DNA from: Escherchia phage Stokescottia
Sequence record: OR896820.1
Strand: one strand, 5' to 3'
Length of the DNA stretch: 64,000 nt
The stretch's first letter is position 1, and each line of letters starts with the position of its first letter. Position numbers and translations under genes: made by a program. The notes under the pieces are model-generated. The model was given only the letters and a program-made list of their open reading frames with translations. It ran no database searches and was not told the origin of the DNA. Below, piece by piece: positions 1-64,000 of this stretch.

Positions 1-111
1 TAATAGGGTATTTACTAGTCATTGTCTCTATGTGATAAGTGGTTTGCTTACTACAATAATCCCAAAGTTCATCATCGGGCTTGAAATAGGCTTTATTAGA
101 TATAACAACCT

Positions 112-609
112 TCATAATTTTATTCTAAGTCTAGGAATTTCAGGCTCCTCTTGATGGACTTGGTAAATAACAGGGCTATTATTTACCAGAATATAGCTTA
201 TATAAGCTGGAACATAGGATAATACAAATGGATATGGAACTTTAGCTACATAGCATTGGTATTTTCCGTTATAAATTCTAGCTGAATGCAAAACTTTAGA
301 GGTGACAACATCATAGAACGTAGTTTTCTTCCAGTTAATAAGATTTCCATCAGAATCTATAAATTGGCTACGTTTTGACCCAACTAATTGAGACAACATT
401 GATATTCTACCTCTAATAGGATAGAGCTTATATGGTAATTCTTTCCGTTTCTCAAATAGGATAAGCCTACGTTGAGAAAACGTGCCAGGCAACTTCCTGT
501 TATCTAGCACATATTTATTATATCTTGTTGTAATTACGGAATAATCACCTTCTTGCTCAATTGATACAAACGCCCGTAAAGCATATACGGGCAATTTGAA
601 ATCAAGCAC
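112..609 (-). CDS. hypothetical protein
   Basis: 165-aa ORF co-oriented with and overlapping the 3' end of the polymerase gene by 8 nt. Confidence 0.45.
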   Translation of the reverse strand: MLDFKLPVYALRAFVSIEQEGDYSVITTRYNKYVLDNRKLPGTFSQRRLILFEKRKELPYKLYPIRGRISMLSQLVGSKRSQFIDSDGNLINWKKTTFYDVVTSKVLHSARIYNGKYQCYVAKVPYPFVLSYVPAYISYILVNNSPVIYQVHQEEPEIPRLRIKL

Positions 610-3169
610 CGAGAATCCTTCTCACGTTATCCAAATCTTTACATACAGCAATAAACTTATCATCCTTGTATTTGCTATGATCTGGATGCTCTTTATCCAT
701 TGCAGCTAGTTTCTTATACTCGAACTCTGCATCAAGTAATACACCCTTGACATAACGAGTATACTCATCATCATCAATACAAGCGATTGATGGGTGCTGT
801 TTCTTCATCTTACCACAAGAGTAGTCACGAGAACCTCCAGCTTCAGAATCTGAATCAATACCAATCGGACAGCCAGGAATACTGATACCACGGTCTTTCT
901 GAATATTACGAATCAGGATTTCATTGTATTGGTCGATCAAATCCTCACGAACAATAGCAACTACGGAGTCGTGAACCAGCATAACAATCTTCATCTCTTG
1001 TTCTAGGCCAAGAGAAATGATCTCATTATCCGCATCTACAGCCCCTAAAAGGAGACTATCAGAAGAAGCAGACTGAATGATTGCGTTAAATCCAGAACGG
1101 ATTTCTTCACCCTGAACACCACGGTCTTCGGAGTGAATATTATGCAGACGACGTTTACGACCAAAGTGACTATAGATAAATCCATGATTCTTGATCTGAT
1201 CGTGGCACTTATCAATCCAACGCTTAAGCTGCGGGAACTGACCGAAGTAAGTTTCAATGTACTCTTTAGCATCCGCAACAGTACATTCAACAAACGGTTC
1301 GCCTGTCTTAGCAGCCTGTTCCAGAAGAGCTTCGTTAACAGAATGAGCTACTTTAGCTGGGCCAGAACCATACAAAATACCGAAGGTGATTGCCTTAGCA
1401 GCCTGACGCAGAGCTGGGAATAACTTTTTAACATCACGAGGTTCGCATTGTAGCTTAAATACCATATGTGCGATGTTAGAGTGGAAGTCAGGGTATTTAT
1501 CAGGTTCATTTCTCATGTTGATAAATACCTGTTGCATATTTCTATCACCAGATAGAACAGCAGCATAATAAACTTCCGCAGTTGTTAAGTCCCATGCGAT
1601 TACACGATACCCGGGAGGAGCTACTACACAACCCTTGATAATAGATTCATCACGAGGTAGCTGTTGCAGGTTCAGTTTACCAGAAGAACTCAAACGACCA
1701 GAAGTAGTCATGTGTTCATGGAAGCCAGTACGAATGCAACCATCAGCATCAATGCTCAGAAGAATCTTCTCAATGTAAGTAGAGATCAGCTTGGTCAGCT
1801 TACGAATCTCTAGTAGGGTCTTAGCAATTGGATGCTGCGTAGCCAATTCGTTCAAGGCTTCTGCATCTGTAGAGTCTGCTCCAGTATCCGTCAATTTACC
1901 TGTTGGAGTTAAGCCAACATAATCAAATAGAAGAACACGTAGCTGCTTAACAGAGTTAGGATTAAATGCTTCATTCTGATCTTTCTCTAGCTGAACTACT
2001 TCTGGATAAGTATACAGCTTCTCACGAGCTTTATTCAGATTATGAGTTAACTGATACTGAGCTTCTTTCAAGCGATCAATAGAAATTGGTACACCACGAT
2101 CCTCAACACGCTGGAGAAATACACAACCAGGCATTAGAACATCATAATACAGACTGCAAAGTTTTTCATTCTTCTCAATTTTTGGTAAGAAGAAATTGTG
2201 CAAACGTAGGGTGGCATCGGTATCTTTTGCAGCGTAAGGCCACATAATATCAAACGGAATTAAATCATAGGTGAAATCTTCTTTCTTGATTTTATGTGCT
2301 TTGCAGTAATCATCCTTGAACTTATCTAGTTCAAAGTCATAGTCACCCATATCGGTATACTTCATTGCTAGAGATTTCAAGCCATGAGTACCACGACGTT
2401 CATCTAGAACATAATGCTGCAACATAGTATCATGGAGCCTACGTTCTTTATGTGCTTTATCAAAAGTAAGTCCCAGATGGTACTTATAAAAGTGCATATC
2501 AAACTTCAAGTTGTGAAAAACAATAGTGTGGTTTTCACTATCCAGGATTTTCTGGAGATAATATACTGCAACCTCTGTGAGACAATCAGAATCGATATAT
2601 ACACCCTGATACTCTTGGTGAGACATAGAAACACCAAGCAGATAACCATCTCGACAGTATAGTGCTGAGGTTTCGGAGTCAAATGCGACAGGTCCGATAA
2701 CCATATTATACACCATCTTGATATATTCTTCCGCCTCATCAGGGTCAGTAATAGGACGGTAATCACCAGCTTTTGCAATCTTCTCACGACCATTGATAAT
2801 ATCGTGGATATTCTCTACTGTTGCATCAAAAACTGGTTTCATTTCAGGTTTAAAGTGTAACTGGGCTGGGCTGATACTCGCAATCCAGTTAGCATATCCA
2901 TTATACTCTACACGTTTACCAGTATAGTCACCAATGCCTTTCTTACCTGCGAAGTACAGGAAAGGTTCAGCACCTACTAGTATAACAAAATCATAATCAT
3001 TCGGATCAAATGGGTTTTCTGGTGTTCCAATAGTAATATGCTTTTTAAGCAAACGACCAGATAACTTCTCGTTACACATATGGAATACATCAACTTCCTC
3101 GCCGTATAGCTGGAAATGTTTATCATAACGAGTGTTATTTAGAGCTTTATCAACTACTGCGATCTTCAA
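602..3169 (-). CDS. DNA polymerase, family A, with 3'-5' exonuclease domain
   Basis: 855 aa; exo motif VAFDSETSALY, motif B RQAAKAITFGILYGSG, motif C MLVHDSVV; N-terminus resembles T5 polymerase as I recall it. Confidence 0.92.
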   Translation of the reverse strand: MKIAVVDKALNNTRYDKHFQLYGEEVDVFHMCNEKLSGRLLKKHITIGTPENPFDPNDYDFVILVGAEPFLYFAGKKGIGDYTGKRVEYNGYANWIASISPAQLHFKPEMKPVFDATVENIHDIINGREKIAKAGDYRPITDPDEAEEYIKMVYNMVIGPVAFDSETSALYCRDGYLLGVSMSHQEYQGVYIDSDCLTEVAVYYLQKILDSENHTIVFHNLKFDMHFYKYHLGLTFDKAHKERRLHDTMLQHYVLDERRGTHGLKSLAMKYTDMGDYDFELDKFKDDYCKAHKIKKEDFTYDLIPFDIMWPYAAKDTDATLRLHNFFLPKIEKNEKLCSLYYDVLMPGCVFLQRVEDRGVPISIDRLKEAQYQLTHNLNKAREKLYTYPEVVQLEKDQNEAFNPNSVKQLRVLLFDYVGLTPTGKLTDTGADSTDAEALNELATQHPIAKTLLEIRKLTKLISTYIEKILLSIDADGCIRTGFHEHMTTSGRLSSSGKLNLQQLPRDESIIKGCVVAPPGYRVIAWDLTTAEVYYAAVLSGDRNMQQVFINMRNEPDKYPDFHSNIAHMVFKLQCEPRDVKKLFPALRQAAKAITFGILYGSGPAKVAHSVNEALLEQAAKTGEPFVECTVADAKEYIETYFGQFPQLKRWIDKCHDQIKNHGFIYSHFGRKRRLHNIHSEDRGVQGEEIRSGFNAIIQSASSDSLLLGAVDADNEIISLGLEQEMKIVMLVHDSVVAIVREDLIDQYNEILIRNIQKDRGISIPGCPIGIDSDSEAGGSRDYSCGKMKKQHPSIACIDDDEYTRYVKGVLLDAEFEYKKLAAMDKEHPDHSKYKDDKFIAVCKDLDNVRRILGA

Positions 3170-3231
3170 ATTTAATCTCCTCTTGGTAAGTAAGTATAAC
3201 TTCAGTGTTTCTTCTCTAACTTACCAATATA

Positions 3232-4122
3232 TTATACCAAATCTTTAAGCGATTCAGCAACTAAAATTTCAATACGTTTTGCTAACATATCAATTTCTTC
3301 TTTATTTAAGTCACCAGGGTCTTTACCTTCAGGCAGAAGAAAGTTAGCAACTACAGGTGTTAAACGCGTTTTTGTACGAATTAGCTTGGCCAACGCTTGT
3401 GCAGCTTTGTTACCAGAAGCATCATTATCTAGTAAGATAACAACAACTTTTACACCAGCAATAATATAAGGACTGAACTTATCTGCAATGTTATCCGAAG
3501 TAAACTGATGTGTACCAAAGCAGCAAGAAGCATAGTCTATACCATTATCCTCTAGGTTCAGCATATCAAAGATACCTTCAACTAGAATAAGAACTGGAGT
3601 ATTATATCGTACAGGGAAAATCGGTGGTGAAACTTGCTTTGGTTTTACTAAGTATTTAGGAGGGGCAGAACTGTTTATAGAACGACCCAAAAATAGGATA
3701 TTGCGTCCAACAGCATCTGTGATTGGGAATACAATTCTGCCTTCCCAGTCTGCTTGGTGTTGGAAAGCAAAATATTTCTTCAAGGTCTTAGAACTTATAC
3801 CTCGGAAATCACCTTCGAAAAGGTAAGCAGATTCAGGAATTGCAAGATTCGTAGATCCATTCCTAATCTCTGAAATCTTTTTACGTACCTGCGATAGTCT
3901 TGGGGACTGTCGGTACTGAGTCTCATTAAAATAATGGTAAATGCTCGGTATACCTTTACCGAAGCCACAACTCAAGCAGTGCATAATACCTGTTTCAGGA
4001 TCAATACGCAAACTTGGGTGTTTATCGTCATGATCTGGATTGAGACAACAGATGAGGATGTCCCCACCTGTGTCTTTATATTCAATGCCTTTCAGATCAA
4101 GTAGTTCTGTTATTCTACTCAT
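3232..4122 (-). CDS. DNA primase (zinc-binding N-terminus plus Toprim domain)
   Basis: 296 aa; N-terminal CxxH...CxxC zinc motif (CCLNPDHDD...HCLSCGFGKG); Toprim-like LVEGIFDMLNLED...LLDNDASG. Confidence 0.75.
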   Translation of the reverse strand: MSRITELLDLKGIEYKDTGGDILICCLNPDHDDKHPSLRIDPETGIMHCLSCGFGKGIPSIYHYFNETQYRQSPRLSQVRKKISEIRNGSTNLAIPESAYLFEGDFRGISSKTLKKYFAFQHQADWEGRIVFPITDAVGRNILFLGRSINSSAPPKYLVKPKQVSPPIFPVRYNTPVLILVEGIFDMLNLEDNGIDYASCCFGTHQFTSDNIADKFSPYIIAGVKVVVILLDNDASGNKAAQALAKLIRTKTRLTPVVANFLLPEGKDPGDLNKEEIDMLAKRIEILVAESLKDLV

Positions 4123-5642
4123 ATATCGCTGGCCTGTTCACCTGTTGAATTTTCAGCTTTGTCTTTCTTAGCACGTTTAGGTTGAGCCGGCTTATCCTTC
4201 TCAATAGGGATAATGAACTCAGCTTCCATTTGAGATATATCTTCCATTGCTAGGTTGGTAGTGTTATCCATCCGCAGGGTTTCCCAGTTCATTTTAGGCA
4301 TAAACTTCACGCTATCAGAAGAACGAGTCTTAACGAAGTCAAACATAATAGCACCTTGACCATTATCAGCTTTTGCAGCATTAAGATTAGCAGCCATGTC
4401 AGCGGAATCAAGAATCCCCTTTGACATACGTGTTCTACCATCTTGATCAATCTGGTAAGGAGCTACACCAGCCACATTATGTTTCTGGCAGATAGATTTG
4501 AAAGACGAGCTGACAACCATCTGTTCTTTCCAGTCATACATATCAATGGTTTTAGAGTCTGGAAGTCTGGTCTGGTTAATATAGTCCAGTAAAGCTACTG
4601 TAACTTTATCTCCGTATCTAGCAACTAATTTATTTAATTCTACGTCAACTGTTGTAATAGACAGCTCAGGGTCATAAACAATAATCATAGGAGTATGTAG
4701 CTCATACCCTTCTATTAGCTTACTCTCCATATCGTAGAAATCACTCATCTTAGCCATTGTGTACTGTTTAACGAAGCTATCGAAAAGCTCTTCACCACCA
4801 TTAAACATTCTAGCTCTAGTTCTGGCTAATCTCAATAGAGCTGCACCTTCTAGAGTATTATTACGCATTGCTAATGCTGATACACCAGCTAACATGGCTA
4901 GATTACGTCTAAATACTTCATGTTCTTTCATCTCAATTGAGAAGTATGGAGCAATATCCCCATTCAAATATTGCTGAACCTGTATGTTTGAACAGATAAT
5001 GGATTTACCAGTACCACGCCAACCACCAAGCAGTAACGTTTCTGTGCGAGCTAAACCAATTTGAGCGTCGAACTCATTACAAATACCAAGAGCGATTAAG
5101 TTCAGTTTGGTATCTTCTTCTCTCTGGAAAATACGCATGTTATCTGCGTTGAATACTTTTCCAGTATTCGTTACTTTCTCTTCTAATTTTAAGTGAAGGG
5201 AGGCAACTCGGTTGAGAATTTCTCCCTGATCCAGCATTGTTAAATCTTGAAGCACGTCTGTTTCTAGAAGCTTCAGGAATAAATCCTGTGTATATTCAGC
5301 CTCTAGGACTTCAAGTGCCTGTTCCATGCTCACTTCTGGAATTTGAGTGTTAGCTAAGACGACTAGAGCTTGAGAAAGGCGGGCGTTCCTATTAGCCTCA
5401 AGCATCAGTGCGTCAATGGACGGCATTGTGTTATATTTTTTATAATAATTCTGGACGGCTTGGTAAATTGAGGAGAAAGCGTCATTAAAATGATCTTTAT
5501 GCAGTTTTGAGAATGTTTCCAATGCTATTTGCTTCTGTTCAGAAGCTAGAAGCATCTTCAACACTACAGCTTGCACGTTAAACAAGGTCATTCTCCTTTG
5601 CACGCTTTCGTGCCTTCTAAATGCAAAAAGGGGAAGGAGCAT
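4119..5642 (-). CDS. replicative DNA helicase, DnaB-like
   Basis: 507 aa; Walker A GGWRGTGKS; 4-nt overlap with primase; start uncertain because a terminator-like hairpin overlaps the first codons. Confidence 0.7.
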   Translation of the reverse strand: MLLPLFAFRRHESVQRRMTLFNVQAVVLKMLLASEQKQIALETFSKLHKDHFNDAFSSIYQAVQNYYKKYNTMPSIDALMLEANRNARLSQALVVLANTQIPEVSMEQALEVLEAEYTQDLFLKLLETDVLQDLTMLDQGEILNRVASLHLKLEEKVTNTGKVFNADNMRIFQREEDTKLNLIALGICNEFDAQIGLARTETLLLGGWRGTGKSIICSNIQVQQYLNGDIAPYFSIEMKEHEVFRRNLAMLAGVSALAMRNNTLEGAALLRLARTRARMFNGGEELFDSFVKQYTMAKMSDFYDMESKLIEGYELHTPMIIVYDPELSITTVDVELNKLVARYGDKVTVALLDYINQTRLPDSKTIDMYDWKEQMVVSSSFKSICQKHNVAGVAPYQIDQDGRTRMSKGILDSADMAANLNAAKADNGQGAIMFDFVKTRSSDSVKFMPKMNWETLRMDNTTNLAMEDISQMEAEFIIPIEKDKPAQPKRAKKDKAENSTGEQASDI

Positions 5643-5657
5643 AGCCCCCTCCCCTTA
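5624..5657 (-). terminator. rho-independent terminator-like hairpin
   Basis: GC-rich inverted repeat GGGGAAGG...CCCTCCCC followed by a U-run on the minus strand, just 3' of 5674..6441. Confidence 0.5.
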
Positions 5658-5673
5658 GGTTTAATTTACCAGA

Positions 5674-6441
5674 TTATTCAGCAGCCGCAGCTTTTGCATC
5701 CAGTTTAGCACGCTTAGCGGCACCATCATAGTCCTTAGCAACCAGACCACGACGAGACAGCATAGATTTAACACCACGCTCAGACTTACCAGTTTTCTCA
5801 GCGATCTCAGCAACAGTCATGTTAACCAGATCTAGACCTTCTAACAGATCTTCACGAGTTTTAGCACTTGAAGTTTCCTGTACCGGCATAGCAGCAATAC
5901 GACCTTCACGAAGCAGGCTCAGAGCTTTACCACGGATCTGCTTAATATTGCGACCGAAGTGAGCAGCGATAGCTTCAATAGTAGCACCAGCAACAACCTG
6001 ATTAACAAAATCAGTTTCTTCATCCGGAGTGAAGGAACGAACAGCAGCAGCTTTTTCAGTTGGTTTAACAGAAGCGGTCATTTCCAGACTCAGAATCTTA
6101 CCTTGTACCTGCTTAGCACCGAACTGACCACCAGCTACAGCAGCAGCGATTTCAGCATAGGTATACTGACCAGCATGAGCATTCAGGAAATCAACCAGTT
6201 CAGCTTCCTGCTCAGGAGTCCACGGGGATTTCTGTACTTCGTTAGCTTTCTGTACTTCAAAACCTTCTTTACGCAGTTTAGAGCCAACAGAGCGAGCGGT
6301 AACGTCTTTGCCAGTTTCAGCGGCCAGTTCAGCAGCGATAGCAGCTACTTGTTCTTGAGAGATTACAGCAACACCCAGAGCAGTGGCTTTTGCTTTCAGA
6401 GACTCGGTTACACCTTCTACGTTCCAGTTCAGTTTAGACAT
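5674..6441 (-). CDS. putative DNA-binding protein with four tandem ~40-aa HTH-like repeats
   Basis: 255 aa, Ala-rich; recurring pattern ...EIAxxxGxxxxxVxxKxxSL... Confidence 0.45.
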   Translation of the reverse strand: MSKLNWNVEGVTESLKAKATALGVAVISQEQVAAIAAELAAETGKDVTARSVGSKLRKEGFEVQKANEVQKSPWTPEQEAELVDFLNAHAGQYTYAEIAAAVAGGQFGAKQVQGKILSLEMTASVKPTEKAAAVRSFTPDEETDFVNQVVAGATIEAIAAHFGRNIKQIRGKALSLLREGRIAAMPVQETSSAKTREDLLEGLDLVNMTVAEIAEKTGKSERGVKSMLSRRGLVAKDYDGAAKRAKLDAKAAAAE

Positions 6442-7204
6442 TATTATTTTTCTCCAATAGTTCTTTAATCGACAGGATTTCTATCCCATTCGTTTCGGCT
6501 TTCTTATAAGATGAGGAAGAACGTTTTGATTCATCCTCACAGATTAGGTATTTGACGTCTTTGGTAACGGATTTCTTAACCGTATATCCTAGACCTTCTA
6601 AATAGTTTGTTGCATCCGTTCGATTTGCAAAATCTTGCAAAGATCCGGTAATACATACCACGATTCCATTTGGCTGGGCAACTAAATCATCAGTAACGAC
6701 AGTTTTAGCTTTAGCACCAGTTGAGAATTTCCACGGTAGTTCGATAACATCCTTGCCTTGTGGGGAATTTAGCCAGGCTTTGTAGTTTTCTCCAGCCTTG
6801 CCGTCAGCCTTCACATCGTGGAAGCTAGTGCAATTTTGGGATAATTTCTTTGCTGCAACCTCTCCGATTAGAGGGATTCCTAAAGAACCGAGAACTGAAC
6901 CAAAGTCAATGTCTCCGCGAACTTTAGTATTTAATTCGCTAATTAACTTAGCTGCAACCTTGCTACCCACGGCTCTAACTAAATCTTCTTCGGTTAGGTA
7001 AAATAGTTCTGAAATCTTCGTCAGCTCCAGCTTCTCAATAGTTTTTGGGCCAAAGCCCTTTAACTTCATTTTTGTACAGAAGTTCTCAATTAACTTACTT
7101 GATTGCGCTGGACAGTTGGACTTATTCCTACAGAATAATTGTCCGTTGACAAGATCTAGCTTAGAACCACAAGAGGGACATTGTGTTGGAATTTCGATTT
7201 TCAT
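6434..7204 (-). CDS. ligB: NAD-dependent DNA ligase, C-terminal part (Zn finger, HhH, BRCT)
   Basis: CPSCGSKLDLVNGQLFCRN..C zinc finger and BRCT-like tail; ATG at 7204 preceded by ATAAATTGATAAGGAAG box. Confidence 0.75.
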   Translation of the reverse strand: MKIEIPTQCPSCGSKLDLVNGQLFCRNKSNCPAQSSKLIENFCTKMKLKGFGPKTIEKLELTKISELFYLTEEDLVRAVGSKVAAKLISELNTKVRGDIDFGSVLGSLGIPLIGEVAAKKLSQNCTSFHDVKADGKAGENYKAWLNSPQGKDVIELPWKFSTGAKAKTVVTDDLVAQPNGIVVCITGSLQDFANRTDATNYLEGLGYTVKKSVTKDVKYLICEDESKRSSSSYKKAETNGIEILSIKELLEKNNNV

Positions 7205-7234
7205 CAAATTTCTTCCTTATCAATTTATATAAAT

Positions 7235-7263
7235 ATTATAGCAAGTATTTAAGCATTTAGCAA
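7235..7263 (-). promoter_or_regulatory. early-type promoter between the two ligase halves
   Basis: On minus strand TTGCTA, 17-nt spacer, TATAAT, then ATTTATATAAATTGATAAGG box. Confidence 0.6.
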
Positions 7264-7406
7264 CTACAATTTTAACTAACTTTGCTTACCCTCGCCATAA
7301 CTTTCTATCCCTCAACTGAATGATAATAGTATATACCTAAGCGGCGAAAATGTCAATAACCACTTTATAATTCCGATATGGTAGATGGGTAGCAAAGGGT
7401 TATGTA

Positions 7407-8378
7407 TTAATCGTATACTCGCTCTACTATGCACGGGATTACACCACCAGCACGAATTACTCGAATCTGGCAACCGATCTCTAGATCAAGAGAGTTAATA
7501 TAATCAACGTTATTAAGAGTCGCTTTAACAATTGTAGCATCATCAATAATTACCGGTTCGAAATAACCAACTGGAGTTACTTTACCAGAAGCCCCTACCT
7601 GCCACTCAACTTTAGTAAGAGTTGTAATCTCGCCTTCTTCATCCTCTTTAATAGCGAATGCTCCACGAGGGAATTTATTAGTCCAGCCTTCTCGGAAGAA
7701 TTTGTTGTTGTCATTAATACGAACAACTTTACCGTCCGTCGGAATCCATTTAAAGAATGAACGCACATTAACAACTGTTAAGAAGTCTTCATTCTCTAGC
7801 CAAAGCATATCTTTTAAATATGCTTCTGTAATACCTACAGATTCAGCAGAACACTGGATACCATATGCAACGAAGATTAAACCACCTTCCCCGATACGTT
7901 GTACGAAATCATCGCTATCTTTGAGGTTAATAGCACCAGAGGCAAAGTTACGTTTATTCTCTACTTCTTTTGTAATTAGAACTTCACCAGTGATTTGAGT
8001 AGGTACTTTTTGGGAAATCTTTTTAGGGATGTTCAGCAATCTTACGTTGCTTGTGACATCATTCCCTAGAATACCGTTACCACGAGTTAGTGCTTGAACA
8101 AATTCTCCATTAATATATAACAGAGAAATCGCACAACCATCTAATTTATCAGTTTCTACCTGACCTAATGGGTTAAACGGAGGTTTATCTCCACGATTAT
8201 AATAAACTTTCTGTAAAGAATACATACGATACAGATGTGGAATATCACCCTTAGGCCCGATCTCTTCTTCTAACGGGAAGCGTTTTACCAGGCAATCATA
8301 CTCCTCATCAGAGATTAAAGACATGCCTTGATAATATGCTTCTTGACAGCGTTTAATAAATTCTTTTACATTAGTCAT
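7407..8378 (-). CDS. ligA: NAD-dependent DNA ligase, N-terminal adenylation/OB part
   Basis: 323 aa; active-site KxDG motif in TDKLDGCAISLLY; separate ORF from the Zn/BRCT half. Confidence 0.8.
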   Translation of the reverse strand: MTNVKEFIKRCQEAYYQGMSLISDEEYDCLVKRFPLEEEIGPKGDIPHLYRMYSLQKVYYNRGDKPPFNPLGQVETDKLDGCAISLLYINGEFVQALTRGNGILGNDVTSNVRLLNIPKKISQKVPTQITGEVLITKEVENKRNFASGAINLKDSDDFVQRIGEGGLIFVAYGIQCSAESVGITEAYLKDMLWLENEDFLTVVNVRSFFKWIPTDGKVVRINDNNKFFREGWTNKFPRGAFAIKEDEEGEITTLTKVEWQVGASGKVTPVGYFEPVIIDDATIVKATLNNVDYINSLDLEIGCQIRVIRAGGVIPCIVERVYD

Positions 8379-8651
8379 TTATTCTGCCTCATAGTACGTG
8401 GGCTGTCTAGTGGACCCGTGCCATGTATAGTTTTTGCAAAGATGCAAATATGTAGTTTTTACTAGCCTATCTGACAACGGAGAGTATATTTCAGCTGTTA
8501 ATACTTCTTTTTCGTAATGAAGTGAAATCAGCTTATACCCACTTCTAGTTTTAGTATACTTTTCTCCATTAATCTTCTCCTCCCACATAAGTATAAGAGG
8601 CTGTCCGATGTATGGGAAAGGTTTAAGTGTACTTATATTTATCTTTTTCAC
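8379..8651 (-). CDS. hypothetical protein
   Basis: 90-aa ORF, apparent GTG start with GAGAGG SD, abuts ligase start. Confidence 0.4.
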   Translation of the reverse strand: MKKINISTLKPFPYIGQPLILMWEEKINGEKYTKTRSGYKLISLHYEKEVLTAEIYSPLSDRLVKTTYLHLCKNYTWHGSTRQPTYYEAE

Positions 8652-8681
8652 TTTGCAACCCTCTCATTAATTTATATAAAT

Positions 8682-8711
8682 ATTATATAACAAAACTGAG
8701 TTGAAAGCAAA
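8682..8711 (-). promoter_or_regulatory. early-type promoter
   Basis: Minus strand TTTGCT, 18-nt spacer, TATAAT, then ATAAATTAATGAGAGGG box. Confidence 0.55.
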
Positions 8712-8723
8712 TACATTTATAAA

Positions 8724-8757
8724 TAAAAAAGCCAAGAACTAGGCATTCTTGGCTTTG
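8724..8757 (-). terminator. rho-independent terminator
   Basis: Hairpin GCCAAGAA/TTCTTGGC flanked by A6 on plus strand (U-run on minus). Confidence 0.6.
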
Positions 8758-9047
8758 AGTTCTTCAGCTCGTTTCTGTACTTCATGTAAAACCTCAGATT
8801 CGCTAAGAATCTGTGTAAATGCATAGAAAAGCTGTGATGTTGTTTCTAGGGTGTAAGGAAAAGAGAAGCCAGATTTCGTTGGAAACCATTCATCATTAAT
8901 ATCAAGAAGCCAGTAACGAATACCCATGTATAGATTCCCACGAAATTCAGATACTGTTAATCTTACTTGTTCTCCCTCCTTCTCCCAAAGTATGATGGAC
9001 TGGTCATCAACGTGTCCTTCATAGTTTTGATTTACCTGTTCGCTCAT
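8739..9047 (-). CDS. hypothetical protein
   Basis: 102-aa ORF. Confidence 0.4.
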   Translation of the reverse strand: MSEQVNQNYEGHVDDQSIILWEKEGEQVRLTVSEFRGNLYMGIRYWLLDINDEWFPTKSGFSFPYTLETTSQLFYAFTQILSESEVLHEVQKRAEELKAKNA

Positions 9048-9065
9048 TTACATATCCCAAATACA

Positions 9066-9090
9066 CAAAAAGCCCCATATAGGGGCTAAT
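9066..9090 (-). terminator. terminator-like hairpin
   Basis: AAAAAGCCCC ATATA GGGGC hairpin with adjacent A/U-run. Confidence 0.45.
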
Positions 9091-9097
9091 TGGTTTC

Positions 9098-9394
9098 TTA
9101 TCGGCCTACTGGAGAAGCACGATCTAACTCTGATTGGAGGCTAGTCACACGACGGACTTTCTCGACAGGAATAAAACGGAAGCTATCATTAGTACGAGAG
9201 AAGACAAGGATTTCATCATCTTTCGCTTTACGAATACGTTCACGTTTAATACGCTCAGCCAGATATTTATCTTGGGCTGGATCAAATTCCATCGTACCCT
9301 GAAGGTACGTGGTTCCTTTCTGACGAAGTTTCTCGTAATGAAGATAAAACTCACCAAATTTTTCACATTGTGCGATAATTTCAGCTTTGGTCAT
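9098..9394 (-). CDS. hypothetical protein
   Basis: 98-aa ORF. Confidence 0.4.
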   Translation of the reverse strand: MTKAEIIAQCEKFGEFYLHYEKLRQKGTTYLQGTMEFDPAQDKYLAERIKRERIRKAKDDEILVFSRTNDSFRFIPVEKVRRVTSLQSELDRASPVGR

Positions 9395-9430
9395 AACTGT
9401 ATTCCTTTTGTTGGTGGATTTATCTAAAAA

Positions 9431-9841
9431 TTACTTAGTGATAGCTCGGATTGCTTCTGCCAGATGAGCGGCTGCTTTACCGGTCAGTTTGTCGATAATT
9501 GCATCATCCAGAAAATCTGGTGCTAAGCCAGCATCAGAAAATGCTGAACGAAGATCGGCATGAGCTTGGGCTTTGGAAGTACGAGAACCACCAGAAGCTT
9601 TTTCTCCAGTAGATGCGCTAGATTTAGAAGCAGAGCCAGCAGCTTTCTTGATATACAAACCTGCTTTAGTCAGCTTCATACGAAAACCGTTCGGAGTTAC
9701 ACCATTTTCCTGGGCAATTTCGCTAACAATTTCCATGCTAACACCCGGACGTTCATCCTCTGGGAATTGCTCCATACGAGCAACGTATTCGGAAGACATT
9801 TTTTCGAACAGTTCATCAGTCCACTGAGTTGGAGTAGTCAT
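9431..9841 (-). CDS. hypothetical protein
   Basis: 136-aa ORF, Ala/Ser-rich C-terminus. Confidence 0.4.
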   Translation of the reverse strand: MTTPTQWTDELFEKMSSEYVARMEQFPEDERPGVSMEIVSEIAQENGVTPNGFRMKLTKAGLYIKKAAGSASKSSASTGEKASGGSRTSKAQAHADLRSAFSDAGLAPDFLDDAIIDKLTGKAAAHLAEAIRAITK

Positions 9842-9944
9842 ATTTTATATTTCCTTAATTAAGAATTAAACAGAATAGTTCTTTCAAACTATGAGAATAT
9901 TATATCAAGAATAATAGGATTAAGCAACTGAAATTTTTCTGTAG

Positions 9945-10220
9945 TTACTCCACCAGGCCAACAGCGAGCATATCATCAATGCTGGCAATCTCCCAATCGT
10001 CGGCAATAGCTTCGCATACTGTTAACGTAACAACCTCACTATAGGGATAATTACCAGCTACCCAGGTATGTTGGGTAACTACATCCAGATCAGTATCCAA
10101 AGTTAATAATACTAAACCGTTATTATCGTTATTCCAACTTTTACGATATACGGTTTTTGTTTCACCATCTTTGAGCAAATCTGTTAGCTTACTCACGGCG
10201 TTTTCCTTTTTCTTTATCAA
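9945..10220 (-). CDS. hypothetical protein
   Basis: 91-aa ORF. Confidence 0.35.
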   Translation of the reverse strand: MIKKKENAVSKLTDLLKDGETKTVYRKSWNNDNNGLVLLTLDTDLDVVTQHTWVAGNYPYSEVVTLTVCEAIADDWEIASIDDMLAVGLVE

Positions 10221-10893
10221 GTTTCAGGGCAGCCTTAACAGCTTCGTTAATCAACGTAATAATTTCTTCACGAGTCCACTTGTATCCTAGAGATTTTACG
10301 TCTACCCCTAGTTTTTCCAGATGTTTAACAGAAGCCAGCTCGTAATTCATATAATGGACGTTCTGTTGTTTGCCTTCTGATAGAAGCCATACACGGTAGC
10401 AACCAACAGGATTATCCATTGCTTTTTTGATTTCACCGATACACTGGTATCCAGGGACCCAAACAAGCTCACCAACTGCAAATTCTTCTGCTACAGCATC
10501 ATCAGGAATAATTGGAGGATTCAATGGATCTACAATATCGTTCAAACGAAGTAGAGCACCATATCGTTCCAGAACGGATTTAACCATTGCTACAGAGCGG
10601 TAATTACGATCGGCAATTTCTTCGAAAGAATCACCAGATAAATACTGTTCAATAACGTTGGCTAACTCGATGCCTTCAATTAGTGTGCCACGTTTCTTTT
10701 TCTTCATTTCGGCAACTTGAATTTGGCGATCTTGCCACTCTTCAATCATCCTTTCCATAGTTGGATTGGATGATACGCCGAGCATTTCACATGCTGCTTT
10801 CTTAGTACCACCGTTCTCCAGATGCTCTATAACCTTTTTAAAGACTTCATCCGGGATTTCATGGATATGTTTCTTTCTACGAGAACCAGCCAT
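10189..10893 (-). CDS. hypothetical protein with N-terminal HTH-like motif
   Basis: 234 aa; GTKKAACEMLGVSSNPTMERMIEEW resembles a helix-turn-helix. Confidence 0.4.
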   Translation of the reverse strand: MAGSRRKKHIHEIPDEVFKKVIEHLENGGTKKAACEMLGVSSNPTMERMIEEWQDRQIQVAEMKKKKRGTLIEGIELANVIEQYLSGDSFEEIADRNYRSVAMVKSVLERYGALLRLNDIVDPLNPPIIPDDAVAEEFAVGELVWVPGYQCIGEIKKAMDNPVGCYRVWLLSEGKQQNVHYMNYELASVKHLEKLGVDVKSLGYKWTREEIITLINEAVKAALKLDKEKGKRRE

Positions 10894-10961
10894 ATTTAAA
10901 CTCCTCTCTCAAATTTATGAATCTATTATACAGAAATTTTTTGAACTATGCAAATAAATTT

Positions 10962-11204
10962 TTACGATTCCTTGAGCAAAGAAGCAAGTTCAGCATAGAC
11001 TTTATCTAACTCAAAGCCGATGCGAAGAGACACGTTTGTTTTCCGTTGTTTAAGTAACCACTCGGATATGTTAGGGATGCCAGCTAATCTATGCGGTACC
11101 ACCCTACATAGCTTTTCCGAAGTGTCGTAAACAGGAACTTTACGTTCTTTTACTGGGAACTTCCTTGTTTCCCATTTTTTATTCTTCACTGTCATTTCTA
11201 GCAC
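10962..11204 (-). CDS. hypothetical protein
   Basis: 80-aa ORF. Confidence 0.3.
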   Translation of the reverse strand: MLEMTVKNKKWETRKFPVKERKVPVYDTSEKLCRVVPHRLAGIPNISEWLLKQRKTNVSLRIGFELDKVYAELASLLKES

Positions 11205-14046
11205 CTAGCTCTGCCATTGCTTCATCATGCATATGTTTCTCCTCATCAGTCATAAACTTATACGGGATTGGCATACACTCGATTTTACAATAGGTTCTGT
11301 ACCAGTCTACAATATTTTCAGTGTTCATATCCTTACCAATACCCATCATACCAAGATACATTCTGGCGTATTTTGGGTTAGCACTCTGGCCTGTTTTAAG
11401 GAAGAAATCTTTCTTCTTACCTTTCAGAGCTTCTATGAATGGTTTGATAGTGACATTTGAACACTTCTTAATATCTTCCCAGAACATCTCGTGCATTTTA
11501 TGGAAGAATGCCGCTCGATCATTCGGTTTATCCTTGATATACTGTTCAACATGCTCAACTGTTACATCTTTAATAGACTCAAGATGATAATAGCGAACAA
11601 GAAGTAGTTTAGCTTCATACGCATCTGCATGGCGTGGAGCACAATAATCAGGAGTTGAATACAAAATAGCTTTGATTCGCTCTTCCGTATACTCTTTTCC
11701 TGCACCTTCGATAGTTCCCCAGCTTTCACTGAAAATATCAATAGTTGCACCCTGATCAAGCAAGTAATAACGTAAAGTACTAGTATAATTCCTAGACTCC
11801 AGCTCCCTGCGACGTGCGTATAATTGCTGTGCTAACTCCAGCCAACCTTCATCAATGTTATATTGCTCAGAACCTGCGGAGAACCCACTCGTAGATTTAT
11901 CAATAAAATAATAAATGTTCTGAGCGCCACGGTCGCGCCTGATTGCTTGGAAACGCATGTTTGGCGCTTGGTTTGAGGTTCTAGTAATAACGAATACGTT
12001 ATCAAAGTAGTTAAAGTCAACACCACTTGTTACGGATGGACTACATAATAAGCAATCAATTTGTTGATCAATTAGCTCATTAGTTGTGTAATCCAGAATA
12101 CGTCTAATATCCACATCAGACGTAGAGTTTGAGTGGATTTCCTTAACTAACGCACCCGTATTACGACGCAGAGCCATACCCTTCTCATTCAGTTCATCCG
12201 GCCCACAGTCAGATACTAGGATAGATTTCTCCCCCATCTCTAGAGAAGTCTGAAGTGCAACCCAAATACTGGATTCATCCGGGAACTCATAAGCATGAGC
12301 TTTTGATAGCATTTTACGGTGATGATTATAAAATGCAACCGGTTTATCAAACTCAATCAAAGAACCATATGCTTCAATGGTTTCTGCACTAATATCCCCA
12401 TCAGATAATATAATGATTTTTGCAGTTGCAAGAATATCCCGAAGAACCTGAATACATTCACGACGTTGTTTAACAACCGGGGCGAATAATAGGTCATTCA
12501 TTACAGCATCACATTCATCGATAAAGATTGCATCAATTTGACCAATAAAACTCTTGAACTTATGCAAAGAATGTATAGTTGTGGACATACGGTCAATAGC
12601 GCCACGCTTAAAATTAAGCATATCTACAGACTTATCATATTGTCCTGCACTAAATTTCTTAGCATTTGAAGATACCAGTGCTCGAGTATTGGTAATTGCT
12701 AAGAAATTACCTTTAATAACTCCTGAATCTAACCAACGCACAACCGCTGTAGTTTTACCTGTACCTAGACTTGCTTTTACAAAAGTCATATAACCTTCTG
12801 GTGGTACAGTATTTAATTTCAAGAAGTTATCAGTTTCTAGAGAATTAGTTTCTAGCTTTTTAAGTGGAATACCTTTTAAAACATCAGGTATATCACGTTT
12901 AGAATTATTAACAAACGCTTTCAGAGCCTGTTTACGACCGTTATTAAAGTAATCTTGAATATTACGACTATTATCTTTAGTTGCAATATATTCTGATAAG
13001 GCTGGGCGGATTTCTTTTTCTAGCCATGCAAAATCAACACCATCCTCTAAAGCTCTGTGATAGAGTTTAGGAATAATACGTAGATACACTCCATCCTCAG
13101 CTTCTTCTAGTTCGCTGATAGTTTCCTCTACTTTATCAGAGGCAGCTTTTTTACCTTTAATTTGGTCGAGTAAAGAGTAAAACTCCTCCTTAAACTCACC
13201 TCTAGTTGTTTCATAGTCAACCAGATTATTAGGTAAATTTACTTTAGAACCCTTAACAAATACCAGACGTGAAGCACCCTCCGCTTTAAACGGATCTACT
13301 ATACCATCGGTAAATAACGGATCTGCAAAATAATGGAGCTGTACGGAAGAGTAATAAGCTAAGTCGGCAATATCAAAGCCATACTTTTGTCTACTACTTT
13401 CGTTGATAGATGTAAATAAGAATTTGATTTGACCCTGAGTTACTTTAACATTAGATTCTAGTATTAAGTGCATTCGGATACCTGGTTTTAGCCCAGCCGA
13501 AGACGATGCATGAGCGATAAACCCTGCATCAAGAGGAAACATATCCTCACTAATACTATTTAACATTCTAATAATATGTCTAGCCATGCCAACAAGATCA
13601 AACTTGTTACAACCACCTGTATCTACAATACCATCCACATCCATTGCAATTATATGGCTTGGGTTAGATACATTAAAGTTGCCCTTCTTACGCCGCACAT
13701 TATTTTTAGGTGCAAGACATCGACCTCGTACCGCAACGATATGAGGGTCAGACGTTAAACGTCTCATAAGAGGAAGCATTTCTACTAGAGTTTGCGGATC
13801 AACTTCATCAATTACATCAAACTTGAAGGGCATTGAAGCTGGTTTACCTTCAGGATGCTTTGAGGAGAATCTTTTAGCAAAAAGATAGTCTTCTGCTTTA
13901 ACTTCTCGCCAATTGCCTGTGGCTAAATCGCGATGAAATCCTGCATGACCTTGTAGGATTGAGAACACAACAATACTCCTGTGTTGGAAATGAAATAAGT
14001 TTTCTTTAGGACTATTCAGAAAGAATAGAACAACTGTTACTGTCAA
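11179..14046 (-). CDS. P-loop NTPase, helicase-like replication protein
   Basis: Walker A SLGTGKTTAV, Walker B IFIDECD, arginine-finger-like QAIRRDRG; ORF opens on TTG at 14046, first ATG is at 13833, so the true start is uncertain. Confidence 0.55.
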   Translation of the reverse strand: MTVTVVLFFLNSPKENLFHFQHRSIVVFSILQGHAGFHRDLATGNWREVKAEDYLFAKRFSSKHPEGKPASMPFKFDVIDEVDPQTLVEMLPLMRRLTSDPHIVAVRGRCLAPKNNVRRKKGNFNVSNPSHIIAMDVDGIVDTGGCNKFDLVGMARHIIRMLNSISEDMFPLDAGFIAHASSSAGLKPGIRMHLILESNVKVTQGQIKFLFTSINESSRQKYGFDIADLAYYSSVQLHYFADPLFTDGIVDPFKAEGASRLVFVKGSKVNLPNNLVDYETTRGEFKEEFYSLLDQIKGKKAASDKVEETISELEEAEDGVYLRIIPKLYHRALEDGVDFAWLEKEIRPALSEYIATKDNSRNIQDYFNNGRKQALKAFVNNSKRDIPDVLKGIPLKKLETNSLETDNFLKLNTVPPEGYMTFVKASLGTGKTTAVVRWLDSGVIKGNFLAITNTRALVSSNAKKFSAGQYDKSVDMLNFKRGAIDRMSTTIHSLHKFKSFIGQIDAIFIDECDAVMNDLLFAPVVKQRRECIQVLRDILATAKIIILSDGDISAETIEAYGSLIEFDKPVAFYNHHRKMLSKAHAYEFPDESSIWVALQTSLEMGEKSILVSDCGPDELNEKGMALRRNTGALVKEIHSNSTSDVDIRRILDYTTNELIDQQIDCLLCSPSVTSGVDFNYFDNVFVITRTSNQAPNMRFQAIRRDRGAQNIYYFIDKSTSGFSAGSEQYNIDEGWLELAQQLYARRRELESRNYTSTLRYYLLDQGATIDIFSESWGTIEGAGKEYTEERIKAILYSTPDYCAPRHADAYEAKLLLVRYYHLESIKDVTVEHVEQYIKDKPNDRAAFFHKMHEMFWEDIKKCSNVTIKPFIEALKGKKKDFFLKTGQSANPKYARMYLGMMGIGKDMNTENIVDWYRTYCKIECMPIPYKFMTDEEKHMHDEAMAELGARNDSEE

Positions 14047-14503
14047 TTTCTCAACAAATTAATTGCAAATACTGAAGTGGGGTGGCAACTTCCACTTTCA
14101 CGCTGCGCTGCTGCTTTGCTATACCGCACAAATCCTTGAGGATGGCCGCTAAGCCAGATTTGCTCACCTAATGCTTCATATACTAGCTCATACTAGATGC
14201 AATATAACTTACAGAATCACGTCTCGGAGTTTTTCACTCCTCCCGTCTCACTTCACAACCACCTCTATCTAGGTTGCTTCGAGGCCTTACCAGGGTTCCT
14301 ACGGGACGCAGATCGCTAAGTATTCTATTAACTATTTGTTTAAAAACCAACACGTAACAGTTAAAACAACCCTTAATGGGGCAGCCTAACTGTTCCGTAT
14401 CGCGGATTGTAAACAAGAAAAATTAGCAAAATCAATTTTTACTAATGTCTCTCATTTATGGGAATATTATACTATAAAATAATACTCCCTTGCAAATGAA
14501 ATT

Positions 14504-14956
14504 TTACTGAATTGATTCCCTACCATATAATTGGCCCCTAAACATCTTGGCCATAGAACATGCAACTTCATAGTTATCATATGTTCCTTTAACTACTCGT
14601 TTACGATTAATAGTAAATACTACTTGCCAGTTCTTACTACCAGAAGGGTAAACATGCATTCCTTTCTTATATTTGGTATTTCTTAGATTACCAGTTACTG
14701 TCTGATCCCTAAGATTTTCAATACGATCATCGCCTTTTATAGTGTTCTCATGATCTACCAAATCAGGTAAGTATCCATGATGCATTAAGAAGATAGCTCT
14801 GTGTCGGAGCATAGTTCTACTCCCTAGAGAAATACGGTAATAACCATTCCCCGTTGAAACACAACATTCCTTGCCTGCATTTCTTCCTGTAGTTCTAAAT
14901 AATTTTCCATCTTCATATCGGAAATTATCTAAAAGTTCTTGTTGTGTGAGCGACAT
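14504..14956 (-). CDS. HNH homing endonuclease
   Basis: HNH motif HHGYLPD..VDHENTIKGDDRIENLR; ATG at 14956 has GGAGG SD. Confidence 0.75.
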   Translation of the reverse strand: MSLTQQELLDNFRYEDGKLFRTTGRNAGKECCVSTGNGYYRISLGSRTMLRHRAIFLMHHGYLPDLVDHENTIKGDDRIENLRDQTVTGNLRNTKYKKGMHVYPSGSKNWQVVFTINRKRVVKGTYDNYEVACSMAKMFRGQLYGRESIQ

Positions 14957-15098
14957 CTTTACCTCCAATACATATATTATTACATAATCCATCCAATTTG
15001 TCAATGACAATTTATTCATACTGTCAATTAACTGGAAAGATTAGGTAATAATCCGAGCACTAATAGCCCGGATTATAGAGTTCAGCTAATAAAAATCA

Positions 15099-15488
15099 TT
15101 AGTCACTTAACCCCGGAACATAGATCCCAACACGGTTTAATTGTTCTTTAGCTTCTTTGAGTATATCTGGAGTGTACTCCCAAATATCATCTTCCACCTG
15201 TAAAAGATGGGGCGAACAACCGTCATCAGGCACACGACATATGGCCAAACCACGTGGATGGAACAAAGAGAAATTTAGGGCAACAATTAAACCCATAGCA
15301 GACAATTCATTCCAATCCAATTCCCATTCCCCGGCGTATCCAGACAGGAAAATGCCAATGCATGGATCATCTATTTGCTGCTCCGGAAAAGTGAAGGAGG
15401 CTTGTCTTACCCCCAACCAACGTTGTAGCAGCTTCTCCGCACGTTTCACCAAACTAGGGTCAATCTGACGCCAATATACTTGTTCCAT
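15099..15488 (-). CDS. hypothetical protein, tandem paralog A
   Basis: 129 aa; shares CIGxxL...W.ELDEMGL..ALN..LF.P...Y.PGL pattern with the adjacent ORF. Confidence 0.45.
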   Translation of the reverse strand: MEQVYWRQIDPSLVKRAEKLLQRWLGVRQASFTFPEQQIDDPCIGIFLSGYAGEWELDWNELSAMGLIVALNFSLFHPRGLAICRVPDDGCSPHLLQVEDDIWEYTPDILKEAKEQLNRVGIYVPGLSD

Positions 15489-15497
15489 CCTGCCTCC

Positions 15498-15926
15498 TTA
15501 AGCAGTTAAACCTGGGATCATATACCCGAAACGTCGAAGTTTCTGAATCCCATCATTTACTTCTTCCGGTGAGTAAGACCAACCATAACGTTCATTAACC
15601 TGAAAACCAGGAGATTCACTAGTTTTATAGTTAACAACGAGGCGATGCTTAGCAGGCATAAACAGCTTATAGTTTAACGCAAAAACTAAGCCCATTTCAT
15701 CTAACTCTTTCCAGCCGACAATCTCTTCAAGACCCTCCTCTACCTGAACAATTAAACCAATACAGGGGGCCTCATCAATATCATCTTTAAAAGCAAAGGA
15801 GATTTCGTTATTCTCACACCATATTTTCAAAGAGTTAATAGCCTTATTATACAGGCTAGCTGGGAGAGTACGCCAAAAGTTAACCAAAATTGGGTTAGCT
15901 TCTTTAGAGAATACATTATTAAACAT
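15498..15926 (-). CDS. hypothetical protein, tandem paralog B
   Basis: 142 aa; paralog of 15099..15488. Confidence 0.45.
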   Translation of the reverse strand: MFNNVFSKEANPILVNFWRTLPASLYNKAINSLKIWCENNEISFAFKDDIDEAPCIGLIVQVEEGLEEIVGWKELDEMGLVFALNYKLFMPAKHRLVVNYKTSESPGFQVNERYGWSYSPEEVNDGIQKLRRFGYMIPGLTA

Positions 15927-15928
15927 AT

Positions 15929-16441
15929 TTACACCTTAAATTGTTGTAGGGCTTTACACATTTCAAGATCTGGACTAAATTCTAACATATAGCTAACAGC
16001 TTTTAAATCTTGAAGATTTATTCCAGTCCTACCGTTGACTATAACCGTTGGATACTGATACATCATAGCACCCGCATCGTCAAGCACACACCAATGTTTG
16101 AGCCTATGCTTTTCAACGAAGCGAAGAACAGAATTACCCCTAGATAATCCACCCCCGGTAAAATCCGTTGTACCAAGAAAACGATCGATAAGGCCTAATC
16201 CGGTCATAATCTGAACATTCTCCATCTCATTTCTGACAGAGAACCAAGATGATACTCCAACAATCATTATCGGGGAAGGACGAATAAAGTCCTGAAAAGC
16301 CTTGAGAAGCGGTTTGAAAACCCAGTCACTCCCAAAGAAAATCTTTTCATCATCAGGTGCATGATGGTGGGAGATGCTCGAATTGAGCACCCCATCAATG
16401 TCTAGAAAAATAATTGGAGTATTACTTATTTCCTGATACAT
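15929..16441 (-). CDS. HAD-superfamily phosphatase-like protein
   Basis: 170 aa; HAD motif I IIFLDIDGVLN near N-terminus. Confidence 0.55.
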   Translation of the reverse strand: MYQEISNTPIIFLDIDGVLNSSISHHHAPDDEKIFFGSDWVFKPLLKAFQDFIRPSPIMIVGVSSWFSVRNEMENVQIMTGLGLIDRFLGTTDFTGGGLSRGNSVLRFVEKHRLKHWCVLDDAGAMMYQYPTVIVNGRTGINLQDLKAVSYMLEFSPDLEMCKALQQFKV

Positions 16442-17237
16442 AAGGTCTATCCCCTAAATGAGCTTCTACACGAGCAATAAAATCAGGATCACTGAAAGCA
16501 TCTACCGCACCTTTACTCCAGTAAGGGATACCGCGTTCTTCCAGCTGGTACATCTCACTACGAGTCATACCTTGATAGCCCGGTTCCACCGCTAGGGCAC
16601 TATCATAGTAGTTAACAACCATTAGCTTGGCAGCAGTCAAATTAAGAACAGGAAATAATTCCCAGTAGAAATTAATTACTTGGTTAGAGCAACCAACCAC
16701 AATGATCATATCTTGACTGGTAATACCATCAAAAATATTGTACATCTCCGCATATGCTGGAGCATGCTCTCCAAAGAAGATTACATTAGGTTTAACCCAT
16801 TTATAATCATCTGGATCAATAGAATTGTATCCTACATCAATAATCCGTTTATTGCTACTATTGTAGCTATCAGCTACAACAACCTCTTTTAAATATCCGT
16901 GAATGTGCAGAATGTCACTATGTGAAACGCCAGCACGCTCAATAAGGTCATCAACGTTGGTAGTCAAGTTTACTACTTGACCTGGATATTGTTTATACCA
17001 TTCACCAATACGCAAATGCGCAAGATTGGGTTCAACAGTTTTTAGCTCTTCACGACGCTTGTTGTAAAACATATGGGTTTTATGATAAAAATTACCACGA
17101 AAGGCATGAATATTACATACTTCTTCTAGATCATAATCATCCCACAGTGCTTTACCACTAGCAGTATCAGTACGAAAAGCTCGTACACCACTTTCAACAC
17201 TCAAACCTGCACCGCTAATAATAATTAATCTACGCAT
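16422..17237 (-). CDS. Sir2-family NAD-dependent protein
   Basis: 271 aa; N-terminal Sir2 signature GAGLSVESGVRAFR. Confidence 0.6.
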   Translation of the reverse strand: MRRLIIISGAGLSVESGVRAFRTDTASGKALWDDYDLEEVCNIHAFRGNFYHKTHMFYNKRREELKTVEPNLAHLRIGEWYKQYPGQVVNLTTNVDDLIERAGVSHSDILHIHGYLKEVVVADSYNSSNKRIIDVGYNSIDPDDYKWVKPNVIFFGEHAPAYAEMYNIFDGITSQDMIIVVGCSNQVINFYWELFPVLNLTAAKLMVVNYYDSALAVEPGYQGMTRSEMYQLEERGIPYWSKGAVDAFSDPDFIARVEAHLGDRPYVSGNK

Positions 17238-17451
17238 TTTTCACCTGTTCTCTGAAGTTTTGCCCAATACTGTCTAATAGCTCAGCTAATTCTTTATTGC
17301 CTTTCTCCATTAAGGTATTAGCAATAACTTCTAGCATAGTAGCGCAGGATTCAACACCATCCTTATAGCCAGTTTCCCAGTGCTGCATTAATGCGTTTTC
17401 CAAAGCGGCGTTTAAACCCTTATCTGGTAGCATCGGCTTCGAGAATGCCAT
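17230..17451 (-). CDS. hypothetical protein
   Basis: 73-aa ORF. Confidence 0.35.
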   Translation of the reverse strand: MAFSKPMLPDKGLNAALENALMQHWETGYKDGVESCATMLEVIANTLMEKGNKELAELLDSIGQNFREQVKNA

Positions 17452-17623
17452 AAAGTTTCTCCTCTAGTTCCATAACACGATTTTCATAAGAGGCACGCAA
17501 CTTTTCAATTGCCAGCGCACGCACTGTAACCTCATTAGAATTAATAGCTAATTGGGCCAGGTCTTCTGTTTCCATACGTCCGTTGTAAATTAAGCGATAT
17601 TTAAGATGTTTTACGTTTTTCAT
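17420..17623 (-). CDS. hypothetical protein
   Basis: 67-aa ORF. Confidence 0.3.
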   Translation of the reverse strand: MKNVKHLKYRLIYNGRMETEDLAQLAINSNEVTVRALAIEKLRASYENRVMELEEKLYGILEADATR

Positions 17624-17832
17624 TCTTGTTCCTCAAACATTTCAATTTCTGCATTAGCAATAGAAAGGGCGGGCTCAGATAAGCACAATCCCATCCTAGG
17701 ATCGATCTTCCCTTCGCCAATCCAAGTACTTACTAAACATAATTTAGTTATATCCTCACGGAGAATCGAACCATATGCCCCAGAATCCATAATAAAATAG
17801 ATACGTTCTTTATCTACCTTGTGAACTCTCAT
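17620..17832 (-). CDS. hypothetical protein
   Basis: 70-aa ORF. Confidence 0.35.
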   Translation of the reverse strand: MRVHKVDKERIYFIMDSGAYGSILREDITKLCLVSTWIGEGKIDPRMGLCLSEPALSIANAEIEMFEEQE

Positions 17833-17896
17833 AGCTTTCTCCTCTCAAATTTATAAATCAATTATACATAAATTTTTGGCTGAAAGCAAATAAAAT

Positions 17897-17932
17897 AAAA
17901 GCCAGGTCGACTAGCAACCCGGCTGATTAGCT
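17897..17932 (-). terminator. rho-independent terminator after nrdD
   Basis: Minus-strand hairpin AGCCGGG...CCTGGCT followed by UUUUAUUUUAUUU. Confidence 0.55.
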
Positions 17933-19806
17933 TACTTAGCTCGAATATCCTGATGCTTCACTCTGCCCATCACCTCGTGCTGTTTGCCAGGGTTAAATGG
18001 ACGAGCACCTGGATTTCCAAGATACCCACAAACTCGACGAGTTACTTCAAGAGTTTCGGGGTCATGATTACCACAGATAGGGCACTTAAATCCATCTTCG
18101 GATGCTATTGTTTCACCTAAGAATCCACATTTACCACAAGAATCCACTGGAGTATTAATACCAAAGTAATGAACCTTACTAGCCGCATAATTAATAACCC
18201 ATTCCAGTGCATCTGGGAATCGTTTCATATCCGGTAGTTCTACATAGGAAATGCACCCACCAGAAGCAATCGGAGTAAAGTTAGACTCATAATCAAATTT
18301 CACGTTAGGAGCAACTTTACGTTCCACATCAAGGTGGTGAGAGTTAGTGTAGTATCCTTTGGACAGAATATCTTCATGCTCCGGGAAATATTCACGGTCT
18401 AGACGACAAAAACGGTCACATAGGGATTCTGATGGTGTAGCATACAGGCTATAGCCTAACTTAGTTTCTTCCTTCTTCTGATCGACTCTATCCCGCATGT
18501 ACTGCAATACACGCTGAACAAACTTGATGCAGGTCTCGGACATTGTGTCCACATCTTTGCCAAACATGAACTGTAGCATTTCATGGCAACCAATATACCC
18601 TAGAGATACAGAAGCACGGTTATAGAAATGATCGAATACATATTCATCAGGCTCCAAGCGTAACCCAAAGGCTCCTGACATATAGAGGATGGGTGCAGCT
18701 TTAGCTTGGATGTATTTTAAGCGATCAACTCTCCACTCCAATGCTTTTAACGCTGTATCCACACGTAGCTCAAGCAAATCAAAGAATAGATCAATATTTC
18801 CTTCAGCTTCGATAGCAATTCTAGGCAAGTTTACAGAAACAACACCTAAGTTATTACGACCGGCAGTTTCACCGTCTTCTGTAGCAGCTAGGAATGAACG
18901 GCAGCCCATAGAAACTTTATAGTCTCCAGTAACTTCCACAACCTTATCATAGCTGATATAATCTGGATACATACGTTCAGACGTACATTTCATAGCTAAC
19001 TTCTTGATGTCATAATTAACATCTCCTGGTTTCATGTTAACACCATCACGAAGTACAAATACCAGTTTCGGGAAGATAGCTGTACGTTTATTGATACCTA
19101 AACCATCCATGCGTACTTTCAGTATTGCTTTCTGTACTAGACGTGCTTCCCAAGAAGTTCCTAGACCAAAACCAAAGGCAATAAAGGGACTCTGACCATT
19201 AGAGTTAAACATGGTATTGATTTCATATTCTAAACCCTGACAAGCGTCATAGACTTCTTTTTCAGTCATCTCCGTAGCCATTACGGATGCTTTGGCTTCA
19301 TCCTTAGTCCAACGTTTTGCAAACGCATGATTTTTGTCATAGGATTTACGAACATAAGGAGCTAATACTTCATCAAGGCGATCTACAGAGGTACCACCAT
19401 ACTGATGGGAGCTAACTTGAGTGATAATCTGAGCAGTAATAGCCGCCGCAGTAGTGATAGAGTTTGGAGTGCTAATTTCAGCATTACCAACCTTCATACC
19501 ATTCTTCAACATATCTTCCAGGGCTACCAGACAACAGTTAGTCATGCCTAATGCAGCATAATCAGCATCATGGAAATGAATATCCCCAATCATATGAGCA
19601 TTTCGAATCTGAATTGGCATTTCTTCTAGAATTAGATACTTACTCAATTCACCTGCAAGCATATCCCTTTGTGTAGGGAAACGTTCTGAGGGTTTATTGG
19701 CATTATTAAATAACAGTTCTTCATCTGCTGACCCTTCGATAATCTCTTTGCAGTTTCTAATTAATGCCTGCATTTCTTTATATTTTAGTTCTTCATTACG
19801 ATTCAT
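17932..19806 (-). CDS. nrdD: anaerobic ribonucleoside-triphosphate reductase
   Basis: 624 aa; C-terminal glycyl-radical motif RRVCGYLGNPGARPFNPGKQ; Cys-rich zinc site CGKCGF...CPICG. Confidence 0.9.
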   Translation of the reverse strand: MNRNEELKYKEMQALIRNCKEIIEGSADEELLFNNANKPSERFPTQRDMLAGELSKYLILEEMPIQIRNAHMIGDIHFHDADYAALGMTNCCLVALEDMLKNGMKVGNAEISTPNSITTAAAITAQIITQVSSHQYGGTSVDRLDEVLAPYVRKSYDKNHAFAKRWTKDEAKASVMATEMTEKEVYDACQGLEYEINTMFNSNGQSPFIAFGFGLGTSWEARLVQKAILKVRMDGLGINKRTAIFPKLVFVLRDGVNMKPGDVNYDIKKLAMKCTSERMYPDYISYDKVVEVTGDYKVSMGCRSFLAATEDGETAGRNNLGVVSVNLPRIAIEAEGNIDLFFDLLELRVDTALKALEWRVDRLKYIQAKAAPILYMSGAFGLRLEPDEYVFDHFYNRASVSLGYIGCHEMLQFMFGKDVDTMSETCIKFVQRVLQYMRDRVDQKKEETKLGYSLYATPSESLCDRFCRLDREYFPEHEDILSKGYYTNSHHLDVERKVAPNVKFDYESNFTPIASGGCISYVELPDMKRFPDALEWVINYAASKVHYFGINTPVDSCGKCGFLGETIASEDGFKCPICGNHDPETLEVTRRVCGYLGNPGARPFNPGKQHEVMGRVKHQDIRAK

Positions 19807-19835
19807 TATACCCTCCTTCTCTAACTAAGACTACT

Positions 19836-19864
19836 ATTATAACTCATTCGAGGGCGGATGTCAA
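19836..19864 (-). promoter_or_regulatory. consensus sigma70 promoter for nrdD
   Basis: Minus strand TTGACA, 17-nt spacer, TATAAT, then GAAGGAGGG SD and ATG. Confidence 0.65.
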
Positions 19865-19915
19865 CAATATTTTACTATAAAGTTCTGTAACATGATCTGA
19901 GTCAAAAAATTTTAT

Positions 19916-19944
19916 TTGCCAACCTCTATTAAAAATTGTATAAT
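19916..19944 (+). promoter_or_regulatory. early-type promoter (divergent region)
   Basis: TTGCCA, 17-nt spacer, TGTATAAT extended -10. Confidence 0.5.
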
Positions 19945-20056
19945 CACGCACTCGTGTATGCGATATAAAATGATTATCTAGTATCACACATCTCCCGTTA
20001 AAAGCAAGCAAATTTTTTATTTAAATGCAATATCATAGGCTTATTTAAAATTGTAG

Positions 20057-20085
20057 TTGCTTTTTACTGTATATATTGGTATAAT
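20057..20085 (+). promoter_or_regulatory. early-type promoter upstream of phoH
   Basis: TTGCTT, 17-nt spacer, TGgTATAAT; A/T-rich upstream. Confidence 0.6.
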
Positions 20086-20158
20086 ATATTTGTAAGTTGA
20101 TAAACAAGATCTTTTTGTTGATCCTCTGTTAGCGAAGTACACTATAGGAGTGTTATTT

Positions 20159-20911
20159 ATGGGAAAAGCACGTCAAAAAAGAGAGAACCGCAATGGTTCA
20201 AGAAAGCGTGGCAACAAATATGAGAACAACGTAATTCAGGCTGATTTTTCTAATGATTACGCTAATCCAGTTGCTAAATCCCTAGTAGGTAAAAACCGCG
20301 AGCAAAAATCATATATCAATATGATCAAGAACAACACAGTGACTGTGGGTATCGGTGAGCCAGGTACTGGTAAAACCTTTATTCCGTCCGTTCTTGCAGC
20401 TCAGGAACTCGTAGACATTCACTCAGATATTGAGCAGGTGATTCTCGTACGTCCTAATGAACCTCTAGGTAAGTCTCTTGGTATGCTTCCTGGTGATCTA
20501 GCAGAAAAGCTAGAGCCTTGGTTAGAGCCAATAGCTGATGGTATGAAATGGGCCATCGGTGATCATGCCTATAAGGGATATGTCGAACGTCAGAAAATTA
20601 AATTTTTGGCTATCGAACATGCTCGTGGCAGAACTTTCAACAACTCCTATGTAATTGTCGATGAAGCTCAGAATATTTCCGTTGAGGCAATGATTTGTCT
20701 CCTAACTCGTGTAGGACAAGACTGCCGTTTAATTATCTGCGGAGATATAGCTCAGAAAGACATTAAAGGTGACTCAGGTCTAGCACTCCTTATGGAAGTC
20801 TATGAGAAATACGAAAATGCCCCATTCTCAATGATCGAATTGATTGATAACGTTCGTTCTGTTGAGTCTAAAGCATTCTATGATATTTTTAAAGACATGG
20901 GGAAGGTGTAA
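20159..20911 (+). CDS. phoH: PhoH-like ATPase
   Basis: Walker A GEPGTGKTF, Walker B VIVDEAQN; AGGAG SD 8 nt before ATG. Confidence 0.85.
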   Translation: MGKARQKRENRNGSRKRGNKYENNVIQADFSNDYANPVAKSLVGKNREQKSYINMIKNNTVTVGIGEPGTGKTFIPSVLAAQELVDIHSDIEQVILVRPNEPLGKSLGMLPGDLAEKLEPWLEPIADGMKWAIGDHAYKGYVERQKIKFLAIEHARGRTFNNSYVIVDEAQNISVEAMICLLTRVGQDCRLIICGDIAQKDIKGDSGLALLMEVYEKYENAPFSMIELIDNVRSVESKAFYDIFKDMGKV

Positions 20912-20912
20912 T

Positions 20913-21155
20913 ATGGGAAACGTCGTTCATCTGAGCCGTAAAACTAAAATACATCGTACTTCACTGAGTGCTGCTAATATGATTACACGTAAGGAAGGGG
21001 AAGAAAGTCCTAAGACAGCCCTAGCGTGGAAAATTGTAACCTCAAATCCAAATAAACCATTCAATTATAACGAGCTGAGCACCTCCATAGATATTCTATT
21101 AAAAGAAGTTGCTAGAGCTAAAGTAATTGAACAAGCTAAAAAGCTAGACTGGTAA
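20913..21155 (+). CDS. hypothetical protein
   Basis: 80-aa ORF starting 2 nt after phoH stop. Confidence 0.4.
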   Translation: MGNVVHLSRKTKIHRTSLSAANMITRKEGEESPKTALAWKIVTSNPNKPFNYNELSTSIDILLKEVARAKVIEQAKKLDW

Positions 21156-21275
21156 TATACAGGCCTGGGTATGAAAATACTCGGGCCTTTTCTATCAGAA
21201 AATTTTATTTGCCTAATGACCGATAATAAAGTAGAATATTCCTTAAATCCTGATAACTATAAAAAGGAAAGCCAA

Positions 21276-23606
21276 ATGAGCCATCGCATTGAAAAAGTAA
21301 TTAAACGTGACGGTACTGTAGAAGACTTTGCTCCTGAAAAACTCAATGGTTGGGCGGAGTATGGTTGCAAAACAGTTGATGTAAGTTGGTCAGCCATTAC
21401 TATGGCTGCTCAAAAAACTCTGCCTAAAGGGGTTGTAGATTCCGACACTCTGATGGATGCATTAATTAAAGCTGCTGAAAGTCTTATTAAAGATAATCCA
21501 GCATATGATGTGCCAGCAAAGGAGTTACGTCTTGCGCAAATGCGTAAACGCCTTTATGATTCTTTCGAACCACCTTCTCTACGCTTCTTCCATGACCATA
21601 TGGTTAGCGTAGGTGCATGGGAAGACATGAGTGCATGGATTACCGATGAACAATTTGAAGCTCTGAATCAGGTTATCGACCATGATCGTGATCGTCTTTT
21701 TACTAGTGGTGGGCTGAAGCAGTTCTTTGATAAATATTCCCGTCGTAACATAGCCACTGGTGAAATTTATGAAACTCCGCAGTTTGCCTACATGGGTATG
21801 GCAATGGCGATGCTATCTCAACCTAACTGGACAATTCTAGATGCAATCGACCTCTACAACGCAATGTCACTCCACAAAATCAACGTTCCTACGCCGCCAT
21901 TGGTTGGTCTGCGCTCTAGTGACCGTGGATTTGCTAGTTGCTGCCTCGTGGATTCCACTGACACGTTGGATTCAATTGACACCGCCGAGCACATCGTCTT
22001 CAAAATGGTCGCAGCCAGAGCGGGAATCGGGTATCATCTTGAAAGCCGATCAATTGCTGATCCGGTGCGAAATGGGGCATTCCCGCATTCCGGAAAACTG
22101 CCATATTATCGACACATTGACCGCTCAGTAAAGGCCAATACTCAGCAAACTCGTGGTGGTTCTGCCACAGTGTCTTATCCATACTTCGACCCTGAAATCA
22201 TTCAATTGATGCAGGTTAAGCAACAACGTGCTACAGATGAGAATAAAATCGATAAGATGGATTATTCCCTGAGCTTTAACAATCTTTTGTTAAAACGTTA
22301 TCTTAAAAACGAAGATATTACGCTAATGTCATACTTCTATGCTCCAGAAGTTCATGAAGCGTTTTATAGTGATGACGAGGCTAAATTTGAAGAAATCTAC
22401 GTGGCAGCGGAGAAACGTGTGGCATCTCTTACAAAAATCGACCATGAAGGAAAAACAGTTCCTGCAGCTCCTAAAGTCTCCGCAAAAGAAATCCTAGATA
22501 CTTGGCTACGTATTCGAATGGAAACAGGACGTATGTACGCTCATCACATCGGGGAATCTAACCGTCACGGTAACTTCCTTGATCCGATCCGTATGACAAA
22601 CCTTTGTGTTGAAATTACTCAGCCTACACGCCCGTTCCATCATATCACGGAACTGTATAAAACAAAAGAACAACTCGATCAAATGAAGCCGGAGGATATT
22701 GGTGAAGTATCTCTGTGTAACTTAGGTGGTGTTGTACTTGGACGCATGGAATCTCTGGCCGAGTGGGAAAAAACCTGCTACATCCTCCTGAAATTCGTTG
22801 ATACAATTATTGAAATTCAGGATTATCCGTTCCCAACTATGGAATATACTGCTAAGAAACGTCGTAATGTTGGTATTGGCCTGATGAACGCAGCAGGTGC
22901 AATGGCAGCAGAAGGTCTGGCTTATGAAGGTATTGAAGCCCGTAACTGGATTCACCGTGAGGCTGAAAAACTGTCTTACTTCCTGCATAAAGCCTCTGTA
23001 CGCCTAGCTAAAGAACAGGGTGCATGTGAGTGGTTTGATCGTACTAAACCATCTAAAGGAATTCTGGTAATCGACACGTACAAGAAAACTGTTGATGAAC
23101 TGGTATCCGTAGGTCTAGAAATGGATTGGGAGTCTCTGCGTGCAGATATTCTGAAATATGGTATGCGTAACTCTGTTCTGACTGCTCAGATGCCGGGAGA
23201 AAGTTCTTCTGTTCTGTTAGGTGTTACTAACTCTATTGAACCGCCTCGTAAGATTGTATCTATCAAAGGTAGTGCAGTAAATAAAGTAATTGCAATTGCT
23301 CCAGGTGCAACCGATTGGGAAACGTTAATGAGCTATAAACTGGCTTATGATGTAGATCGTATCGAGTGGATCAAGTGGGTAGCAACTATGCAGAAATTCT
23401 TCAGTCAGTCTATCAGTACGAATATGTACTATGACTACACCAAGTTTGAGAATGAAATCATTCCTGGCCCAGTAGTAGTTCGTGATTTCATGACTGCTGT
23501 TAAGTATGGGTGGAAAACTTGGTATTATGCTAACTTCAATACCGCAAATGGTGGAGGTGCTGGAGAAGAAGCAGCCGGTTGTGCATCCGGTGGTTGTACT
23601 ATTTAA
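21276..23606 (+). CDS. nrdA: ribonucleotide reductase class Ia large subunit
   Basis: ATP-cone N-terminus VIKRDGTVEDF; catalytic region with CNLG and PGESSS motifs. Confidence 0.9.
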   Translation: MSHRIEKVIKRDGTVEDFAPEKLNGWAEYGCKTVDVSWSAITMAAQKTLPKGVVDSDTLMDALIKAAESLIKDNPAYDVPAKELRLAQMRKRLYDSFEPPSLRFFHDHMVSVGAWEDMSAWITDEQFEALNQVIDHDRDRLFTSGGLKQFFDKYSRRNIATGEIYETPQFAYMGMAMAMLSQPNWTILDAIDLYNAMSLHKINVPTPPLVGLRSSDRGFASCCLVDSTDTLDSIDTAEHIVFKMVAARAGIGYHLESRSIADPVRNGAFPHSGKLPYYRHIDRSVKANTQQTRGGSATVSYPYFDPEIIQLMQVKQQRATDENKIDKMDYSLSFNNLLLKRYLKNEDITLMSYFYAPEVHEAFYSDDEAKFEEIYVAAEKRVASLTKIDHEGKTVPAAPKVSAKEILDTWLRIRMETGRMYAHHIGESNRHGNFLDPIRMTNLCVEITQPTRPFHHITELYKTKEQLDQMKPEDIGEVSLCNLGGVVLGRMESLAEWEKTCYILLKFVDTIIEIQDYPFPTMEYTAKKRRNVGIGLMNAAGAMAAEGLAYEGIEARNWIHREAEKLSYFLHKASVRLAKEQGACEWFDRTKPSKGILVIDTYKKTVDELVSVGLEMDWESLRADILKYGMRNSVLTAQMPGESSSVLLGVTNSIEPPRKIVSIKGSAVNKVIAIAPGATDWETLMSYKLAYDVDRIEWIKWVATMQKFFSQSISTNMYYDYTKFENEIIPGPVVVRDFMTAVKYGWKTWYYANFNTANGGGAGEEAAGCASGGCTI

Positions 23607-23614
23607 TAAAAACA

Positions 23615-23641
23615 AGGAGATCTTCGGGTCTCCTTTTTCTT
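23615..23641 (+). terminator. terminator-like hairpin after nrdA
   Basis: GGAGATC TTCG GGTCTCC followed by TTTTTCTTT. Confidence 0.55.
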
Positions 23642-23652
23642 TGAAATTTTAC

Positions 23653-23681
23653 TTGCTAATCGCTACCAGATTTGCTATAAT
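23653..23681 (+). promoter_or_regulatory. early-type promoter upstream of nrdB
   Basis: TTGCTA, 17-nt spacer, TATAAT. Confidence 0.55.
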
Positions 23682-23712
23682 ATTCCTGAAATAGTGAGAA
23701 AGAGGAAAATCA

Positions 23713-24858
23713 ATGACTACTTTACTAAACCTGAATTGGGATCATACTAACGCTGACCTTTTCCTGGGAGATTCTCTCGGTATCGCAGATTATGTACGTG
23801 TAGCACATCCAGAACTAGAACGTCTGGCACTTCTGCAACGCTCTCAATTTTGGACTGAAACTGAAATCAGTCTGGAAGCAGATAAGAAACAATGGCCTAA
23901 TCTCCCGCGTGAAATTCAGGAAATTACACTCCTGAACTTAGCATGGCAGACTCAAACTGATTCCTTTATCAGTCGTGCTCCTGAAGCAGCTATTATGCCG
24001 CTTGTAAGTCGTCCAGAATTGGAAGGTATGCTCAAGCAGTGGAGCTACTTCGAAGATCTGCATAGTCGTGCTTATAGTAATATTATTCGTAATGTACTGA
24101 CTGATCCAGCAGAATTTATTGATTCTGTAACCAAAAACCAGGAAGCATTCGCACGAATCGCTGATTCTGTTGAGCTATTTGATGAGCTATATCAGTTAGG
24201 TCAGTATTTCATCGCAGTACGTGATCATCGTGGTGACAATACATATCCAGAAACTGAGTTCCCTGAAGTTAAACGTGAAACTCAGGCTAAACTATTAGAC
24301 GCTTACTTTGCGATCTATGGTCTGGAAGCAATGCAGTTCTACGCATCCTTTGCATGTACCTTTGCATTAGCAGAGAACGATATTCTGCAAGGTATTGCTA
24401 AAAATCTGCAATTAATCGCTAAAGATGAAGCTCTGCACACTCAGATGTCCAAAGCAATCATCCAGATTATGTTCCAGCAGTTTGACAAAGATCTGGTGGA
24501 TGAAGCAGTGGCTAAAGCACCAGCACAGCTCCTGAAAACTCTGAAAACTGAAATTGAATGGGGTCATTTCATCTTCAAAGGTCGTAGTCTGATTGGCTTG
24601 AATGCAGAACTTCTAGAAGAATATCTGTACTTTGTGGGGCGTAATGCATTTATGCACATCGGTGTAGAATGGCCTAGTCATTTACCAGTAATCACCAAAA
24701 ACCCTATTCCGTGGATCATGAACTGGTTGGATACCACTTCTTTACAGCCTGCTCCACAAGAAATCCAGATTGGTGCAGCATATCGTGTAGGTCAGGTAAC
24801 TGAGACCTCTACTGATACTCTGAAAGATCTGGGTAATGAATTTGGAGATTTCTTATGA
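23713..24858 (+). CDS. nrdB: ribonucleotide reductase class Ia small subunit
   Basis: 381 aa; diiron ligand regions (EAxH-type) such as KDEALHTQ. Confidence 0.85.
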   Translation: MTTLLNLNWDHTNADLFLGDSLGIADYVRVAHPELERLALLQRSQFWTETEISLEADKKQWPNLPREIQEITLLNLAWQTQTDSFISRAPEAAIMPLVSRPELEGMLKQWSYFEDLHSRAYSNIIRNVLTDPAEFIDSVTKNQEAFARIADSVELFDELYQLGQYFIAVRDHRGDNTYPETEFPEVKRETQAKLLDAYFAIYGLEAMQFYASFACTFALAENDILQGIAKNLQLIAKDEALHTQMSKAIIQIMFQQFDKDLVDEAVAKAPAQLLKTLKTEIEWGHFIFKGRSLIGLNAELLEEYLYFVGRNAFMHIGVEWPSHLPVITKNPIPWIMNWLDTTSLQPAPQEIQIGAAYRVGQVTETSTDTLKDLGNEFGDFL

Positions 24859-25388
24859 TTACAGCAATGTATGCAGTTGGGCCGAATGGGGAGTTCGGCC
24901 TCCGCGGTAAACTTCCATGGGGTTCCTTCAAAGAAGAACTAGATGCTTTCTATTCTCAATTGGACGTGTTGAATCCAGATAACATCATCATTGGTGCTGG
25001 TACTTATTTAGCTCTCCCATACGCCGTTAGGGAACGTATGATTGGAGCTTCCGACCTATTTATTCGTGCTGATCGTCCACTGCCAGACGATATTACACAT
25101 GATATTTACACCCCAATTTCTAAGATCGGGGATACATTGCCTACGTTCTTAAAAGATCAACAGACAGTGGTTTTAGGTGGTGCAACATTACTGTACGAAA
25201 TGTATATTCATGGTCATATTGAAAGTGCTTTCGTATCCACAATCTTTAGTAATCAAAAACTAGAGGCAGATGTACATCTGGATAATACGATTCTAGATTA
25301 CAACTATGAATCTACTCGTTTAGTTTACGCAACCGGCGCAAACAGTGATAACAGCCTGCGATTTGTACAGGAATTGGTTACTTATTAA
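24855..25388 (+). CDS. frd: dihydrofolate reductase
   Basis: 177 aa; N-terminal [16 protein letters not shown]; start overlaps nrdB stop. Confidence 0.7.
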
Positions 25389-26242
25389 TGGATCAGTATA
25401 TCGAAGTTGGAAAACGTATTCTATCAGAGGGTCAGTGGGTAACGAATCCTAGAACAGGGGTTCGTTGCCTCACTATTATTGATGCAGACTTTACTTTTAA
25501 CGTAGGTGCAGGTGAATTTCCACTTATTACTACTCGTAAGGCGTTTGCAAAACAAGCAATAATGGAAATGATTGGGTATCTACGTGGGTATGATTCAGCA
25601 GCACAATTCCGCGCTATTGGTGTTAACACATGGAATGCTAATGCAAATGAAAACTTAGCTTGGCTAGACAATCCATACCGTAAAGGTGAGGATGATATGG
25701 GACGAGTCTATGGTGTTCAAGGACGTCAGTGGACTAATTCCGATGGTCTTATGTTTGACCAACTAGCCAAGATTTATCATAATCTGAAAAATGGCATTGA
25801 TGATCGTGGGGAAATTCTAACATTCTGGAATCCGGGAGAGTTCTCAAAGGGTTGCTTACGTCCATGTATGCACACTCATCAGTTCTCTATTTTGGGAGAT
25901 ACATTATATCTGAACTCTTTCCAGAGATCTAATGACTTCCTGTTAGGCCAAGTATTTAACATGGTTCAGTGCTATACGCTTCTAGCATTAATGGCACAGA
26001 TTACAGGCCTTAAACCAGGAATTGCACGCCAGAAGATTATCAATCTTCATATCTATGAGGATCAGTATAACGTTCTTATGGAGCATAAGCAATTCGATCG
26101 TGAACCTTTTGCACCTCCTACTCTAGAAATCAATCCAAATATCCGAACTCTGGAGGATGTATTGACCTGGGTAAATAAGGATGATTTTACTGTTCGTGGT
26201 TACAAACACCATCCTGCTATTGCATACCCCTTTACGGTATAA
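25388..26242 (+). CDS. thyA: thymidylate synthase
   Basis: 284 aa; active-site region [21 protein letters not shown]. Confidence 0.9.
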
Positions 26243-26245
26243 TAT

Positions 26246-26599
26246 ATGTTTACAATATTATTATTTGTTATATTCTTCCTGAAACATTTTATGGCTGATT
26301 ATCCCCTCCAAACTCCATACATGTTAAGGAAGACTCACAAAATAGGATGGAAACTTCCATTACTAACCCATTCTCTAGTACATGCTGGACTAACCTTTAT
26401 AATTCTTACTATGTTCACATCACTAGGAATGGCTATAACTTTAGCTATAATGGAATTAATCCTACACTTTATCATAGATTACTGGAAAGCACAACGCTGT
26501 AAATACGATATAAGTGATTCCAAGTTTTGGATAGCTTTAGGATTTGATCAGTTACTCCATTACTTAACCTATGCTCTCATAATCTTGATTATAATTTAA
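26246..26599 (+). CDS. hypothetical membrane protein
   Basis: 117 aa with hydrophobic N- and C-terminal segments. Confidence 0.4.
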   Translation: MFTILLFVIFFLKHFMADYPLQTPYMLRKTHKIGWKLPLLTHSLVHAGLTFIILTMFTSLGMAITLAIMELILHFIIDYWKAQRCKYDISDSKFWIALGFDQLLHYLTYALIILIII

Positions 26600-26605
26600 C
26601 TCAAA

Positions 26606-26630
26606 TAGCCCTTCGGGGCTATTATATTTA
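26606..26630 (+). terminator. terminator-like hairpin
   Basis: AGCCC TTCG GGGCT followed by a T-rich run. Confidence 0.5.
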
Positions 26631-26638
26631 AATTTCAT

Positions 26639-26667
26639 TTGCTTATTTAGTGAAATTTAAATATAAT
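26639..26667 (+). promoter_or_regulatory. early-type promoter
   Basis: TTGCTT, 17-nt spacer, TATAAT, then TTTATAAATTGGAGG box. Confidence 0.55.
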
Positions 26668-26692
26668 ATATTTTATAAATTGGAGGTATATA

Positions 26693-26974
26693 ATGATTTC
26701 AGCCAAAGAAGCTCAAGAACTCGCAGGATTAACAGAAGTACCCGCATTTCTAAAGTTTATAGAAGAAAAGATTGTAGAAGCTGCTAAGTCTGGAAATACA
26801 GAAGTAATTATTCGAGATAATCCTTACGCTAGGTGGCTATATAATCCTAGAGAAATGCCAGGAGCAGCTAAATCAGTACTAAAAACCTTATCGGATAAGG
26901 GGTATCATCTCTCACAATACTACCGAGAAGCCGCCTTTGTAGACATGGGTCTTAAAATTAGTTGGGAGGTATAA
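26693..26974 (+). CDS. hypothetical protein
   Basis: 93-aa ORF after promoter and SD. Confidence 0.45.
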   Translation: MISAKEAQELAGLTEVPAFLKFIEEKIVEAAKSGNTEVIIRDNPYARWLYNPREMPGAAKSVLKTLSDKGYHLSQYYREAAFVDMGLKISWEV

Positions 26975-27450
26975 TGTCGGTTTTCCACATTTACACAGAT
27001 GGTGCTTGTAAGTCTAACCCAGGTCCAGGTGCTTGGGGTTTTATTGTCTATGATGATAACGACGATCGTTTAGGTTCTAAATCTGGTTATAATCCTAAAA
27101 CTACAAATAATGAGATGGAACTCACAGCTATTGTAGAAGCTCTACGTTGGTCCGTTAAAAAAGATAATAGACCAATTGCTATCTATACTGACTCTGCTTA
27201 TTGCAAAAACGGCATGGAAAGTTGGATGTTTTCTTGGCAAAGGAAAGGCTGGAAGAAAGCAGATGGTGAAGTTCCTCTTAATCTAGAACTTTGGCAGGAA
27301 GCATTTAAATTAACACAGCAGTATATCAACTTTCATAATACTAATCCTACCTTTATTAAGGTTAAAGGACATTCTGGTATTAGTGGTAATGAAGCTGTAG
27401 ATGCATTGTGTAATACTGTTATTACTGAGCAAGAACTTGCCGAGATGTGA
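26974..27450 (+). CDS. rnh: ribonuclease H
   Basis: RNase H1 signature HIYTDGACKSNPGPGAWG; ATG at 26974 after GGGAGG. Confidence 0.85.
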   Translation: MSVFHIYTDGACKSNPGPGAWGFIVYDDNDDRLGSKSGYNPKTTNNEMELTAIVEALRWSVKKDNRPIAIYTDSAYCKNGMESWMFSWQRKGWKKADGEVPLNLELWQEAFKLTQQYINFHNTNPTFIKVKGHSGISGNEAVDALCNTVITEQELAEM

Positions 27451-27470
27451 TAAATAAATTAAAAATTTTC

Positions 27471-27499
27471 TTGCTTAAAGCCCTCTAATTTAGTATAAT
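27471..27499 (+). promoter_or_regulatory. early-type promoter
   Basis: TTGCTT, 17-nt spacer, TATAAT. Confidence 0.55.
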
Positions 27500-27526
27500 A
27501 TTCATATTGAAAGTGAGGAGGGCTTT

Positions 27527-27811
27527 ATGCGGATTTATAACTCAAATTCATTAGGATTTAAACCATTGAGAAAACGTGCACAATCACCTCGTCAAATAAG
27601 AAAGGCTAATATTGGTGAGCCAGAGACACGACTTCCACCTCCTCCAGAACAACGTTTAGTTTATCTGGACGAAGAATTAGCGGAATGCGAAAGAAAAGCT
27701 CAAGAAGAGATTGAGCGTAAGAAAATGTGTACTGCTCCAGCCTACTCCAAAGGGGCTTATCAGTATATCTATACAGCCGAGGAGGCTAAAGATGCGGGGC
27801 GTAAAAAATGA
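27527..27811 (+). CDS. hypothetical protein
   Basis: 94-aa ORF. Confidence 0.4.
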   Translation: MRIYNSNSLGFKPLRKRAQSPRQIRKANIGEPETRLPPPPEQRLVYLDEELAECERKAQEEIERKKMCTAPAYSKGAYQYIYTAEEAKDAGRKK

Positions 27812-28257
27812 AGATTACTGAATTTAAAGGTACTTATAGTTTCTTATCAAACTTTTATTTATCACCAATTACTTTCGAATATCTAAATGAAATATGGCAT
27901 GCTGATACTGTAGAACATGCTTTTCAGGCTATGAAATCCGACCAAAAAGATGATGTAGCTCATGTACTGCGCTCCCTAAATGCAGGAGTTGCCAAACGTA
28001 GAGGACGTAAATTAACTCTACGCTCTGACTGGGATAAGGTAAAAGATGATGTAATGCTAGAGCTTTTACGGTTAAAGTTTGCAATCCCTGATTTGAGAGA
28101 CAAACTGTTAGCAACAAAAAATGCAACTTTGATCGAAGGAAATACCTGGGGAGATACATATTGGGGTGTTTGCCGAGGCATTGGGGATAATACTCTAGGT
28201 GTTCTTTTGATGCAGGTAAGGTCTGAAATTAAAAGAAGCTTACAGTTAATAAATTAA
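27808..28257 (+). CDS. NADAR-domain protein (YbiA-like)
   Basis: 149 aa; FLSNFY...EHAFQAMK...W...DTYWG pattern typical of YbiA/NADAR. Confidence 0.75.
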   Translation: MKITEFKGTYSFLSNFYLSPITFEYLNEIWHADTVEHAFQAMKSDQKDDVAHVLRSLNAGVAKRRGRKLTLRSDWDKVKDDVMLELLRLKFAIPDLRDKLLATKNATLIEGNTWGDTYWGVCRGIGDNTLGVLLMQVRSEIKRSLQLIN

Positions 28258-28265
28258 AAATTCAT

Positions 28266-28294
28266 TTGCTAAACGCTTCAAATTCTCGTATAAT
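28266..28294 (+). promoter_or_regulatory. early-type promoter
   Basis: TTGCTA, 17-nt spacer, TATAAT, then CATAAATTGATAAAC box. Confidence 0.6.
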
Positions 28295-28332
28295 ATACTT
28301 CATAAATTGATAAACAAAAAGGAAAACAAATA

Positions 28333-28848
28333 ATGGCTAAGCAGAAAAACGCAAAAACTCAAGCAGCTCCGGCAGTTAAAACTTTCCCGCAGACCGAGGC
28401 TAATCGCAAAGATCGCCTGGAACGTCACCTGCGTAAGCATCCTACCGATACCCAGGCTGCGCAAGCACTGAATAATCCGGCTCCGATTCGTCAGAAGCCT
28501 AAAGCTAAAAATGCCACCCGTAAATCCTACAAAATGGTTATGTATGTAGAAAATTACGGCCACAAATCTGTCCCAGTTTCCCTGAGCTTTAACGCTGGGG
28601 CTGAATTGTTCTCTCGTAATGGTATGTCTATGAAAGACTATGAGAAGGCAGTTAACCAGAAGCGTAAACCAACAGCAGATGTATTGCGTGATACTCGTGG
28701 ACAGTTTGGTTCTGTTAAGCCAAATATCTTTGGCGTAGAGTATAGTAAAGATAATGTTCGTGCTCTGTGTTACGGTGTAGGCATTAAGTTCACGGGTGAT
28801 TCTGCTCGTAAATCTGCTAAACCAGCTCGTAAGCGTAAAGCGAAGTAA
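28333..28848 (+). CDS. hypothetical basic protein
   Basis: 171 aa, Lys/Arg-rich at both termini. Confidence 0.45.
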   Translation: MAKQKNAKTQAAPAVKTFPQTEANRKDRLERHLRKHPTDTQAAQALNNPAPIRQKPKAKNATRKSYKMVMYVENYGHKSVPVSLSFNAGAELFSRNGMSMKDYEKAVNQKRKPTADVLRDTRGQFGSVKPNIFGVEYSKDNVRALCYGVGIKFTGDSARKSAKPARKRKAK

Positions 28849-28912
28849 TAGATAAATAGGGGCGAAAGCCCCTACAATCGATTAATTCTCTAACTAATCA
28901 AGGATATTTTTT

Positions 28913-29128
28913 ATGTTCTCTAAGAAACCACGTTCTGTTACTGAAATTGTTGCTTCCTTTACCACTATCACTGATGAACTTCAAGCTCGTATTGAGGCTG
29001 ATCAAAAAATCGCAGCTGATATTCAGAAACAGCAGGAAGAACTCGCTTTAAAGTTGGCTGAAACTAACAAGAGTGAAAAATCTGCCCAAACTATTATGGA
29101 AAATATCCTTAAACTGCTGGGCAAGTGA
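28913..29128 (+). CDS. hypothetical protein
   Basis: 71-aa ORF flanked by GNRA-loop hairpins. Confidence 0.4.
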   Translation: MFSKKPRSVTEIVASFTTITDELQARIEADQKIAADIQKQQEELALKLAETNKSEKSAQTIMENILKLLGK

Positions 29129-29169
29129 TTTAAATCAGGGGGCAAAAGCCCCTCTTATTTGGAGAAACT

Positions 29170-29391
29170 ATGCGTAATTTTGTAGCAAAGAATGATTTTA
29201 ACCGTGCTAGCACCCATAAGTCAGCTAGGGATTATACACGACTTTCTAGTCATGAGGTAATGGATTTAGCAGTGGATGAGTTAGACTTAGATGACCCCTA
29301 TATGGAAGAGAACTGGGATGTCAGTGAGGATATGCTTCCTGGTTTTAAAGACCCCAAGAAGTGGGAGTCTATTAAAGAGACAGCTCTTTAA
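29170..29391 (+). CDS. hypothetical protein
   Basis: 73-aa ORF. Confidence 0.4.
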   Translation: MRNFVAKNDFNRASTHKSARDYTRLSSHEVMDLAVDELDLDDPYMEENWDVSEDMLPGFKDPKKWESIKETAL

Positions 29392-29419
29392 TAGTTTTCT
29401 ACACAATAAAGGATAAGTT

Positions 29420-30121
29420 ATGAAAGTAAAACCATTTGGTATGCTAGATATTGAATCTCTAGGAACTCCAGGAGATTGTGGTACTACTCATATCGCAATG
29501 CCTTCTTTCGCTTTTGTGGCTATGCATGGAATTGATAAAGACCCTGATCTAGTATTTGTTACTTTGGATGTGCAAGATCAACTTAATTCTGGTGCCAAAG
29601 TCACAGCATCTACTCTAGCATTCTGGATGGATCAAGCTAAAAATAGTCCGTCTGCTATCCACATTATGGAAGCTATGAAGGAACGTAATCCAAAACTGAT
29701 TGCCTTCCAAAATGGTAAACATCATTGCACTAATAAATTAGGCTCAAACTATGCTGCCTTCTCTATGGCTCAAAATATTATGGAGTTGGCTCTAGGCGAA
29801 AATGCTTTGTATTATGGCAATGGCCCAGAGTTTGATATGACTATCTACTCTGCAAATACGTTCCATGCTGGAACCAATGAAGAGGTAGTTCCGTGGAAAT
29901 TCTGGAATTTGGGCAATGTTCGATCTCTTCGTAATCTCTGGATGCAAGCTGGATACAGTTATAAAGCTCTAGAGACCGAAGGTATTAGCTGGGCAATAGC
30001 TAAAATGGAGAAGATGGACACTATTCGTTATGGGATCTATCCAGTTAAGCACGACCCAGCATTCGATGCCTTAGTTGAGAGCTATTGTGTTGCAGCTATG
30101 ATCGAAAAAATGAAAATTTGA
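29420..30121 (+). CDS. putative DnaQ-like 3'-5' exonuclease (DEDDh)
   Basis: 233 aa; Exo I-like MLDIESLG and Exo III-like HDPAFDALV. Confidence 0.5.
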   Translation: MKVKPFGMLDIESLGTPGDCGTTHIAMPSFAFVAMHGIDKDPDLVFVTLDVQDQLNSGAKVTASTLAFWMDQAKNSPSAIHIMEAMKERNPKLIAFQNGKHHCTNKLGSNYAAFSMAQNIMELALGENALYYGNGPEFDMTIYSANTFHAGTNEEVVPWKFWNLGNVRSLRNLWMQAGYSYKALETEGISWAIAKMEKMDTIRYGIYPVKHDPAFDALVESYCVAAMIEKMKI

Positions 30122-30122
30122 T

Positions 30123-30151
30123 TTGCTTCCGGCTCCAAAATTCTGTATAAT
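30123..30151 (+). promoter_or_regulatory. early-type promoter
   Basis: TTGCTT, 17-nt spacer, TGTATAAT, then CATAAATTTGAGAAAAC box. Confidence 0.6.
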
Positions 30152-30191
30152 ATATTCATAAATTTGAGAAAACAATAAAAGGAAAACAAAT

Positions 30192-30374
30192 ATGCCAGTA
30201 TCTAAAAATGTTCGTAAAAATGGTAAGAAAGCTACTCGTGATCTGGGTATCCGTCGTATGGCTGAACGTCAATCAGGTATCCAGAAAATCTTTAATCTAC
30301 TAAATCGTGCTAATCCTAAAATTGATAACAGTAACGATACTGTTCTGCGCACTCTGCTGGCAATTGGTCTGTAA
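30192..30374 (+). CDS. hypothetical protein
   Basis: 60-aa basic ORF. Confidence 0.35.
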   Translation: MPVSKNVRKNGKKATRDLGIRRMAERQSGIQKIFNLLNRANPKIDNSNDTVLRTLLAIGL

Positions 30375-30427
30375 TAGACCAAATTTAAACAAATTCAAAT
30401 CTCAAACTTCGTATAAGGAAGCAAATA

Positions 30428-31066
30428 ATGACTACTCGTATTTCTAAAACTCGCGCTCTGGCAACTATCAAATCTCTGGAAGCTAAAATCCGTAAAGCTA
30501 CTGAACAGCAGCTTCTGATTGCTGTTGGTGAAGGTAAGGATAAAAACCAGGTTGTAGTTGGCGCTGCAATCGAAGTAGCTGATCTGTCTACCCGTATTAA
30601 GACTGATTTCCAATCTCTGCTGGATATGATGTCTCAGCGTGATCGTATCAAATCTGCTCTGATTAAGAGCAATGCAGAAACAATCGTTGAGATCGGTTCT
30701 CGTAAAATGACTGTTGCGGAAGCAATTGAAGCTAAGCGCTCTATGGAGCTTAAAGCTCAACTGCTGGCTAACATGCGTAAGCAGTTCCATGCCGCTACGG
30801 TTAAATTTAATACGCAGAAAGCACAATTTGATGCTAAATATGAGCGTTTACAGGATAGTATGGCTACTCGCGATAAGAAAACTTCCGAAGATGAAGTTAA
30901 AATGCAGCTCAACCTGCTGGAACTCAAGAATACTCCATTCTTGATTGACCCGCTGGAACTGGAAAAGCTGATTAAGCAGCATGACGAGGAATATCAGGAC
31001 TTTGCAACAAATGTTGACTTTGTTCTGTCCGAGTCTAACGCCTCTACCTTCATTGAAGTAGAGTAA
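30428..31066 (+). CDS. hypothetical protein
   Basis: 212-aa ORF, charged and probably helical. Confidence 0.45.
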   Translation: MTTRISKTRALATIKSLEAKIRKATEQQLLIAVGEGKDKNQVVVGAAIEVADLSTRIKTDFQSLLDMMSQRDRIKSALIKSNAETIVEIGSRKMTVAEAIEAKRSMELKAQLLANMRKQFHAATVKFNTQKAQFDAKYERLQDSMATRDKKTSEDEVKMQLNLLELKNTPFLIDPLELEKLIKQHDEEYQDFATNVDFVLSESNASTFIEVE

Positions 31067-31448
31067 TAATTTAAAAGCTAGTAAATCGGTAGACGAAAGC
31101 CCAAGCATCTTACCTCGCAGCAGCGGTTGAAATACGAGGTTAAATAAGACCGCTGACCATACTATAAAGTATAATCTATTGGAGATTATGTTTATTACAC
31201 CAGCCTTTTAAGCTGACACGTAAGAACAAAGCGTCGTTGATATTACCGACACAACTTCAAAGATCAACATTTAAGTATGAAAGCTGAAAAGTTTAAAGAA
31301 CTCAAACTTCTAAACTTCTAAAGCTAAAAGATGCAAAGTATTCGTTGATGATTCAAACCCTAGATCAAAGGTACATGGCTCATAAGATATGGCCTGTGGC
31401 GCCTCTAGGCTGTTTATCGGTTTACTAGTTTCACAATTTAAAAATGTA

Positions 31449-31478
31449 TTTGCTAATTTACTAAGTTATCTGTATAAT
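31449..31478 (+). promoter_or_regulatory. early-type promoter
   Basis: TTGCTA, 18-nt spacer, TGTATAAT. Confidence 0.55.
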
Positions 31479-31508
31479 ATATTTTTAAATTGATGAAACG
31501 AGGCTATT

Positions 31509-31826
31509 ATGACTTTTCATATTTTGATTGATGATGTGCGTAATCTTCACGGAATGGACATTATCATTCGAACCCCAGAAGCCGCTGTAGAGTTTCTGAA
31601 TAAAACTGATACCACAGGCCATTTCGTTTATATGGATAATGACTTGGCTGTAGATGGTATGGAGGGTTATCAAATTCTTCGTTTACTCTTAGAATTTGGG
31701 CAGAGACCAAAGAAAGTGGTACTAGTAACCTCGAACCCAGTAGCTAAGCAAAATATGCGTAATGATTTGCTTGACTTAGGGTATAAAGAAAATCCCAATC
31801 GTGTTGAATATGATTGGCAGGAGTAA
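31509..31826 (+). CDS. hypothetical protein
   Basis: 105-aa ORF. Confidence 0.4.
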   Translation: MTFHILIDDVRNLHGMDIIIRTPEAAVEFLNKTDTTGHFVYMDNDLAVDGMEGYQILRLLLEFGQRPKKVVLVTSNPVAKQNMRNDLLDLGYKENPNRVEYDWQE

Positions 31827-31831
31827 AAAGA

Positions 31832-32281
31832 ATGAAGGCAGCTTTGCTTTTAGTAGCTGCCCTTACCTTCAGCTTTAGTAGTCAGGCATCGCACGATGCA
31901 AGAGAAATAGATTGCATTGCTAAAAATATCTATTTCGAAAGTCGTGGTGAGGGCATAAAGGGAATGACGGCGATTGCACATGTTACTAAAAACCGTGTAA
32001 ACTCCGGTAAATTCCCAGATTCCTACTGTAAAGTAGTATATCAGTCTAACCAGTTCTCTTGGGTATCTAAGAGACCAAAAGTTGATAAAACTGATGAGGC
32101 TTGGCAAACCGCTAAGAATTTAGCTAGAGTGATATACTACGTTGATTTACCACAAGATCCTACACATGGAGCACTATACTTCCACAGTGGTAAAGATAAA
32201 CCTTACTGGACAAAGAAGTTTAAGAAAACAACTAAGATTAAGGGACATACGTTTTATAAACCTGTTGTCACTAAAACTTAA
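31832..32281 (+). CDS. SleB-like cell wall hydrolase with signal peptide
   Basis: N-terminal signal MKAALLLVAALTFSFSSQA; hydrolase-like NIYFESRGE...HVTKNRV...QFSWV. Confidence 0.6.
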   Translation: MKAALLLVAALTFSFSSQASHDAREIDCIAKNIYFESRGEGIKGMTAIAHVTKNRVNSGKFPDSYCKVVYQSNQFSWVSKRPKVDKTDEAWQTAKNLARVIYYVDLPQDPTHGALYFHSGKDKPYWTKKFKKTTKIKGHTFYKPVVTKT

Positions 32282-32289
32282 AAATTTAC

Positions 32290-32318
32290 TTGCTTAAATA
32301 CTTAAATTTCCGTATAAT
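32290..32318 (+). promoter_or_regulatory. early-type promoter
   Basis: TTGCTT, 17-nt spacer, TATAAT, then CATAAATTAATGAGAGG box. Confidence 0.6.
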
Positions 32319-32349
32319 ACTTCCATAAATTAATGAGAGGAAGCGAAAT

Positions 32350-32520
32350 ATGAAATCAGTTGTAATTATTGGTGTTAACACTCGCGGTATTCGTACTACG
32401 AAAACTGTTAAAACTTCTAACGTTGCTGAAATCACTACGAACCCTAAAAAGTTTGATTTCGCCAAAGTCTCAGCAGTTATGACAGAACAATCTTTTAACC
32501 AAGCGTTAGGAATGAAATAA
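32350..32520 (+). CDS. hypothetical small protein
   Basis: 56-aa ORF (below the 60-aa track cut-off) placed right after promoter and SD. Confidence 0.35.
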   Translation: MKSVVIIGVNTRGIRTTKTVKTSNVAEITTNPKKFDFAKVSAVMTEQSFNQALGMK

Positions 32521-32963
32521 TGGAAGAGAATATTTTAGATGTTTTGCGTAGAGCTTTGCAGGATTCTAAGTTTAATGGTTCTGATAAAGAAGTCGCCAAA
32601 AGCTATCAGACCATAATTGGGGATCTTCAGCGTATTGATAAAGATTTCATCACTTCTGAACAATTTGTGTCTTATCTCAAAGCTCAACTAAAAAGCATTA
32701 ACCAGATGAAAGCTAAACTTCATGGTCAAGATCTCGATAGTTATAGCCTACAGTCTGCTCAGTATGAATACATTCTAAATAAGTGGTTGCAGGAGTATCT
32801 GCCCCCTCAGTTATCTGATACTGAGATTCGTAAATACTTTGCAGAATTAGTTAAGCTAAACCCTGGAATTACAAAGGGTATGCTGATGAAAGCGATTAAG
32901 GAAGAATTTCCTGGGCGTTATGATGGTGGTACTGCTGCTCAGATTGCTGGCGAATTTAATTAA
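32520..32963 (+). CDS. GatB/YqeY-domain-like protein
   Basis: 147 aa; C-terminal ...KGMLMKAIKEEFPGRYDGGTAAQIAGEF resembles YqeY. Confidence 0.4.
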   Translation: MEENILDVLRRALQDSKFNGSDKEVAKSYQTIIGDLQRIDKDFITSEQFVSYLKAQLKSINQMKAKLHGQDLDSYSLQSAQYEYILNKWLQEYLPPQLSDTEIRKYFAELVKLNPGITKGMLMKAIKEEFPGRYDGGTAAQIAGEFN

Positions 32964-32971
32964 AAATTCAT

Positions 32972-33000
32972 TTGCTAAATGCTTATAAATTCTGTATAAT
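32972..33000 (+). promoter_or_regulatory. early-type promoter reading into a non-coding region
   Basis: TTGCTA, 17-nt spacer, TGTATAAT; no ORF follows for ~900 nt. Confidence 0.6.
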
Positions 33001-33224
33001 ATATTCATAAATTAGGGAACAGCGAGCCGATTACGCTGAGTGCAGAATCCCAACCGGAGCGCATTGAATAGAGTCGGTGGGTTAGTTGTAAAACTAGTAC
33101 ACAGGGGGCGGCAATTCCGGTTAGTGGCTAGAACGTGTAAAATGAGGCGTCTGAAACCTCTCCCCTAAACTCTTCTCTAATTTATAAATAGTGGGGTGTG
33201 GAAATCACTTATGTAGTAACACTG

Positions 33225-33295
33225 CCGTCCTAGTATAATTGGTATTATCAAGCCGTAACTGGTGGAAGATGTAGGTTCGAATCCTACGGTCGGTA
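33225..33295 (+). ncRNA. degenerate tRNA-like element
   Basis: Canonical T-arm GTAGG TTCGAAT CCTAC but no canonical acceptor or anticodon stems. Confidence 0.25.
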
Positions 33296-33797
33296 AGAAC
33301 TGGATAACTGGTGCTTTTAACGTAAAAGCTTCCGAGGTTAGTTGCGCACTGCCTAAACCACGCGGTAGTTGGTTCCAGACTAACCAACCAGTCTGCTGAA
33401 TAGTTTTATTACGATTTAACTATGTCCAGGCTAAAGAAGAACTTTAGAAGGTATTCTAGGATAGTGAAGTTCTTTCTCCATATCGGAGTAGTTTTTCAAG
33501 CTATCCACAAAGTGGGAAATGCTGACATGAGAGATGTCACTAATGGTGCACAATAGCACAGGTAATTCGCGATAATTCCTGTTGAGTAGCAGCAAAAGGC
33601 GGGAAGTCATGACCCCAAGCCTAACCGAGTCCTCAATATACCGCAGGACATAACCACTAAGTCACCCTGACTTAAACTGGAAAATAATAGACGTTACCGT
33701 ATTTTGTCTTGAAATACTTAATGAGTGGGACTTATGACTCTCCCGGTATCGTCTGTATTTTTAAGAGTTTTTACGAGAGTTCTTAAAAATACTTAAA

Positions 33798-33872
33798 CGG
33801 GGTGTAGTCTAAGGGAGAGGCAGGAGTCTTCTAAATTCCTTTATGCAGGTTCGAATCCTGTCACCTCGGCCA
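33798..33872 (+). tRNA. tRNA-Arg(TCT)
   Basis: Hand-folded cloverleaf: acceptor CGGGGTG/CACCTCG, anticodon loop CTTCTAA, T-loop TTCGAAT, encoded CCA. Confidence 0.65.
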
Positions 33873-33906
33873 ATTTTATTAACTGTAACTAAAACAAAGG
33901 AAATAT

Positions 33907-34854
33907 ATGTTTGCTACTAAAAACACTAAAGAACTGACTTATGAGCAAAAATTAATGCGTAATATCAAACGTTGGGGTATTGGGGCTGCAGTTGGTTTGG
34001 TAGGTTTAGTTCTGGCTCTTAACTCTTACACTGTTGTTCAAGACGGTACTGTTAAAACCCAGACTTTCCTGGGTAAAGTTGACCCTAGCCCAGTATTACC
34101 CGGCTTTCATATTGTAAATCCTTTTGCTTCTTTCGATACTTTTAGTACTAAAGATATTGCTCTAAAATTAGATAAACTTCAGGTTCCTAGTCAGGATAAG
34201 TTTAAATCCACTGTTGACCTGACTGTTATGTTGCAGTTTGATGGTTCTAAGGCACCGATTAACCGTATTAATGCAGGTACTCAGGATCAAGCATTAGACA
34301 AATATGTAACTGAAAAATTACTGTCTACTATTCGTGAGTTTGGTAAGTCTGTACCTAAAGCACAAGATTTATTTGATGCTAAAATTCAGGCTCAATTGCA
34401 AACTGCAATTCAACAGGAAGTTGAAGAGTATGCACGCCCATATGGTTACACAGTTAAGCAGGTGTTTCTTCAGGATATTACTTTGCCACCGGTAATCATG
34501 GAACAGGTACAGAATACCAAAGTTCGTGAAGAGCAAGTTAATGCTGCGAAAGCTGAGCTTGCTCGTGTTGAACAGGAAGCACAGCAAAAAGTTAAACAAG
34601 CAGAAGCAGATCGTGAAGCTCGCAATAACCAAGCTATTGCTAATGAACGTGACGCAGATGCTAAACTGTACGCAGCTAAGAAAGAAGCTGAAGCTAACGC
34701 CGCACTGCAACGTACCATTACTCCTGAGATGATTCGTTGGAAACAACTGGAAGTTGAGATGATTCGTGCTCAGAAATATCAAGGTGGTGTACCTCAGACT
34801 GTAGTTGGCACTGGCTATGATGGTCAAATGATCATGGATATGCGTAACAAGTAA
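33907..34854 (+). CDS. SPFH/band-7-like membrane protein
   Basis: 315 aa; N-terminal TM helix, then domain followed by Ala/Glu-rich coiled coil. Confidence 0.5.
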   Translation: MFATKNTKELTYEQKLMRNIKRWGIGAAVGLVGLVLALNSYTVVQDGTVKTQTFLGKVDPSPVLPGFHIVNPFASFDTFSTKDIALKLDKLQVPSQDKFKSTVDLTVMLQFDGSKAPINRINAGTQDQALDKYVTEKLLSTIREFGKSVPKAQDLFDAKIQAQLQTAIQQEVEEYARPYGYTVKQVFLQDITLPPVIMEQVQNTKVREEQVNAAKAELARVEQEAQQKVKQAEADREARNNQAIANERDADAKLYAAKKEAEANAALQRTITPEMIRWKQLEVEMIRAQKYQGGVPQTVVGTGYDGQMIMDMRNK

Positions 34855-34878
34855 TAGTTACACGTAATCTTCGAACTA

Positions 34879-34915
34879 AGCCCGCGTTTTCTCCGAGAGC
34901 GCGGGCTTTTCTGTA
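34879..34915 (+). terminator. rho-independent terminator
   Basis: AAGCCCGCG...CGCGGGCTT hairpin followed by TTTCTGTATTT. Confidence 0.6.
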
Positions 34916-34920
34916 TTTAA

Positions 34921-34968
34921 GGAAAAAGAAAAAGCCCCTTACCTTTCGGCAGGGGCTTTTGTTTTTTG
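34921..34968. terminator. bidirectional terminator between convergent genes
   Basis: AGCCCCTT...AGGGGCT hairpin flanked by an A-run upstream and a T-run downstream. Confidence 0.6.
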
Positions 34969-35174
34969 GTTTAGAACCACACTCTCGGTGTACAGCAACC
35001 ACCTATATGGGAGGCCAACCTTGACTGAAAATCTACTCTAGGGGGCAGGATAAGAGTAGGCTTAAAGGCAAACGGATTGAACGCCGGTATTTGCGTAAAC
35101 ATTGCTGGAGAGCAACAACGTGCTACAGGCATTGGGCAGCACGAAACAGATTTTCTGCAACACATAATTCCTCC

Positions 35175-35591
35175 TTAGGAGTTATTACCACCATTTTGAG
35201 CTTTTGCAACTTGGCTTTGGCAGAAGCTATTAAACTTACCCATAAGTGATACAAGCTGCTTCCCGTCCTCTGTCTTTGCGAAGTCTTCGAAAAGGGCTAG
35301 TACTGCCTGTCCTTCCGCAGAAACCTGCGGTTGTTGGGTTTGTTGCTGAACTTGCTGCTGCGGCATCTGTTGCTGCATTTGTTGAGGCATTTGCGACTGC
35401 CCGCTCATTTGCTGCATCATTTGCATAGGACTCACACTTCCAGGGTTTTGCTGGAGTTGTTGCTGCATCTGTTGCGCTTCTGCTAAACGCTGTTGCAACT
35501 GTTGTAAGTAGGGGTTATCCAGACCCGGCATGGGCTGCTGGGAGCCCATACTTTGATTAAGTCCGTTATTTACAAAACCATATTTACTCAT
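35175..35591 (-). CDS. glutamine-rich hypothetical protein
   Basis: 138 aa; long Q/M-rich low-complexity core. Confidence 0.45.
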   Translation of the reverse strand: MSKYGFVNNGLNQSMGSQQPMPGLDNPYLQQLQQRLAEAQQMQQQLQQNPGSVSPMQMMQQMSGQSQMPQQMQQQMPQQQVQQQTQQPQVSAEGQAVLALFEDFAKTEDGKQLVSLMGKFNSFCQSQVAKAQNGGNNS

Positions 35592-35612
35592 AATGGGCTC
35601 CTCCCCTTAATA

Positions 35613-36605
35613 TTAAGCCGGCAGTTTAGCCTGCAGACCAGCCAGAGTCTGAGTGATAGCACCAAGACTTAAAGCGATTTGATTAATTACCTGACCGTTA
35701 GCACCGCTACCCGCAGCGATTGCTTCACGTAGGCGACATGCATCTAACTCATCCTGGATACGCGCAGTAGTTACACCAGCGATCGCAGTCTGAAGCTCAC
35801 AGCAGCACTCAGCAAGCTGGCGTTCGATAGAGTTCTGGTTAGCACACATCTGAGCCTGAACAGCGGCAAACTGGTTATTAGTTTGTAAAGTCTGCTGGAA
35901 AGCGATCTGTGCAGAATCAAACTTATCTTGTGCACGAGCTATCTGGTTAGCTGCGAAAGATTGATCAATCTGGCGAGAAAGATCGAACTGACCCTGAATA
36001 ACGTTGCGAGTTTCCTGGCAGATCTGATTAGACAGATTAGCACCTGTACCATAGATCGTAGTTAGTACAGACTGAGTATCACGGCTCTGGTTTTGGGATG
36101 TCTGGCTAAAACCATTGTTAACTGCGCTTAAAACAGCTCCAGTACCCTGGTTAGCTTCTGTACGAGTAGTGTTAATAGCTGCTAGAATACTAGCGGTATC
36201 TTGGTTCTGAAGTACTGCATCAACTGCGGTACCTTCACCAACTATACCACGTCCACCGAATCCACCGAAACCACCGAATCCGCCTGTTAATAGAGCACCG
36301 ATTAGGATAGCTCCGAATAGTCCCATACCTTCACCACCGAAAGCGCCTGCGTTTGCTGGGTAACCACCCATTAGGCCAGGGAAGCCACTAGTGAATACGT
36401 TTACTGGTTCTTGCATTTTACGTTTTCCATATTTATGACAATACTCATCATCGTCATCTTCTTCATCATCTTCATCGTGTTCACGATGTTTCTCTTCGTA
36501 GGCTCTGACCTTCTCCCACTTTTTCTTATCTGATTCCTCGTGACGGTGCAGTTCTGCTGCAACGCTAGCGACGGTCTCAGGACTCTTAGCTACTTCTTCT
36601 GTCAT
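35613..36605 (-). CDS. glycine-rich hypothetical protein with acidic N-terminal tract
   Basis: DEDDEEDDDDEY tract, GGFGGFGGFGG repeat, Q/N/T-rich tail; ATG at 36605 has AGGAGG SD. Confidence 0.5.
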   Translation of the reverse strand: MTEEVAKSPETVASVAAELHRHEESDKKKWEKVRAYEEKHREHDEDDEEDDDDEYCHKYGKRKMQEPVNVFTSGFPGLMGGYPANAGAFGGEGMGLFGAILIGALLTGGFGGFGGFGGRGIVGEGTAVDAVLQNQDTASILAAINTTRTEANQGTGAVLSAVNNGFSQTSQNQSRDTQSVLTTIYGTGANLSNQICQETRNVIQGQFDLSRQIDQSFAANQIARAQDKFDSAQIAFQQTLQTNNQFAAVQAQMCANQNSIERQLAECCCELQTAIAGVTTARIQDELDACRLREAIAAGSGANGQVINQIALSLGAITQTLAGLQAKLPA

Positions 36606-36812
36606 TTTTTGACACCTCCTAGTATATAGAAAATGTGTGTCTCTTTGATCACTCATCCATAACATATACTTTACACTACCCCAGCGAAAATGTCAAGGGG
36701 TCTTTAAAAATTGCCCCTGGATTTTTAGTGGGGTCACAAATTTTGGTCCTCACCACTTATCTGCTACCCTTAAGTGCCCTATGATTTTCCTCTAAAAAGT
36801 TAAAAAATTTGA

Positions 36813-36841
36813 TTGCTTGAATGCTAAATTCTCTGTATAAT
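36813..36841 (+). promoter_or_regulatory. early-type promoter
   Basis: TTGCTT, 17-nt spacer, TGTATAAT, then CTATAAATTTGAGAGAGG box. Confidence 0.6.
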
Positions 36842-36871
36842 ATATCTATAAATTTGAGAGAGGAACCAAAT

Positions 36872-37390
36872 ATGAATGTTGATGAGCTAACACAGCACCT
36901 CTTATCTAGAGGATTTGATACAGATAAATATCATTGCTGGTTAAGTCCGGAAGGGTGGCTAACAGTCCCGTTGTATGATTTCTCTGGAATGTTGAGGGGC
37001 TATCAAACTTATAATCCTTCTGCTCCAAAAGGTCATGGTAAGTGCCCCTTTGAAGCTAAATACTTTACTTATTCTACTACACAGTGTGTATGGGGACTAG
37101 AAACTCTCAATGGGGATGAAAAAGTAGTATTGATTGCTGAATCTGTATTTAAGGCAGTTGCATTACATAATGCTGGTTATCCAGCCCTAGCAATGTTAGG
37201 TTCTTCTCCAGGAAAAGCGTTATTAAAGCAACTGAAATTACTACCCTTTAAATTGGTAGCTGTCGGGGATAATGATCCTGCGGGTGAAAAATTTGCTAGA
37301 AAATTAAACGGCTTTGTTTCTCCCGTAGATGTGGATGAGATGTCTACCGAAAACTTGAAAAATTTTCTTGCTATGAAGCTAAATTTCTAA
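36872..37390 (+). CDS. Toprim-domain protein
   Basis: 173 aa; Glu in LIAESVF and DxD in VGDNDPAG suggest a Toprim fold. Confidence 0.45.
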   Translation: MNVDELTQHLLSRGFDTDKYHCWLSPEGWLTVPLYDFSGMLRGYQTYNPSAPKGHGKCPFEAKYFTYSTTQCVWGLETLNGDEKVVLIAESVFKAVALHNAGYPALAMLGSSPGKALLKQLKLLPFKLVAVGDNDPAGEKFARKLNGFVSPVDVDEMSTENLKNFLAMKLNF

Positions 37391-37396
37391 TATAAT
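37367..37396 (+). promoter_or_regulatory. early-type promoter driving the tRNA island
   Basis: TTGCTA, 18-nt spacer, TATAAT; overlaps the 3' end of the Toprim ORF; tRNA-Ser begins ~16 nt after the -10. Confidence 0.55.
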
Positions 37397-37411
37397 ATAT
37401 CTTATAAATTC

Positions 37412-37500
37412 GGAAGAATAGCATAACGGTATTGCAGCAGATTGCTAATCTGTCGGTTTGAAATATAGCCTTGTGGGTTCGATTCCCACTTCTTCCGCCA
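37412..37500 (+). tRNA. tRNA-Ser(GCT)
   Basis: Acceptor GGAAGAA/TTCTTCC, anticodon loop TTGCTAA, long variable arm, encoded CCA. Confidence 0.7.
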
Positions 37501-37505
37501 AATTT

Positions 37506-37583
37506 GGTTCTCAAGCTCATATGGTATGAGCACCCGGCTCATAACCGGAAGGTACGTAGGTTCGAATCCTCGGGGAGCCACCA
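37506..37583 (+). tRNA. tRNA with CAT anticodon (Met or Ile2)
   Basis: Acceptor GGTTCTC/GGGAGCC, D-stem GCTC/GAGC, anticodon loop CTCATAA; T-stem imperfect. Confidence 0.55.
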
Positions 37584-37601
37584 ATTAAATAGAGGTCACA
37601 A

Positions 37602-37790
37602 ATGGATCTATATATAGTTTATGTTGTGTTTATTCAAGATAGAGAATACCCGGATGAATATAAAAAAGGATATAGGTTAGCCAGAGCTACATCTGAAGCC
37701 CAAGCTATGGATAAAGTGGCGGATTATATGATTACGGTAGAAAACGTACACTATATCGACTACCTTGAAGCCTCAAAAGTAATTGACTAA
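37602..37790 (+). CDS. hypothetical protein
   Basis: 62-aa ORF inside the tRNA island. Confidence 0.35.
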   Translation: MDLYIVYVVFIQDREYPDEYKKGYRLARATSEAQAMDKVADYMITVENVHYIDYLEASKVID

Positions 37791-37799
37791 GGAGACTAT

Positions 37800-37985
37800 A
37801 TGTCTAAGTTTCAAGAACTCAAGCAAGAGCTAGAAGAATGTGCCTGCCCTGAGTGTAGGGGAATTGGTGAAAGTTCTGATGCAGAAGCAGGAGATACTTT
37901 TTGCAATATCTGGGTTTGCCCAAATTGCAAGGGTACAGGTATTAATCCTAACTGCGGTATTTCCCTAGATATTGAACGAGGATAA
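37800..37985 (+). CDS. hypothetical zinc-ribbon-like protein
   Basis: 61 aa with CxxC...CxxC (CACPECRG...CPNCKG). Confidence 0.4.
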   Translation: MSKFQELKQELEECACPECRGIGESSDAEAGDTFCNIWVCPNCKGTGINPNCGISLDIERG

Positions 37986-38086
37986 TACCTGTGAAACTAA
38001 AAGATTATTATATTGGTTGGTTTGTAGGACTAGTAGTAGGATTTTCACTAGGCTATAATATGTATCAACTAATAAACTGATTACAC

Positions 38087-38163
38087 GGGGGTGTAATCGA
38101 ATTGGCATAGGTACTGGACTTAAAATTCAGGTTTTGTGGGTTCGAATCCCACCACCACTACCA
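38087..38163 (+). tRNA. tRNA-Leu(TAA), atypical short variable loop
   Basis: Anticodon loop CTTAAAA, T-arm GTGGG TTCGAAT CCCAC, encoded CCA; one acceptor mismatch; 5-nt variable loop. Confidence 0.5.
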
Positions 38164-38338
38164 AATTAAGGAAATAAGATGTATAGACATCCACCTCCGC
38201 CAACACGTCGTTCTAGAGAAGTTATTCTCATGGAATTGACTAAAAACTTCAAGGCAACCCTTGAAGATAGAGATCTAGGCACGGATGAAGACATTGATTT
38301 TATTTGTAGACTATTAAAGATGAAACTGGAGAAACAAC

Positions 38339-38545
38339 ATGGCTAATCCTGAAATTACCGCACAACGTTTCATGCTTAAAGGTATGATTGCTGAGGCGGG
38401 TATAACTCAAGAGGTTGCAGATTTTCATAAGCAATTTCTTGATATTATAACTCTAGCTAAAGAGACTGGAGAAAAAGAGCACGGAGCAGCAATTATGGCT
38501 ATATCTCTTATTAGTCTAGACTTGGCTGAAGAATCTGGAGTTTAG
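38339..38545 (+). CDS. hypothetical protein
   Basis: 68-aa ORF. Confidence 0.35.
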   Translation: MANPEITAQRFMLKGMIAEAGITQEVADFHKQFLDIITLAKETGEKEHGAAIMAISLISLDLAEESGV

Positions 38546-38575
38546 CTCCTCCAAACAGAATTTTTAAAAATGTAC

Positions 38576-38605
38576 TTGCCTTTTGCTTTAAATTTCTGGT
38601 ATAAT
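38576..38605 (+). promoter_or_regulatory. early-type promoter
   Basis: TTGCCT, 18-nt spacer, TGgTATAAT, then TATAAATTGATGAAGGAG box. Confidence 0.55.
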
Positions 38606-38635
38606 AATTATATAAATTGATGAAGGAGTTAACTA

Positions 38636-38911
38636 ATGCAAAATCGTGTTATAGCTGCTGGTATTGAAAGTGCAATCTGTAAATCCTGGGAAGGCTGGGA
38701 AGGTGAGATTGAATGGCTTTATTTCTACGATGTAGAACTTCTGCCGGAAATTAAAGCTAAATGTATTGAAGCTGGCATGGCTCCAGATGCAAAAGCTGAT
38801 ATTGATATTTCAATGTCTGAACTTAAAGGTCGTGTAATCACTGTTAGTGATGAGGGCGAAGAAGTTTTTGAACTTCCGTTCTCCTTAACTGTCACTCCTA
38901 AGTTCGACTAA
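38636..38911 (+). CDS. hypothetical protein
   Basis: 91-aa ORF. Confidence 0.4.
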   Translation: MQNRVIAAGIESAICKSWEGWEGEIEWLYFYDVELLPEIKAKCIEAGMAPDAKADIDISMSELKGRVITVSDEGEEVFELPFSLTVTPKFD

Positions 38912-38947
38912 CTAATACAGCATTGGGCAAGTTCTTTAAAATTTGAC

Positions 38948-38976
38948 TTGCCCAATACTATAAAACTTGATATAAT
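38948..38976 (+). promoter_or_regulatory. early-type promoter overlapping a hairpin
   Basis: TTGCCC, 17-nt spacer, TGaTATAAT; -35 lies in the inverted repeat TTGGGCAAG...CTTGCCCAA. Confidence 0.45.
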
Positions 38977-39042
38977 ATTTATCTAATTTGGAAACATATT
39001 TAAAAGTGTTTAAATGAGAATTTTTTGAATACTTCTAAATAT

Positions 39043-39130
39043 GGGGAAATATTCTGTAAGTGGTAGCAGAGCTGACTGTAAATCAGTTGTCATTGCGACT
39101 CGGGTGGTTCGACTCCATCTTTCCCCACCA
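39043..39130 (+). tRNA. tRNA-Tyr(GTA)
   Basis: Acceptor GGGGAAA/TTTCCCC, anticodon loop CTGTAAA, long variable arm, encoded CCA. Confidence 0.7.
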
Positions 39131-39137
39131 ATTTAAT

Positions 39138-39212
39138 GCACCTATCGTCTAGCGGTTAGGACACCACTCTTTCACAGTGGGAACACGAGTTCGATCCTCG
39201 TTGGGTGTGCCA
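39138..39212 (+). tRNA. tRNA-Glu(TTC)
   Basis: Acceptor GCACCTA/TGGGTGT, anticodon loop CTTTCAC, T-arm ACGAG TTCGATC CTCGT, CCA. Confidence 0.7.
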
Positions 39213-39221
39213 ATTAATAAT

Positions 39222-39292
39222 TGGGGTACGCATAGGTTGCAAATGGGCCTCCAAAACCCATGAAAAGGTTTCGAATACCTTTACCCCTGCCA
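39222..39292 (+). tRNA. tRNA-Trp(CCA)-like
   Basis: Anticodon loop CTCCAAA, T-arm AAGGT TTCGAAT ACCTT, CCA; mismatches at 1-72 and in the D-stem. Confidence 0.45.
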
Positions 39293-39298
39293 AAATTT

Positions 39299-39373
39299 GC
39301 ACCTTTAGCTGAGATGGATTAGCGCTTGCCTGAAGAGCTTGAGAGGTTCGTTCGATACGAACAGGGTGCACCA
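39299..39373 (+). tRNA. tRNA-Phe(GAA)-like
   Basis: Acceptor GCACCTT/AGGGTGC, D-stem GCTG/TAGC, loop CTGAAGA; anticodon stem has two mismatches. Confidence 0.5.
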
Positions 39374-39390
39374 AATTGAAGGAGCTGCTG

Positions 39391-39663
39391 ATGCATCCTG
39401 AAAACTTCTTTATTTACTGCGCGGATAAGTCGCTGAAACGTAGAATTAACAAAGTCTATCATTATCGTGCTAGTCAACAGCCTTATGTATATGCTTTTGA
39501 CGGTGATCACATTCCCCTAGAACAATTATCTTGTGATTACATGATATTGAAGAACTTTGACGAGACGAAGATCTCAAGCGTTCATAATCGACAGAATCCA
39601 TTAACGTGGAAATATAAGAAGAAAAAGAAAGGCATCAAATTCTTAAAAAATGTAGTTGCTTAG
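39391..39663 (+). CDS. hypothetical protein
   Basis: 90-aa ORF starting at the first ATG after tRNA-Phe. Confidence 0.4.
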   Translation: MHPENFFIYCADKSLKRRINKVYHYRASQQPYVYAFDGDHIPLEQLSCDYMILKNFDETKISSVHNRQNPLTWKYKKKKKGIKFLKNVVA

Positions 39664-39684
39664 TTTCCAAAAGTTCTGTATAAT
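39656..39684 (+). promoter_or_regulatory. early-type promoter
   Basis: TTGCTT, 17-nt spacer, TGTATAAT, then CATAAATTGAACTGGAG box. Confidence 0.6.
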
Positions 39685-39713
39685 AATTACATAAATTGAA
39701 CTGGAGAAGCAAC

Positions 39714-39938
39714 ATGACAGAACAAGAATTGAATGAACGTAAGCTGGTAATGCTTCGCTTACTAAATATTTTCTCTGGTATGGACGGTGGAATTGACTTT
39801 GTTCTTCTACGTTCTTTCGTAGAAGAAGCCGAAGGCGAATCTATCACTAAAATCCTTAAACACATGGGATTACTTTTAGATGCTGCTAATGTGGCTACTG
39901 AATATAAACTAGAAGATCTACCGGAGCGTGTTAAATGA
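39714..39938 (+). CDS. hypothetical protein
   Basis: 74-aa ORF. Confidence 0.4.
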   Translation: MTEQELNERKLVMLRLLNIFSGMDGGIDFVLLRSFVEEAEGESITKILKHMGLLLDAANVATEYKLEDLPERVK

Positions 39939-40126
39939 AACGATTAGTTAGATTTAAGTGTTGTGGTTCTGAACATACTTTCACACATCTTCGTGAATTT
40001 AAAATGTGTGATTGTGGTAAATCAGGCTATGACTCAGGAGATGGGTTCTACACCCGTACTCTAGGGAACTTCAATGATCTAGAATTTGAAGATCTCGAAA
40101 AACAAGATAAATCGACCGTTGGCTGA
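39935..40126 (+). CDS. hypothetical zinc-ribbon-like protein
   Basis: 63 aa with CC...CDC Cys pairs. Confidence 0.35.
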   Translation: MKRLVRFKCCGSEHTFTHLREFKMCDCGKSGYDSGDGFYTRTLGNFNDLEFEDLEKQDKSTVG

Positions 40127-40188
40127 ATGGCTTAGGCGAAGGATTGCAAATCCTTTTTATGTGAGTTCAAATCTCATGCGGTCGTCCA
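40113..40188 (+). tRNA. tRNA-Cys(GCA)
   Basis: Acceptor CGACCGT/GCGGTCG, anticodon loop TTGCAAA, T-arm GTGAG TTCAAAT CTCAT, CCA; overlaps the end of the preceding ORF. Confidence 0.65.
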
Positions 40189-40340
40189 ATTTGCTGAAAG
40201 AATTGTTAAATCAATTCAGGCACGCGTAGGAACACTGTCTCCGTAATTGAAAGATGGGGCACGGTTTGGAGAGGTATGCCGCTACACGCTACGGTGCTAA
40301 CTCCGTCTAGGTGAAAATCCTAGTCAGCAATGTAAATTTA

Positions 40341-40423
40341 GGGTCGTTAGCCAAGCGGTTTGGCGGCGGATTGTTAATCCGTGTCGAAAGACAACGTAGG
40401 TTCGAATCCTACACGGCCCGCCA
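40341..40423 (+). tRNA. tRNA-Asn(GTT) with extended variable hairpin
   Basis: Acceptor GGGTCGT/ACGGCCC, D-stem GCCA/TGGC, loop TTGTTAA, 13-nt variable region GTCGAAAGACAAC, CCA. Confidence 0.6.
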
Positions 40424-40525
40424 AATTCTGTGTAGAGTTAAGTAAACCGGTAGCCAATCAGCTATCATTGCTGACATCGAATTCAGCCACAGATACCATT
40501 TTCATTAATAACTGAGGAAACAAGC

Positions 40526-40711
40526 ATGTCCAAGAATGTAATTGCACAGTTAGAAGTTCATCGTGATAGCACTATCAACAATATTGAAGTTGAGAAGAAA
40601 TACATCGAAGAACTTAAACATGATATACTAGTAAGTCTTAATCGTCTTAATGTACGAAAAGAGTTTCTTAAAGAACTTAATGCAGCTATTGAAAAACTCA
40701 AAGCTGAGTAA
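40526..40711 (+). CDS. hypothetical protein
   Basis: 61-aa ORF, probably coiled coil. Confidence 0.35.
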   Translation: MSKNVIAQLEVHRDSTINNIEVEKKYIEELKHDILVSLNRLNVRKEFLKELNAAIEKLKAE

Positions 40712-40720
40712 ATGAATTAT

Positions 40721-40797
40721 GCGACCGGGGCTGGCTTGGTAATGGTACTCCCCTGTCACGGGAGGGAATGTGGGTTCAAATCCCATCGGTCGCGCCA
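40721..40797 (+). tRNA. tRNA-Asp(GTC)
   Basis: Acceptor GCGACCG/CGGTCGC perfect, anticodon loop CTGTCAC, T-loop TTCAAAT, CCA. Confidence 0.7.
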
Positions 40798-40823
40798 AAC
40801 TAAACTAGCACGAGAAAAATGCT

Positions 40824-41171
40824 ATGATTAATGCTAAAGAAGAATTGTTACTTGCCCTAAAGAATACTAATTCTGAAGTTAAGTGTATTAAGATAGAATT
40901 CGGTTATTATGGGGACAAAGAAGTTTGGGTATTACCCGTAGGTTATACAGAAAAAGATATTGAAGATTTTCTAAATAATCTAGACTTTAAATATGATTCT
41001 GGTTTCGGTGGACAATTGCTTTATGGTAACGTATGGTTTACTGATGGAACTTGGTTAGAACGTGGTGAATATGATGGTTCTGAATGGTGGGAGTATAAGA
41101 CTACACCAGCAATCCCTGAGGAATGCCGAACAATTAATGGTGAGGTAGATAATACTTTACGGTTAAACTAA
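40824..41171 (+). CDS. hypothetical protein
   Basis: 115-aa ORF. Confidence 0.4.
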   Translation: MINAKEELLLALKNTNSEVKCIKIEFGYYGDKEVWVLPVGYTEKDIEDFLNNLDFKYDSGFGGQLLYGNVWFTDGTWLERGEYDGSEWWEYKTTPAIPEECRTINGEVDNTLRLN

Positions 41172-41563
41172 TAAAATTTCAGTGCAGAACACGGAGCTAG
41201 CAATTCGGAAGTGCTGACTCATGATAAGCTGCCTATGTACTTGCGAAGCGGTCGTGTCCAAGACTCGGACTCTTGCACTGAAAACAATCAAACATTCTAG
41301 CGTGGTTGATGGGGAAACCAGCTTGGCGAGGGCAGAAGCTCGTTCGATTCGAGTGAAAGAATGGTTCTCGTAAGTCCGCACAAGTGATAACAGGTTCGAG
41401 TCCTGTCTAGAATGACACTATAAAGTTTACTTATTATGTAGGTTCCGGTAGATCGGCGGGTCTATTCTGGCATTTAAGAGAGGTCTCGCAAACTTCTTTG
41501 TCAGCCGTGGGGTTGGTAGCCTCCAGGCGGCCTACACAATAAGTAAATTTATTAAAAATTCAT

Positions 41564-41592
41564 TTGCTATTCTGCTTAATTCTCTGTATAAT
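41564..41592 (+). promoter_or_regulatory. early-type promoter
   Basis: TTGCTA, 17-nt spacer, TGTATAAT. Confidence 0.6.
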
Positions 41593-41624
41593 ATATTTTA
41601 TAAAGTGAAGAGAAGGAAAGCAAA

Positions 41625-41783
41625 ATGAAACACAAGATAGCTCAAGTTTTTATGGCATTATGGTGTATGCCAATAGCTGTAACAGCTTTTAATCTAGATA
41701 CTTTTACTATAGAAGAAAAATATATCGGATTAGTTAGCGGCTTTAGTATACTTGGCTTATCTTTGTTGTGGTTGAAGAAATAA
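41625..41783 (+). CDS. hypothetical small membrane peptide
   Basis: 52-aa hydrophobic ORF right after promoter and SD; below track cut-off. Confidence 0.3.
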   Translation: MKHKIAQVFMALWCMPIAVTAFNLDTFTIEEKYIGLVSGFSILGLSLLWLKK

Positions 41784-41787
41784 TATT

Positions 41788-41865
41788 CTCCGTGTAGCTC
41801 AGTTTGGCCAGAGCGTTTCGTTTGGGGCGATAGGGTCGGGGGTTCAAATCCTCCCACGGAGACCA
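41788..41865 (+). tRNA. tRNA-Pro(TGG)
   Basis: Acceptor CTCCGTG/CACGGAG, D-stem GCTC/GAGC, loop TTTGGGG, CCA. Confidence 0.65.
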
Positions 41866-41871
41866 AACAAT

Positions 41872-41949
41872 TGCGGGTTAGATCTCTGGTAGAGATCGCT
41901 AGTCTCATAAGCTAGAAAGAGGTAGGTTCGATTCCTGCACCCGCTTCCA
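41872..41949 (+). tRNA. tRNA with CAT anticodon (Met or Ile2)
   Basis: Anticodon arm CTAGT CTCATAA GCTAG, T-arm GTAGG TTCGATT CCTGC, CCA; 1-72 mismatch. Confidence 0.55.
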
Positions 41950-42138
41950 TTTTAATAGGGGATTTCGAAATGAAAGTATTTCGATTAGTAGTAAGTGACA
42001 AACGTTTAGGTAAGAATACCTCAAAATCATTACTTGCTCATTATGGTAAAAATTGGGATGAAGTAATGGTAGAGTTTAATACTAATCACCCTTACTTGAA
42101 AGTTCACTCTATTAAAGAAGTATACAATGGTTACTAAT

Positions 42139-42217
42139 AGATCGCTAGCTCAATAGGTTTAGTAGCATCCGACTTTTAATCGGAAGGTTCTGGGTTCGAG
42201 TCCCAGGCGATCTACCA
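42139..42217 (+). tRNA. tRNA-Lys(TTT)
   Basis: Acceptor AGATCGC/GCGATCT, anticodon arm TCCGA CTTTTAA TCGGA, CCA. Confidence 0.7.
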
Positions 42218-42236
42218 ATTTCAAGAAAAAACGCAG

Positions 42237-42265
42237 TTGCTTGATGCTTAATTTCTTGTTATAAT
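42237..42265 (+). promoter_or_regulatory. early-type promoter with long RNA leader
   Basis: TTGCTT, 17-nt spacer, TGTTATAAT, then TATAAATTGATGAGGAG box; no ORF before tRNA-Ala. Confidence 0.6.
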
Positions 42266-42503
42266 ATTTATATAAATTGATGAGGAGAAATCCTCATCAT
42301 AGTTCACTAAGGTATTAGCTCGACCTAGGACTGGCTGCCAAAAAGCACGATCCCCATGATTCGGGAGAAGTTCTAGATTGGTCCACTAGATTCAGCGGCA
42401 ACTGAATAGTGTATTGGGTTTGCGAGATGACGCAGTTCCTTCCGCTCGAAGCGAAGGTGCTGTAGTTACGCCGAGCTAATAGCCTTAGTAAACTAAAGAA
42501 TTT

Positions 42504-42582
42504 GGGGAATGGGTCTGCATGGAGTGGACACCTCGCTTGCACCGAGGACATCAGAACGGTTCGATTCCGTTATTCTCCACCA
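42504..42582 (+). tRNA. tRNA-Ala(TGC)
   Basis: Acceptor GGGGAAT/ATTCTCC with G3-U70, anticodon arm CCTCG CTTGCAC CGAGG, CCA. Confidence 0.7.
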
Positions 42583-42587
42583 AATAC

Positions 42588-42664
42588 GCGTGATTGATGG
42601 AATTGGCATACATACCGTCCTTAGAAGTCGGGTTTTGAGGGTTCGAATCCCTTGTCACGCACCA
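42588..42664 (+). tRNA. tRNA-Leu(TAG), atypical short variable loop
   Basis: Acceptor GCGTGAT/GTCACGC, loop CTTAGAA, T-arm GAGGG TTCGAAT CCCTT, CCA; 5-nt variable loop. Confidence 0.5.
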
Positions 42665-42776
42665 AATTTGATGGTCAGAGTAAATTAAACCTACTATCTC
42701 GGTTGAGCTGTTTTAATGGGTTCGAATCCCAGCGAGGCGTAACTGCCTGGTGTGATAGAGGCATCATCTTATTATT

Positions 42777-42867
42777 GGAAGAGCAAATCGAATTGGCGAC
42801 GAAAACCGCTTGGAAAGTGGCTGACTGGTAAAACGGCTTGAGAGTTCAAATCTCTCCTCTTCCGCCA
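42777..42867 (+). tRNA. tRNA-Ser(GGA)
   Basis: Acceptor GGAAGAG/CTCTTCC, loop TTGGAAA, long variable arm, T-arm GAGAG TTCAAAT CTCTC, CCA. Confidence 0.65.
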
Positions 42868-42886
42868 AACACTTGAGGTAATAATA

Positions 42887-43234
42887 ATGCTAGCAAAAGA
42901 TAAAGCTCTAGAGTTTTTAGCATCTTTAGATGAAGATAAGATTATAGATGCTGCTGAAAAAGCTGGAATGCCAGATTTAACATATCTGGAACGTGCTATT
43001 ATTGCTCGTGATAAACTACAGAAAGAGTTTGCTATTGCTCAGGAGGAGTTTTATACTCGCTATAACGCTCTTACTAAGCAAATTGAAAATGAGTGTTCTC
43101 ATACTTGGGGAGTAACAGAAAACCTAGGTAATGATCACGATGGCTGGTCTAAAGTAAAAATTACCTACTACCATCGTAGGACTTGTAAAATTTGTGGAAA
43201 AGTAGAAAACTTCACTAGTACGAGTGACTATTAG
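42887..43234 (+). CDS. hypothetical protein
   Basis: 115-aa ORF with C-terminal CxxC pair. Confidence 0.4.
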   Translation: MLAKDKALEFLASLDEDKIIDAAEKAGMPDLTYLERAIIARDKLQKEFAIAQEEFYTRYNALTKQIENECSHTWGVTENLGNDHDGWSKVKITYYHRRTCKICGKVENFTSTSDY

Positions 43235-43247
43235 TATAATAAATACT

Positions 43248-43337
43248 AGAAGATAGGACGTAGTGGTACGTAACTGGTCTTGAAAACTAGCCCGCTGTAG
43301 TGATACGGTGATGGTTCGACTCCATTATCTTCTGCCA
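43248..43337 (+). tRNA. tRNA-Ser(TGA)
   Basis: Acceptor AGAAGAT/ATCTTCT, anticodon arm CTGGT CTTGAAA ACTAG, long variable arm, CCA. Confidence 0.65.
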
Positions 43338-43889
43338 ATTAACTATAAGGAAATCTTATGAGCAAAACAGTTACTGTAACAATGAAGGATGGTAAAAAAT
43401 TTAAAGCATGTCTTCATGAAACAGATAAGGGATGGATGGCTTATTTGCCACACCTAGATTCCACCAGGTACGGAATGACCCAACGTGAAGCTATTGTTGA
43501 TGCTTTAAATGAGGCTTCTGCTGGTTTATAAAAATTCTTGAAGTATGCCGGAATTGGTAGACGGGGCTGCCTAAAAGGTTTATAGAGAACATCCACTCTC
43601 TACAACATACCTCATAAAGCGGCTGAGATAAATGGTCTATCTCGTGAAGGTTCAAGTCCTTCTGCTTCTTGATACATCTATGGCTCAAAGTGTAACGGTG
43701 CTATTTGATGCTCTTAGTAAGACTTCCCCGACATGCGTTCGGGAGTAAGCTGCTAAGGCTAGAGTAGAAGAGTTTCTGAGAGCCGCCACAATTGAAAATT
43801 CGTACTCGTCTTGAGCTGCGTGCAATAGGAGATAACTTGATTAGTATTCTAGAACATGCTAATTGAGGAAGGTTTCGCTAACCCTGCGA

Positions 43890-43966
43890 GTTTTCAATTG
43901 TGGCTATATCATAATTGGTTAATGATCCTGATTGTGAATCAGGCCTATGTGGATTCGAGTTCCACT
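43890..43966 (+). tRNA. tRNA-His(GTG)
   Basis: Acceptor GTGGCTA/TAGCCAC, D-stem TCAT/ATGA, anticodon arm CCTGA TTGTGAA TCAGG, CCA. Confidence 0.7.
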
Positions 43967-44001
43967 AGCCACCCCAAATTAACTTAAATAGGAAATAATA
44001 T

Positions 44002-44202
44002 ATGGCTGATTTCTGCAAACAATGCTCCATTGATATGTGGGGCAGAGATACTGGTGATCTTTCTGGTTTGATTACAGAAGCCGAAGTTAAAGAAGGCTAC
44101 GGTGCTGTTGTAATCTGTGAAGGTTGTGGTGTTATTCGTGTAGATCATGAAGGCAAACGTCTAGAAGAACCAGAACCAATAGCCACGGTTCCTGTAGAGT
44201 AA
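44002..44202 (+). CDS. hypothetical zinc-ribbon-like protein
   Basis: 66 aa with CKQC...CEGCG. Confidence 0.4.
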   Translation: MADFCKQCSIDMWGRDTGDLSGLITEAEVKEGYGAVVICEGCGVIRVDHEGKRLEEPEPIATVPVE

Positions 44203-44210
44203 AGAATTAT

Positions 44211-44286
44211 TGGAGTGTAGATCAATTGGCAGATCGTCGGCCTCTGACTTCGAAGGTTCCTGGTTCGATCCCAGGCACTCCAGCCA
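44211..44286 (+). tRNA. tRNA-Gln(CTG)
   Basis: Acceptor TGGAGTG/CACTCCA, loop CTCTGAC, T-arm CCTGG TTCGATC CCAGG, CCA. Confidence 0.65.
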
Positions 44287-44292
44287 AATAAT

Positions 44293-44368
44293 TGGAGAGT
44301 AGTGTAACGGTTAGCACAACGGCCTTTGACTCCGTTAATGGTAGGTTCGATTCCTCCTTCTCCAGCCA
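44293..44368 (+). tRNA. tRNA-Gln(TTG)
   Basis: Acceptor TGGAGAG/TTCTCCA, loop CTTTGAC, CCA; paralog of the preceding tRNA. Confidence 0.65.
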
Positions 44369-44376
44369 AACAATAA

Positions 44377-44452
44377 GCGGTTAAGCACACGGGTTGTGTC
44401 GCAGGCCTTCCAAGCCTCGCTGAGTAGGGTTCGATTCCCTCTAGCCGCTCCA
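44377..44452 (+). tRNA. tRNA-Gly(TCC)
   Basis: Acceptor GCGGTTA/TAGCCGC, anticodon loop CTTCCAA, T-loop TTCGATT, CCA. Confidence 0.6.
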
Positions 44453-44468
44453 ACTTTAAGGAAACGTT

Positions 44469-44690
44469 ATGCACGTTTTTGAGTTTCGTAATAAAAGTAC
44501 CGATAAACGAGTTATTGTTATTGGAGAAACATACCGAGCATATGAACAAACTGACGGCTCTGTTATCCTGAATGATGAGAAAGGGGGTTTTAGCTTTTAT
44601 CCCAAAGAAACTTACGAAGAATTTCGTACAAAGTTTCTTCTACCAGACTGGCTAGAAGTAGCGCAGCAACGAGAACCCGAAGATGGCTGA
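44469..44690 (+). CDS. hypothetical protein
   Basis: 73-aa ORF. Confidence 0.4.
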   Translation: MHVFEFRNKSTDKRVIVIGETYRAYEQTDGSVILNDEKGGFSFYPKETYEEFRTKFLLPDWLEVAQQREPEDG

Positions 44691-44855
44691 TAACCTAAAA
44701 GTCAAGATCGATAAACAAAAGAAACGTGTAGAAGTAGAGATTGGTGAAGAACGTGTAGCCTTCACCTTTGAATTTCTACAACAAATGGCAATGACAGTCA
44801 TGACTGATAAGTCTCCTGTTATTGAAAAAGAAATCCCGTTGAAATAACGGGTTCT

Positions 44856-44942
44856 GCTGGGTTGGCAGAATGGTTGAATGCACCTGATTTGTAATCAGGA
44901 GGAGTAATCCCATTGCAGGTTCGAATCCTGTGCCCAGCACCA
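44856..44942 (+). tRNA. type-II tRNA (long variable arm) with apparent TGT anticodon
   Basis: Acceptor GCTGGGT/GCCCAGC, 3-bp D-stem with 11-nt D-loop, anticodon arm CCTGA TTTGTAA TCAGG, 15-nt variable arm, CCA. Confidence 0.5.
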
Positions 44943-44956
44943 ATTTAAGGACTAGT

Positions 44957-45124
44957 ATGTTTAAACTGTTAGTAGTTATCTGGTATAGTCAATCAAATAG
45001 AGCGAATACCTCCCACGTTATAGACTTTAATACTAAAAATGAAGCTGAAAAAGCATATGCTAATTTAATAGAACGTAATAAAGAATCTCGTAGTATAGTT
45101 TATGAAGTGACTAAACTTTATTAA
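44957..45124 (+). CDS. hypothetical protein
   Basis: 55-aa ORF from the first ATG after the tRNA. Confidence 0.3.
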   Translation: MFKLLVVIWYSQSNRANTSHVIDFNTKNEAEKAYANLIERNKESRSIVYEVTKLY

Positions 45125-45131
45125 AAATTCA

Positions 45132-45160
45132 TTTGCTTTCTCTCTTATTTCTTGTTATAA
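45132..45160 (+). promoter_or_regulatory. early-type promoter
   Basis: TTGCTT, 17-nt spacer, TGTTATAAT, then TATAAATTAATGAGAGGG box. Confidence 0.6.
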
Positions 45161-45191
45161 TACTTGTATAAATTAATGAGAGGGAAACCAA

Positions 45192-45485
45192 ATGAAACGT
45201 TATCTTTCTGTTATGTTCCAAACTGGTGGTCAACGCTATACCTATGAATTTCCATCTTCTTGGAAAATCAAAGAAGGTGATCAAGTAGTTGTACTAACAC
45301 CGCGTGATGGGTACAAGGTAGTAACGGTTAAGCAAGTCTTTCCAAAAGATTATACACCATCTAAGTCTATTAATTATAAGATGATTCATGGTGTAGTTCG
45401 TCAAGTACCCCGAGTGGACATCGAGGTCAAAGTAGATAAAGATGGTAAACTTAAATATACCTCTTGCTTAGAAGAGTTGCTATAA
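45192..45485 (+). CDS. hypothetical protein
   Basis: 97-aa ORF. Confidence 0.45.
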   Translation: MKRYLSVMFQTGGQRYTYEFPSSWKIKEGDQVVVLTPRDGYKVVTVKQVFPKDYTPSKSINYKMIHGVVRQVPRVDIEVKVDKDGKLKYTSCLEELL

Positions 45486-45691
45486 TGAGGATTACTTTTA
45501 CAGAAAAGATCATGAGTAATGGTGTTATGATCATTACTGCATGGGATGGTAATCAGTGGTGTAGTGTTTCAGGTATTAAGCCTGAAGAACAAACACTAGA
45601 AAATATCTCAAAGATTAAGCGAAGAATGGCAGAACGTGCACGACTTCCAGGTGCACCTAGAAATGGCAAACGTTCTGCAATTAAATGTTAA
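45485..45691 (+). CDS. hypothetical protein
   Basis: 68-aa ORF; TAATG stop/start overlap with the previous gene. Confidence 0.4.
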   Translation: MRITFTEKIMSNGVMIITAWDGNQWCSVSGIKPEEQTLENISKIKRRMAERARLPGAPRNGKRSAIKC

Positions 45692-45692
45692 T

Positions 45693-45769
45693 GCTTCGGT
45701 AGCTTAGCGATCTAAAGCACTCGGCTGATAACCGAGAGATCGGGGGTTTAAATCCCTCCCGGAGTACCA
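45693..45769 (+). tRNA. tRNA-Ile(GAT)
   Basis: Acceptor GCTTCGG/CCGGAGT, anticodon arm CTCGG CTGATAA CCGAG, T-loop TTTAAAT, CCA. Confidence 0.65.
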
Positions 45770-45865
45770 AATTTAGGAATTAAGACTATGCGTCCAGGAA
45801 AGTTTAAAAAAGCTAATTGGTCTAAAGAGTATAAAGAATACTTACTTAGTCTAGTAAAACATAAC

Positions 45866-45941
45866 AGTTAGTTGGCAGAGTGGTTATGCACCTCCTTCAT
45901 ACGGAGCGACTACAGTGGTTCAAATCCACTACTAACTACCA
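45866..45941 (+). tRNA. tRNA with CAT anticodon (third copy)
   Basis: Acceptor AGTTAGT/ACTAACT, anticodon loop TTCATAC, T-arm AGTGG TTCAAAT CCACT, CCA. Confidence 0.55.
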
Positions 45942-45978
45942 TTAAAATAGCTAGAGATAGCTAAATTTAGGAGCAGCT

Positions 45979-46173
45979 ATGTTAACAATTAAAATAATGT
46001 CAGCCAAGAATGGGGAACAGATTCACACAGGCAAAAGTGTAAGCTTTAATCCTAGAAATAAAAGATTGGCTATAGTTAGAGTAGACCAAGCCATCTTTTT
46101 AAAAGAAGATGAAGTAGCATATGTCATGAACCAAACTGGTAAGACAGTTTCCGTATACTATGGAAAAGTATAA
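45979..46173 (+). CDS. hypothetical protein
   Basis: 64-aa ORF. Confidence 0.4.
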   Translation: MLTIKIMSAKNGEQIHTGKSVSFNPRNKRLAIVRVDQAIFLKEDEVAYVMNQTGKTVSVYYGKV

Positions 46174-46215
46174 AGAATAAAGAGCTGAGCCAAATTCTAA
46201 CATCGGGGAGATCTA

Positions 46216-46584
46216 ATGAAAGCATATCAAAATCTTAAATCTGGCGTAATTAACCTTGTTCATGAAAATCAGATTATTCAGCTATACTCCGACAACGGTG
46301 AACTTAAACAGAAAGTTCTAGTTGAAGATCTAGAAGGTATCACACCACAATTCGATCCTGAAGCCTTCCGTGAAGTTAAGGTGGAAGTCGCACCTCAAAT
46401 CGAAGGTGGTCAGCACCTAAATGTCAATGTGTTAAGTCGTGATCAGCTTTTGGATGCACAGAAACACCCTGAAAAATACCCTCAATTAACTATCCGTGTA
46501 TCTGGCTACGCTGTTCGATTTAACGCGCTGACTCGTGAACAACAGAACGACGTTATTAGTCGTACATTTACTCAGGCGATGTAA
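46216..46584 (+). CDS. grcA: autonomous glycyl-radical cofactor, GrcA/YfiD-like
   Basis: C-terminal half [11 protein letters not shown]...[37 protein letters not shown] matches E. coli GrcA as I recall it, including RVSGY. Confidence 0.8.
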
Positions 46585-46665
46585 TGGGGTTTGGATACGA
46601 TTTCTCCCAGCTACGCAAGGTAGTCGAGCAAACTCCATTTATCTCCCAAGTTTTAGGAGAAATGT

Positions 46666-46980
46666 GTGGATCGAGCATTGAGACGCCATCACCGGCAACG
46701 TGTGAAGAACAACCGCAAGAAGTATTGGACAGTCTTCCCACATGAAGAAAGCCCTAAGCGGTTAGGTATTATCACTACTACTCCTTGCATCTGTTCTTGT
46801 TGGATGTGTGGGAACCCTCGCAAATATTATAAGAATAGTAAAGCAGGCATGAAAATCTCGGAGATTAGGAAAATGGAAGCAATGATTATGGGCATCTCAA
46901 ATGATGAATTTGATGGCTTTGTAGGATTCGGAGAAGGAATCAGCTCAGGCTGTTTCGAAGATGAACGCCCCGATCTGTAA
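46666..46980 (+). CDS. hypothetical basic Cys-rich protein
   Basis: 104 aa, apparent GTG start after AGGAGA; CICSCWMCG motif. Confidence 0.35.
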   Translation: MDRALRRHHRQRVKNNRKKYWTVFPHEESPKRLGIITTTPCICSCWMCGNPRKYYKNSKAGMKISEIRKMEAMIMGISNDEFDGFVGFGEGISSGCFEDERPDL

Positions 46981-46989
46981 TTAATAACA

Positions 46990-47026
46990 AACCCCAGCTA
47001 TTGAATAAGTAGTCTGGGGTTTTTCT
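46990..47026 (+). terminator. rho-independent terminator
   Basis: AACCCCAG...CTGGGGTT hairpin followed by TTTTCTGTAT. Confidence 0.6.
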
Positions 47027-47101
47027 GTATACAGGAAAATAGTTTATGTATAATAAAATTCATCCACATTAGGTTAATTTAAAAGACTTAATGGAGGTAA
47101 T

Positions 47102-47449
47102 ATGAGCCGTACTTATCGTAGACAATCTGGTGATCAGTGGTGGAAATCTAAAGAACAATTCTCTCAAGAATATTCTTTCCTCAAAGAAAATGGCTACTGG
47201 ATTCGCGTTATTTATGCCAAATCCTGGGACGACATCAAAAAAGAAATGAAGGAAGCAACCATTCGTAATGAGAAAAAGGATGGTTATAACTGGAATTCTA
47301 TTAGTAAGAATGTTAAGTGGCATTCTAATAAAATGGTTCGTCAAGGGAATCGTCAAGAACTCCACCGCGTGATGAAAGATCCAGAAAATTATGACTATAA
47401 TCGCGATCATGACATGCGTAAGCGTGGATTATGGTGGTGCTATGACTAA
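47102..47449 (+). CDS. hypothetical protein
   Basis: 115-aa ORF. Confidence 0.45.
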   Translation: MSRTYRRQSGDQWWKSKEQFSQEYSFLKENGYWIRVIYAKSWDDIKKEMKEATIRNEKKDGYNWNSISKNVKWHSNKMVRQGNRQELHRVMKDPENYDYNRDHDMRKRGLWWCYD

Positions 47450-47466
47450 ATTCTGAAATAATTCAT

Positions 47467-47495
47467 TTGCTAAACCTCTCTTTTCTTGCTATAAT
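47467..47495 (+). promoter_or_regulatory. early-type promoter
   Basis: TTGCTA, 17-nt spacer, TATAAT, then TATAAATTGATGAGAGAGG box. Confidence 0.6.
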
Positions 47496-47525
47496 ATGTT
47501 TATAAATTGATGAGAGAGGTTTGAA

Positions 47526-47807
47526 ATGAAAACTCGTCTAGACTGTGCTGTTCATGTTCTTGAACATGATGTTGCGGGAACCTGTATGTCTTACCACGAA
47601 GCAGGTCGTTTAATTAAAGAACGTGTGGCAGATGTGTGCGGATTGAAGATTACTGCTGAGGAAGCTGATGATCTTTTAGGCCAAGCACTGGAGAAAACCG
47701 AAATGTTTCTCTGCGATTCTTGTTCTTGGTGGTGTGAAGCTCACGAACGTTCTTTCAACGATTATGATGTATGTCGTGATTGTAGTGGGGAGGATGAAGA
47801 TGAGTAA
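47526..47807 (+). CDS. hypothetical Cys-rich acidic protein
   Basis: 93 aa with CDSCSWWC and CRDCSGEDEDE. Confidence 0.4.
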   Translation: MKTRLDCAVHVLEHDVAGTCMSYHEAGRLIKERVADVCGLKITAEEADDLLGQALEKTEMFLCDSCSWWCEAHERSFNDYDVCRDCSGEDEDE

Positions 47808-48099
47808 GCTTATTATTGCACTGATGATCTCCGCAGTTAGTTTCGGTTCTCTGGCATCTACCAAAGTTTCTATGAAAAATGGTAATGTTAAAGTCCAACA
47901 GAACGGCATTATTACCGAGTATGGTAAAGTTCGTGATGTTAAGGAACGTAATGGTAAAGTAGAAATATATACTAATAAAAACTTCTCTACTCCAGCCGTT
48001 ACTATTAGCAAACGCGGTGAAATAACCACTCAACGTACTAATAGTTCTGATTCTTTTACTTGTCGTTATGATTGCGACTTTGAAGGTGAAGATGAATAA
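47800..48099 (+). CDS. hypothetical secreted protein
   Basis: N-terminal signal-like MSKLIIALMISAVSFGSLAS; ATG at 47800 after GGAGG. Confidence 0.4.
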   Translation: MSKLIIALMISAVSFGSLASTKVSMKNGNVKVQQNGIITEYGKVRDVKERNGKVEIYTNKNFSTPAVTISKRGEITTQRTNSSDSFTCRYDCDFEGEDE

Positions 48100-48511
48100 T
48101 TTAGACCCTAGAATTAAATTTGCAATTACAGAAATCCAAGATCAAATTGATGAGGACTTCACTGTTTGGTCAAGGTCTGGTAATGGAGAATATTGCCAGC
48201 TTTATAGCATGAAAATGGGTATCTCAATTGAGCTTAATATCAACTCTGAAGGTAGAGTAGAAGCCCAACCCATGTTCAGTGTTCCAGGCTTCTCTGGATT
48301 TGTTGCAGGTATAAAATTGTGTCTACCAAATAACCATCTTCATCGAGTTATTTGTCAGCTAGTGACTATTAAGCATTTCTTGCCAGAAGGTAACATTAAT
48401 GACTACTACCATGAAGTTGTAGCAGCTCATATGATGAAAGAACGCAAACGTCGGAGAGAAGAACGTGAAAAGACTAAACATCAACAGCACAGTGCAGATT
48501 CCAGCAACTAA
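48092..48511 (+). CDS. hypothetical protein
   Basis: 139-aa ORF. Confidence 0.4.
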   Translation: MNNLDPRIKFAITEIQDQIDEDFTVWSRSGNGEYCQLYSMKMGISIELNINSEGRVEAQPMFSVPGFSGFVAGIKLCLPNNHLHRVICQLVTIKHFLPEGNINDYYHEVVAAHMMKERKRRREEREKTKHQQHSADSSN

Positions 48512-48761
48512 GGATGTTTTAACATTCCTACGTAGTGAGAATACCCAATTTTGGCATGACTATATTCAGGAAAATAAAAATAATCCAGGTATAGTTGCTT
48601 TTGCCAAGAAACGTATCGAAGAATATAAAGATCCAGAGATTAAAGATGGGATGATCACAATGCAATTGTGGGTAGCCATGAATACGTTTGGACCCACTAT
48701 GAGTCTAGGAGTTACTCCACTGTTTACTAATATTCTAATTAATGAAAAGGATCTGAAATGA
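48465..48761 (+). CDS. hypothetical protein
   Basis: 98-aa ORF. Confidence 0.35.
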   Translation: MKRLNINSTVQIPATKDVLTFLRSENTQFWHDYIQENKNNPGIVAFAKKRIEEYKDPEIKDGMITMQLWVAMNTFGPTMSLGVTPLFTNILINEKDLK

Positions 48762-49042
48762 TTGTTTCTCCGTTTGCTCTTTGGTTCGTCATTGGGTCTG
48801 TGGTTGCTATTTACAGCTTGGTTGATGATCTGTATATTTCTAAGAATAAAGATGTAATATTATACGTTATACGTAAAACTCGACCGTTAGATCTGCCACC
48901 TCTTGATGATAAAACATTACTCAGATGTGCTAGATCTGTGATATTTATTGTGGATATTCTTCTAGGCCCAACATCTGTGTTTTTCTTTTATAGAAAAACT
49001 CGTAATATGAAAAAATTTAAAGCTGAAATGCAGAATACTTAA
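48758..49042 (+). CDS. hypothetical membrane protein
   Basis: 94 aa with N-terminal hydrophobic helix. Confidence 0.4.
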   Translation: MIVSPFALWFVIGSVVAIYSLVDDLYISKNKDVILYVIRKTRPLDLPPLDDKTLLRCARSVIFIVDILLGPTSVFFFYRKTRNMKKFKAEMQNT

Positions 49043-49152
49043 AGAACTCGCGTAGGACCGAGTTGCGTCACCTGCAACTGTTACGGATAAGGGAGTCGTG
49101 CCCCTTAGTGCGGTAAGTGGTGAGGTGGCTGCTAGCCCTAACTGGAGATAAT

Positions 49153-49497
49153 ATGACTATATTACTAATTCTTGTTACAACTTGGTTTTTAATCGGTGCT
49201 GGATATGCGATAGCTATTATTAGACATTTGGACGAATATTCTGCTGAATGGTTTATTAAGTATCTACGTATTGATGATCAAGAACAGAAGTTTAAAGATG
49301 AAAAGCAGAAAAAAGCAGTAAATAATATGACAGCCAAAGAATGCTTGTTCTACATGCGTATTGTAGGGTTCTTTGGACTATTAGTTGCTGGCCCAATTGG
49401 TTCTACCATTGCTCCGTATAAAGAAACAGTTGCTGACATCAAATTGTGGAGAAATGCAGGGGTACTGCGTAAAGCTAGAGAAACTAATATTACATAA
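49153..49497 (+). CDS. hypothetical membrane protein
   Basis: 114 aa; hydrophobic segments TILLILVTTWFLIGAGYAIAII and IVGFFGLLVAGPIG. Confidence 0.4.
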   Translation: MTILLILVTTWFLIGAGYAIAIIRHLDEYSAEWFIKYLRIDDQEQKFKDEKQKKAVNNMTAKECLFYMRIVGFFGLLVAGPIGSTIAPYKETVADIKLWRNAGVLRKARETNIT

Positions 49498-49540
49498 GAT
49501 TGATACTAAATCAACTTACTAGCAAAAGCAAATAATGACA

Positions 49541-49578
49541 AAGCCCAGCTTGCACTTTTGCGACTGGGCTATTTTTAT
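49541..49578 (+). terminator. terminator-like hairpin
   Basis: GCCCAG...CTGGGC stem followed by TATTTTTAT. Confidence 0.45.
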
Positions 49579-49591
49579 AATAAAATTTTAG

Positions 49592-49620
49592 TTGCTTAGA
49601 TGCCCAAACTTTTGTATAAT
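49592..49620 (+). promoter_or_regulatory. early-type promoter
   Basis: TTGCTT, 17-nt spacer, TGTATAAT. Confidence 0.6.
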
Positions 49621-49651
49621 ATGTTTATAGATTGAGGCAAGAGGATTAAAT

Positions 49652-50350
49652 ATGAGGATTATTTCTAAGTTCGCCGATGTGTATGATTTGCAGAACAGTT
49701 TGTTCGACCCAGATCGTGTGTGGGAACGTAAAACTGAGGAGTTACTGGTTAAAGTAACCGATGATGCAGAAAAGAACATTGTGCATACTCGCCAGGTATT
49801 TCGTGATGGTTCGCTATCTTTCCGTGGTGATTTCGAATACTTCGTAAACCCCCTATTTGTTGCAGGTGAAGTTTACTGGTTACACGAGCTGTACTGCTGG
49901 CATCCAGCATTTAGCTTCAAAACGTTTAATCTCGACACTATGTTTGATAAAATGGAAGAGATGGGATTACATGCTCGCTCTTACTTAATGGATAAGAGTC
50001 GTGGAGATGTTCGTGAAACAATGCGTGATCTACTAGCTGAAGCAAAACCTAAAGCAGAACGTATCTTATCCGAACTGCGTGTACCGATTGCATATGTGAA
50101 AGGTATTAAAAAGAACGATAACGATGATGTTCGTAACTTCGTAATTCAGACTAACATTCGTTTCCATCAGTCCGGTATTCCGTGGCAGGAAATTGAAAGC
50201 AACTTATACCGTTTACACCAAGTTCTCGAACAGTATATCTTCGGTGTACTAGGAACTGGTGAGCCTGATATGATTAAAGTATCAGATAAAGACAGGTTAG
50301 CAGCGCATGGATTTGATACAAAAACTTCTTTCAGGAATATGGCGCGGTAA
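49652..50350 (+). CDS. hypothetical protein
   Basis: 232-aa ORF. Confidence 0.5.
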   Translation: MRIISKFADVYDLQNSLFDPDRVWERKTEELLVKVTDDAEKNIVHTRQVFRDGSLSFRGDFEYFVNPLFVAGEVYWLHELYCWHPAFSFKTFNLDTMFDKMEEMGLHARSYLMDKSRGDVRETMRDLLAEAKPKAERILSELRVPIAYVKGIKKNDNDDVRNFVIQTNIRFHQSGIPWQEIESNLYRLHQVLEQYIFGVLGTGEPDMIKVSDKDRLAAHGFDTKTSFRNMAR

Positions 50351-50756
50351 GTGGTATATCCTGGGAGCAGGTCTAGCGATAGGCATCGGGTTCGGTGCTT
50401 ATCACCTAATAAATAAAGTGGAGACTTTGGCAGGAGATCTTGCGGTAGCTACTAAAAAGATCTCTTCTCTAGAGACTTCCCTTAACAAGGTGAAAGCTGA
50501 GAGTGAACTTCGTGAGACTCGTATGAATCAGTATTTCACAATGAATAATGTTTCCCAAGCAGATCTAGATAAGAAAATTAGTCAGCTTGATAAAGCACTT
50601 AGTCGTCAAGACATTATAGCTGCAAAGCCTAGATTGGTAACATTAATTGCTAAAAAGCAGAGTAAGGAGTTCGAGGAAAGATTAGCATGTTTAACTGGAA
50701 ACTTGGAATACTGCTCGCAGCCGCAATCACAATCACAGGCTGTGCACAAGAAATAA
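50307..50756 (+). CDS. hypothetical membrane-anchored coiled-coil protein
   Basis: 149 aa; N-terminal TM followed by heptad-like region; start uncertain. Confidence 0.4.
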   Translation: MDLIQKLLSGIWRGKWYILGAGLAIGIGFGAYHLINKVETLAGDLAVATKKISSLETSLNKVKAESELRETRMNQYFTMNNVSQADLDKKISQLDKALSRQDIIAAKPRLVTLIAKKQSKEFEERLACLTGNLEYCSQPQSQSQAVHKK

Positions 50757-51040
50757 AGACAGAATCTACACATGAGCTACCAACAGCTCATGTAGACTGG
50801 CCCAAAGGACTTCAACCTTGTAGCTTTGACTTTAAGTTTGAAAAGAAATTAGCTACAAATGGAGAAGATGGCGTAGTAGTTGTTGTACCATATAAAGACT
50901 GGAATATGTTGGCAAAATGCCGTGAGGCAGAATATTCCTATATTTCACGACTGACTGGTATGGTTTGCTTCTATCGCCAAGATTTACAAGAAAAACGTTG
51001 CTTAGTTTACTATCCACCAATTAACAATAGGAAAGATTAA
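50687..51040 (+). CDS. putative lipoprotein
   Basis: Signal peptide with lipobox MFNWKLGILLAAAITITGC. Confidence 0.45.
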   Translation: MFNWKLGILLAAAITITGCAQEIKTESTHELPTAHVDWPKGLQPCSFDFKFEKKLATNGEDGVVVVVPYKDWNMLAKCREAEYSYISRLTGMVCFYRQDLQEKRCLVYYPPINNRKD

Positions 51041-51792
51041 TGTCAGTATTAGTCGGTTTACATGGTGAAGCTGGTTCGGGAAAAGATACTGTTGCAAAAT
51101 TAATTATCGATTGGTGTAATGACACGTATCCAACGTGTTTACCCCGTCGTTACAGTTTTGCTAAGCCCGTTTATGAACTTGCATCCGTAATCCTCGGTGT
51201 AACTCCAGAGTTTCTAGGAGAGCGCAGGGGAAAAGAGGTTGACCAATGGTTTACAGTCACACAATCTCAATTGGAGCGAGCCAGAGATGTGTGGTTTAAG
51301 TACGGTATCGATAAGTTTGAAGACTTCTCGTACGTTTGGCCTATTTTTGAGGAAAAATATCTTAATCCTCAACAACTTATCTCAGAGAATAAAGAAGACG
51401 GACTTTATAGTTTATTTATTTCTCCGAGAAAAATGTTACAGCTCGTAGGGACAGAGCTAGGAAGGCAGCTGGTGCATGAACGCATTTGGCTCATAATTCT
51501 GGAGCAATCCATCGCTAAAGACGACCCAGATGTCGCCGTAATAACAGATGTTAGATTCCCCAATGAAGGAGAGCTACTCAGAGAAACAAACCATTTAGAT
51601 ATGGATTCTTTGATAGTAAATGTAGTACCCGCTGAGCAGAAGTTCACTATTAAATCAGATCATCCATCTGAAAGTGGTATTCCTGCAAAATATATTACTC
51701 ACGAATTAGTTAATAAATTCGATGGTATCAATAACCTTAAACTAGAAGTTTATAACTTCTGTGACTTAGAGCTAGAACCACTAGTTGGATAA
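51040..51792 (+). CDS. dnk: deoxynucleoside monophosphate kinase
   Basis: 250 aa; P-loop LHGEAGSGKDT at N-terminus. Confidence 0.65.
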   Translation: MSVLVGLHGEAGSGKDTVAKLIIDWCNDTYPTCLPRRYSFAKPVYELASVILGVTPEFLGERRGKEVDQWFTVTQSQLERARDVWFKYGIDKFEDFSYVWPIFEEKYLNPQQLISENKEDGLYSLFISPRKMLQLVGTELGRQLVHERIWLIILEQSIAKDDPDVAVITDVRFPNEGELLRETNHLDMDSLIVNVVPAEQKFTIKSDHPSESGIPAKYITHELVNKFDGINNLKLEVYNFCDLELEPLVG

Positions 51793-51804
51793 TCAAGGAT
51801 CGCT

Positions 51805-52404
51805 ATGACTAATAAAAAAGAAGAAAAGACTAACCTGTTTCACTCCATTCGCCAATCTAACGAGTATACCTTTTTCTTTGATGAAGAATTAGGGCCGCCG
51901 GATGAATACCGTGATTTATCAATGGTACTTATGCAGGCAAATGAGGACGACGAAATTAATTTGATGATTAATGGCCCGGGTGGTTATGTTGATACTGCTG
52001 CACAGTTATCTAACTTAATTGCTAATTGCCGTGGAACAGTTATAGGACATCTGATTGGTCCTAGTGCTTCTGCTTACTGCACAATTTTCCTATCCTGTCA
52101 TGGATGGGTAGTACATCCACATGCTACGCTAATGGGACACACGTTCTCTGGCGGGTTCTGTGAGAAAGGTCAAGAAATCAAGAAAGCCTATGAATCTTAC
52201 AACAAGTTCGTAGAAGATATGATGCTAGATGTCTACTATCCATTCTTCTCAATAGATGAAATCGACGAGATGGTAAAAGACAACAAAAATATCTATCTAG
52301 ATAGCAAAGAAATCCATAAGCGTATTGAAATCTTGGCAAAATATCGATCTGAGCAATATAATAAAGCCCAGTTACCTCAATTCGAGGAGCACAACGAAGA
52401 GTAA
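51805..52404 (+). CDS. ClpP-like serine peptidase
   Basis: 199 aa; MINGPGGYV...GPSASAYCTIFL...HPHATLMGHTFSGG matches the ClpP core pattern. Confidence 0.6.
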   Translation: MTNKKEEKTNLFHSIRQSNEYTFFFDEELGPPDEYRDLSMVLMQANEDDEINLMINGPGGYVDTAAQLSNLIANCRGTVIGHLIGPSASAYCTIFLSCHGWVVHPHATLMGHTFSGGFCEKGQEIKKAYESYNKFVEDMMLDVYYPFFSIDEIDEMVKDNKNIYLDSKEIHKRIEILAKYRSEQYNKAQLPQFEEHNEE

Positions 52405-52412
52405 GTAGTTTT

Positions 52413-52448
52413 AAGCCAGGGTTTAACGACCCTGGCTTTTCTTTTATC
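52413..52448 (+). terminator. rho-independent terminator
   Basis: AGCCAGGGT...ACCCTGGCT hairpin followed by TTTTCTTTTAT. Confidence 0.65.
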
Positions 52449-52560
52449 TAAAATTCTTCTTGACAACGACAAAATTTTATGCTCCAGAAGTGATCTTTAA
52501 AAACACATTGTAATTTTCCTCCAAAATTAGTATAATGGTACTGGTTAGAGGAGGTTACAA

Positions 52561-53217
52561 TTGGAAAAGTTCTTACAATTATTAACGGTACTGCTCCAAG
52601 AAGCGAAAGATCCAGCATCGCTTCTTAAACGTCTGCTAACTATCTTAGTTGCTGTCATTATTTTCTTATTTGTTAGTAATACTAGCGAGGTGATGTCATT
52701 CTTAAAGACTTTCTCCACGTCTGCGGTTCTACAGGATGTTCAAACTCAAAGGATAGATAACTTTCCTAATGTAGCTAGAGAGAAGAGCATGGTACTCTTT
52801 TCTCAAACGGGTGCGGATGCTGTTTTTGTCGTCAAGTATAAACCCGATGCCATTAATGATTATTCTAACATTATTGCATGGGAAAGCAATGCGCAATTAG
52901 ATAGGGCTGACTTGGCCGATAAAGCGGTAAATAAAACGTCTGAGCTATATAGACGTCACTTGGAAGGCTTTAACTACGCATCGGATTTAAGTGTAAAAGT
53001 AAATAAATACATGGGGTTAAATATACCTGCGTTTAAGAACGTTACTTTTAATTACATATACACTTGTCCGTATTTCAATCTAAACAATATCTATGCTGGA
53101 TATATTGGTATTGCTTGGAAAGATAATCCTGTAGATGCAGCCGATTCTGAGAAATTTAACGAGTATTTAACAAAGCTCTGTTCCCCACAACAGAGATCTT
53201 TAGGTAGATCAATATGA
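52561..53217 (+). CDS. putative holin or lysis membrane protein
   Basis: 218 aa, TTG start after GAGGAGG, N-terminal TM helix, stop overlaps endolysin start. Confidence 0.45.
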   Translation: MEKFLQLLTVLLQEAKDPASLLKRLLTILVAVIIFLFVSNTSEVMSFLKTFSTSAVLQDVQTQRIDNFPNVAREKSMVLFSQTGADAVFVVKYKPDAINDYSNIIAWESNAQLDRADLADKAVNKTSELYRRHLEGFNYASDLSVKVNKYMGLNIPAFKNVTFNYIYTCPYFNLNNIYAGYIGIAWKDNPVDAADSEKFNEYLTKLCSPQQRSLGRSI

Positions 53218-53627
53218 GTTTTAAATTTGGTAAAAATAGCGAAAAACAATTAGCTACCGTTAAGCCAGAGCTACAAAAAGTAGCTCGTAGAGCTTTAGAA
53301 TTATCTCCGTATGATTTCACGATCGTACAGGGTATTCGTACAGTAGCACAAAGTGCCCAGAATATTGCTAATGGTACTTCATTTTTAAAAGATCCTAGTA
53401 AAAGCAAGCATATTACTGGGGATGCCCTTGATTTTGCTCCATACATTAATGGCAAAATTGATTGGAATGATTTAGAAGCATTTTGGGCAGTTAAAAAGGC
53501 TTTTGAACAAGCTGGTAAAGAACTGGGCATTAAACTTCGCTTTGGTGCTGATTGGAATGCTTCGGGAGATTATCACGATGAAATAAAACGTGGTACCTAT
53601 GATGGCGGTCATGTCGAACTAGTTTAA
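53214..53627 (+). CDS. lys: endolysin, M15-type L-alanyl-D-glutamate peptidase
   Basis: 137 aa; C-terminal DWNASGDYHDEIKRGTYDGGHVEL metallopeptidase-like. Confidence 0.75.
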   Translation: MSFKFGKNSEKQLATVKPELQKVARRALELSPYDFTIVQGIRTVAQSAQNIANGTSFLKDPSKSKHITGDALDFAPYINGKIDWNDLEAFWAVKKAFEQAGKELGIKLRFGADWNASGDYHDEIKRGTYDGGHVELV

Positions 53628-53637
53628 TTAATAACTG

Positions 53638-53662
53638 AGGCGGGAATATTCCCGCCTTTTTA
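53638..53662 (+). terminator. rho-independent terminator
   Basis: GAGGCGGG AATATT CCCGCC followed by TTTTT. Confidence 0.65.
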
Positions 53663-53704
53663 GGCAAAGGGGGCTTTAATAATTTTTGAAGATAGGAGAA
53701 AGCC

Positions 53705-54094
53705 ATGTTTGCAGAACTATTCACTATGATGCTGCTAGGTATCTGGAAAATAAGTCTAGTAGTATTCGTTTTAATGATAGTCTTTACTATCCTTGCATTA
53801 ACTACCCGAAATAGCTTATTAATAAAGGTTATTCACGGACTAGAGTATATAATTATGGGTTCATTCGGCGTTTGTAAATGCAATTGCCATAGAGATACGA
53901 AATATTGTTGGTTATGGATGGAACTAGAGAATCCTATATCCATAGCTTTGGCTGTTTCATTCGGTATGATTCTTATGGCCCTTACTCTAGCATTAATACC
54001 TTTGATGTTAGCTGGGGGAGTTACAGCGTATTTCACCCCTTTTCTCCCCGATACTTATGTACTCAATTTACCCAATAACTATGTATCTAGTTAG
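53705..54094 (+). CDS. hypothetical multi-pass membrane protein
   Basis: 129 aa with 3-4 hydrophobic helices. Confidence 0.45.
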   Translation: MFAELFTMMLLGIWKISLVVFVLMIVFTILALTTRNSLLIKVIHGLEYIIMGSFGVCKCNCHRDTKYCWLWMELENPISIALAVSFGMILMALTLALIPLMLAGGVTAYFTPFLPDTYVLNLPNNYVSS

Positions 54095-54134
54095 GAAAAG
54101 ATTTATACATGTAGTAGATTAAGATAAAAAAGTA

Positions 54135-54164
54135 GTTGACTTTTAGTCCTAGTTATTATATAAT
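54135..54164 (+). promoter_or_regulatory. early-type promoter
   Basis: TTGACT, 18-nt spacer, TATAAT, then CATAAATTAGTTAAGAGAGG box. Confidence 0.55.
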
Positions 54165-54197
54165 ATATACATAAATTAGTTAAGAGAGGTATATATT

Positions 54198-54629
54198 ATG
54201 TCTGATCGTTTCTATACTCAAATGGCGGAACATTTTCGTATACCACATTACGAGCTAAACATTGCACTCCGTGATCATGACTCTCCTGAGTACAAAAAGC
54301 TCGAAAAGAAAGCGGAAAAATCTATTGATACAAAGGTAGGTGCATCTATGTCTAAGGGCAAAAAGTTAACTCGTCTTGATCTTAATAAAATTTTAACTGA
54401 ACTTTTGGGTACTGATATTGAAGGTGCTAAATTACCACTTCTTGTACTAGAGACTATGATTAAAAAGGTCAAAAATAAAGAGTATAAAAAGGTAGAAGTC
54501 CCAGAAGGCAGATTAAAAGCTCCTTATCAGGAAGCATTAACCGAGTGTTTGGGTGTAAATCTTGATCTAAGCACTGCAACCGTAAAAACTATGAGAAACT
54601 TCTTAGAGGCCATTAATAACTATGAGTAA
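54198..54629 (+). CDS. hypothetical protein
   Basis: 143-aa ORF. Confidence 0.45.
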   Translation: MSDRFYTQMAEHFRIPHYELNIALRDHDSPEYKKLEKKAEKSIDTKVGASMSKGKKLTRLDLNKILTELLGTDIEGAKLPLLVLETMIKKVKNKEYKKVEVPEGRLKAPYQEALTECLGVNLDLSTATVKTMRNFLEAINNYE

Positions 54630-54912
54630 ATTAGTATATCTATTGAAAGGTTCCACTTGCAATCCTTGCAAAATGTTTGAGCCAGTATTTGATAAAGTAG
54701 TCAATGACTATAATTTGGAAATCCATAAAGAGACTGATAATACAGAATTAATGCAGAAATTTGGTGTGCGCCAAGTTCCTGTAGTAGTTCTGGCGGATCG
54801 CTTACCTAATGGTCGAGTAGAAGCTAATCATATTCTGATTGGACGTCAGCTTCGTAAAGAAACTATGCACGAAGCTATTAAAAATTTCCTGGATGATAAT
54901 CCAGAGGACTAA
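54622..54912 (+). CDS. thioredoxin/glutaredoxin-like protein
   Basis: 96 aa; redox motif CNPC near N-terminus. Confidence 0.55.
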   Translation: MSKLVYLLKGSTCNPCKMFEPVFDKVVNDYNLEIHKETDNTELMQKFGVRQVPVVVLADRLPNGRVEANHILIGRQLRKETMHEAIKNFLDDNPED

Positions 54913-54918
54913 TAAACA

Positions 54919-54951
54919 AAGCCTGATCTTAGCTGATCAGGCTTTTATTTT
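54919..54951 (+). terminator. rho-independent terminator
   Basis: AAGCCTGATC...GATCAGGCTT hairpin followed by TTATTTT. Confidence 0.65.
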
Positions 54952-54953
54952 AC

Positions 54954-54982
54954 TTGCTTTTTGCTAAAAATTTTGGTATAAT
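54954..54982 (+). promoter_or_regulatory. early-type promoter
   Basis: TTGCTT, 17-nt spacer, TGgTATAAT, then TATAAATTGATGAGAG box. Confidence 0.6.
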
Positions 54983-55091
54983 ACTTATATAAATTGATGA
55001 GAGACATTAATATGATTATGTCACATATCTTTGTATGGATTTTAGTCATATTAATGGCTTTCTTTGTCCTTCAAGAAATAGGAGTATTACG

Positions 55092-55469
55092 ATGAACTAT
55101 GCATATCTTATTATTAATAATAATGTAGTTTGTGGTACTCGCGCCGTTGAGATGGGTATTACAGAAGAAAAGTATAAGTCACTTCCAGAAAAGGAACAAC
55201 AATATTATGTTGAAGAAGCTGCTTGGGAATATGCTGATGTTTATCCCGAACAACGTGAAGATCGCATTACTATTGTTGTTTCTTTGGGGTTGGTTGGCTG
55301 TGATACCGAAGTTGATACAGACCTAGAGACTTTAGAAGAATGGGGAGAATTAGACATTTTAGCTAAAAACTCTTTAATCCGTGAGGCTTTTTGGGAAGCA
55401 GTTGACTGCCATGTTGTCTTTGAGCCTAACGATGAGGAAGCTGAGAAGCATACTAATCACTGGAGATAA
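55092..55469 (+). CDS. hypothetical protein
   Basis: 125-aa acidic ORF. Confidence 0.4.
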   Translation: MNYAYLIINNNVVCGTRAVEMGITEEKYKSLPEKEQQYYVEEAAWEYADVYPEQREDRITIVVSLGLVGCDTEVDTDLETLEEWGELDILAKNSLIREAFWEAVDCHVVFEPNDEEAEKHTNHWR

Positions 55470-55473
55470 TTAA

Positions 55474-55719
55474 ATGTTAGCAGAACAAGCAAAACGTTTA
55501 ACCAGAATAAATAGAGCTGCACTTCTTAAGAGCAGAAAGAAATCATATAAGTATGTTAAAAAGAGAATAGTTTCTTCTGTGGAGATTGGGGGTTCTTTTG
55601 TACAGTTTAATCGTGATGAAATTAGTTATGAAGCTATAAAAGCCCTCTATAAAGAGGGTTATACTCTCCAACTATCTAATGATTATGGCACAACTATTTT
55701 AACTGTTATTTGGGAATAA
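55474..55719 (+). CDS. hypothetical protein
   Basis: 81-aa ORF. Confidence 0.4.
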   Translation: MLAEQAKRLTRINRAALLKSRKKSYKYVKKRIVSSVEIGGSFVQFNRDEISYEAIKALYKEGYTLQLSNDYGTTILTVIWE

Positions 55720-55721
55720 TT

Positions 55722-56585
55722 ATGAAAAAAGAATTTAATGTACATAAAACTCTAGTAGTGCCTGATGACGCCAACTTATTTTTCGTTGGTGATATTCATG
55801 GATGCAATGATTTGCTAGAAGATGCGTTGAAATTAGCGGGGTATAATGGCAAAAAAGATTGCTTAGTATGTGTTGGTGACTTAATTGACCGAGGCACACA
55901 AAACCTACAAGTTTTAGCCAAATTCCTGTATAATCCACATTTTATCAGTGTCCGTGGTAATCATGACCAATTTATGATTGCAGGAGATTGGGCTAATTGG
56001 ATGTATAACGGTGGTATGTGGGCTATGGATGAGCTGGATGCAGACACCATTAAAAATATTGCCGAAGATATGGCTGAAAAAATGCCAGTATTCCTAACTG
56101 TTAGACATCGTGGTAAGAAGTATGGTGTTGTTCACGGTGGCGTACCTTTTACGTACAAAGAATGTGGTAATGAAGTAGAAACCCCCATATGGGATAATCT
56201 TATTGCACAAGTAGAAGCAGCTAAGGAAGACCCACATGACCATCCTGGATACCATATTGAACCATATTTATGGGATCGAGATGTAATCCAAGAAATAGGC
56301 TTCTACTTGTCCAAAAATGGTGAAGAACACCCGTATTTCCAGCGTTACGCAGGATTTAAAGAAAAATACACGGTAGAAGTACCAGAAGTTAAAGGTGTAG
56401 ATTTCGTGTTTCACGGACATACTGGAGTTCCTTACCCACTTCTTTATAAAAACCGTGTTTATCTGGATACTGGCGGTGTTTTCAACGGGCAGTTGACGGT
56501 TGCGCAAGTTAATGATGAAACGGGTAAAATCACCACATTTACTACACTCCGGGAAGATAGCTGTGGTGTACAGAGGGTTCTTTAA
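55722..56585 (+). CDS. Ser/Thr protein phosphatase (PPP family)
   Basis: GDIHGC, GDLIDRG and RGNHD signature motifs. Confidence 0.85.
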   Translation: MKKEFNVHKTLVVPDDANLFFVGDIHGCNDLLEDALKLAGYNGKKDCLVCVGDLIDRGTQNLQVLAKFLYNPHFISVRGNHDQFMIAGDWANWMYNGGMWAMDELDADTIKNIAEDMAEKMPVFLTVRHRGKKYGVVHGGVPFTYKECGNEVETPIWDNLIAQVEAAKEDPHDHPGYHIEPYLWDRDVIQEIGFYLSKNGEEHPYFQRYAGFKEKYTVEVPEVKGVDFVFHGHTGVPYPLLYKNRVYLDTGGVFNGQLTVAQVNDETGKITTFTTLREDSCGVQRVL

Positions 56586-57106
56586 TGAAAGTTCGCTTTT
56601 GGAGTGATCTCCACTTGGGGCATGCAAATATTACTAAATTCAGACCAATCTTCTCTACTATGGAAGAGCATGACGAATTTATTATGGATACTATTACATC
56701 CGTGAAAGATAAGCGTACAGTATTCTATATTTTAGGAGACGCATTTGTATCTAGAAATGGTTTGGAGAAGTTCGAAAAACTCTTTGGCAATGTTAGAACT
56801 ACGTTAGTTTTGGGAAACCACGACTTAGAACGAGAAGGATTATCTTTCAAAGACTTAATAGGGATTGTAGATAATGTACAATCACTAGTTAAGTATAAAA
56901 ACTTCTGGCTTTCCCATGCTCCAATACACCATGGGGAGCTGAGAGGTAAGAAGAACTTACATGGGCATACTCACTTTGAGCTAATGGGGGATCCTCGTTA
57001 TATTAACGTTTGTGTCGAGTATGCAAAATCACCAGTACGTCTGGAAGACATCATGAGTGGTAAGTATATCTCACATGATAAAACTAGCTGGATGTTAAAT
57101 GTCTGA
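56585..57106 (+). CDS. metallophosphoesterase
   Basis: 173 aa; GDAF..., LGNHD and HGHTH motifs. Confidence 0.6.
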   Translation: MKVRFWSDLHLGHANITKFRPIFSTMEEHDEFIMDTITSVKDKRTVFYILGDAFVSRNGLEKFEKLFGNVRTTLVLGNHDLEREGLSFKDLIGIVDNVQSLVKYKNFWLSHAPIHHGELRGKKNLHGHTHFELMGDPRYINVCVEYAKSPVRLEDIMSGKYISHDKTSWMLNV

Positions 57107-57214
57107 GTATATAGCTGAGGCTATTATTAAACGAATCATACAAGCGATAGCAATACTTACAATCATTTGTATTGCTATTGGCACAGGATTAGGCATTTTA
57201 ATTAAAAGTTTTAT

Positions 57215-57243
57215 TTGCTAAAATGCTTAAGTTTCTGTATAAT
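57215..57243 (+). promoter_or_regulatory. early-type promoter
   Basis: TTGCTA, 17-nt spacer, TGTATAAT, then TATAAATTGATGAGAAGG box. Confidence 0.6.
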
Positions 57244-57273
57244 TACTTTATAAATTGATGAGAAGGAATCAAA

Positions 57274-57705
57274 ATGAACAAAGTTGATAAAGCTCTAGTT
57301 TTCGCAGCAGCAGATAAGTTTGAACAAGTTAAGGCAACTTTCCGAACCTTGTTCCAGTCTTACGTTCAAGATAAGTCTAATCCTATCTCTGAACGTTTGA
57401 TGGTCTGGGAGTGTCATGCTTGCAATGCCCTATTAATTGCGGATTATCGTAGTGATATAGATAAAGATCTGTGCGAAATTCTTATCGCTGAGGAGGCAGA
57501 ACGTTATCAGTTAATCTCTTTCCAAGATTTGGCGGAGCATATCATTCCTGATGATCTTTGGGATAAATACTATGGTGATCCTGAAGATGAAGGAATGACT
57601 CCAGAAGCCTGTATTGAGCTAATCTGCAAAAATCATCCTGAAATTGCAGAGAAATTTGAAAAAGTTTTTGCTTCTGAGTTCTCCGGAGTTGTTAACGATT
57701 GGTAA
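57274..57705 (+). CDS. hypothetical protein
   Basis: 143-aa ORF. Confidence 0.45.
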   Translation: MNKVDKALVFAAADKFEQVKATFRTLFQSYVQDKSNPISERLMVWECHACNALLIADYRSDIDKDLCEILIAEEAERYQLISFQDLAEHIIPDDLWDKYYGDPEDEGMTPEACIELICKNHPEIAEKFEKVFASEFSGVVNDW

Positions 57706-57723
57706 GTAATTAAAAAAATTCAG

Positions 57724-57752
57724 TTGCTTTAAGCCTTAAAATTCTGTATAAT
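57724..57752 (+). promoter_or_regulatory. early-type promoter
   Basis: TTGCTT, 17-nt spacer, TGTATAAT, then CATAAATTAATGAGAGAGG box. Confidence 0.6.
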
Positions 57753-57784
57753 AAGTTCATAAATTAATGAGAGAGGAAATTCTA

Positions 57785-58036
57785 ATGGAAAACATGACTA
57801 AAAACGAAATGGCTAACGTTCTGGCAATTCTCCTCGACATGCAGGGTTTTGAGGGTCAGCTCATGAAGATGTCTATTCCGGCGATGAAAAAGATGTATGA
57901 TTCTCTGAATAAGAATGCTATGGCGTTCAACCTTGCAAAACAGGAAGCACGTTTTGCTAAAGAGCATCAAGCGACTGCCGAACGTCGTGCAGCATCTTTT
58001 GAGCGTGAAGTTAAGCAACTGAAAGGTAAGAAATAA
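57785..58036 (+). CDS. hypothetical protein
   Basis: 83-aa ORF. Confidence 0.4.
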   Translation: MENMTKNEMANVLAILLDMQGFEGQLMKMSIPAMKKMYDSLNKNAMAFNLAKQEARFAKEHQATAERRAASFEREVKQLKGKK

Positions 58037-58199
58037 TGGAAAGGGTATCAATTTCAATACTGTCATTCCTTATAGGAATACTAATATATAATATAGTTGC
58101 TCTTAATGTACACTTAACTGAGGTAGACAAATCTCTCCATGAGTTAAATGTAGAAATGTGTAAATTAGTCCCGGATAACGAAAAATGTAGGGGTATTTA

Positions 58200-58481
58200 A
58201 TGTTAATTGAAATTCTTATTGGATTGTTAGTGCTTATGACACTAGCAGCGATTGGCGGGGTTATTGGTATTGTAAGCATGCGAAAAAATATAGAGAGTAT
58301 GCTTACTACTAATAGTGGACTTCACTGCCGCTTAATAGAACAAGAACAAGATATTGAGCTAGCACAAAGACGTTCAGATATTCTAAAAGAAAAACTAAAC
58401 AATATTGAAGCAATAGCTGGGAATACAAAATTACCTAATAAAGTAATGCGTGCACAGATAATTACGGAGATTAAAAAATGA
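58200..58481 (+). CDS. hypothetical membrane protein
   Basis: 93 aa, N-terminal TM helix. Confidence 0.4.
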   Translation: MLIEILIGLLVLMTLAAIGGVIGIVSMRKNIESMLTTNSGLHCRLIEQEQDIELAQRRSDILKEKLNNIEAIAGNTKLPNKVMRAQIITEIKK

Positions 58482-58723
58482 TGATGTTTATTCTAGCGTT
58501 TTATCTAATTGTGGTTGGTGTACTGGTTACTAAGTATCACACATGGGCACCAAAGAATGTTGTTAAGGTAGCTTTATTTGTTATTCCAGTTCCACTTATT
58601 ATCTTTTCTATGCTACTGGTGATGTTAGTTGGTAAAGTAACAAAAACCGATATTAAACGTATTGCTGATGAATTGCAACAGTCTTGTGATATGGTAGAGG
58701 ATATTCTTAAAGATGAAGCTTAA
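58478..58723 (+). CDS. hypothetical membrane protein
   Basis: 81 aa, two hydrophobic helices. Confidence 0.4.
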   Translation: MMMFILAFYLIVVGVLVTKYHTWAPKNVVKVALFVIPVPLIIFSMLLVMLVGKVTKTDIKRIADELQQSCDMVEDILKDEA

Positions 58724-59039
58724 TTTTAATGAATTAAATACCTTACATGAGATATTACAGTTTGTGAATAATAATATTAGTATTCCAGATGATACATTAG
58801 AAGTTCTCATGTTAATCGAGAAAAAGGTAGGGATTGAAATTGAGGATTCCTGGAAACCACTTTCTGTATTAACACCTCTTAATATGAAAGTGATAGTTAA
58901 AAATATCGATACTGGTGAAGAATGTAAGATGATTCGTAAAGAACTAGCGGATAGTTATTCACCAAAGTCTGTAGTAATGTATCATAATGACACACCTAAG
59001 ATCCTACAGACAGCTAATTACGTATGGCGTCTCCCATGA
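58713..59039 (+). CDS. hypothetical protein
   Basis: 108-aa ORF. Confidence 0.4.
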   Translation: MKLNFNELNTLHEILQFVNNNISIPDDTLEVLMLIEKKVGIEIEDSWKPLSVLTPLNMKVIVKNIDTGEECKMIRKELADSYSPKSVVMYHNDTPKILQTANYVWRLP

Positions 59040-59138
59040 TTGATTTAGTACCAATTACTGCGGGGCTAGTAGCACTATTAGTGCTTGCAGTTTTTATTAT
59101 TGTGGAGCAGGCCAAAGTAATAAGGAGACTTAAAAACA

Positions 59139-59339
59139 ATGATAAAACGTCTTGTTTATCAGGCACCAAAGATTGTAACTGAGTATTTTGTATTACTGCC
59201 TCAGATTGTATTTCTAACAGCATTATTTAATATACTTTTTCGACATCTAGGAATAACGGAAAATATCTTCTACACTTCTGGACTACTTCCTTTTATGTAC
59301 GAAGGCATCATCGTGGCAATTAACGGAGTTCGTAAATGA
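59139..59339 (+). CDS. hypothetical membrane protein
   Basis: 66-aa hydrophobic ORF. Confidence 0.35.
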   Translation: MIKRLVYQAPKIVTEYFVLLPQIVFLTALFNILFRHLGITENIFYTSGLLPFMYEGIIVAINGVRK

Positions 59340-59797
59340 CAGCACTACAACAACTACAGAATTACTGGTTTGATAACCAATTTAACGATCTCTTCATCCA
59401 GTTGTTTGTCGAAACGAACGGACGCTTCAACTACCGATTCTTTAATAAGTTTCACGAAACAAAATTCTCGCATACAGAAATTAACGCAGCGATCCAAGAC
59501 CTAACTGGTTCTAAAGTAGTTCAATATCGTGAAGTAGACTTTACACCAGATTGTTTTGGGTTTGAATTGTTTAAGAAAGCATATAAATTTGGTAAGTTTG
59601 AGGATGCTCGTCAATGGGTTCATGATTTCTGGTACAACACTGATATTGTTCCTAGTCGTGTACTGATTCTTAACTGGATTGCTAAACAACATCCACCTAA
59701 AGCTCAATCGTCCTTCTTACCAACTGACACAGGAAACCTCTACCATGACAGAAAAGAAAAATCCATTGCTGGAGCAGATGAAGGAATGGGAGAGTAA
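59336..59797 (+). CDS. hypothetical protein
   Basis: 153-aa ORF. Confidence 0.45.
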   Translation: MTALQQLQNYWFDNQFNDLFIQLFVETNGRFNYRFFNKFHETKFSHTEINAAIQDLTGSKVVQYREVDFTPDCFGFELFKKAYKFGKFEDARQWVHDFWYNTDIVPSRVLILNWIAKQHPPKAQSSFLPTDTGNLYHDRKEKSIAGADEGMGE

Positions 59798-60116
59798 TAT
59801 TGAATCTGGTCTAGTAGACGGAGAAGATATTGTTAACTCCATGTTAGAAGTAACAATAGATAATATTGATCCCATCTTAGCTAGTGAAACCTCAGATCTT
59901 ATAGGACTTTCTATTGCGTTCGATTCTTTGGCTAAATTAGCTTTAGATGATGAAGAGATAACCAAAGAAGATCTCGCCTCAGCTATGAATATGGCTATTA
60001 ACGCTTACATTGGCAAACGTACCGATGAACTCGACAAACAAATCAAAAAGCGTGATACAACGTTAAATCTTATGGAAACGGCCACTATGTTAAGAAGTGG
60101 TAAACAACTTCATTAA
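59745..60116 (+). CDS. hypothetical protein
   Basis: 123-aa ORF from ATG 59745; overlaps the previous ORF in another frame. Confidence 0.35.
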   Translation: MTEKKNPLLEQMKEWESNIESGLVDGEDIVNSMLEVTIDNIDPILASETSDLIGLSIAFDSLAKLALDDEEITKEDLASAMNMAINAYIGKRTDELDKQIKKRDTTLNLMETATMLRSGKQLH

Positions 60117-60123
60117 TTCTAGA

Positions 60124-60156
60124 GGCCAGGGCTTAATTGTTCTGGCCTTTTGTGTT
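60124..60156 (+). terminator. rho-independent terminator
   Basis: GGCCAG...CTGGCC hairpin followed by TTTTGTGTTT. Confidence 0.6.
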
Positions 60157-60170
60157 TCAAGGAATATAAT

Positions 60171-60368
60171 ATGAAAGCACTAGATAATTACTTAAAGGCT
60201 AAATATAGTCCTACAGAAGATCAATCTGCTGTAACTTGTGAAATAAGTCGAAATAATACAGTACGATTGGCTCAAAAAGGCGGAGGAACATCTGCCAGTA
60301 TTATTTGGCTATCAGAAGAACAAGCAAAAGACTTGTACCATAAACTAGACAAGTTATTTAACAAGTAG
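60171..60368 (+). CDS. hypothetical protein
   Basis: 65-aa ORF. Confidence 0.4.
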   Translation: MKALDNYLKAKYSPTEDQSAVTCEISRNNTVRLAQKGGGTSASIIWLSEEQAKDLYHKLDKLFNK

Positions 60369-60369
60369 T

Positions 60370-60816
60370 ATGAGAGAAAAAGTAAATGAATTACTAATCG
60401 AGGAAGCTAATAACTTCCCAATAAATAGGTTTGTCAAATCGGATGGATCTATTAATAGAACTAAGATTAAGCAGCTACATCCCGACTTTCAGCAAGAAGC
60501 ACTAAATCTTATATTTATCAAGAAAGCTGTTGCAGTTCATGGAGCTTTCTTTGGGTATGAGCGTGTAAATTATAAAACAATGCAACAGCAAGTCGAGATC
60601 TATTGTCCAGATCATGAAGGGTATTATTGGCAAACTGCTAGATCTCATTTAGAAGGGCATGGTTGTCGACTGTGTGCACACAAGGTTGTGCAGCGTGTCA
60701 CGGATTATGGAACTTATACCGTACCAGCATGTTATCATAAATTTGTAATTGACGATAATCATATAGTTTGGTATAATAAGTTTTCAAAGTTAAGAATGGA
60801 GATAAATAGTGAGTAG
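60370..60816 (+). CDS. hypothetical protein
   Basis: 148-aa ORF. Confidence 0.45.
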   Translation: MREKVNELLIEEANNFPINRFVKSDGSINRTKIKQLHPDFQQEALNLIFIKKAVAVHGAFFGYERVNYKTMQQQVEIYCPDHEGYYWQTARSHLEGHGCRLCAHKVVQRVTDYGTYTVPACYHKFVIDDNHIVWYNKFSKLRMEINSE

Positions 60817-61099
60817 CTATATTATATGGTCAAACCCATTAGCAGCACTTAGTAACAAACTATTTAAAACAACGTGGGGCTATAATGAAATAGACTTAGG
60901 CAGTCGCCCCGTACCAAATACATGCTCACTAGTCCCAGATCTGTATAAAGTAATAATAAATGATGTAGAGTATTTAGTTGACGAATTTGACAGAAGGTAT
61001 ATACTAGAGTGCATTTACGATAACAACACATCAATGAATGAACTGATAGATCATGCCCAAATGTGTGATAAAAGCTGGATGTTAATATGGAAATCATAG
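60809..61099 (+). CDS. hypothetical protein
   Basis: 96-aa ORF. Confidence 0.4.
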   Translation: MSSYIIWSNPLAALSNKLFKTTWGYNEIDLGSRPVPNTCSLVPDLYKVIINDVEYLVDEFDRRYILECIYDNNTSMNELIDHAQMCDKSWMLIWKS

Positions 61100-61320
61100 C
61101 AATTATTTTAGTAGTTATGTTATTCATCGTAGTACTTGTATCTTTTGCTATTATGCGTAGAGCTAGAGAACTAGCAGAAGATCTAATAAAATTACGTGGT
61201 GAGGTAGCGGGTCTCAAACTACAACGTGAAGCTCTCAAGCTATTCGTAGCTCAAGGTAGTGTAGAGCATACAGCGGAAGACTTCATCGTATATCTTAAAC
61301 GTTACATGGGAGTTAAATAA
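61087..61320 (+). CDS. hypothetical membrane protein
   Basis: 77 aa, N-terminal TM. Confidence 0.4.
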   Translation: MEIIAIILVVMLFIVVLVSFAIMRRARELAEDLIKLRGEVAGLKLQREALKLFVAQGSVEHTAEDFIVYLKRYMGVK

Positions 61321-61505
61321 TGGAAACACTTTTTCTTTTAATGCTCGTAGGTTCTCTGTTACTAATACTAGCACTTCTACTAATCTGCAACATTCTTAAT
61401 AATAAGAATCTAGAGCTAAAGTGGGAGAATCAAATCCTTAACCGTGAACTTAAACAATATAACATTGCAGCCCATAAACTGTTAGACAAACTGGAGAATA
61501 TATAA
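61320..61505 (+). CDS. hypothetical membrane protein
   Basis: 61 aa, N-terminal TM. Confidence 0.35.
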   Translation: METLFLLMLVGSLLLILALLLICNILNNKNLELKWENQILNRELKQYNIAAHKLLDKLENI

Positions 61506-62119
61506 TGTTTACACAACAACCTATTCAAGTAGTACCGGATCATGAACTGAATACGTGGGATTATAGCTTTAAAGATTTAACCGCTACTGTACAATTTAAG
61601 TCTATGAAGCTAACATTTGCACACAATGACCTTAGAGCATGTAAAGATCTTGAGGATAAGCTCGAAGATGCTCGTAAGATTTTTGGCAAGGCTCGCATCC
61701 CAGCTGATAATCTAATTAACGCATTAATCGATGCAGGGTACAAACTTGTGAAGACTGAGGTGAACCGCCCTAGTACTCCAGTGACTATTAGAGATCCGTG
61801 GCAGTCCGGGACAATCTCAATGCTGAATAACTCCGATAAAAGATTAATGTCGGATATGCACAATGTTCCTTGTGGGGGTGTGGTAAGTAGTACGCAGTCA
61901 TATAAGTTTGTGGAAGATTACGGCCCTTCTGTACAGTTGAAACATACTCAAGAAGCTTTTGAATCTGATATGCGAAGCGTAGCACCTGCGGATGCTGGAG
62001 TTTCTAGGAGTTCTGTTTGTACTATTCATTTTAATAATCCTAATAAACATGGAAGTTTAGAAGATGCTATTATGGAGGCGTTGGGAGCTGCTATTAATGA
62101 AGATAAGAGGGGTAATTAA
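61505..62119 (+). CDS. hypothetical protein
   Basis: 204-aa ORF. Confidence 0.5.
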   Translation: MFTQQPIQVVPDHELNTWDYSFKDLTATVQFKSMKLTFAHNDLRACKDLEDKLEDARKIFGKARIPADNLINALIDAGYKLVKTEVNRPSTPVTIRDPWQSGTISMLNNSDKRLMSDMHNVPCGGVVSSTQSYKFVEDYGPSVQLKHTQEAFESDMRSVAPADAGVSRSSVCTIHFNNPNKHGSLEDAIMEALGAAINEDKRGN

Positions 62120-63009
62120 TGGGATTTTATAGTAATAGAAAACCAAAAGGTGTAACTGGTAAATTCGCAGTTGAAGAAAGACCTTTTCCACCAGTCGATG
62201 TAGAGAAACTACGTAAACTTCTAGAAATGCTAGAAGGTTGCCATGAACGTTGTTATTCTGAACTCTCTTTAAATGAAAAACGTGTTGTTGAGATGTTCTG
62301 TATTCGTTCAGCTAGAACAGCTAAAGGTACTTCTCCAAAAGATGAAGTAAAAGAATACAGAGTTCTAGTGATGCATGCTTGGGCACAACGTTTTGCAGTT
62401 CATTCGCTTCAGGAATGGTTTAATCTTCCTGCATATAAAGATTTCCATGTTTACGAAGATGAAGTTATGAATTATAATGAGTTATATGGTTTGTCCTTCA
62501 AAAAGACAGGCTCACCGATGCATGATGCACTCAATTCATTCCCTGATCATTACCTTCCAGTTCGTGAATACAGAGATCGTGAAGGAAATAAACCCTGCTT
62601 CACTATTTGGAATAAGTCTAAGACGATATCTGATCTAGATAATTATTGGTTCCGCACAAAAGAAGGATTCCTAGGAACAGAACCTTTACCTAAGGATCTC
62701 AAACCTATCCTTCCTCCTGCGAAACCTAAGCATGAAGTAACGATTGCTATTAATAGAATAATTCTAGGAGCAGATGATCTTACTAAACAAATCGCCGCAG
62801 TTATCGCAGTTCTGTTTGATGGTACAAATTCTTCTACACGTTATGAGAAGCTAACGGATAACAAATTGCAGATACCTAACGAGTTGTATGAGAGTTCGTG
62901 CAAGATCTATGATAACTTTAGTAAAGTAGATTACCCCGTGAGATCCATCAAAGAACTCATGGAGTATGCGGAGATGGGGATGAAAGGAAATCTCATGTTC
63001 GATGAATAA
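62119..63009 (+). CDS. hypothetical protein
   Basis: 296-aa ORF. Confidence 0.5.
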   Translation: MGFYSNRKPKGVTGKFAVEERPFPPVDVEKLRKLLEMLEGCHERCYSELSLNEKRVVEMFCIRSARTAKGTSPKDEVKEYRVLVMHAWAQRFAVHSLQEWFNLPAYKDFHVYEDEVMNYNELYGLSFKKTGSPMHDALNSFPDHYLPVREYRDREGNKPCFTIWNKSKTISDLDNYWFRTKEGFLGTEPLPKDLKPILPPAKPKHEVTIAINRIILGADDLTKQIAAVIAVLFDGTNSSTRYEKLTDNKLQIPNELYESSCKIYDNFSKVDYPVRSIKELMEYAEMGMKGNLMFDE

Positions 63010-63016
63010 ACTCTAC

Positions 63017-63045
63017 TTGACGTTATGATTTCTGCATGTTATAAT
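63017..63045 (+). promoter_or_regulatory. consensus-like sigma70 promoter facing the non-coding end region
   Basis: TTGACG, 17-nt spacer, TGtTATAAT; no credible ORF downstream. Confidence 0.55.
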
Positions 63046-63380
63046 AACTCTATGAAATAACATAGAATAAAGAGATCCACCCGGATACGGATGGTGGATG
63101 GGAAACTTCTATTTCCCCCGTAGCTTGTCGGAGGGCTAGGGAAATCTTAAGAAGTTTTGTACCATCTCACGCAATTCGTATCCCAGGGGTGGAGCATCTC
63201 TTCCAATCTTTGGGGATCTTATACTTAAATTAAAGGTAAAACTTTTGACCACATAATTTACATTTAAGATGATACACCGGTTGCCGCCATTCTTCCTAGG
63301 ATGGCACAACACTTTCTAGTAGACTCCTAAGTTTCTAGGAATAGTTGAACACTAACTCTAGAGTTTACACTAAACTTTAA

Positions 63381-64000
63381 ATCGGATTTGCACATGTTCT
63401 AGGGCAGTTTTTCACCTACTATAAATACCCTAGGCCGGTTTTCCTATACAGGGCGGTTATTTCTAGGAGACATTTTTTGAAAACACATTTCCAGAAATTA
63501 CTGTCGGATTTGCACATTGTGTTTCTAGAAATTTATGGTCGGATTTGCACAATTGCCTAAGTTTTCATGGACACATAATCTCCTGAAAATGGCAGCATTA
63601 TTTCGGGCCGAAGGCCCATGATTGCCTGAGTTTTTAGAGCCACAGAAATTTTCACTTGTCAAGCTATTTTGCCCCATTTTGCTAATAAAATTTTACTTTA
63701 TCTCGCCCCAAGCCCAATTAACCCAAATTATCTCAACTCTTCCCCAAAAACGCAGCAAATCAGGTGCCCCGCACCAAATATGCTGCCCCTCTAGCTTCTC
63801 CCTCTATTTTCTCTCGCTCTCTCATCTTCTCCCCAAACTCACACAATCACACGCCCTCTCATCGAAGTCACAAAAATCTTGTCGGATTCGCACATCTTAA
63901 TCCTAGAAAAACCATGTCGGATTTGCACATACCCCACAGGATTCGAACGCAGTTCGAGATTGCTGGAGTTTTTGGGAAAATTCATTGTCGGATTTGCACA
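63381..64000. repeat. array of a 14-bp GTCGGATTTGCACA motif
   Basis: Copies at 63381, 63503, 63538, 63881, 63916 and 63987; two pairs spaced exactly 35 bp; array runs to the window edge. Confidence 0.8.
63660..63870. repeat. C/T-rich low-complexity tract
   Basis: About 210 nt almost devoid of G on the plus strand, between repeat clusters. Confidence 0.6.

What the first reader, a model, noticed from the sequence alone, without database searches (positions are those of the whole stretch)
63010..64000. Iteron-like GTCGGATTTGCACA repeat array with a CT-rich tract at the window end
At least six copies of a 14-15 bp motif sit in non-coding DNA, with two pairs spaced exactly 35 bp apart (63503/63538 and 63881/63916) and each copy followed by a TCTAGAAA-like element. 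A ~210 nt polypyrimidine tract separates the clusters and a consensus-like promoter at 63017-63045 faces into the region. This looks like clustered protein-binding sites such as a replication origin, packaging or injection-control locus, or a terminal-repeat boundary. The array is cut by the window edge.
Basis: partly seen in the sequence, partly recalled or inferred. Interest (0 to 1): 0.75.

Follow-up and report, generated by a model that had tools for sequence, protein, structure and literature searches.

The report
T5 junction repeats, already described
This is the conserved cluster of 14-bp 'direct repeat D' boxes at the inner edge of the long terminal repeat of T5-like phages, beside the 'injection stop signal'; it is real but already annotated in the T5 reference genome, and what binds it is still unknown.

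Summary
The window is a T5-like coliphage/Salmonella phage (Tequintavirus), read in reverse orientation to the T5 reference. GTCGGATTTGCACA is the reverse complement of T5 'direct repeat D' (DRD), annotated in GenBank AY587007.1. The window holds copies 9, 8, 7, 6, 5 and 4, plus copy 10 inside the upstream gene. Copies 3, 2 and 1 lie just past the window end. After them come the 7.9% nick and the palindromes and DnaA boxes of the 'injection stop signal'. The motif count, the 35-bp pairs and the promoter are confirmed. The 'polypyrimidine' tract is really a C-rich, G-poor tract, and the TCTAGAAA element follows only 3 of the 5 copies that have window sequence after them. By homology the terminal-repeat boundary, which is the physical right genome end, lies at 63636|63637, inside the array. 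The same two-part layout (boxes, boundary, C-rich tract, boxes, nick) is kept in the Klebsiella, Pectobacterium and Serratia relatives examined. A replication origin is not supported. No paper I could read assigns the boxes a function. My best guess is binding sites that help the terminase recognise the genome end (confidence 0.38), and the main rival is control of two-step DNA entry. In passing I found an unannotated 133-nt hairpin just downstream of the promoter. Its structure is conserved but its sequence is not.

The parts
61849..61862 (+). DRD copy 10 (GTCGGATATGCACA, 1 mismatch) inside the ORF019 homolog (61505-62119)
   Evidence: T5 annotates 'direct repeat D copy 10' at the same place inside ORF019. 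It is kept with 0-2 mismatches in most T5-like loci.
62119..63009 (+). ORF018 homolog ('33.8 kDa early protein' of T5). It is the last gene before the non-coding junction and its function is unknown.
63017..63045 (+). Near-consensus sigma-70 promoter facing the terminal repeat
   Evidence: 11/12 with an upstream TG. It is conserved in T5 (TTGACA-17-TATCAT), Sugarland, Stubb and My1.
63070..63202 (+). Long imperfect hairpin (outer pairs 63061-63212) directly downstream of the promoter. It is a candidate structured RNA.
   Evidence: MFE -66.4 kcal/mol, z -5.1. The T5 counterpart gives z -6.0. In 17 of 17 homologs, which fall into at least 5 unalignable sequence families, the segment folds the same way and the + strand is the more stable. 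There are 3 compensatory changes within the T5 family.
63381..63394 (+). DRD copy 9 (ATCGGATTTGCACA). It is the least conserved copy.
   Evidence: mean identity 0.69; absent in L001.
63451..63459 (+). GGGCGGTTA box. T5 and relatives carry 2-3 copies of GGGCGGTT here.
63503..63516 (+). DRD copy 8
   Evidence: Identity 0.99 across 16 loci.
63538..63551 (+). DRD copy 7, 35 bp after copy 8
   Evidence: Identity 1.00.
63605..63617 (.). Invariant GC hairpin GGGCC-GAA-GGCCC, 19 bp before the repeat boundary
63636..63637 (.). Inner boundary of the terminal repeat, which is the physical right genome end in the right-hand copy. Placed by homology: TGAGTTTTTA|GAGCCACAG.
   Evidence: T5 AY587007, T5 NC_005859, SIY1lw. 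This is the most deeply conserved part of the region.
63640..63860 (+). C-rich, G-poor tract forming the innermost ~220 bp of the terminal repeat. It holds the T5 'direct repeat A' copies, and a + strand transcript of it would resemble a Rho loading (rut) site.
   Evidence: Similar tracts are present in Sugarland, My1 and Stubb.
63881..63894 (+). DRD copy 6 (GTCGGATTCGCACA; the C variant is also present in T5)
63916..63929 (+). DRD copy 5, 35 bp after copy 6 (25 bp in T5)
63987..64000 (+). DRD copy 4, ending on the last base of the window

Best explanation
Identity, which is shown: the interval is 'Repeat Region 3' of a T5-like phage. This is the conserved non-coding junction between the early genes and the inner end of the ~10-kb terminal repeat. 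GTCGGATTTGCACA is T5 'direct repeat D', copies 9 to 4, with copy 10 in the upstream gene.

Mechanism, which is inferred: the boxes are recognition sites for one sequence-specific DNA-binding protein that has not been identified. They all point the same way and form two clusters, one on each side of the exact point where the genome end is cut (63636|63637). I think they most likely belong to the cis-acting site where the packaging machinery recognises replicated T5 DNA, cuts the right genome end and starts filling the head. In phage lambda, the R sites bound by the small terminase subunit flank the cos cut site in a comparable way. On this reading the invariant GC hairpin and boundary sequence form the cut-site core. 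The six boxes inside the repeat lie on the end that would be packaged first.
For: Identity:
- The motif, its order and its spacing match the DRD features annotated in T5.
- The region gives 445 megablast hits, nearly all to T5-like phages of Salmonella and Escherichia.
Those examined are T5-like junctions.

Signs of a binding site:
- The motif edges are sharp, and an A-rich element sits 6-8 bp upstream.
- Every copy within each locus is on one strand.
- DRD columns are 0.92 identical against 0.80 for the rest of the non-coding region; 226 of 5000 random placements do as well.
- The box is nearly unchanged in Sugarland (Klebsiella), My1 (Pectobacterium) and Kamaji (Serratia), although copy number and spacing differ.

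Link to the genome end:
- The boundary lies inside the array, 86 bp after copy 7 and 244 bp before copy 6.
- The best-conserved block, 63460-63700 at 0.93-0.98 identity, holds copies 8 and 7, the GC hairpin and the boundary.
- The boundary itself is the only part that still aligns by blastn to the Klebsiella phages.
- The layout 'boxes, boundary-like sequence, C-rich tract, boxes, nick' recurs in Sugarland and in a Sugarland-like IMG/VR contig (L112). My1 keeps boxes on both sides of a C-rich tract.
- The published estimate of the injection shear point (9618) lies left of every DRD copy. If that is right, the boxes are still in the tail during the pause: a 40-ring tube with a 41.84 Å rise holds about 490 bp. 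Cytoplasmic proteins could not then reach them.

That the right end is packaged first is inferred from left-end-first injection and the general last-in-first-out rule.
Against: - No binding protein is known, and nothing here tests binding or packaging.
- There is no DRD copy at the other cut site, the left end of the repeat.
- T5 has a tandem pair of near-perfect copies inside the exo2 gene at 79 kb, far from any end.
- Copy 10 lies 1.5 kb away, inside a gene.
- Proteus phage Stubb keeps the region's architecture but has only one recognisable box.
- The GenBank records label the part inside the repeat as 'injection stop signal'.
- The 7.9% estimate could be off by a few hundred bp.
Confidence: 0.38

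Rival explanations
1. The boxes belong to the control of two-step DNA entry. A host, virion or pre-early protein such as A2 or A1 binds them and helps stop entry at ~8%, or restarts it.
For: - Copy 1 lies 54 bp from the estimated shear point (9618) and next to the 7.9% nick.
- NC_005859.1 and AY692264.1 annotate 9140-10149/10144 as the injection stop signal, which covers copies 1-6 and the C-rich tract.
- The region is more conserved than the neighbouring pre-early genes.
- Copies 7-10 exist only next to the left repeat, the end that enters first.
- Davison (2020) expects the unassigned repeats of this region to take part in stop or restart.
Against: - The stop signal has never been mapped functionally. 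[quoted passage not shown]
- If the shear estimate is right, every DRD copy is still outside the cytoplasm during the pause.
- The stop occurs without protein synthesis and does not occur in FhuA liposomes.
- This reading does not explain why the array straddles the repeat boundary, or the exo2 pair.
Confidence: 0.3
2. The interval is a transcription insulator. The strong promoter makes a structured RNA, and read-through into the terminal repeat is ended by Rho on the C-rich, G-poor tract. The DRD boxes would be roadblock or regulator sites that keep early transcription out of the pre-early region.
For: - The promoter is conserved and faces the repeat.
- A conserved hairpin lies directly downstream of it.
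- The tract has C at 30-41% and G at 6-11% over ~220 nt, the lowest G content in the window.
- A similar tract is present in distant relatives.
Against: - There are no transcript data.
- Rho loading sites need no 14-bp boxes.
- The boxes lie on both sides of the tract.
- The same tract also sits at the extreme right end of virion DNA, where there is nothing upstream to insulate.
Confidence: 0.12
3. The interval is a replication origin, with iterons or weak DnaA boxes.
For: - The last 9 bases of the box, ATTTGCACA, match the relaxed DnaA consensus TTWTNCACA at 8 of 9 positions.
- True DnaA boxes lie about 700 bp further into the repeat.
Against: - There is no consensus DnaA box in 63010-64000. 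The whole window has 6 against 7.8 expected.
- The conserved 5' half, GTCGG, is not part of a DnaA box, and the conserved C variant drops the match to 7 of 9.
- Spacing is irregular (25-343 bp).
- No Rep-type gene is recognisable beside the array.
- T5 origins map near the middle of the genome.
Confidence: 0.04
4. The boxes are leftover repeats with no function of their own, carried along inside a region conserved for other reasons.
For: - The whole 63250-64000 region is conserved at 0.80, so the excess in the DRD columns is modest (226 of 5000 random placements do as well).
- Copy 9 is dispensable in some phages.
Against: - The same 14-mer persists in four genera while copy number, spacing and flanks change.
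- Orientation is uniform.
- The spacer between copies 8 and 7 varies while the boxes do not.
Confidence: 0.06

Closest known systems
Phage T5 'direct repeat D' in 'Repeat Region 3' / injection-stop-signal region (GenBank AY587007.1 features; Davison 2020 preprint 10.1101/866236, which credits a 1987 study and the T5 genome paper)
   Same: The 14-mer, strand, order and spacing of the copies are the same. So is the position between the ORF018 homolog and the inner end of the terminal repeat, and so are the neighbours: C-rich tract, nick, palindromes and DnaA boxes.
   Different: There are only small differences. Copies 6-5 are 35 bp apart here and 25 bp apart in T5, offset by 71 against 81 bp to copy 4, so copies 6-4 span 106 bp in both. 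Copy 10 has one mismatch. The hairpin segment downstream of the promoter belongs to a different sequence family from T5's.
Phage lambda cos site: small-terminase (gpNu1) R sites flanking the cosN cut (from memory)
   Same: Several copies of one asymmetric ~15-bp box lie on both sides of the point where the genome end is cut, mostly on the side that is packaged first.
   Different: No terminase binding has been shown for T5. The T5 boxes spread over ~740 bp against ~200 bp in lambda. T5 makes blunt-type long direct terminal repeats rather than cohesive ends. Extra copies lie 1.5 kb and 69 kb away.
Phage T7 concatemer junction: short repeat arrays (SRL/SRR) beside the terminal repeat, and a promoter reading into the junction (from memory)
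   Same: Arrays of short direct repeats lie beside a direct terminal repeat, and a promoter points at the junction.
   Different: The T7 units are ~7 bp and the repeat is 160 bp. T7 uses its own RNA polymerase. T5 has boxes around one boundary only.
Plasmid or phage origin iterons, and DnaA-box arrays of oriC
   Same: Direct repeats of one short motif in non-coding DNA, with a partial match to the DnaA box.
   Different: Spacing is irregular, no Rep gene is recognisable, there are no consensus DnaA boxes in the interval, and the origin maps elsewhere.

Membership tests
T5 direct repeat D / Repeat Region 3 of T5-like phages | Motif identical to the annotated T5 DRD sequence (reverse complement TGTGCAAATCCGAC) | tested here: met
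   All 10 DRD features annotated on the left side of T5 match the window motif with 0-1 mismatch, on one strand.
T5 direct repeat D / Repeat Region 3 of T5-like phages | Position between the ORF018 homolog and the inner end of the long terminal repeat, straddling the boundary | tested here: met
   The ORF018 homolog lies at 62119-63009. The boundary sequence shared with T5 (two records) and SIY1lw is at 63636|63637.
T5 direct repeat D / Repeat Region 3 of T5-like phages | Same order and spacing of copies as in T5 and its relatives | tested here: met
   A column-by-column alignment with 16 loci puts each window copy on T5 copies 9 to 4.
T5 direct repeat D / Repeat Region 3 of T5-like phages | Continuation into copies 3-1, the 7.9% nick site, the palindromes and the DnaA-box inverted repeats | not testable with these tools
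   The window ends at copy 4. The closest relative, HK6 (95% identical), shows exactly this continuation.
Injection stop signal (functional sense) | Cis-acting site that halts DNA entry at ~8% until A1 and A2 are made | not testable with these tools
   Only annotation and position are available. No functional mapping turned up in the papers searched.
Replication-origin iterons | Regularly spaced repeats next to a gene for their initiator, with an origin mapped there | tested here: not met
   Spacing is 25-343 bp. The neighbouring genes have no known family. T5 origins map near mid-genome.
DnaA boxes | Match to TTWTNCACA | tested here: not met
   There is no consensus match in 63010-64000. The DRD box is 8 of 9 at best, or 7 of 9 in the C variant.
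Terminase recognition site (cos/pac type) | Located at the site where the genome end is cut | tested here: met
   The boundary lies inside the array, and conservation peaks there.
Terminase recognition site (cos/pac type) | Bound by the small terminase subunit and required for packaging | not testable with these tools
   No experiment was found in the library searched.
Rho-dependent terminator (rut site) | Transcribed tract of at least ~80 nt that is C-rich and G-poor | tested here: inconclusive
   The composition fits (C 30-41%, G 6-11%) and a promoter lies upstream. Neither transcription nor termination has been shown.
Any Rfam RNA family | Covariance-model match at or above the gathering score | tested here: not met
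   The only hit is a trypanosomatid snoRNA model at 19 bits against a gathering score of 35, E = 0.88.

The most novel reading that the evidence does not exclude
The 'injection stop signal region' of T5-like phages may combine two separate devices. In that case the DRD boxes, the invariant GC hairpin, the boundary sequence and the C-rich tract form the still-unmapped site where the terminase recognises and cuts the T5 genome end. The boxes would be binding sites for a terminase subunit or another late protein. The conserved promoter beside this site would make an undescribed ~150-nt hairpin RNA that keeps its shape while its sequence turns over between lineages.
Probability: 0.3. Interest if true: 0.6.

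Novelty: already known. Interest (0 to 1): 0.27.

Why it matters
Two questions about T5 remain open after about 60 years: how it halts DNA entry at 8%, and how it forms its 10-kb terminal repeats. This junction is where both must be encoded. The flagged repeats add nothing new, because they have been annotated features of the T5 reference genome since the genome paper. What may be useful is the layout: the boxes straddle the exact genome-end cut site, and they lie to the right of the published shear-point estimate. That gives a testable alternative to the usual 'injection stop' label. The unannotated promoter-plus-hairpin element deserves a look in existing T5 RNA-seq data.

Tried and rejected
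- Rfam (E-value mode) on 61000-64000 gave only a chance-level snoRNA hit.
- A DnaA consensus scan found none in the interval.
- The ORF list shows no credible gene in 63010-64000.
- I looked for a binding protein encoded next door. The ORF018 and ORF019 homologs have no Pfam hit, fall in PHROGs of unknown function and have no PDB sequence match. The word-index homolog search returned one protein, and the full HMMER search returned 16 representatives.
- The single-sequence AF2 model of the ORF018 homolog was useless, with pLDDT 32. The model built from a 16-sequence alignment reached pLDDT 69.5.
- I tested whether DRD is part of the T5 nick signal. It is not: two nick-like sites in the window share GCGCRGG and an upstream CGTAATCY box but have no DRD.
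- A multiple alignment and RNAalifold run across hairpin families failed because the arms cannot be aligned. I used per-sequence folds and within-family counts instead.
- A literal search for the motif in the paper library gave no hits. The Davison 2015 review and Zivanovic 2014 were not held.
- The exo2 DRD pair could not be tested for selection, because the gene is more than 91% identical across relatives.

Full report
**What the window is.** The last 1.1 kb gives megablast hits in 445 phage records, nearly all T5-like phages of Salmonella and Escherichia. The best is Escherichia phage HK6, a Tequintavirus, at 95.4% identity over the full query. Hits in T5-oriented records lie at about 9.3-10.4 kb on the minus strand, so the window reads T5 backwards, from the early and late genes towards the left terminal repeat.

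**Checking the observation.** GTCGGATTTGCACA occurs 8 times in the window at up to 2 mismatches, against 0.34 expected, and 0 of 100 shuffles reach 8.
- Six copies lie in the last 620 bases (63381, 63503, 63538, 63881, 63916, 63987), all on the + strand.
- A seventh lies at 61849 inside a gene, and a weak one at 26976.
- The two 35-bp pairs are exact.
- The promoter at 63017-63045 is TTGACG-17-TATAAT with an upstream TG, scoring 11/12.
- The 'polypyrimidine' tract is 60-68% pyrimidine. It is better described as C-rich (30-41%) and G-poor (6-11%), and it holds the lowest-G 220-nt stretch of the window.
- A CTAG element follows 3 of the 5 copies that have window sequence after them. CTAG is moderately enriched: 11 in the last kb against a mean of 4.3 per kb.
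- No credible ORF lies in 63010-64000.

**What it is.** The T5 record AY587007.1 annotates 'direct repeat D' copies 1-10 between 9672 and 12086. All ten match the window motif with 0-1 mismatch on the minus strand.
- A column-by-column alignment with 16 T5-like loci puts the window copies on T5 copies 9, 8, 7, 6, 5 and 4. The copy at 61849 falls on copy 10, inside the ORF019 homolog.
- In HK6 the array continues past the window end with copies 3, 2 and 1 at +31, +26 and +46. Next come AAGCGCAGGG (the 7.9% nick site), a set of palindromes and the DnaA-box inverted repeats.
- Davison's 2020 preprint calls this 'Repeat Region 3' (9194-10409). It lists nine DRD copies there and notes that the region overruns the repeat by 270 bp.
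- NC_005859.1 and AY692264.1 label 9140-10149/10144 as the 'injection stop signal'.
- The feature is therefore already described. Davison states that his own model assigns no role to these repeats. [quoted passage not shown]

**The terminal-repeat boundary.** Two T5 records and Salmonella phage SIY1lw carry both repeat copies. All three end the repeat at TGAGTTTTTA|GAGCCACAG.
- The window has this sequence at 63627-63645, which puts the boundary at 63636|63637.
- Copies 9-7 are therefore outside the repeat. The C-rich tract is its innermost ~220 bp, and copies 6-1 are inside.
- This placement rests on homology, since the window holds only one copy of the junction.

**Distribution.**
- In IMG/VR, every locus with three or more exact copies belongs to a 96-123-kb contig. 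The multi-copy loci I examined are T5-like junctions.
- Within each T5-like locus all copies are on one strand, with a recurring spacing pattern.
- The rest of the window has no other copy at 1 mismatch or fewer.
- T5 has one further tandem pair, annotated as copies 11 and 12 with 1 mismatch each, inside the exo2 gene at 79,019-79,048 and on the same strand.
- There is no copy at the left end of the repeat.

**Conservation.**
- The motif has sharp edges, with an A-rich element 6-8 bp upstream.
- Across the 16 loci, DRD columns are 0.92 identical to the window against 0.80 for other non-coding columns. That excess is modest: 226 of 5000 random block placements do as well.
- Copies 8, 7, 6 and 5 are 0.96-1.00 identical, while copy 9 is variable. 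The spacer between copies 8 and 7 varies while the boxes do not.
- The best-conserved block is 63460-63700. It holds copies 8 and 7, an invariant GGGCC-GAA-GGCCC hairpin and the boundary.
- The boundary (63631-63715) is the only piece that still aligns by blastn to the Klebsiella Sugarland-like phages.
- Sugarland, a Sugarland-like contig (L112), Pectobacterium phage My1 (A1 protein 66% identical) and Serratia phage Kamaji all keep nearly the same box, RTCGGATWTGCACW. Copy numbers and spacings differ between them. In Sugarland and L112 the layout is boxes, boundary-like sequence, C-rich tract, boxes, nick; My1 keeps boxes on both sides of a C-rich tract.
- Proteus phage Stubb (A1 42% identical) keeps the promoter, the C-rich tract, the nick site and the DnaA boxes. 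It has only one recognisable box, next to the nick.

**How it may work.** The boxes are asymmetric, have sharp edges, point one way and outlast changes in their flanks. That fits sites for a monomeric or head-to-tail-binding protein. No tool here can show binding. I weighed five readings.

1. *Genome-end recognition for packaging (confidence 0.38).* The array flanks the exact cut site, and conservation peaks there. The two-part layout is what persists between genera. The six inner copies lie on the end that should be packaged first. That last point is inferred from left-end-first injection and the usual last-in-first-out rule. The arrangement resembles the lambda R sites that flank cosN (from memory). 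Against this reading: there are no boxes at the left cut site, there is the exo2 pair, and nothing is known about terminase binding in T5.

2. *Control of two-step entry (0.30).* This is supported by position and by the existing annotation. The published shear estimate (9618), however, lies left of every copy. A 40-ring tail tube with a 41.84 Å rise holds about 490 bp. On that estimate the boxes would sit in the tail during the pause, out of reach of cytoplasmic proteins. The estimate could be off by a few hundred bp.

3. *Transcription insulation (0.12).* This rests on the conserved promoter and the Rho-loading-like C-rich tract.

4. *Replication origin or DnaA sites (0.04).* There is no consensus DnaA box in the interval, and the box is 8 of 9 at best. 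No Rep-type gene is recognisable nearby. T5 origins map near mid-genome.

5. *No function of their own (0.06).*

**Seen in passing: a conserved hairpin.** Directly downstream of the promoter the + strand folds into a 133-nt imperfect hairpin at 63070-63202, with z -5.1. The T5 segment at the same place has a quite different sequence and folds the same way, with z -6.0.
- Seventeen homologous segments fall into at least five families whose arms cannot be aligned. All of them form long hairpins, with 54-72 base pairs predicted per segment.
- In 17 of 17 the + strand is the more stable.
- Within the T5 family there are 3 double compensatory changes and 5 one-sided changes that keep pairing.
- Sugarland, My1 and Stubb also have a hairpin after the same promoter, with weaker z-scores over longer test windows.
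- None of the three T5 records annotates it, and Rfam has no match.

**Other things seen in passing.**
- The palindromes just beyond the window resemble the E. coli Fur box at 16 of 19 positions. One match at 3 mismatches or fewer occurs in each of T5 and HK6, against 0.01-0.02 expected. The Fur consensus is quoted from memory.
- The PhageTerm repeat boundaries in Sugarland and Stubb, and the repeat annotation in AY692264, fall exactly at the nick sequence rather than at the T5-type boundary.
- The window has GCGCRGG only on the + strand, three times. Two of these (34899, 51222) share a CGTAATCY box 36 nt upstream and lie where T5 major nicks 3 and 2 are expected. T5 nick 1 has the same box 37 nt upstream.

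**Verdict.** The feature is the known T5 direct repeat D array in a well-described region, so novelty is nil and interest is low. The open point is what binds the boxes. The boundary-straddling layout makes a packaging role at least as likely as the traditional injection-stop label.

Noticed in passing
window 63052-63212 (main stem 63070-63202), + strand: A long imperfect hairpin lies directly downstream of the conserved promoter (z -5.1 here; -6.0 for T5's different sequence). In 17 of 17 homologs, which fall into at least 5 unalignable sequence families, the segment folds alike and the + strand is the more stable. It is not annotated in any T5 record and has no Rfam match. It may be an undescribed structured RNA or an RNase III substrate.
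   Followed up: partly
beyond the window: L002 (HK6) 6250-6440; L003 (T5) 5469-5640 minus strand; L125 (Sugarland) 2880-2990: The 'direct repeat C / palindrome E-I' units of the injection-stop region read GATAATAAGAATCATTCTC and GATAATGAGAATCAATCTC. That is 16 of 19 matches to the E. coli Fur box as I remember it (GATAATGATAATCATTATC). There is one match per locus against 0.01-0.02 expected. Davison's preprint does not mention Fur, and a search for 'Fur box' with 'phage T5' returned one paper that I did not open.
   Followed up: partly
L125 (Sugarland) 2857; L129 (Stubb) 7416; L131 (T5 AY692264) 750: The repeat ends given in these records, from PhageTerm or by annotation, fall exactly in the AAGCGCAGG / AGGCGCAGG nick sequence next to DRD copy 1. 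They do not fall at the T5-type boundary, which Sugarland also has about 350 bp away. The strong nick may be mistaken for the genome end.
   Followed up: no
window 34899 and 51222 (+ strand); also 17342: GCGCRGG occurs three times, only on the + strand. Two sites share CGTAATCY exactly 36 nt upstream and lie where T5 major nicks 3 (32.6%) and 2 (18.5%) are expected. T5 nick 1 has the same box 37 nt upstream. This suggests a two-part nick signal, and DRD is not part of it.
   Followed up: partly
L132 (T5 AY587007) 9020-9048, i.e. 79,019-79,048: A tandem pair of near-perfect DRD boxes (annotated copies 11 and 12, 1 mismatch each, 15 bp start to start) lies inside the exo2 (D13) gene. It is on the same strand as all the other copies and about 370 bp from major nick 4. 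The gene is too conserved to tell whether the boxes are selected for themselves.
   Followed up: partly
[not shown]
   Followed up: partly
window 63430-63462; T5 L003 ~6325-6360 minus strand; L125 2056-2092; L129 ~8100-8110 minus strand: GGGCGGTT(A/C)T boxes, 1-3 copies, lie just outside the outer DRD cluster in every genus examined, including Stubb, which has lost most DRD boxes.
   Followed up: no
window 63895-63986: Relative to T5, a 10-bp piece containing CTAG sits before DRD copy 5 instead of after it. The 6-5 spacing is therefore 35 rather than 25 bp, and the 5-4 spacing 71 rather than 81 bp. The distance from copy 6 to copy 4 is 106 bp in both.
   Followed up: no
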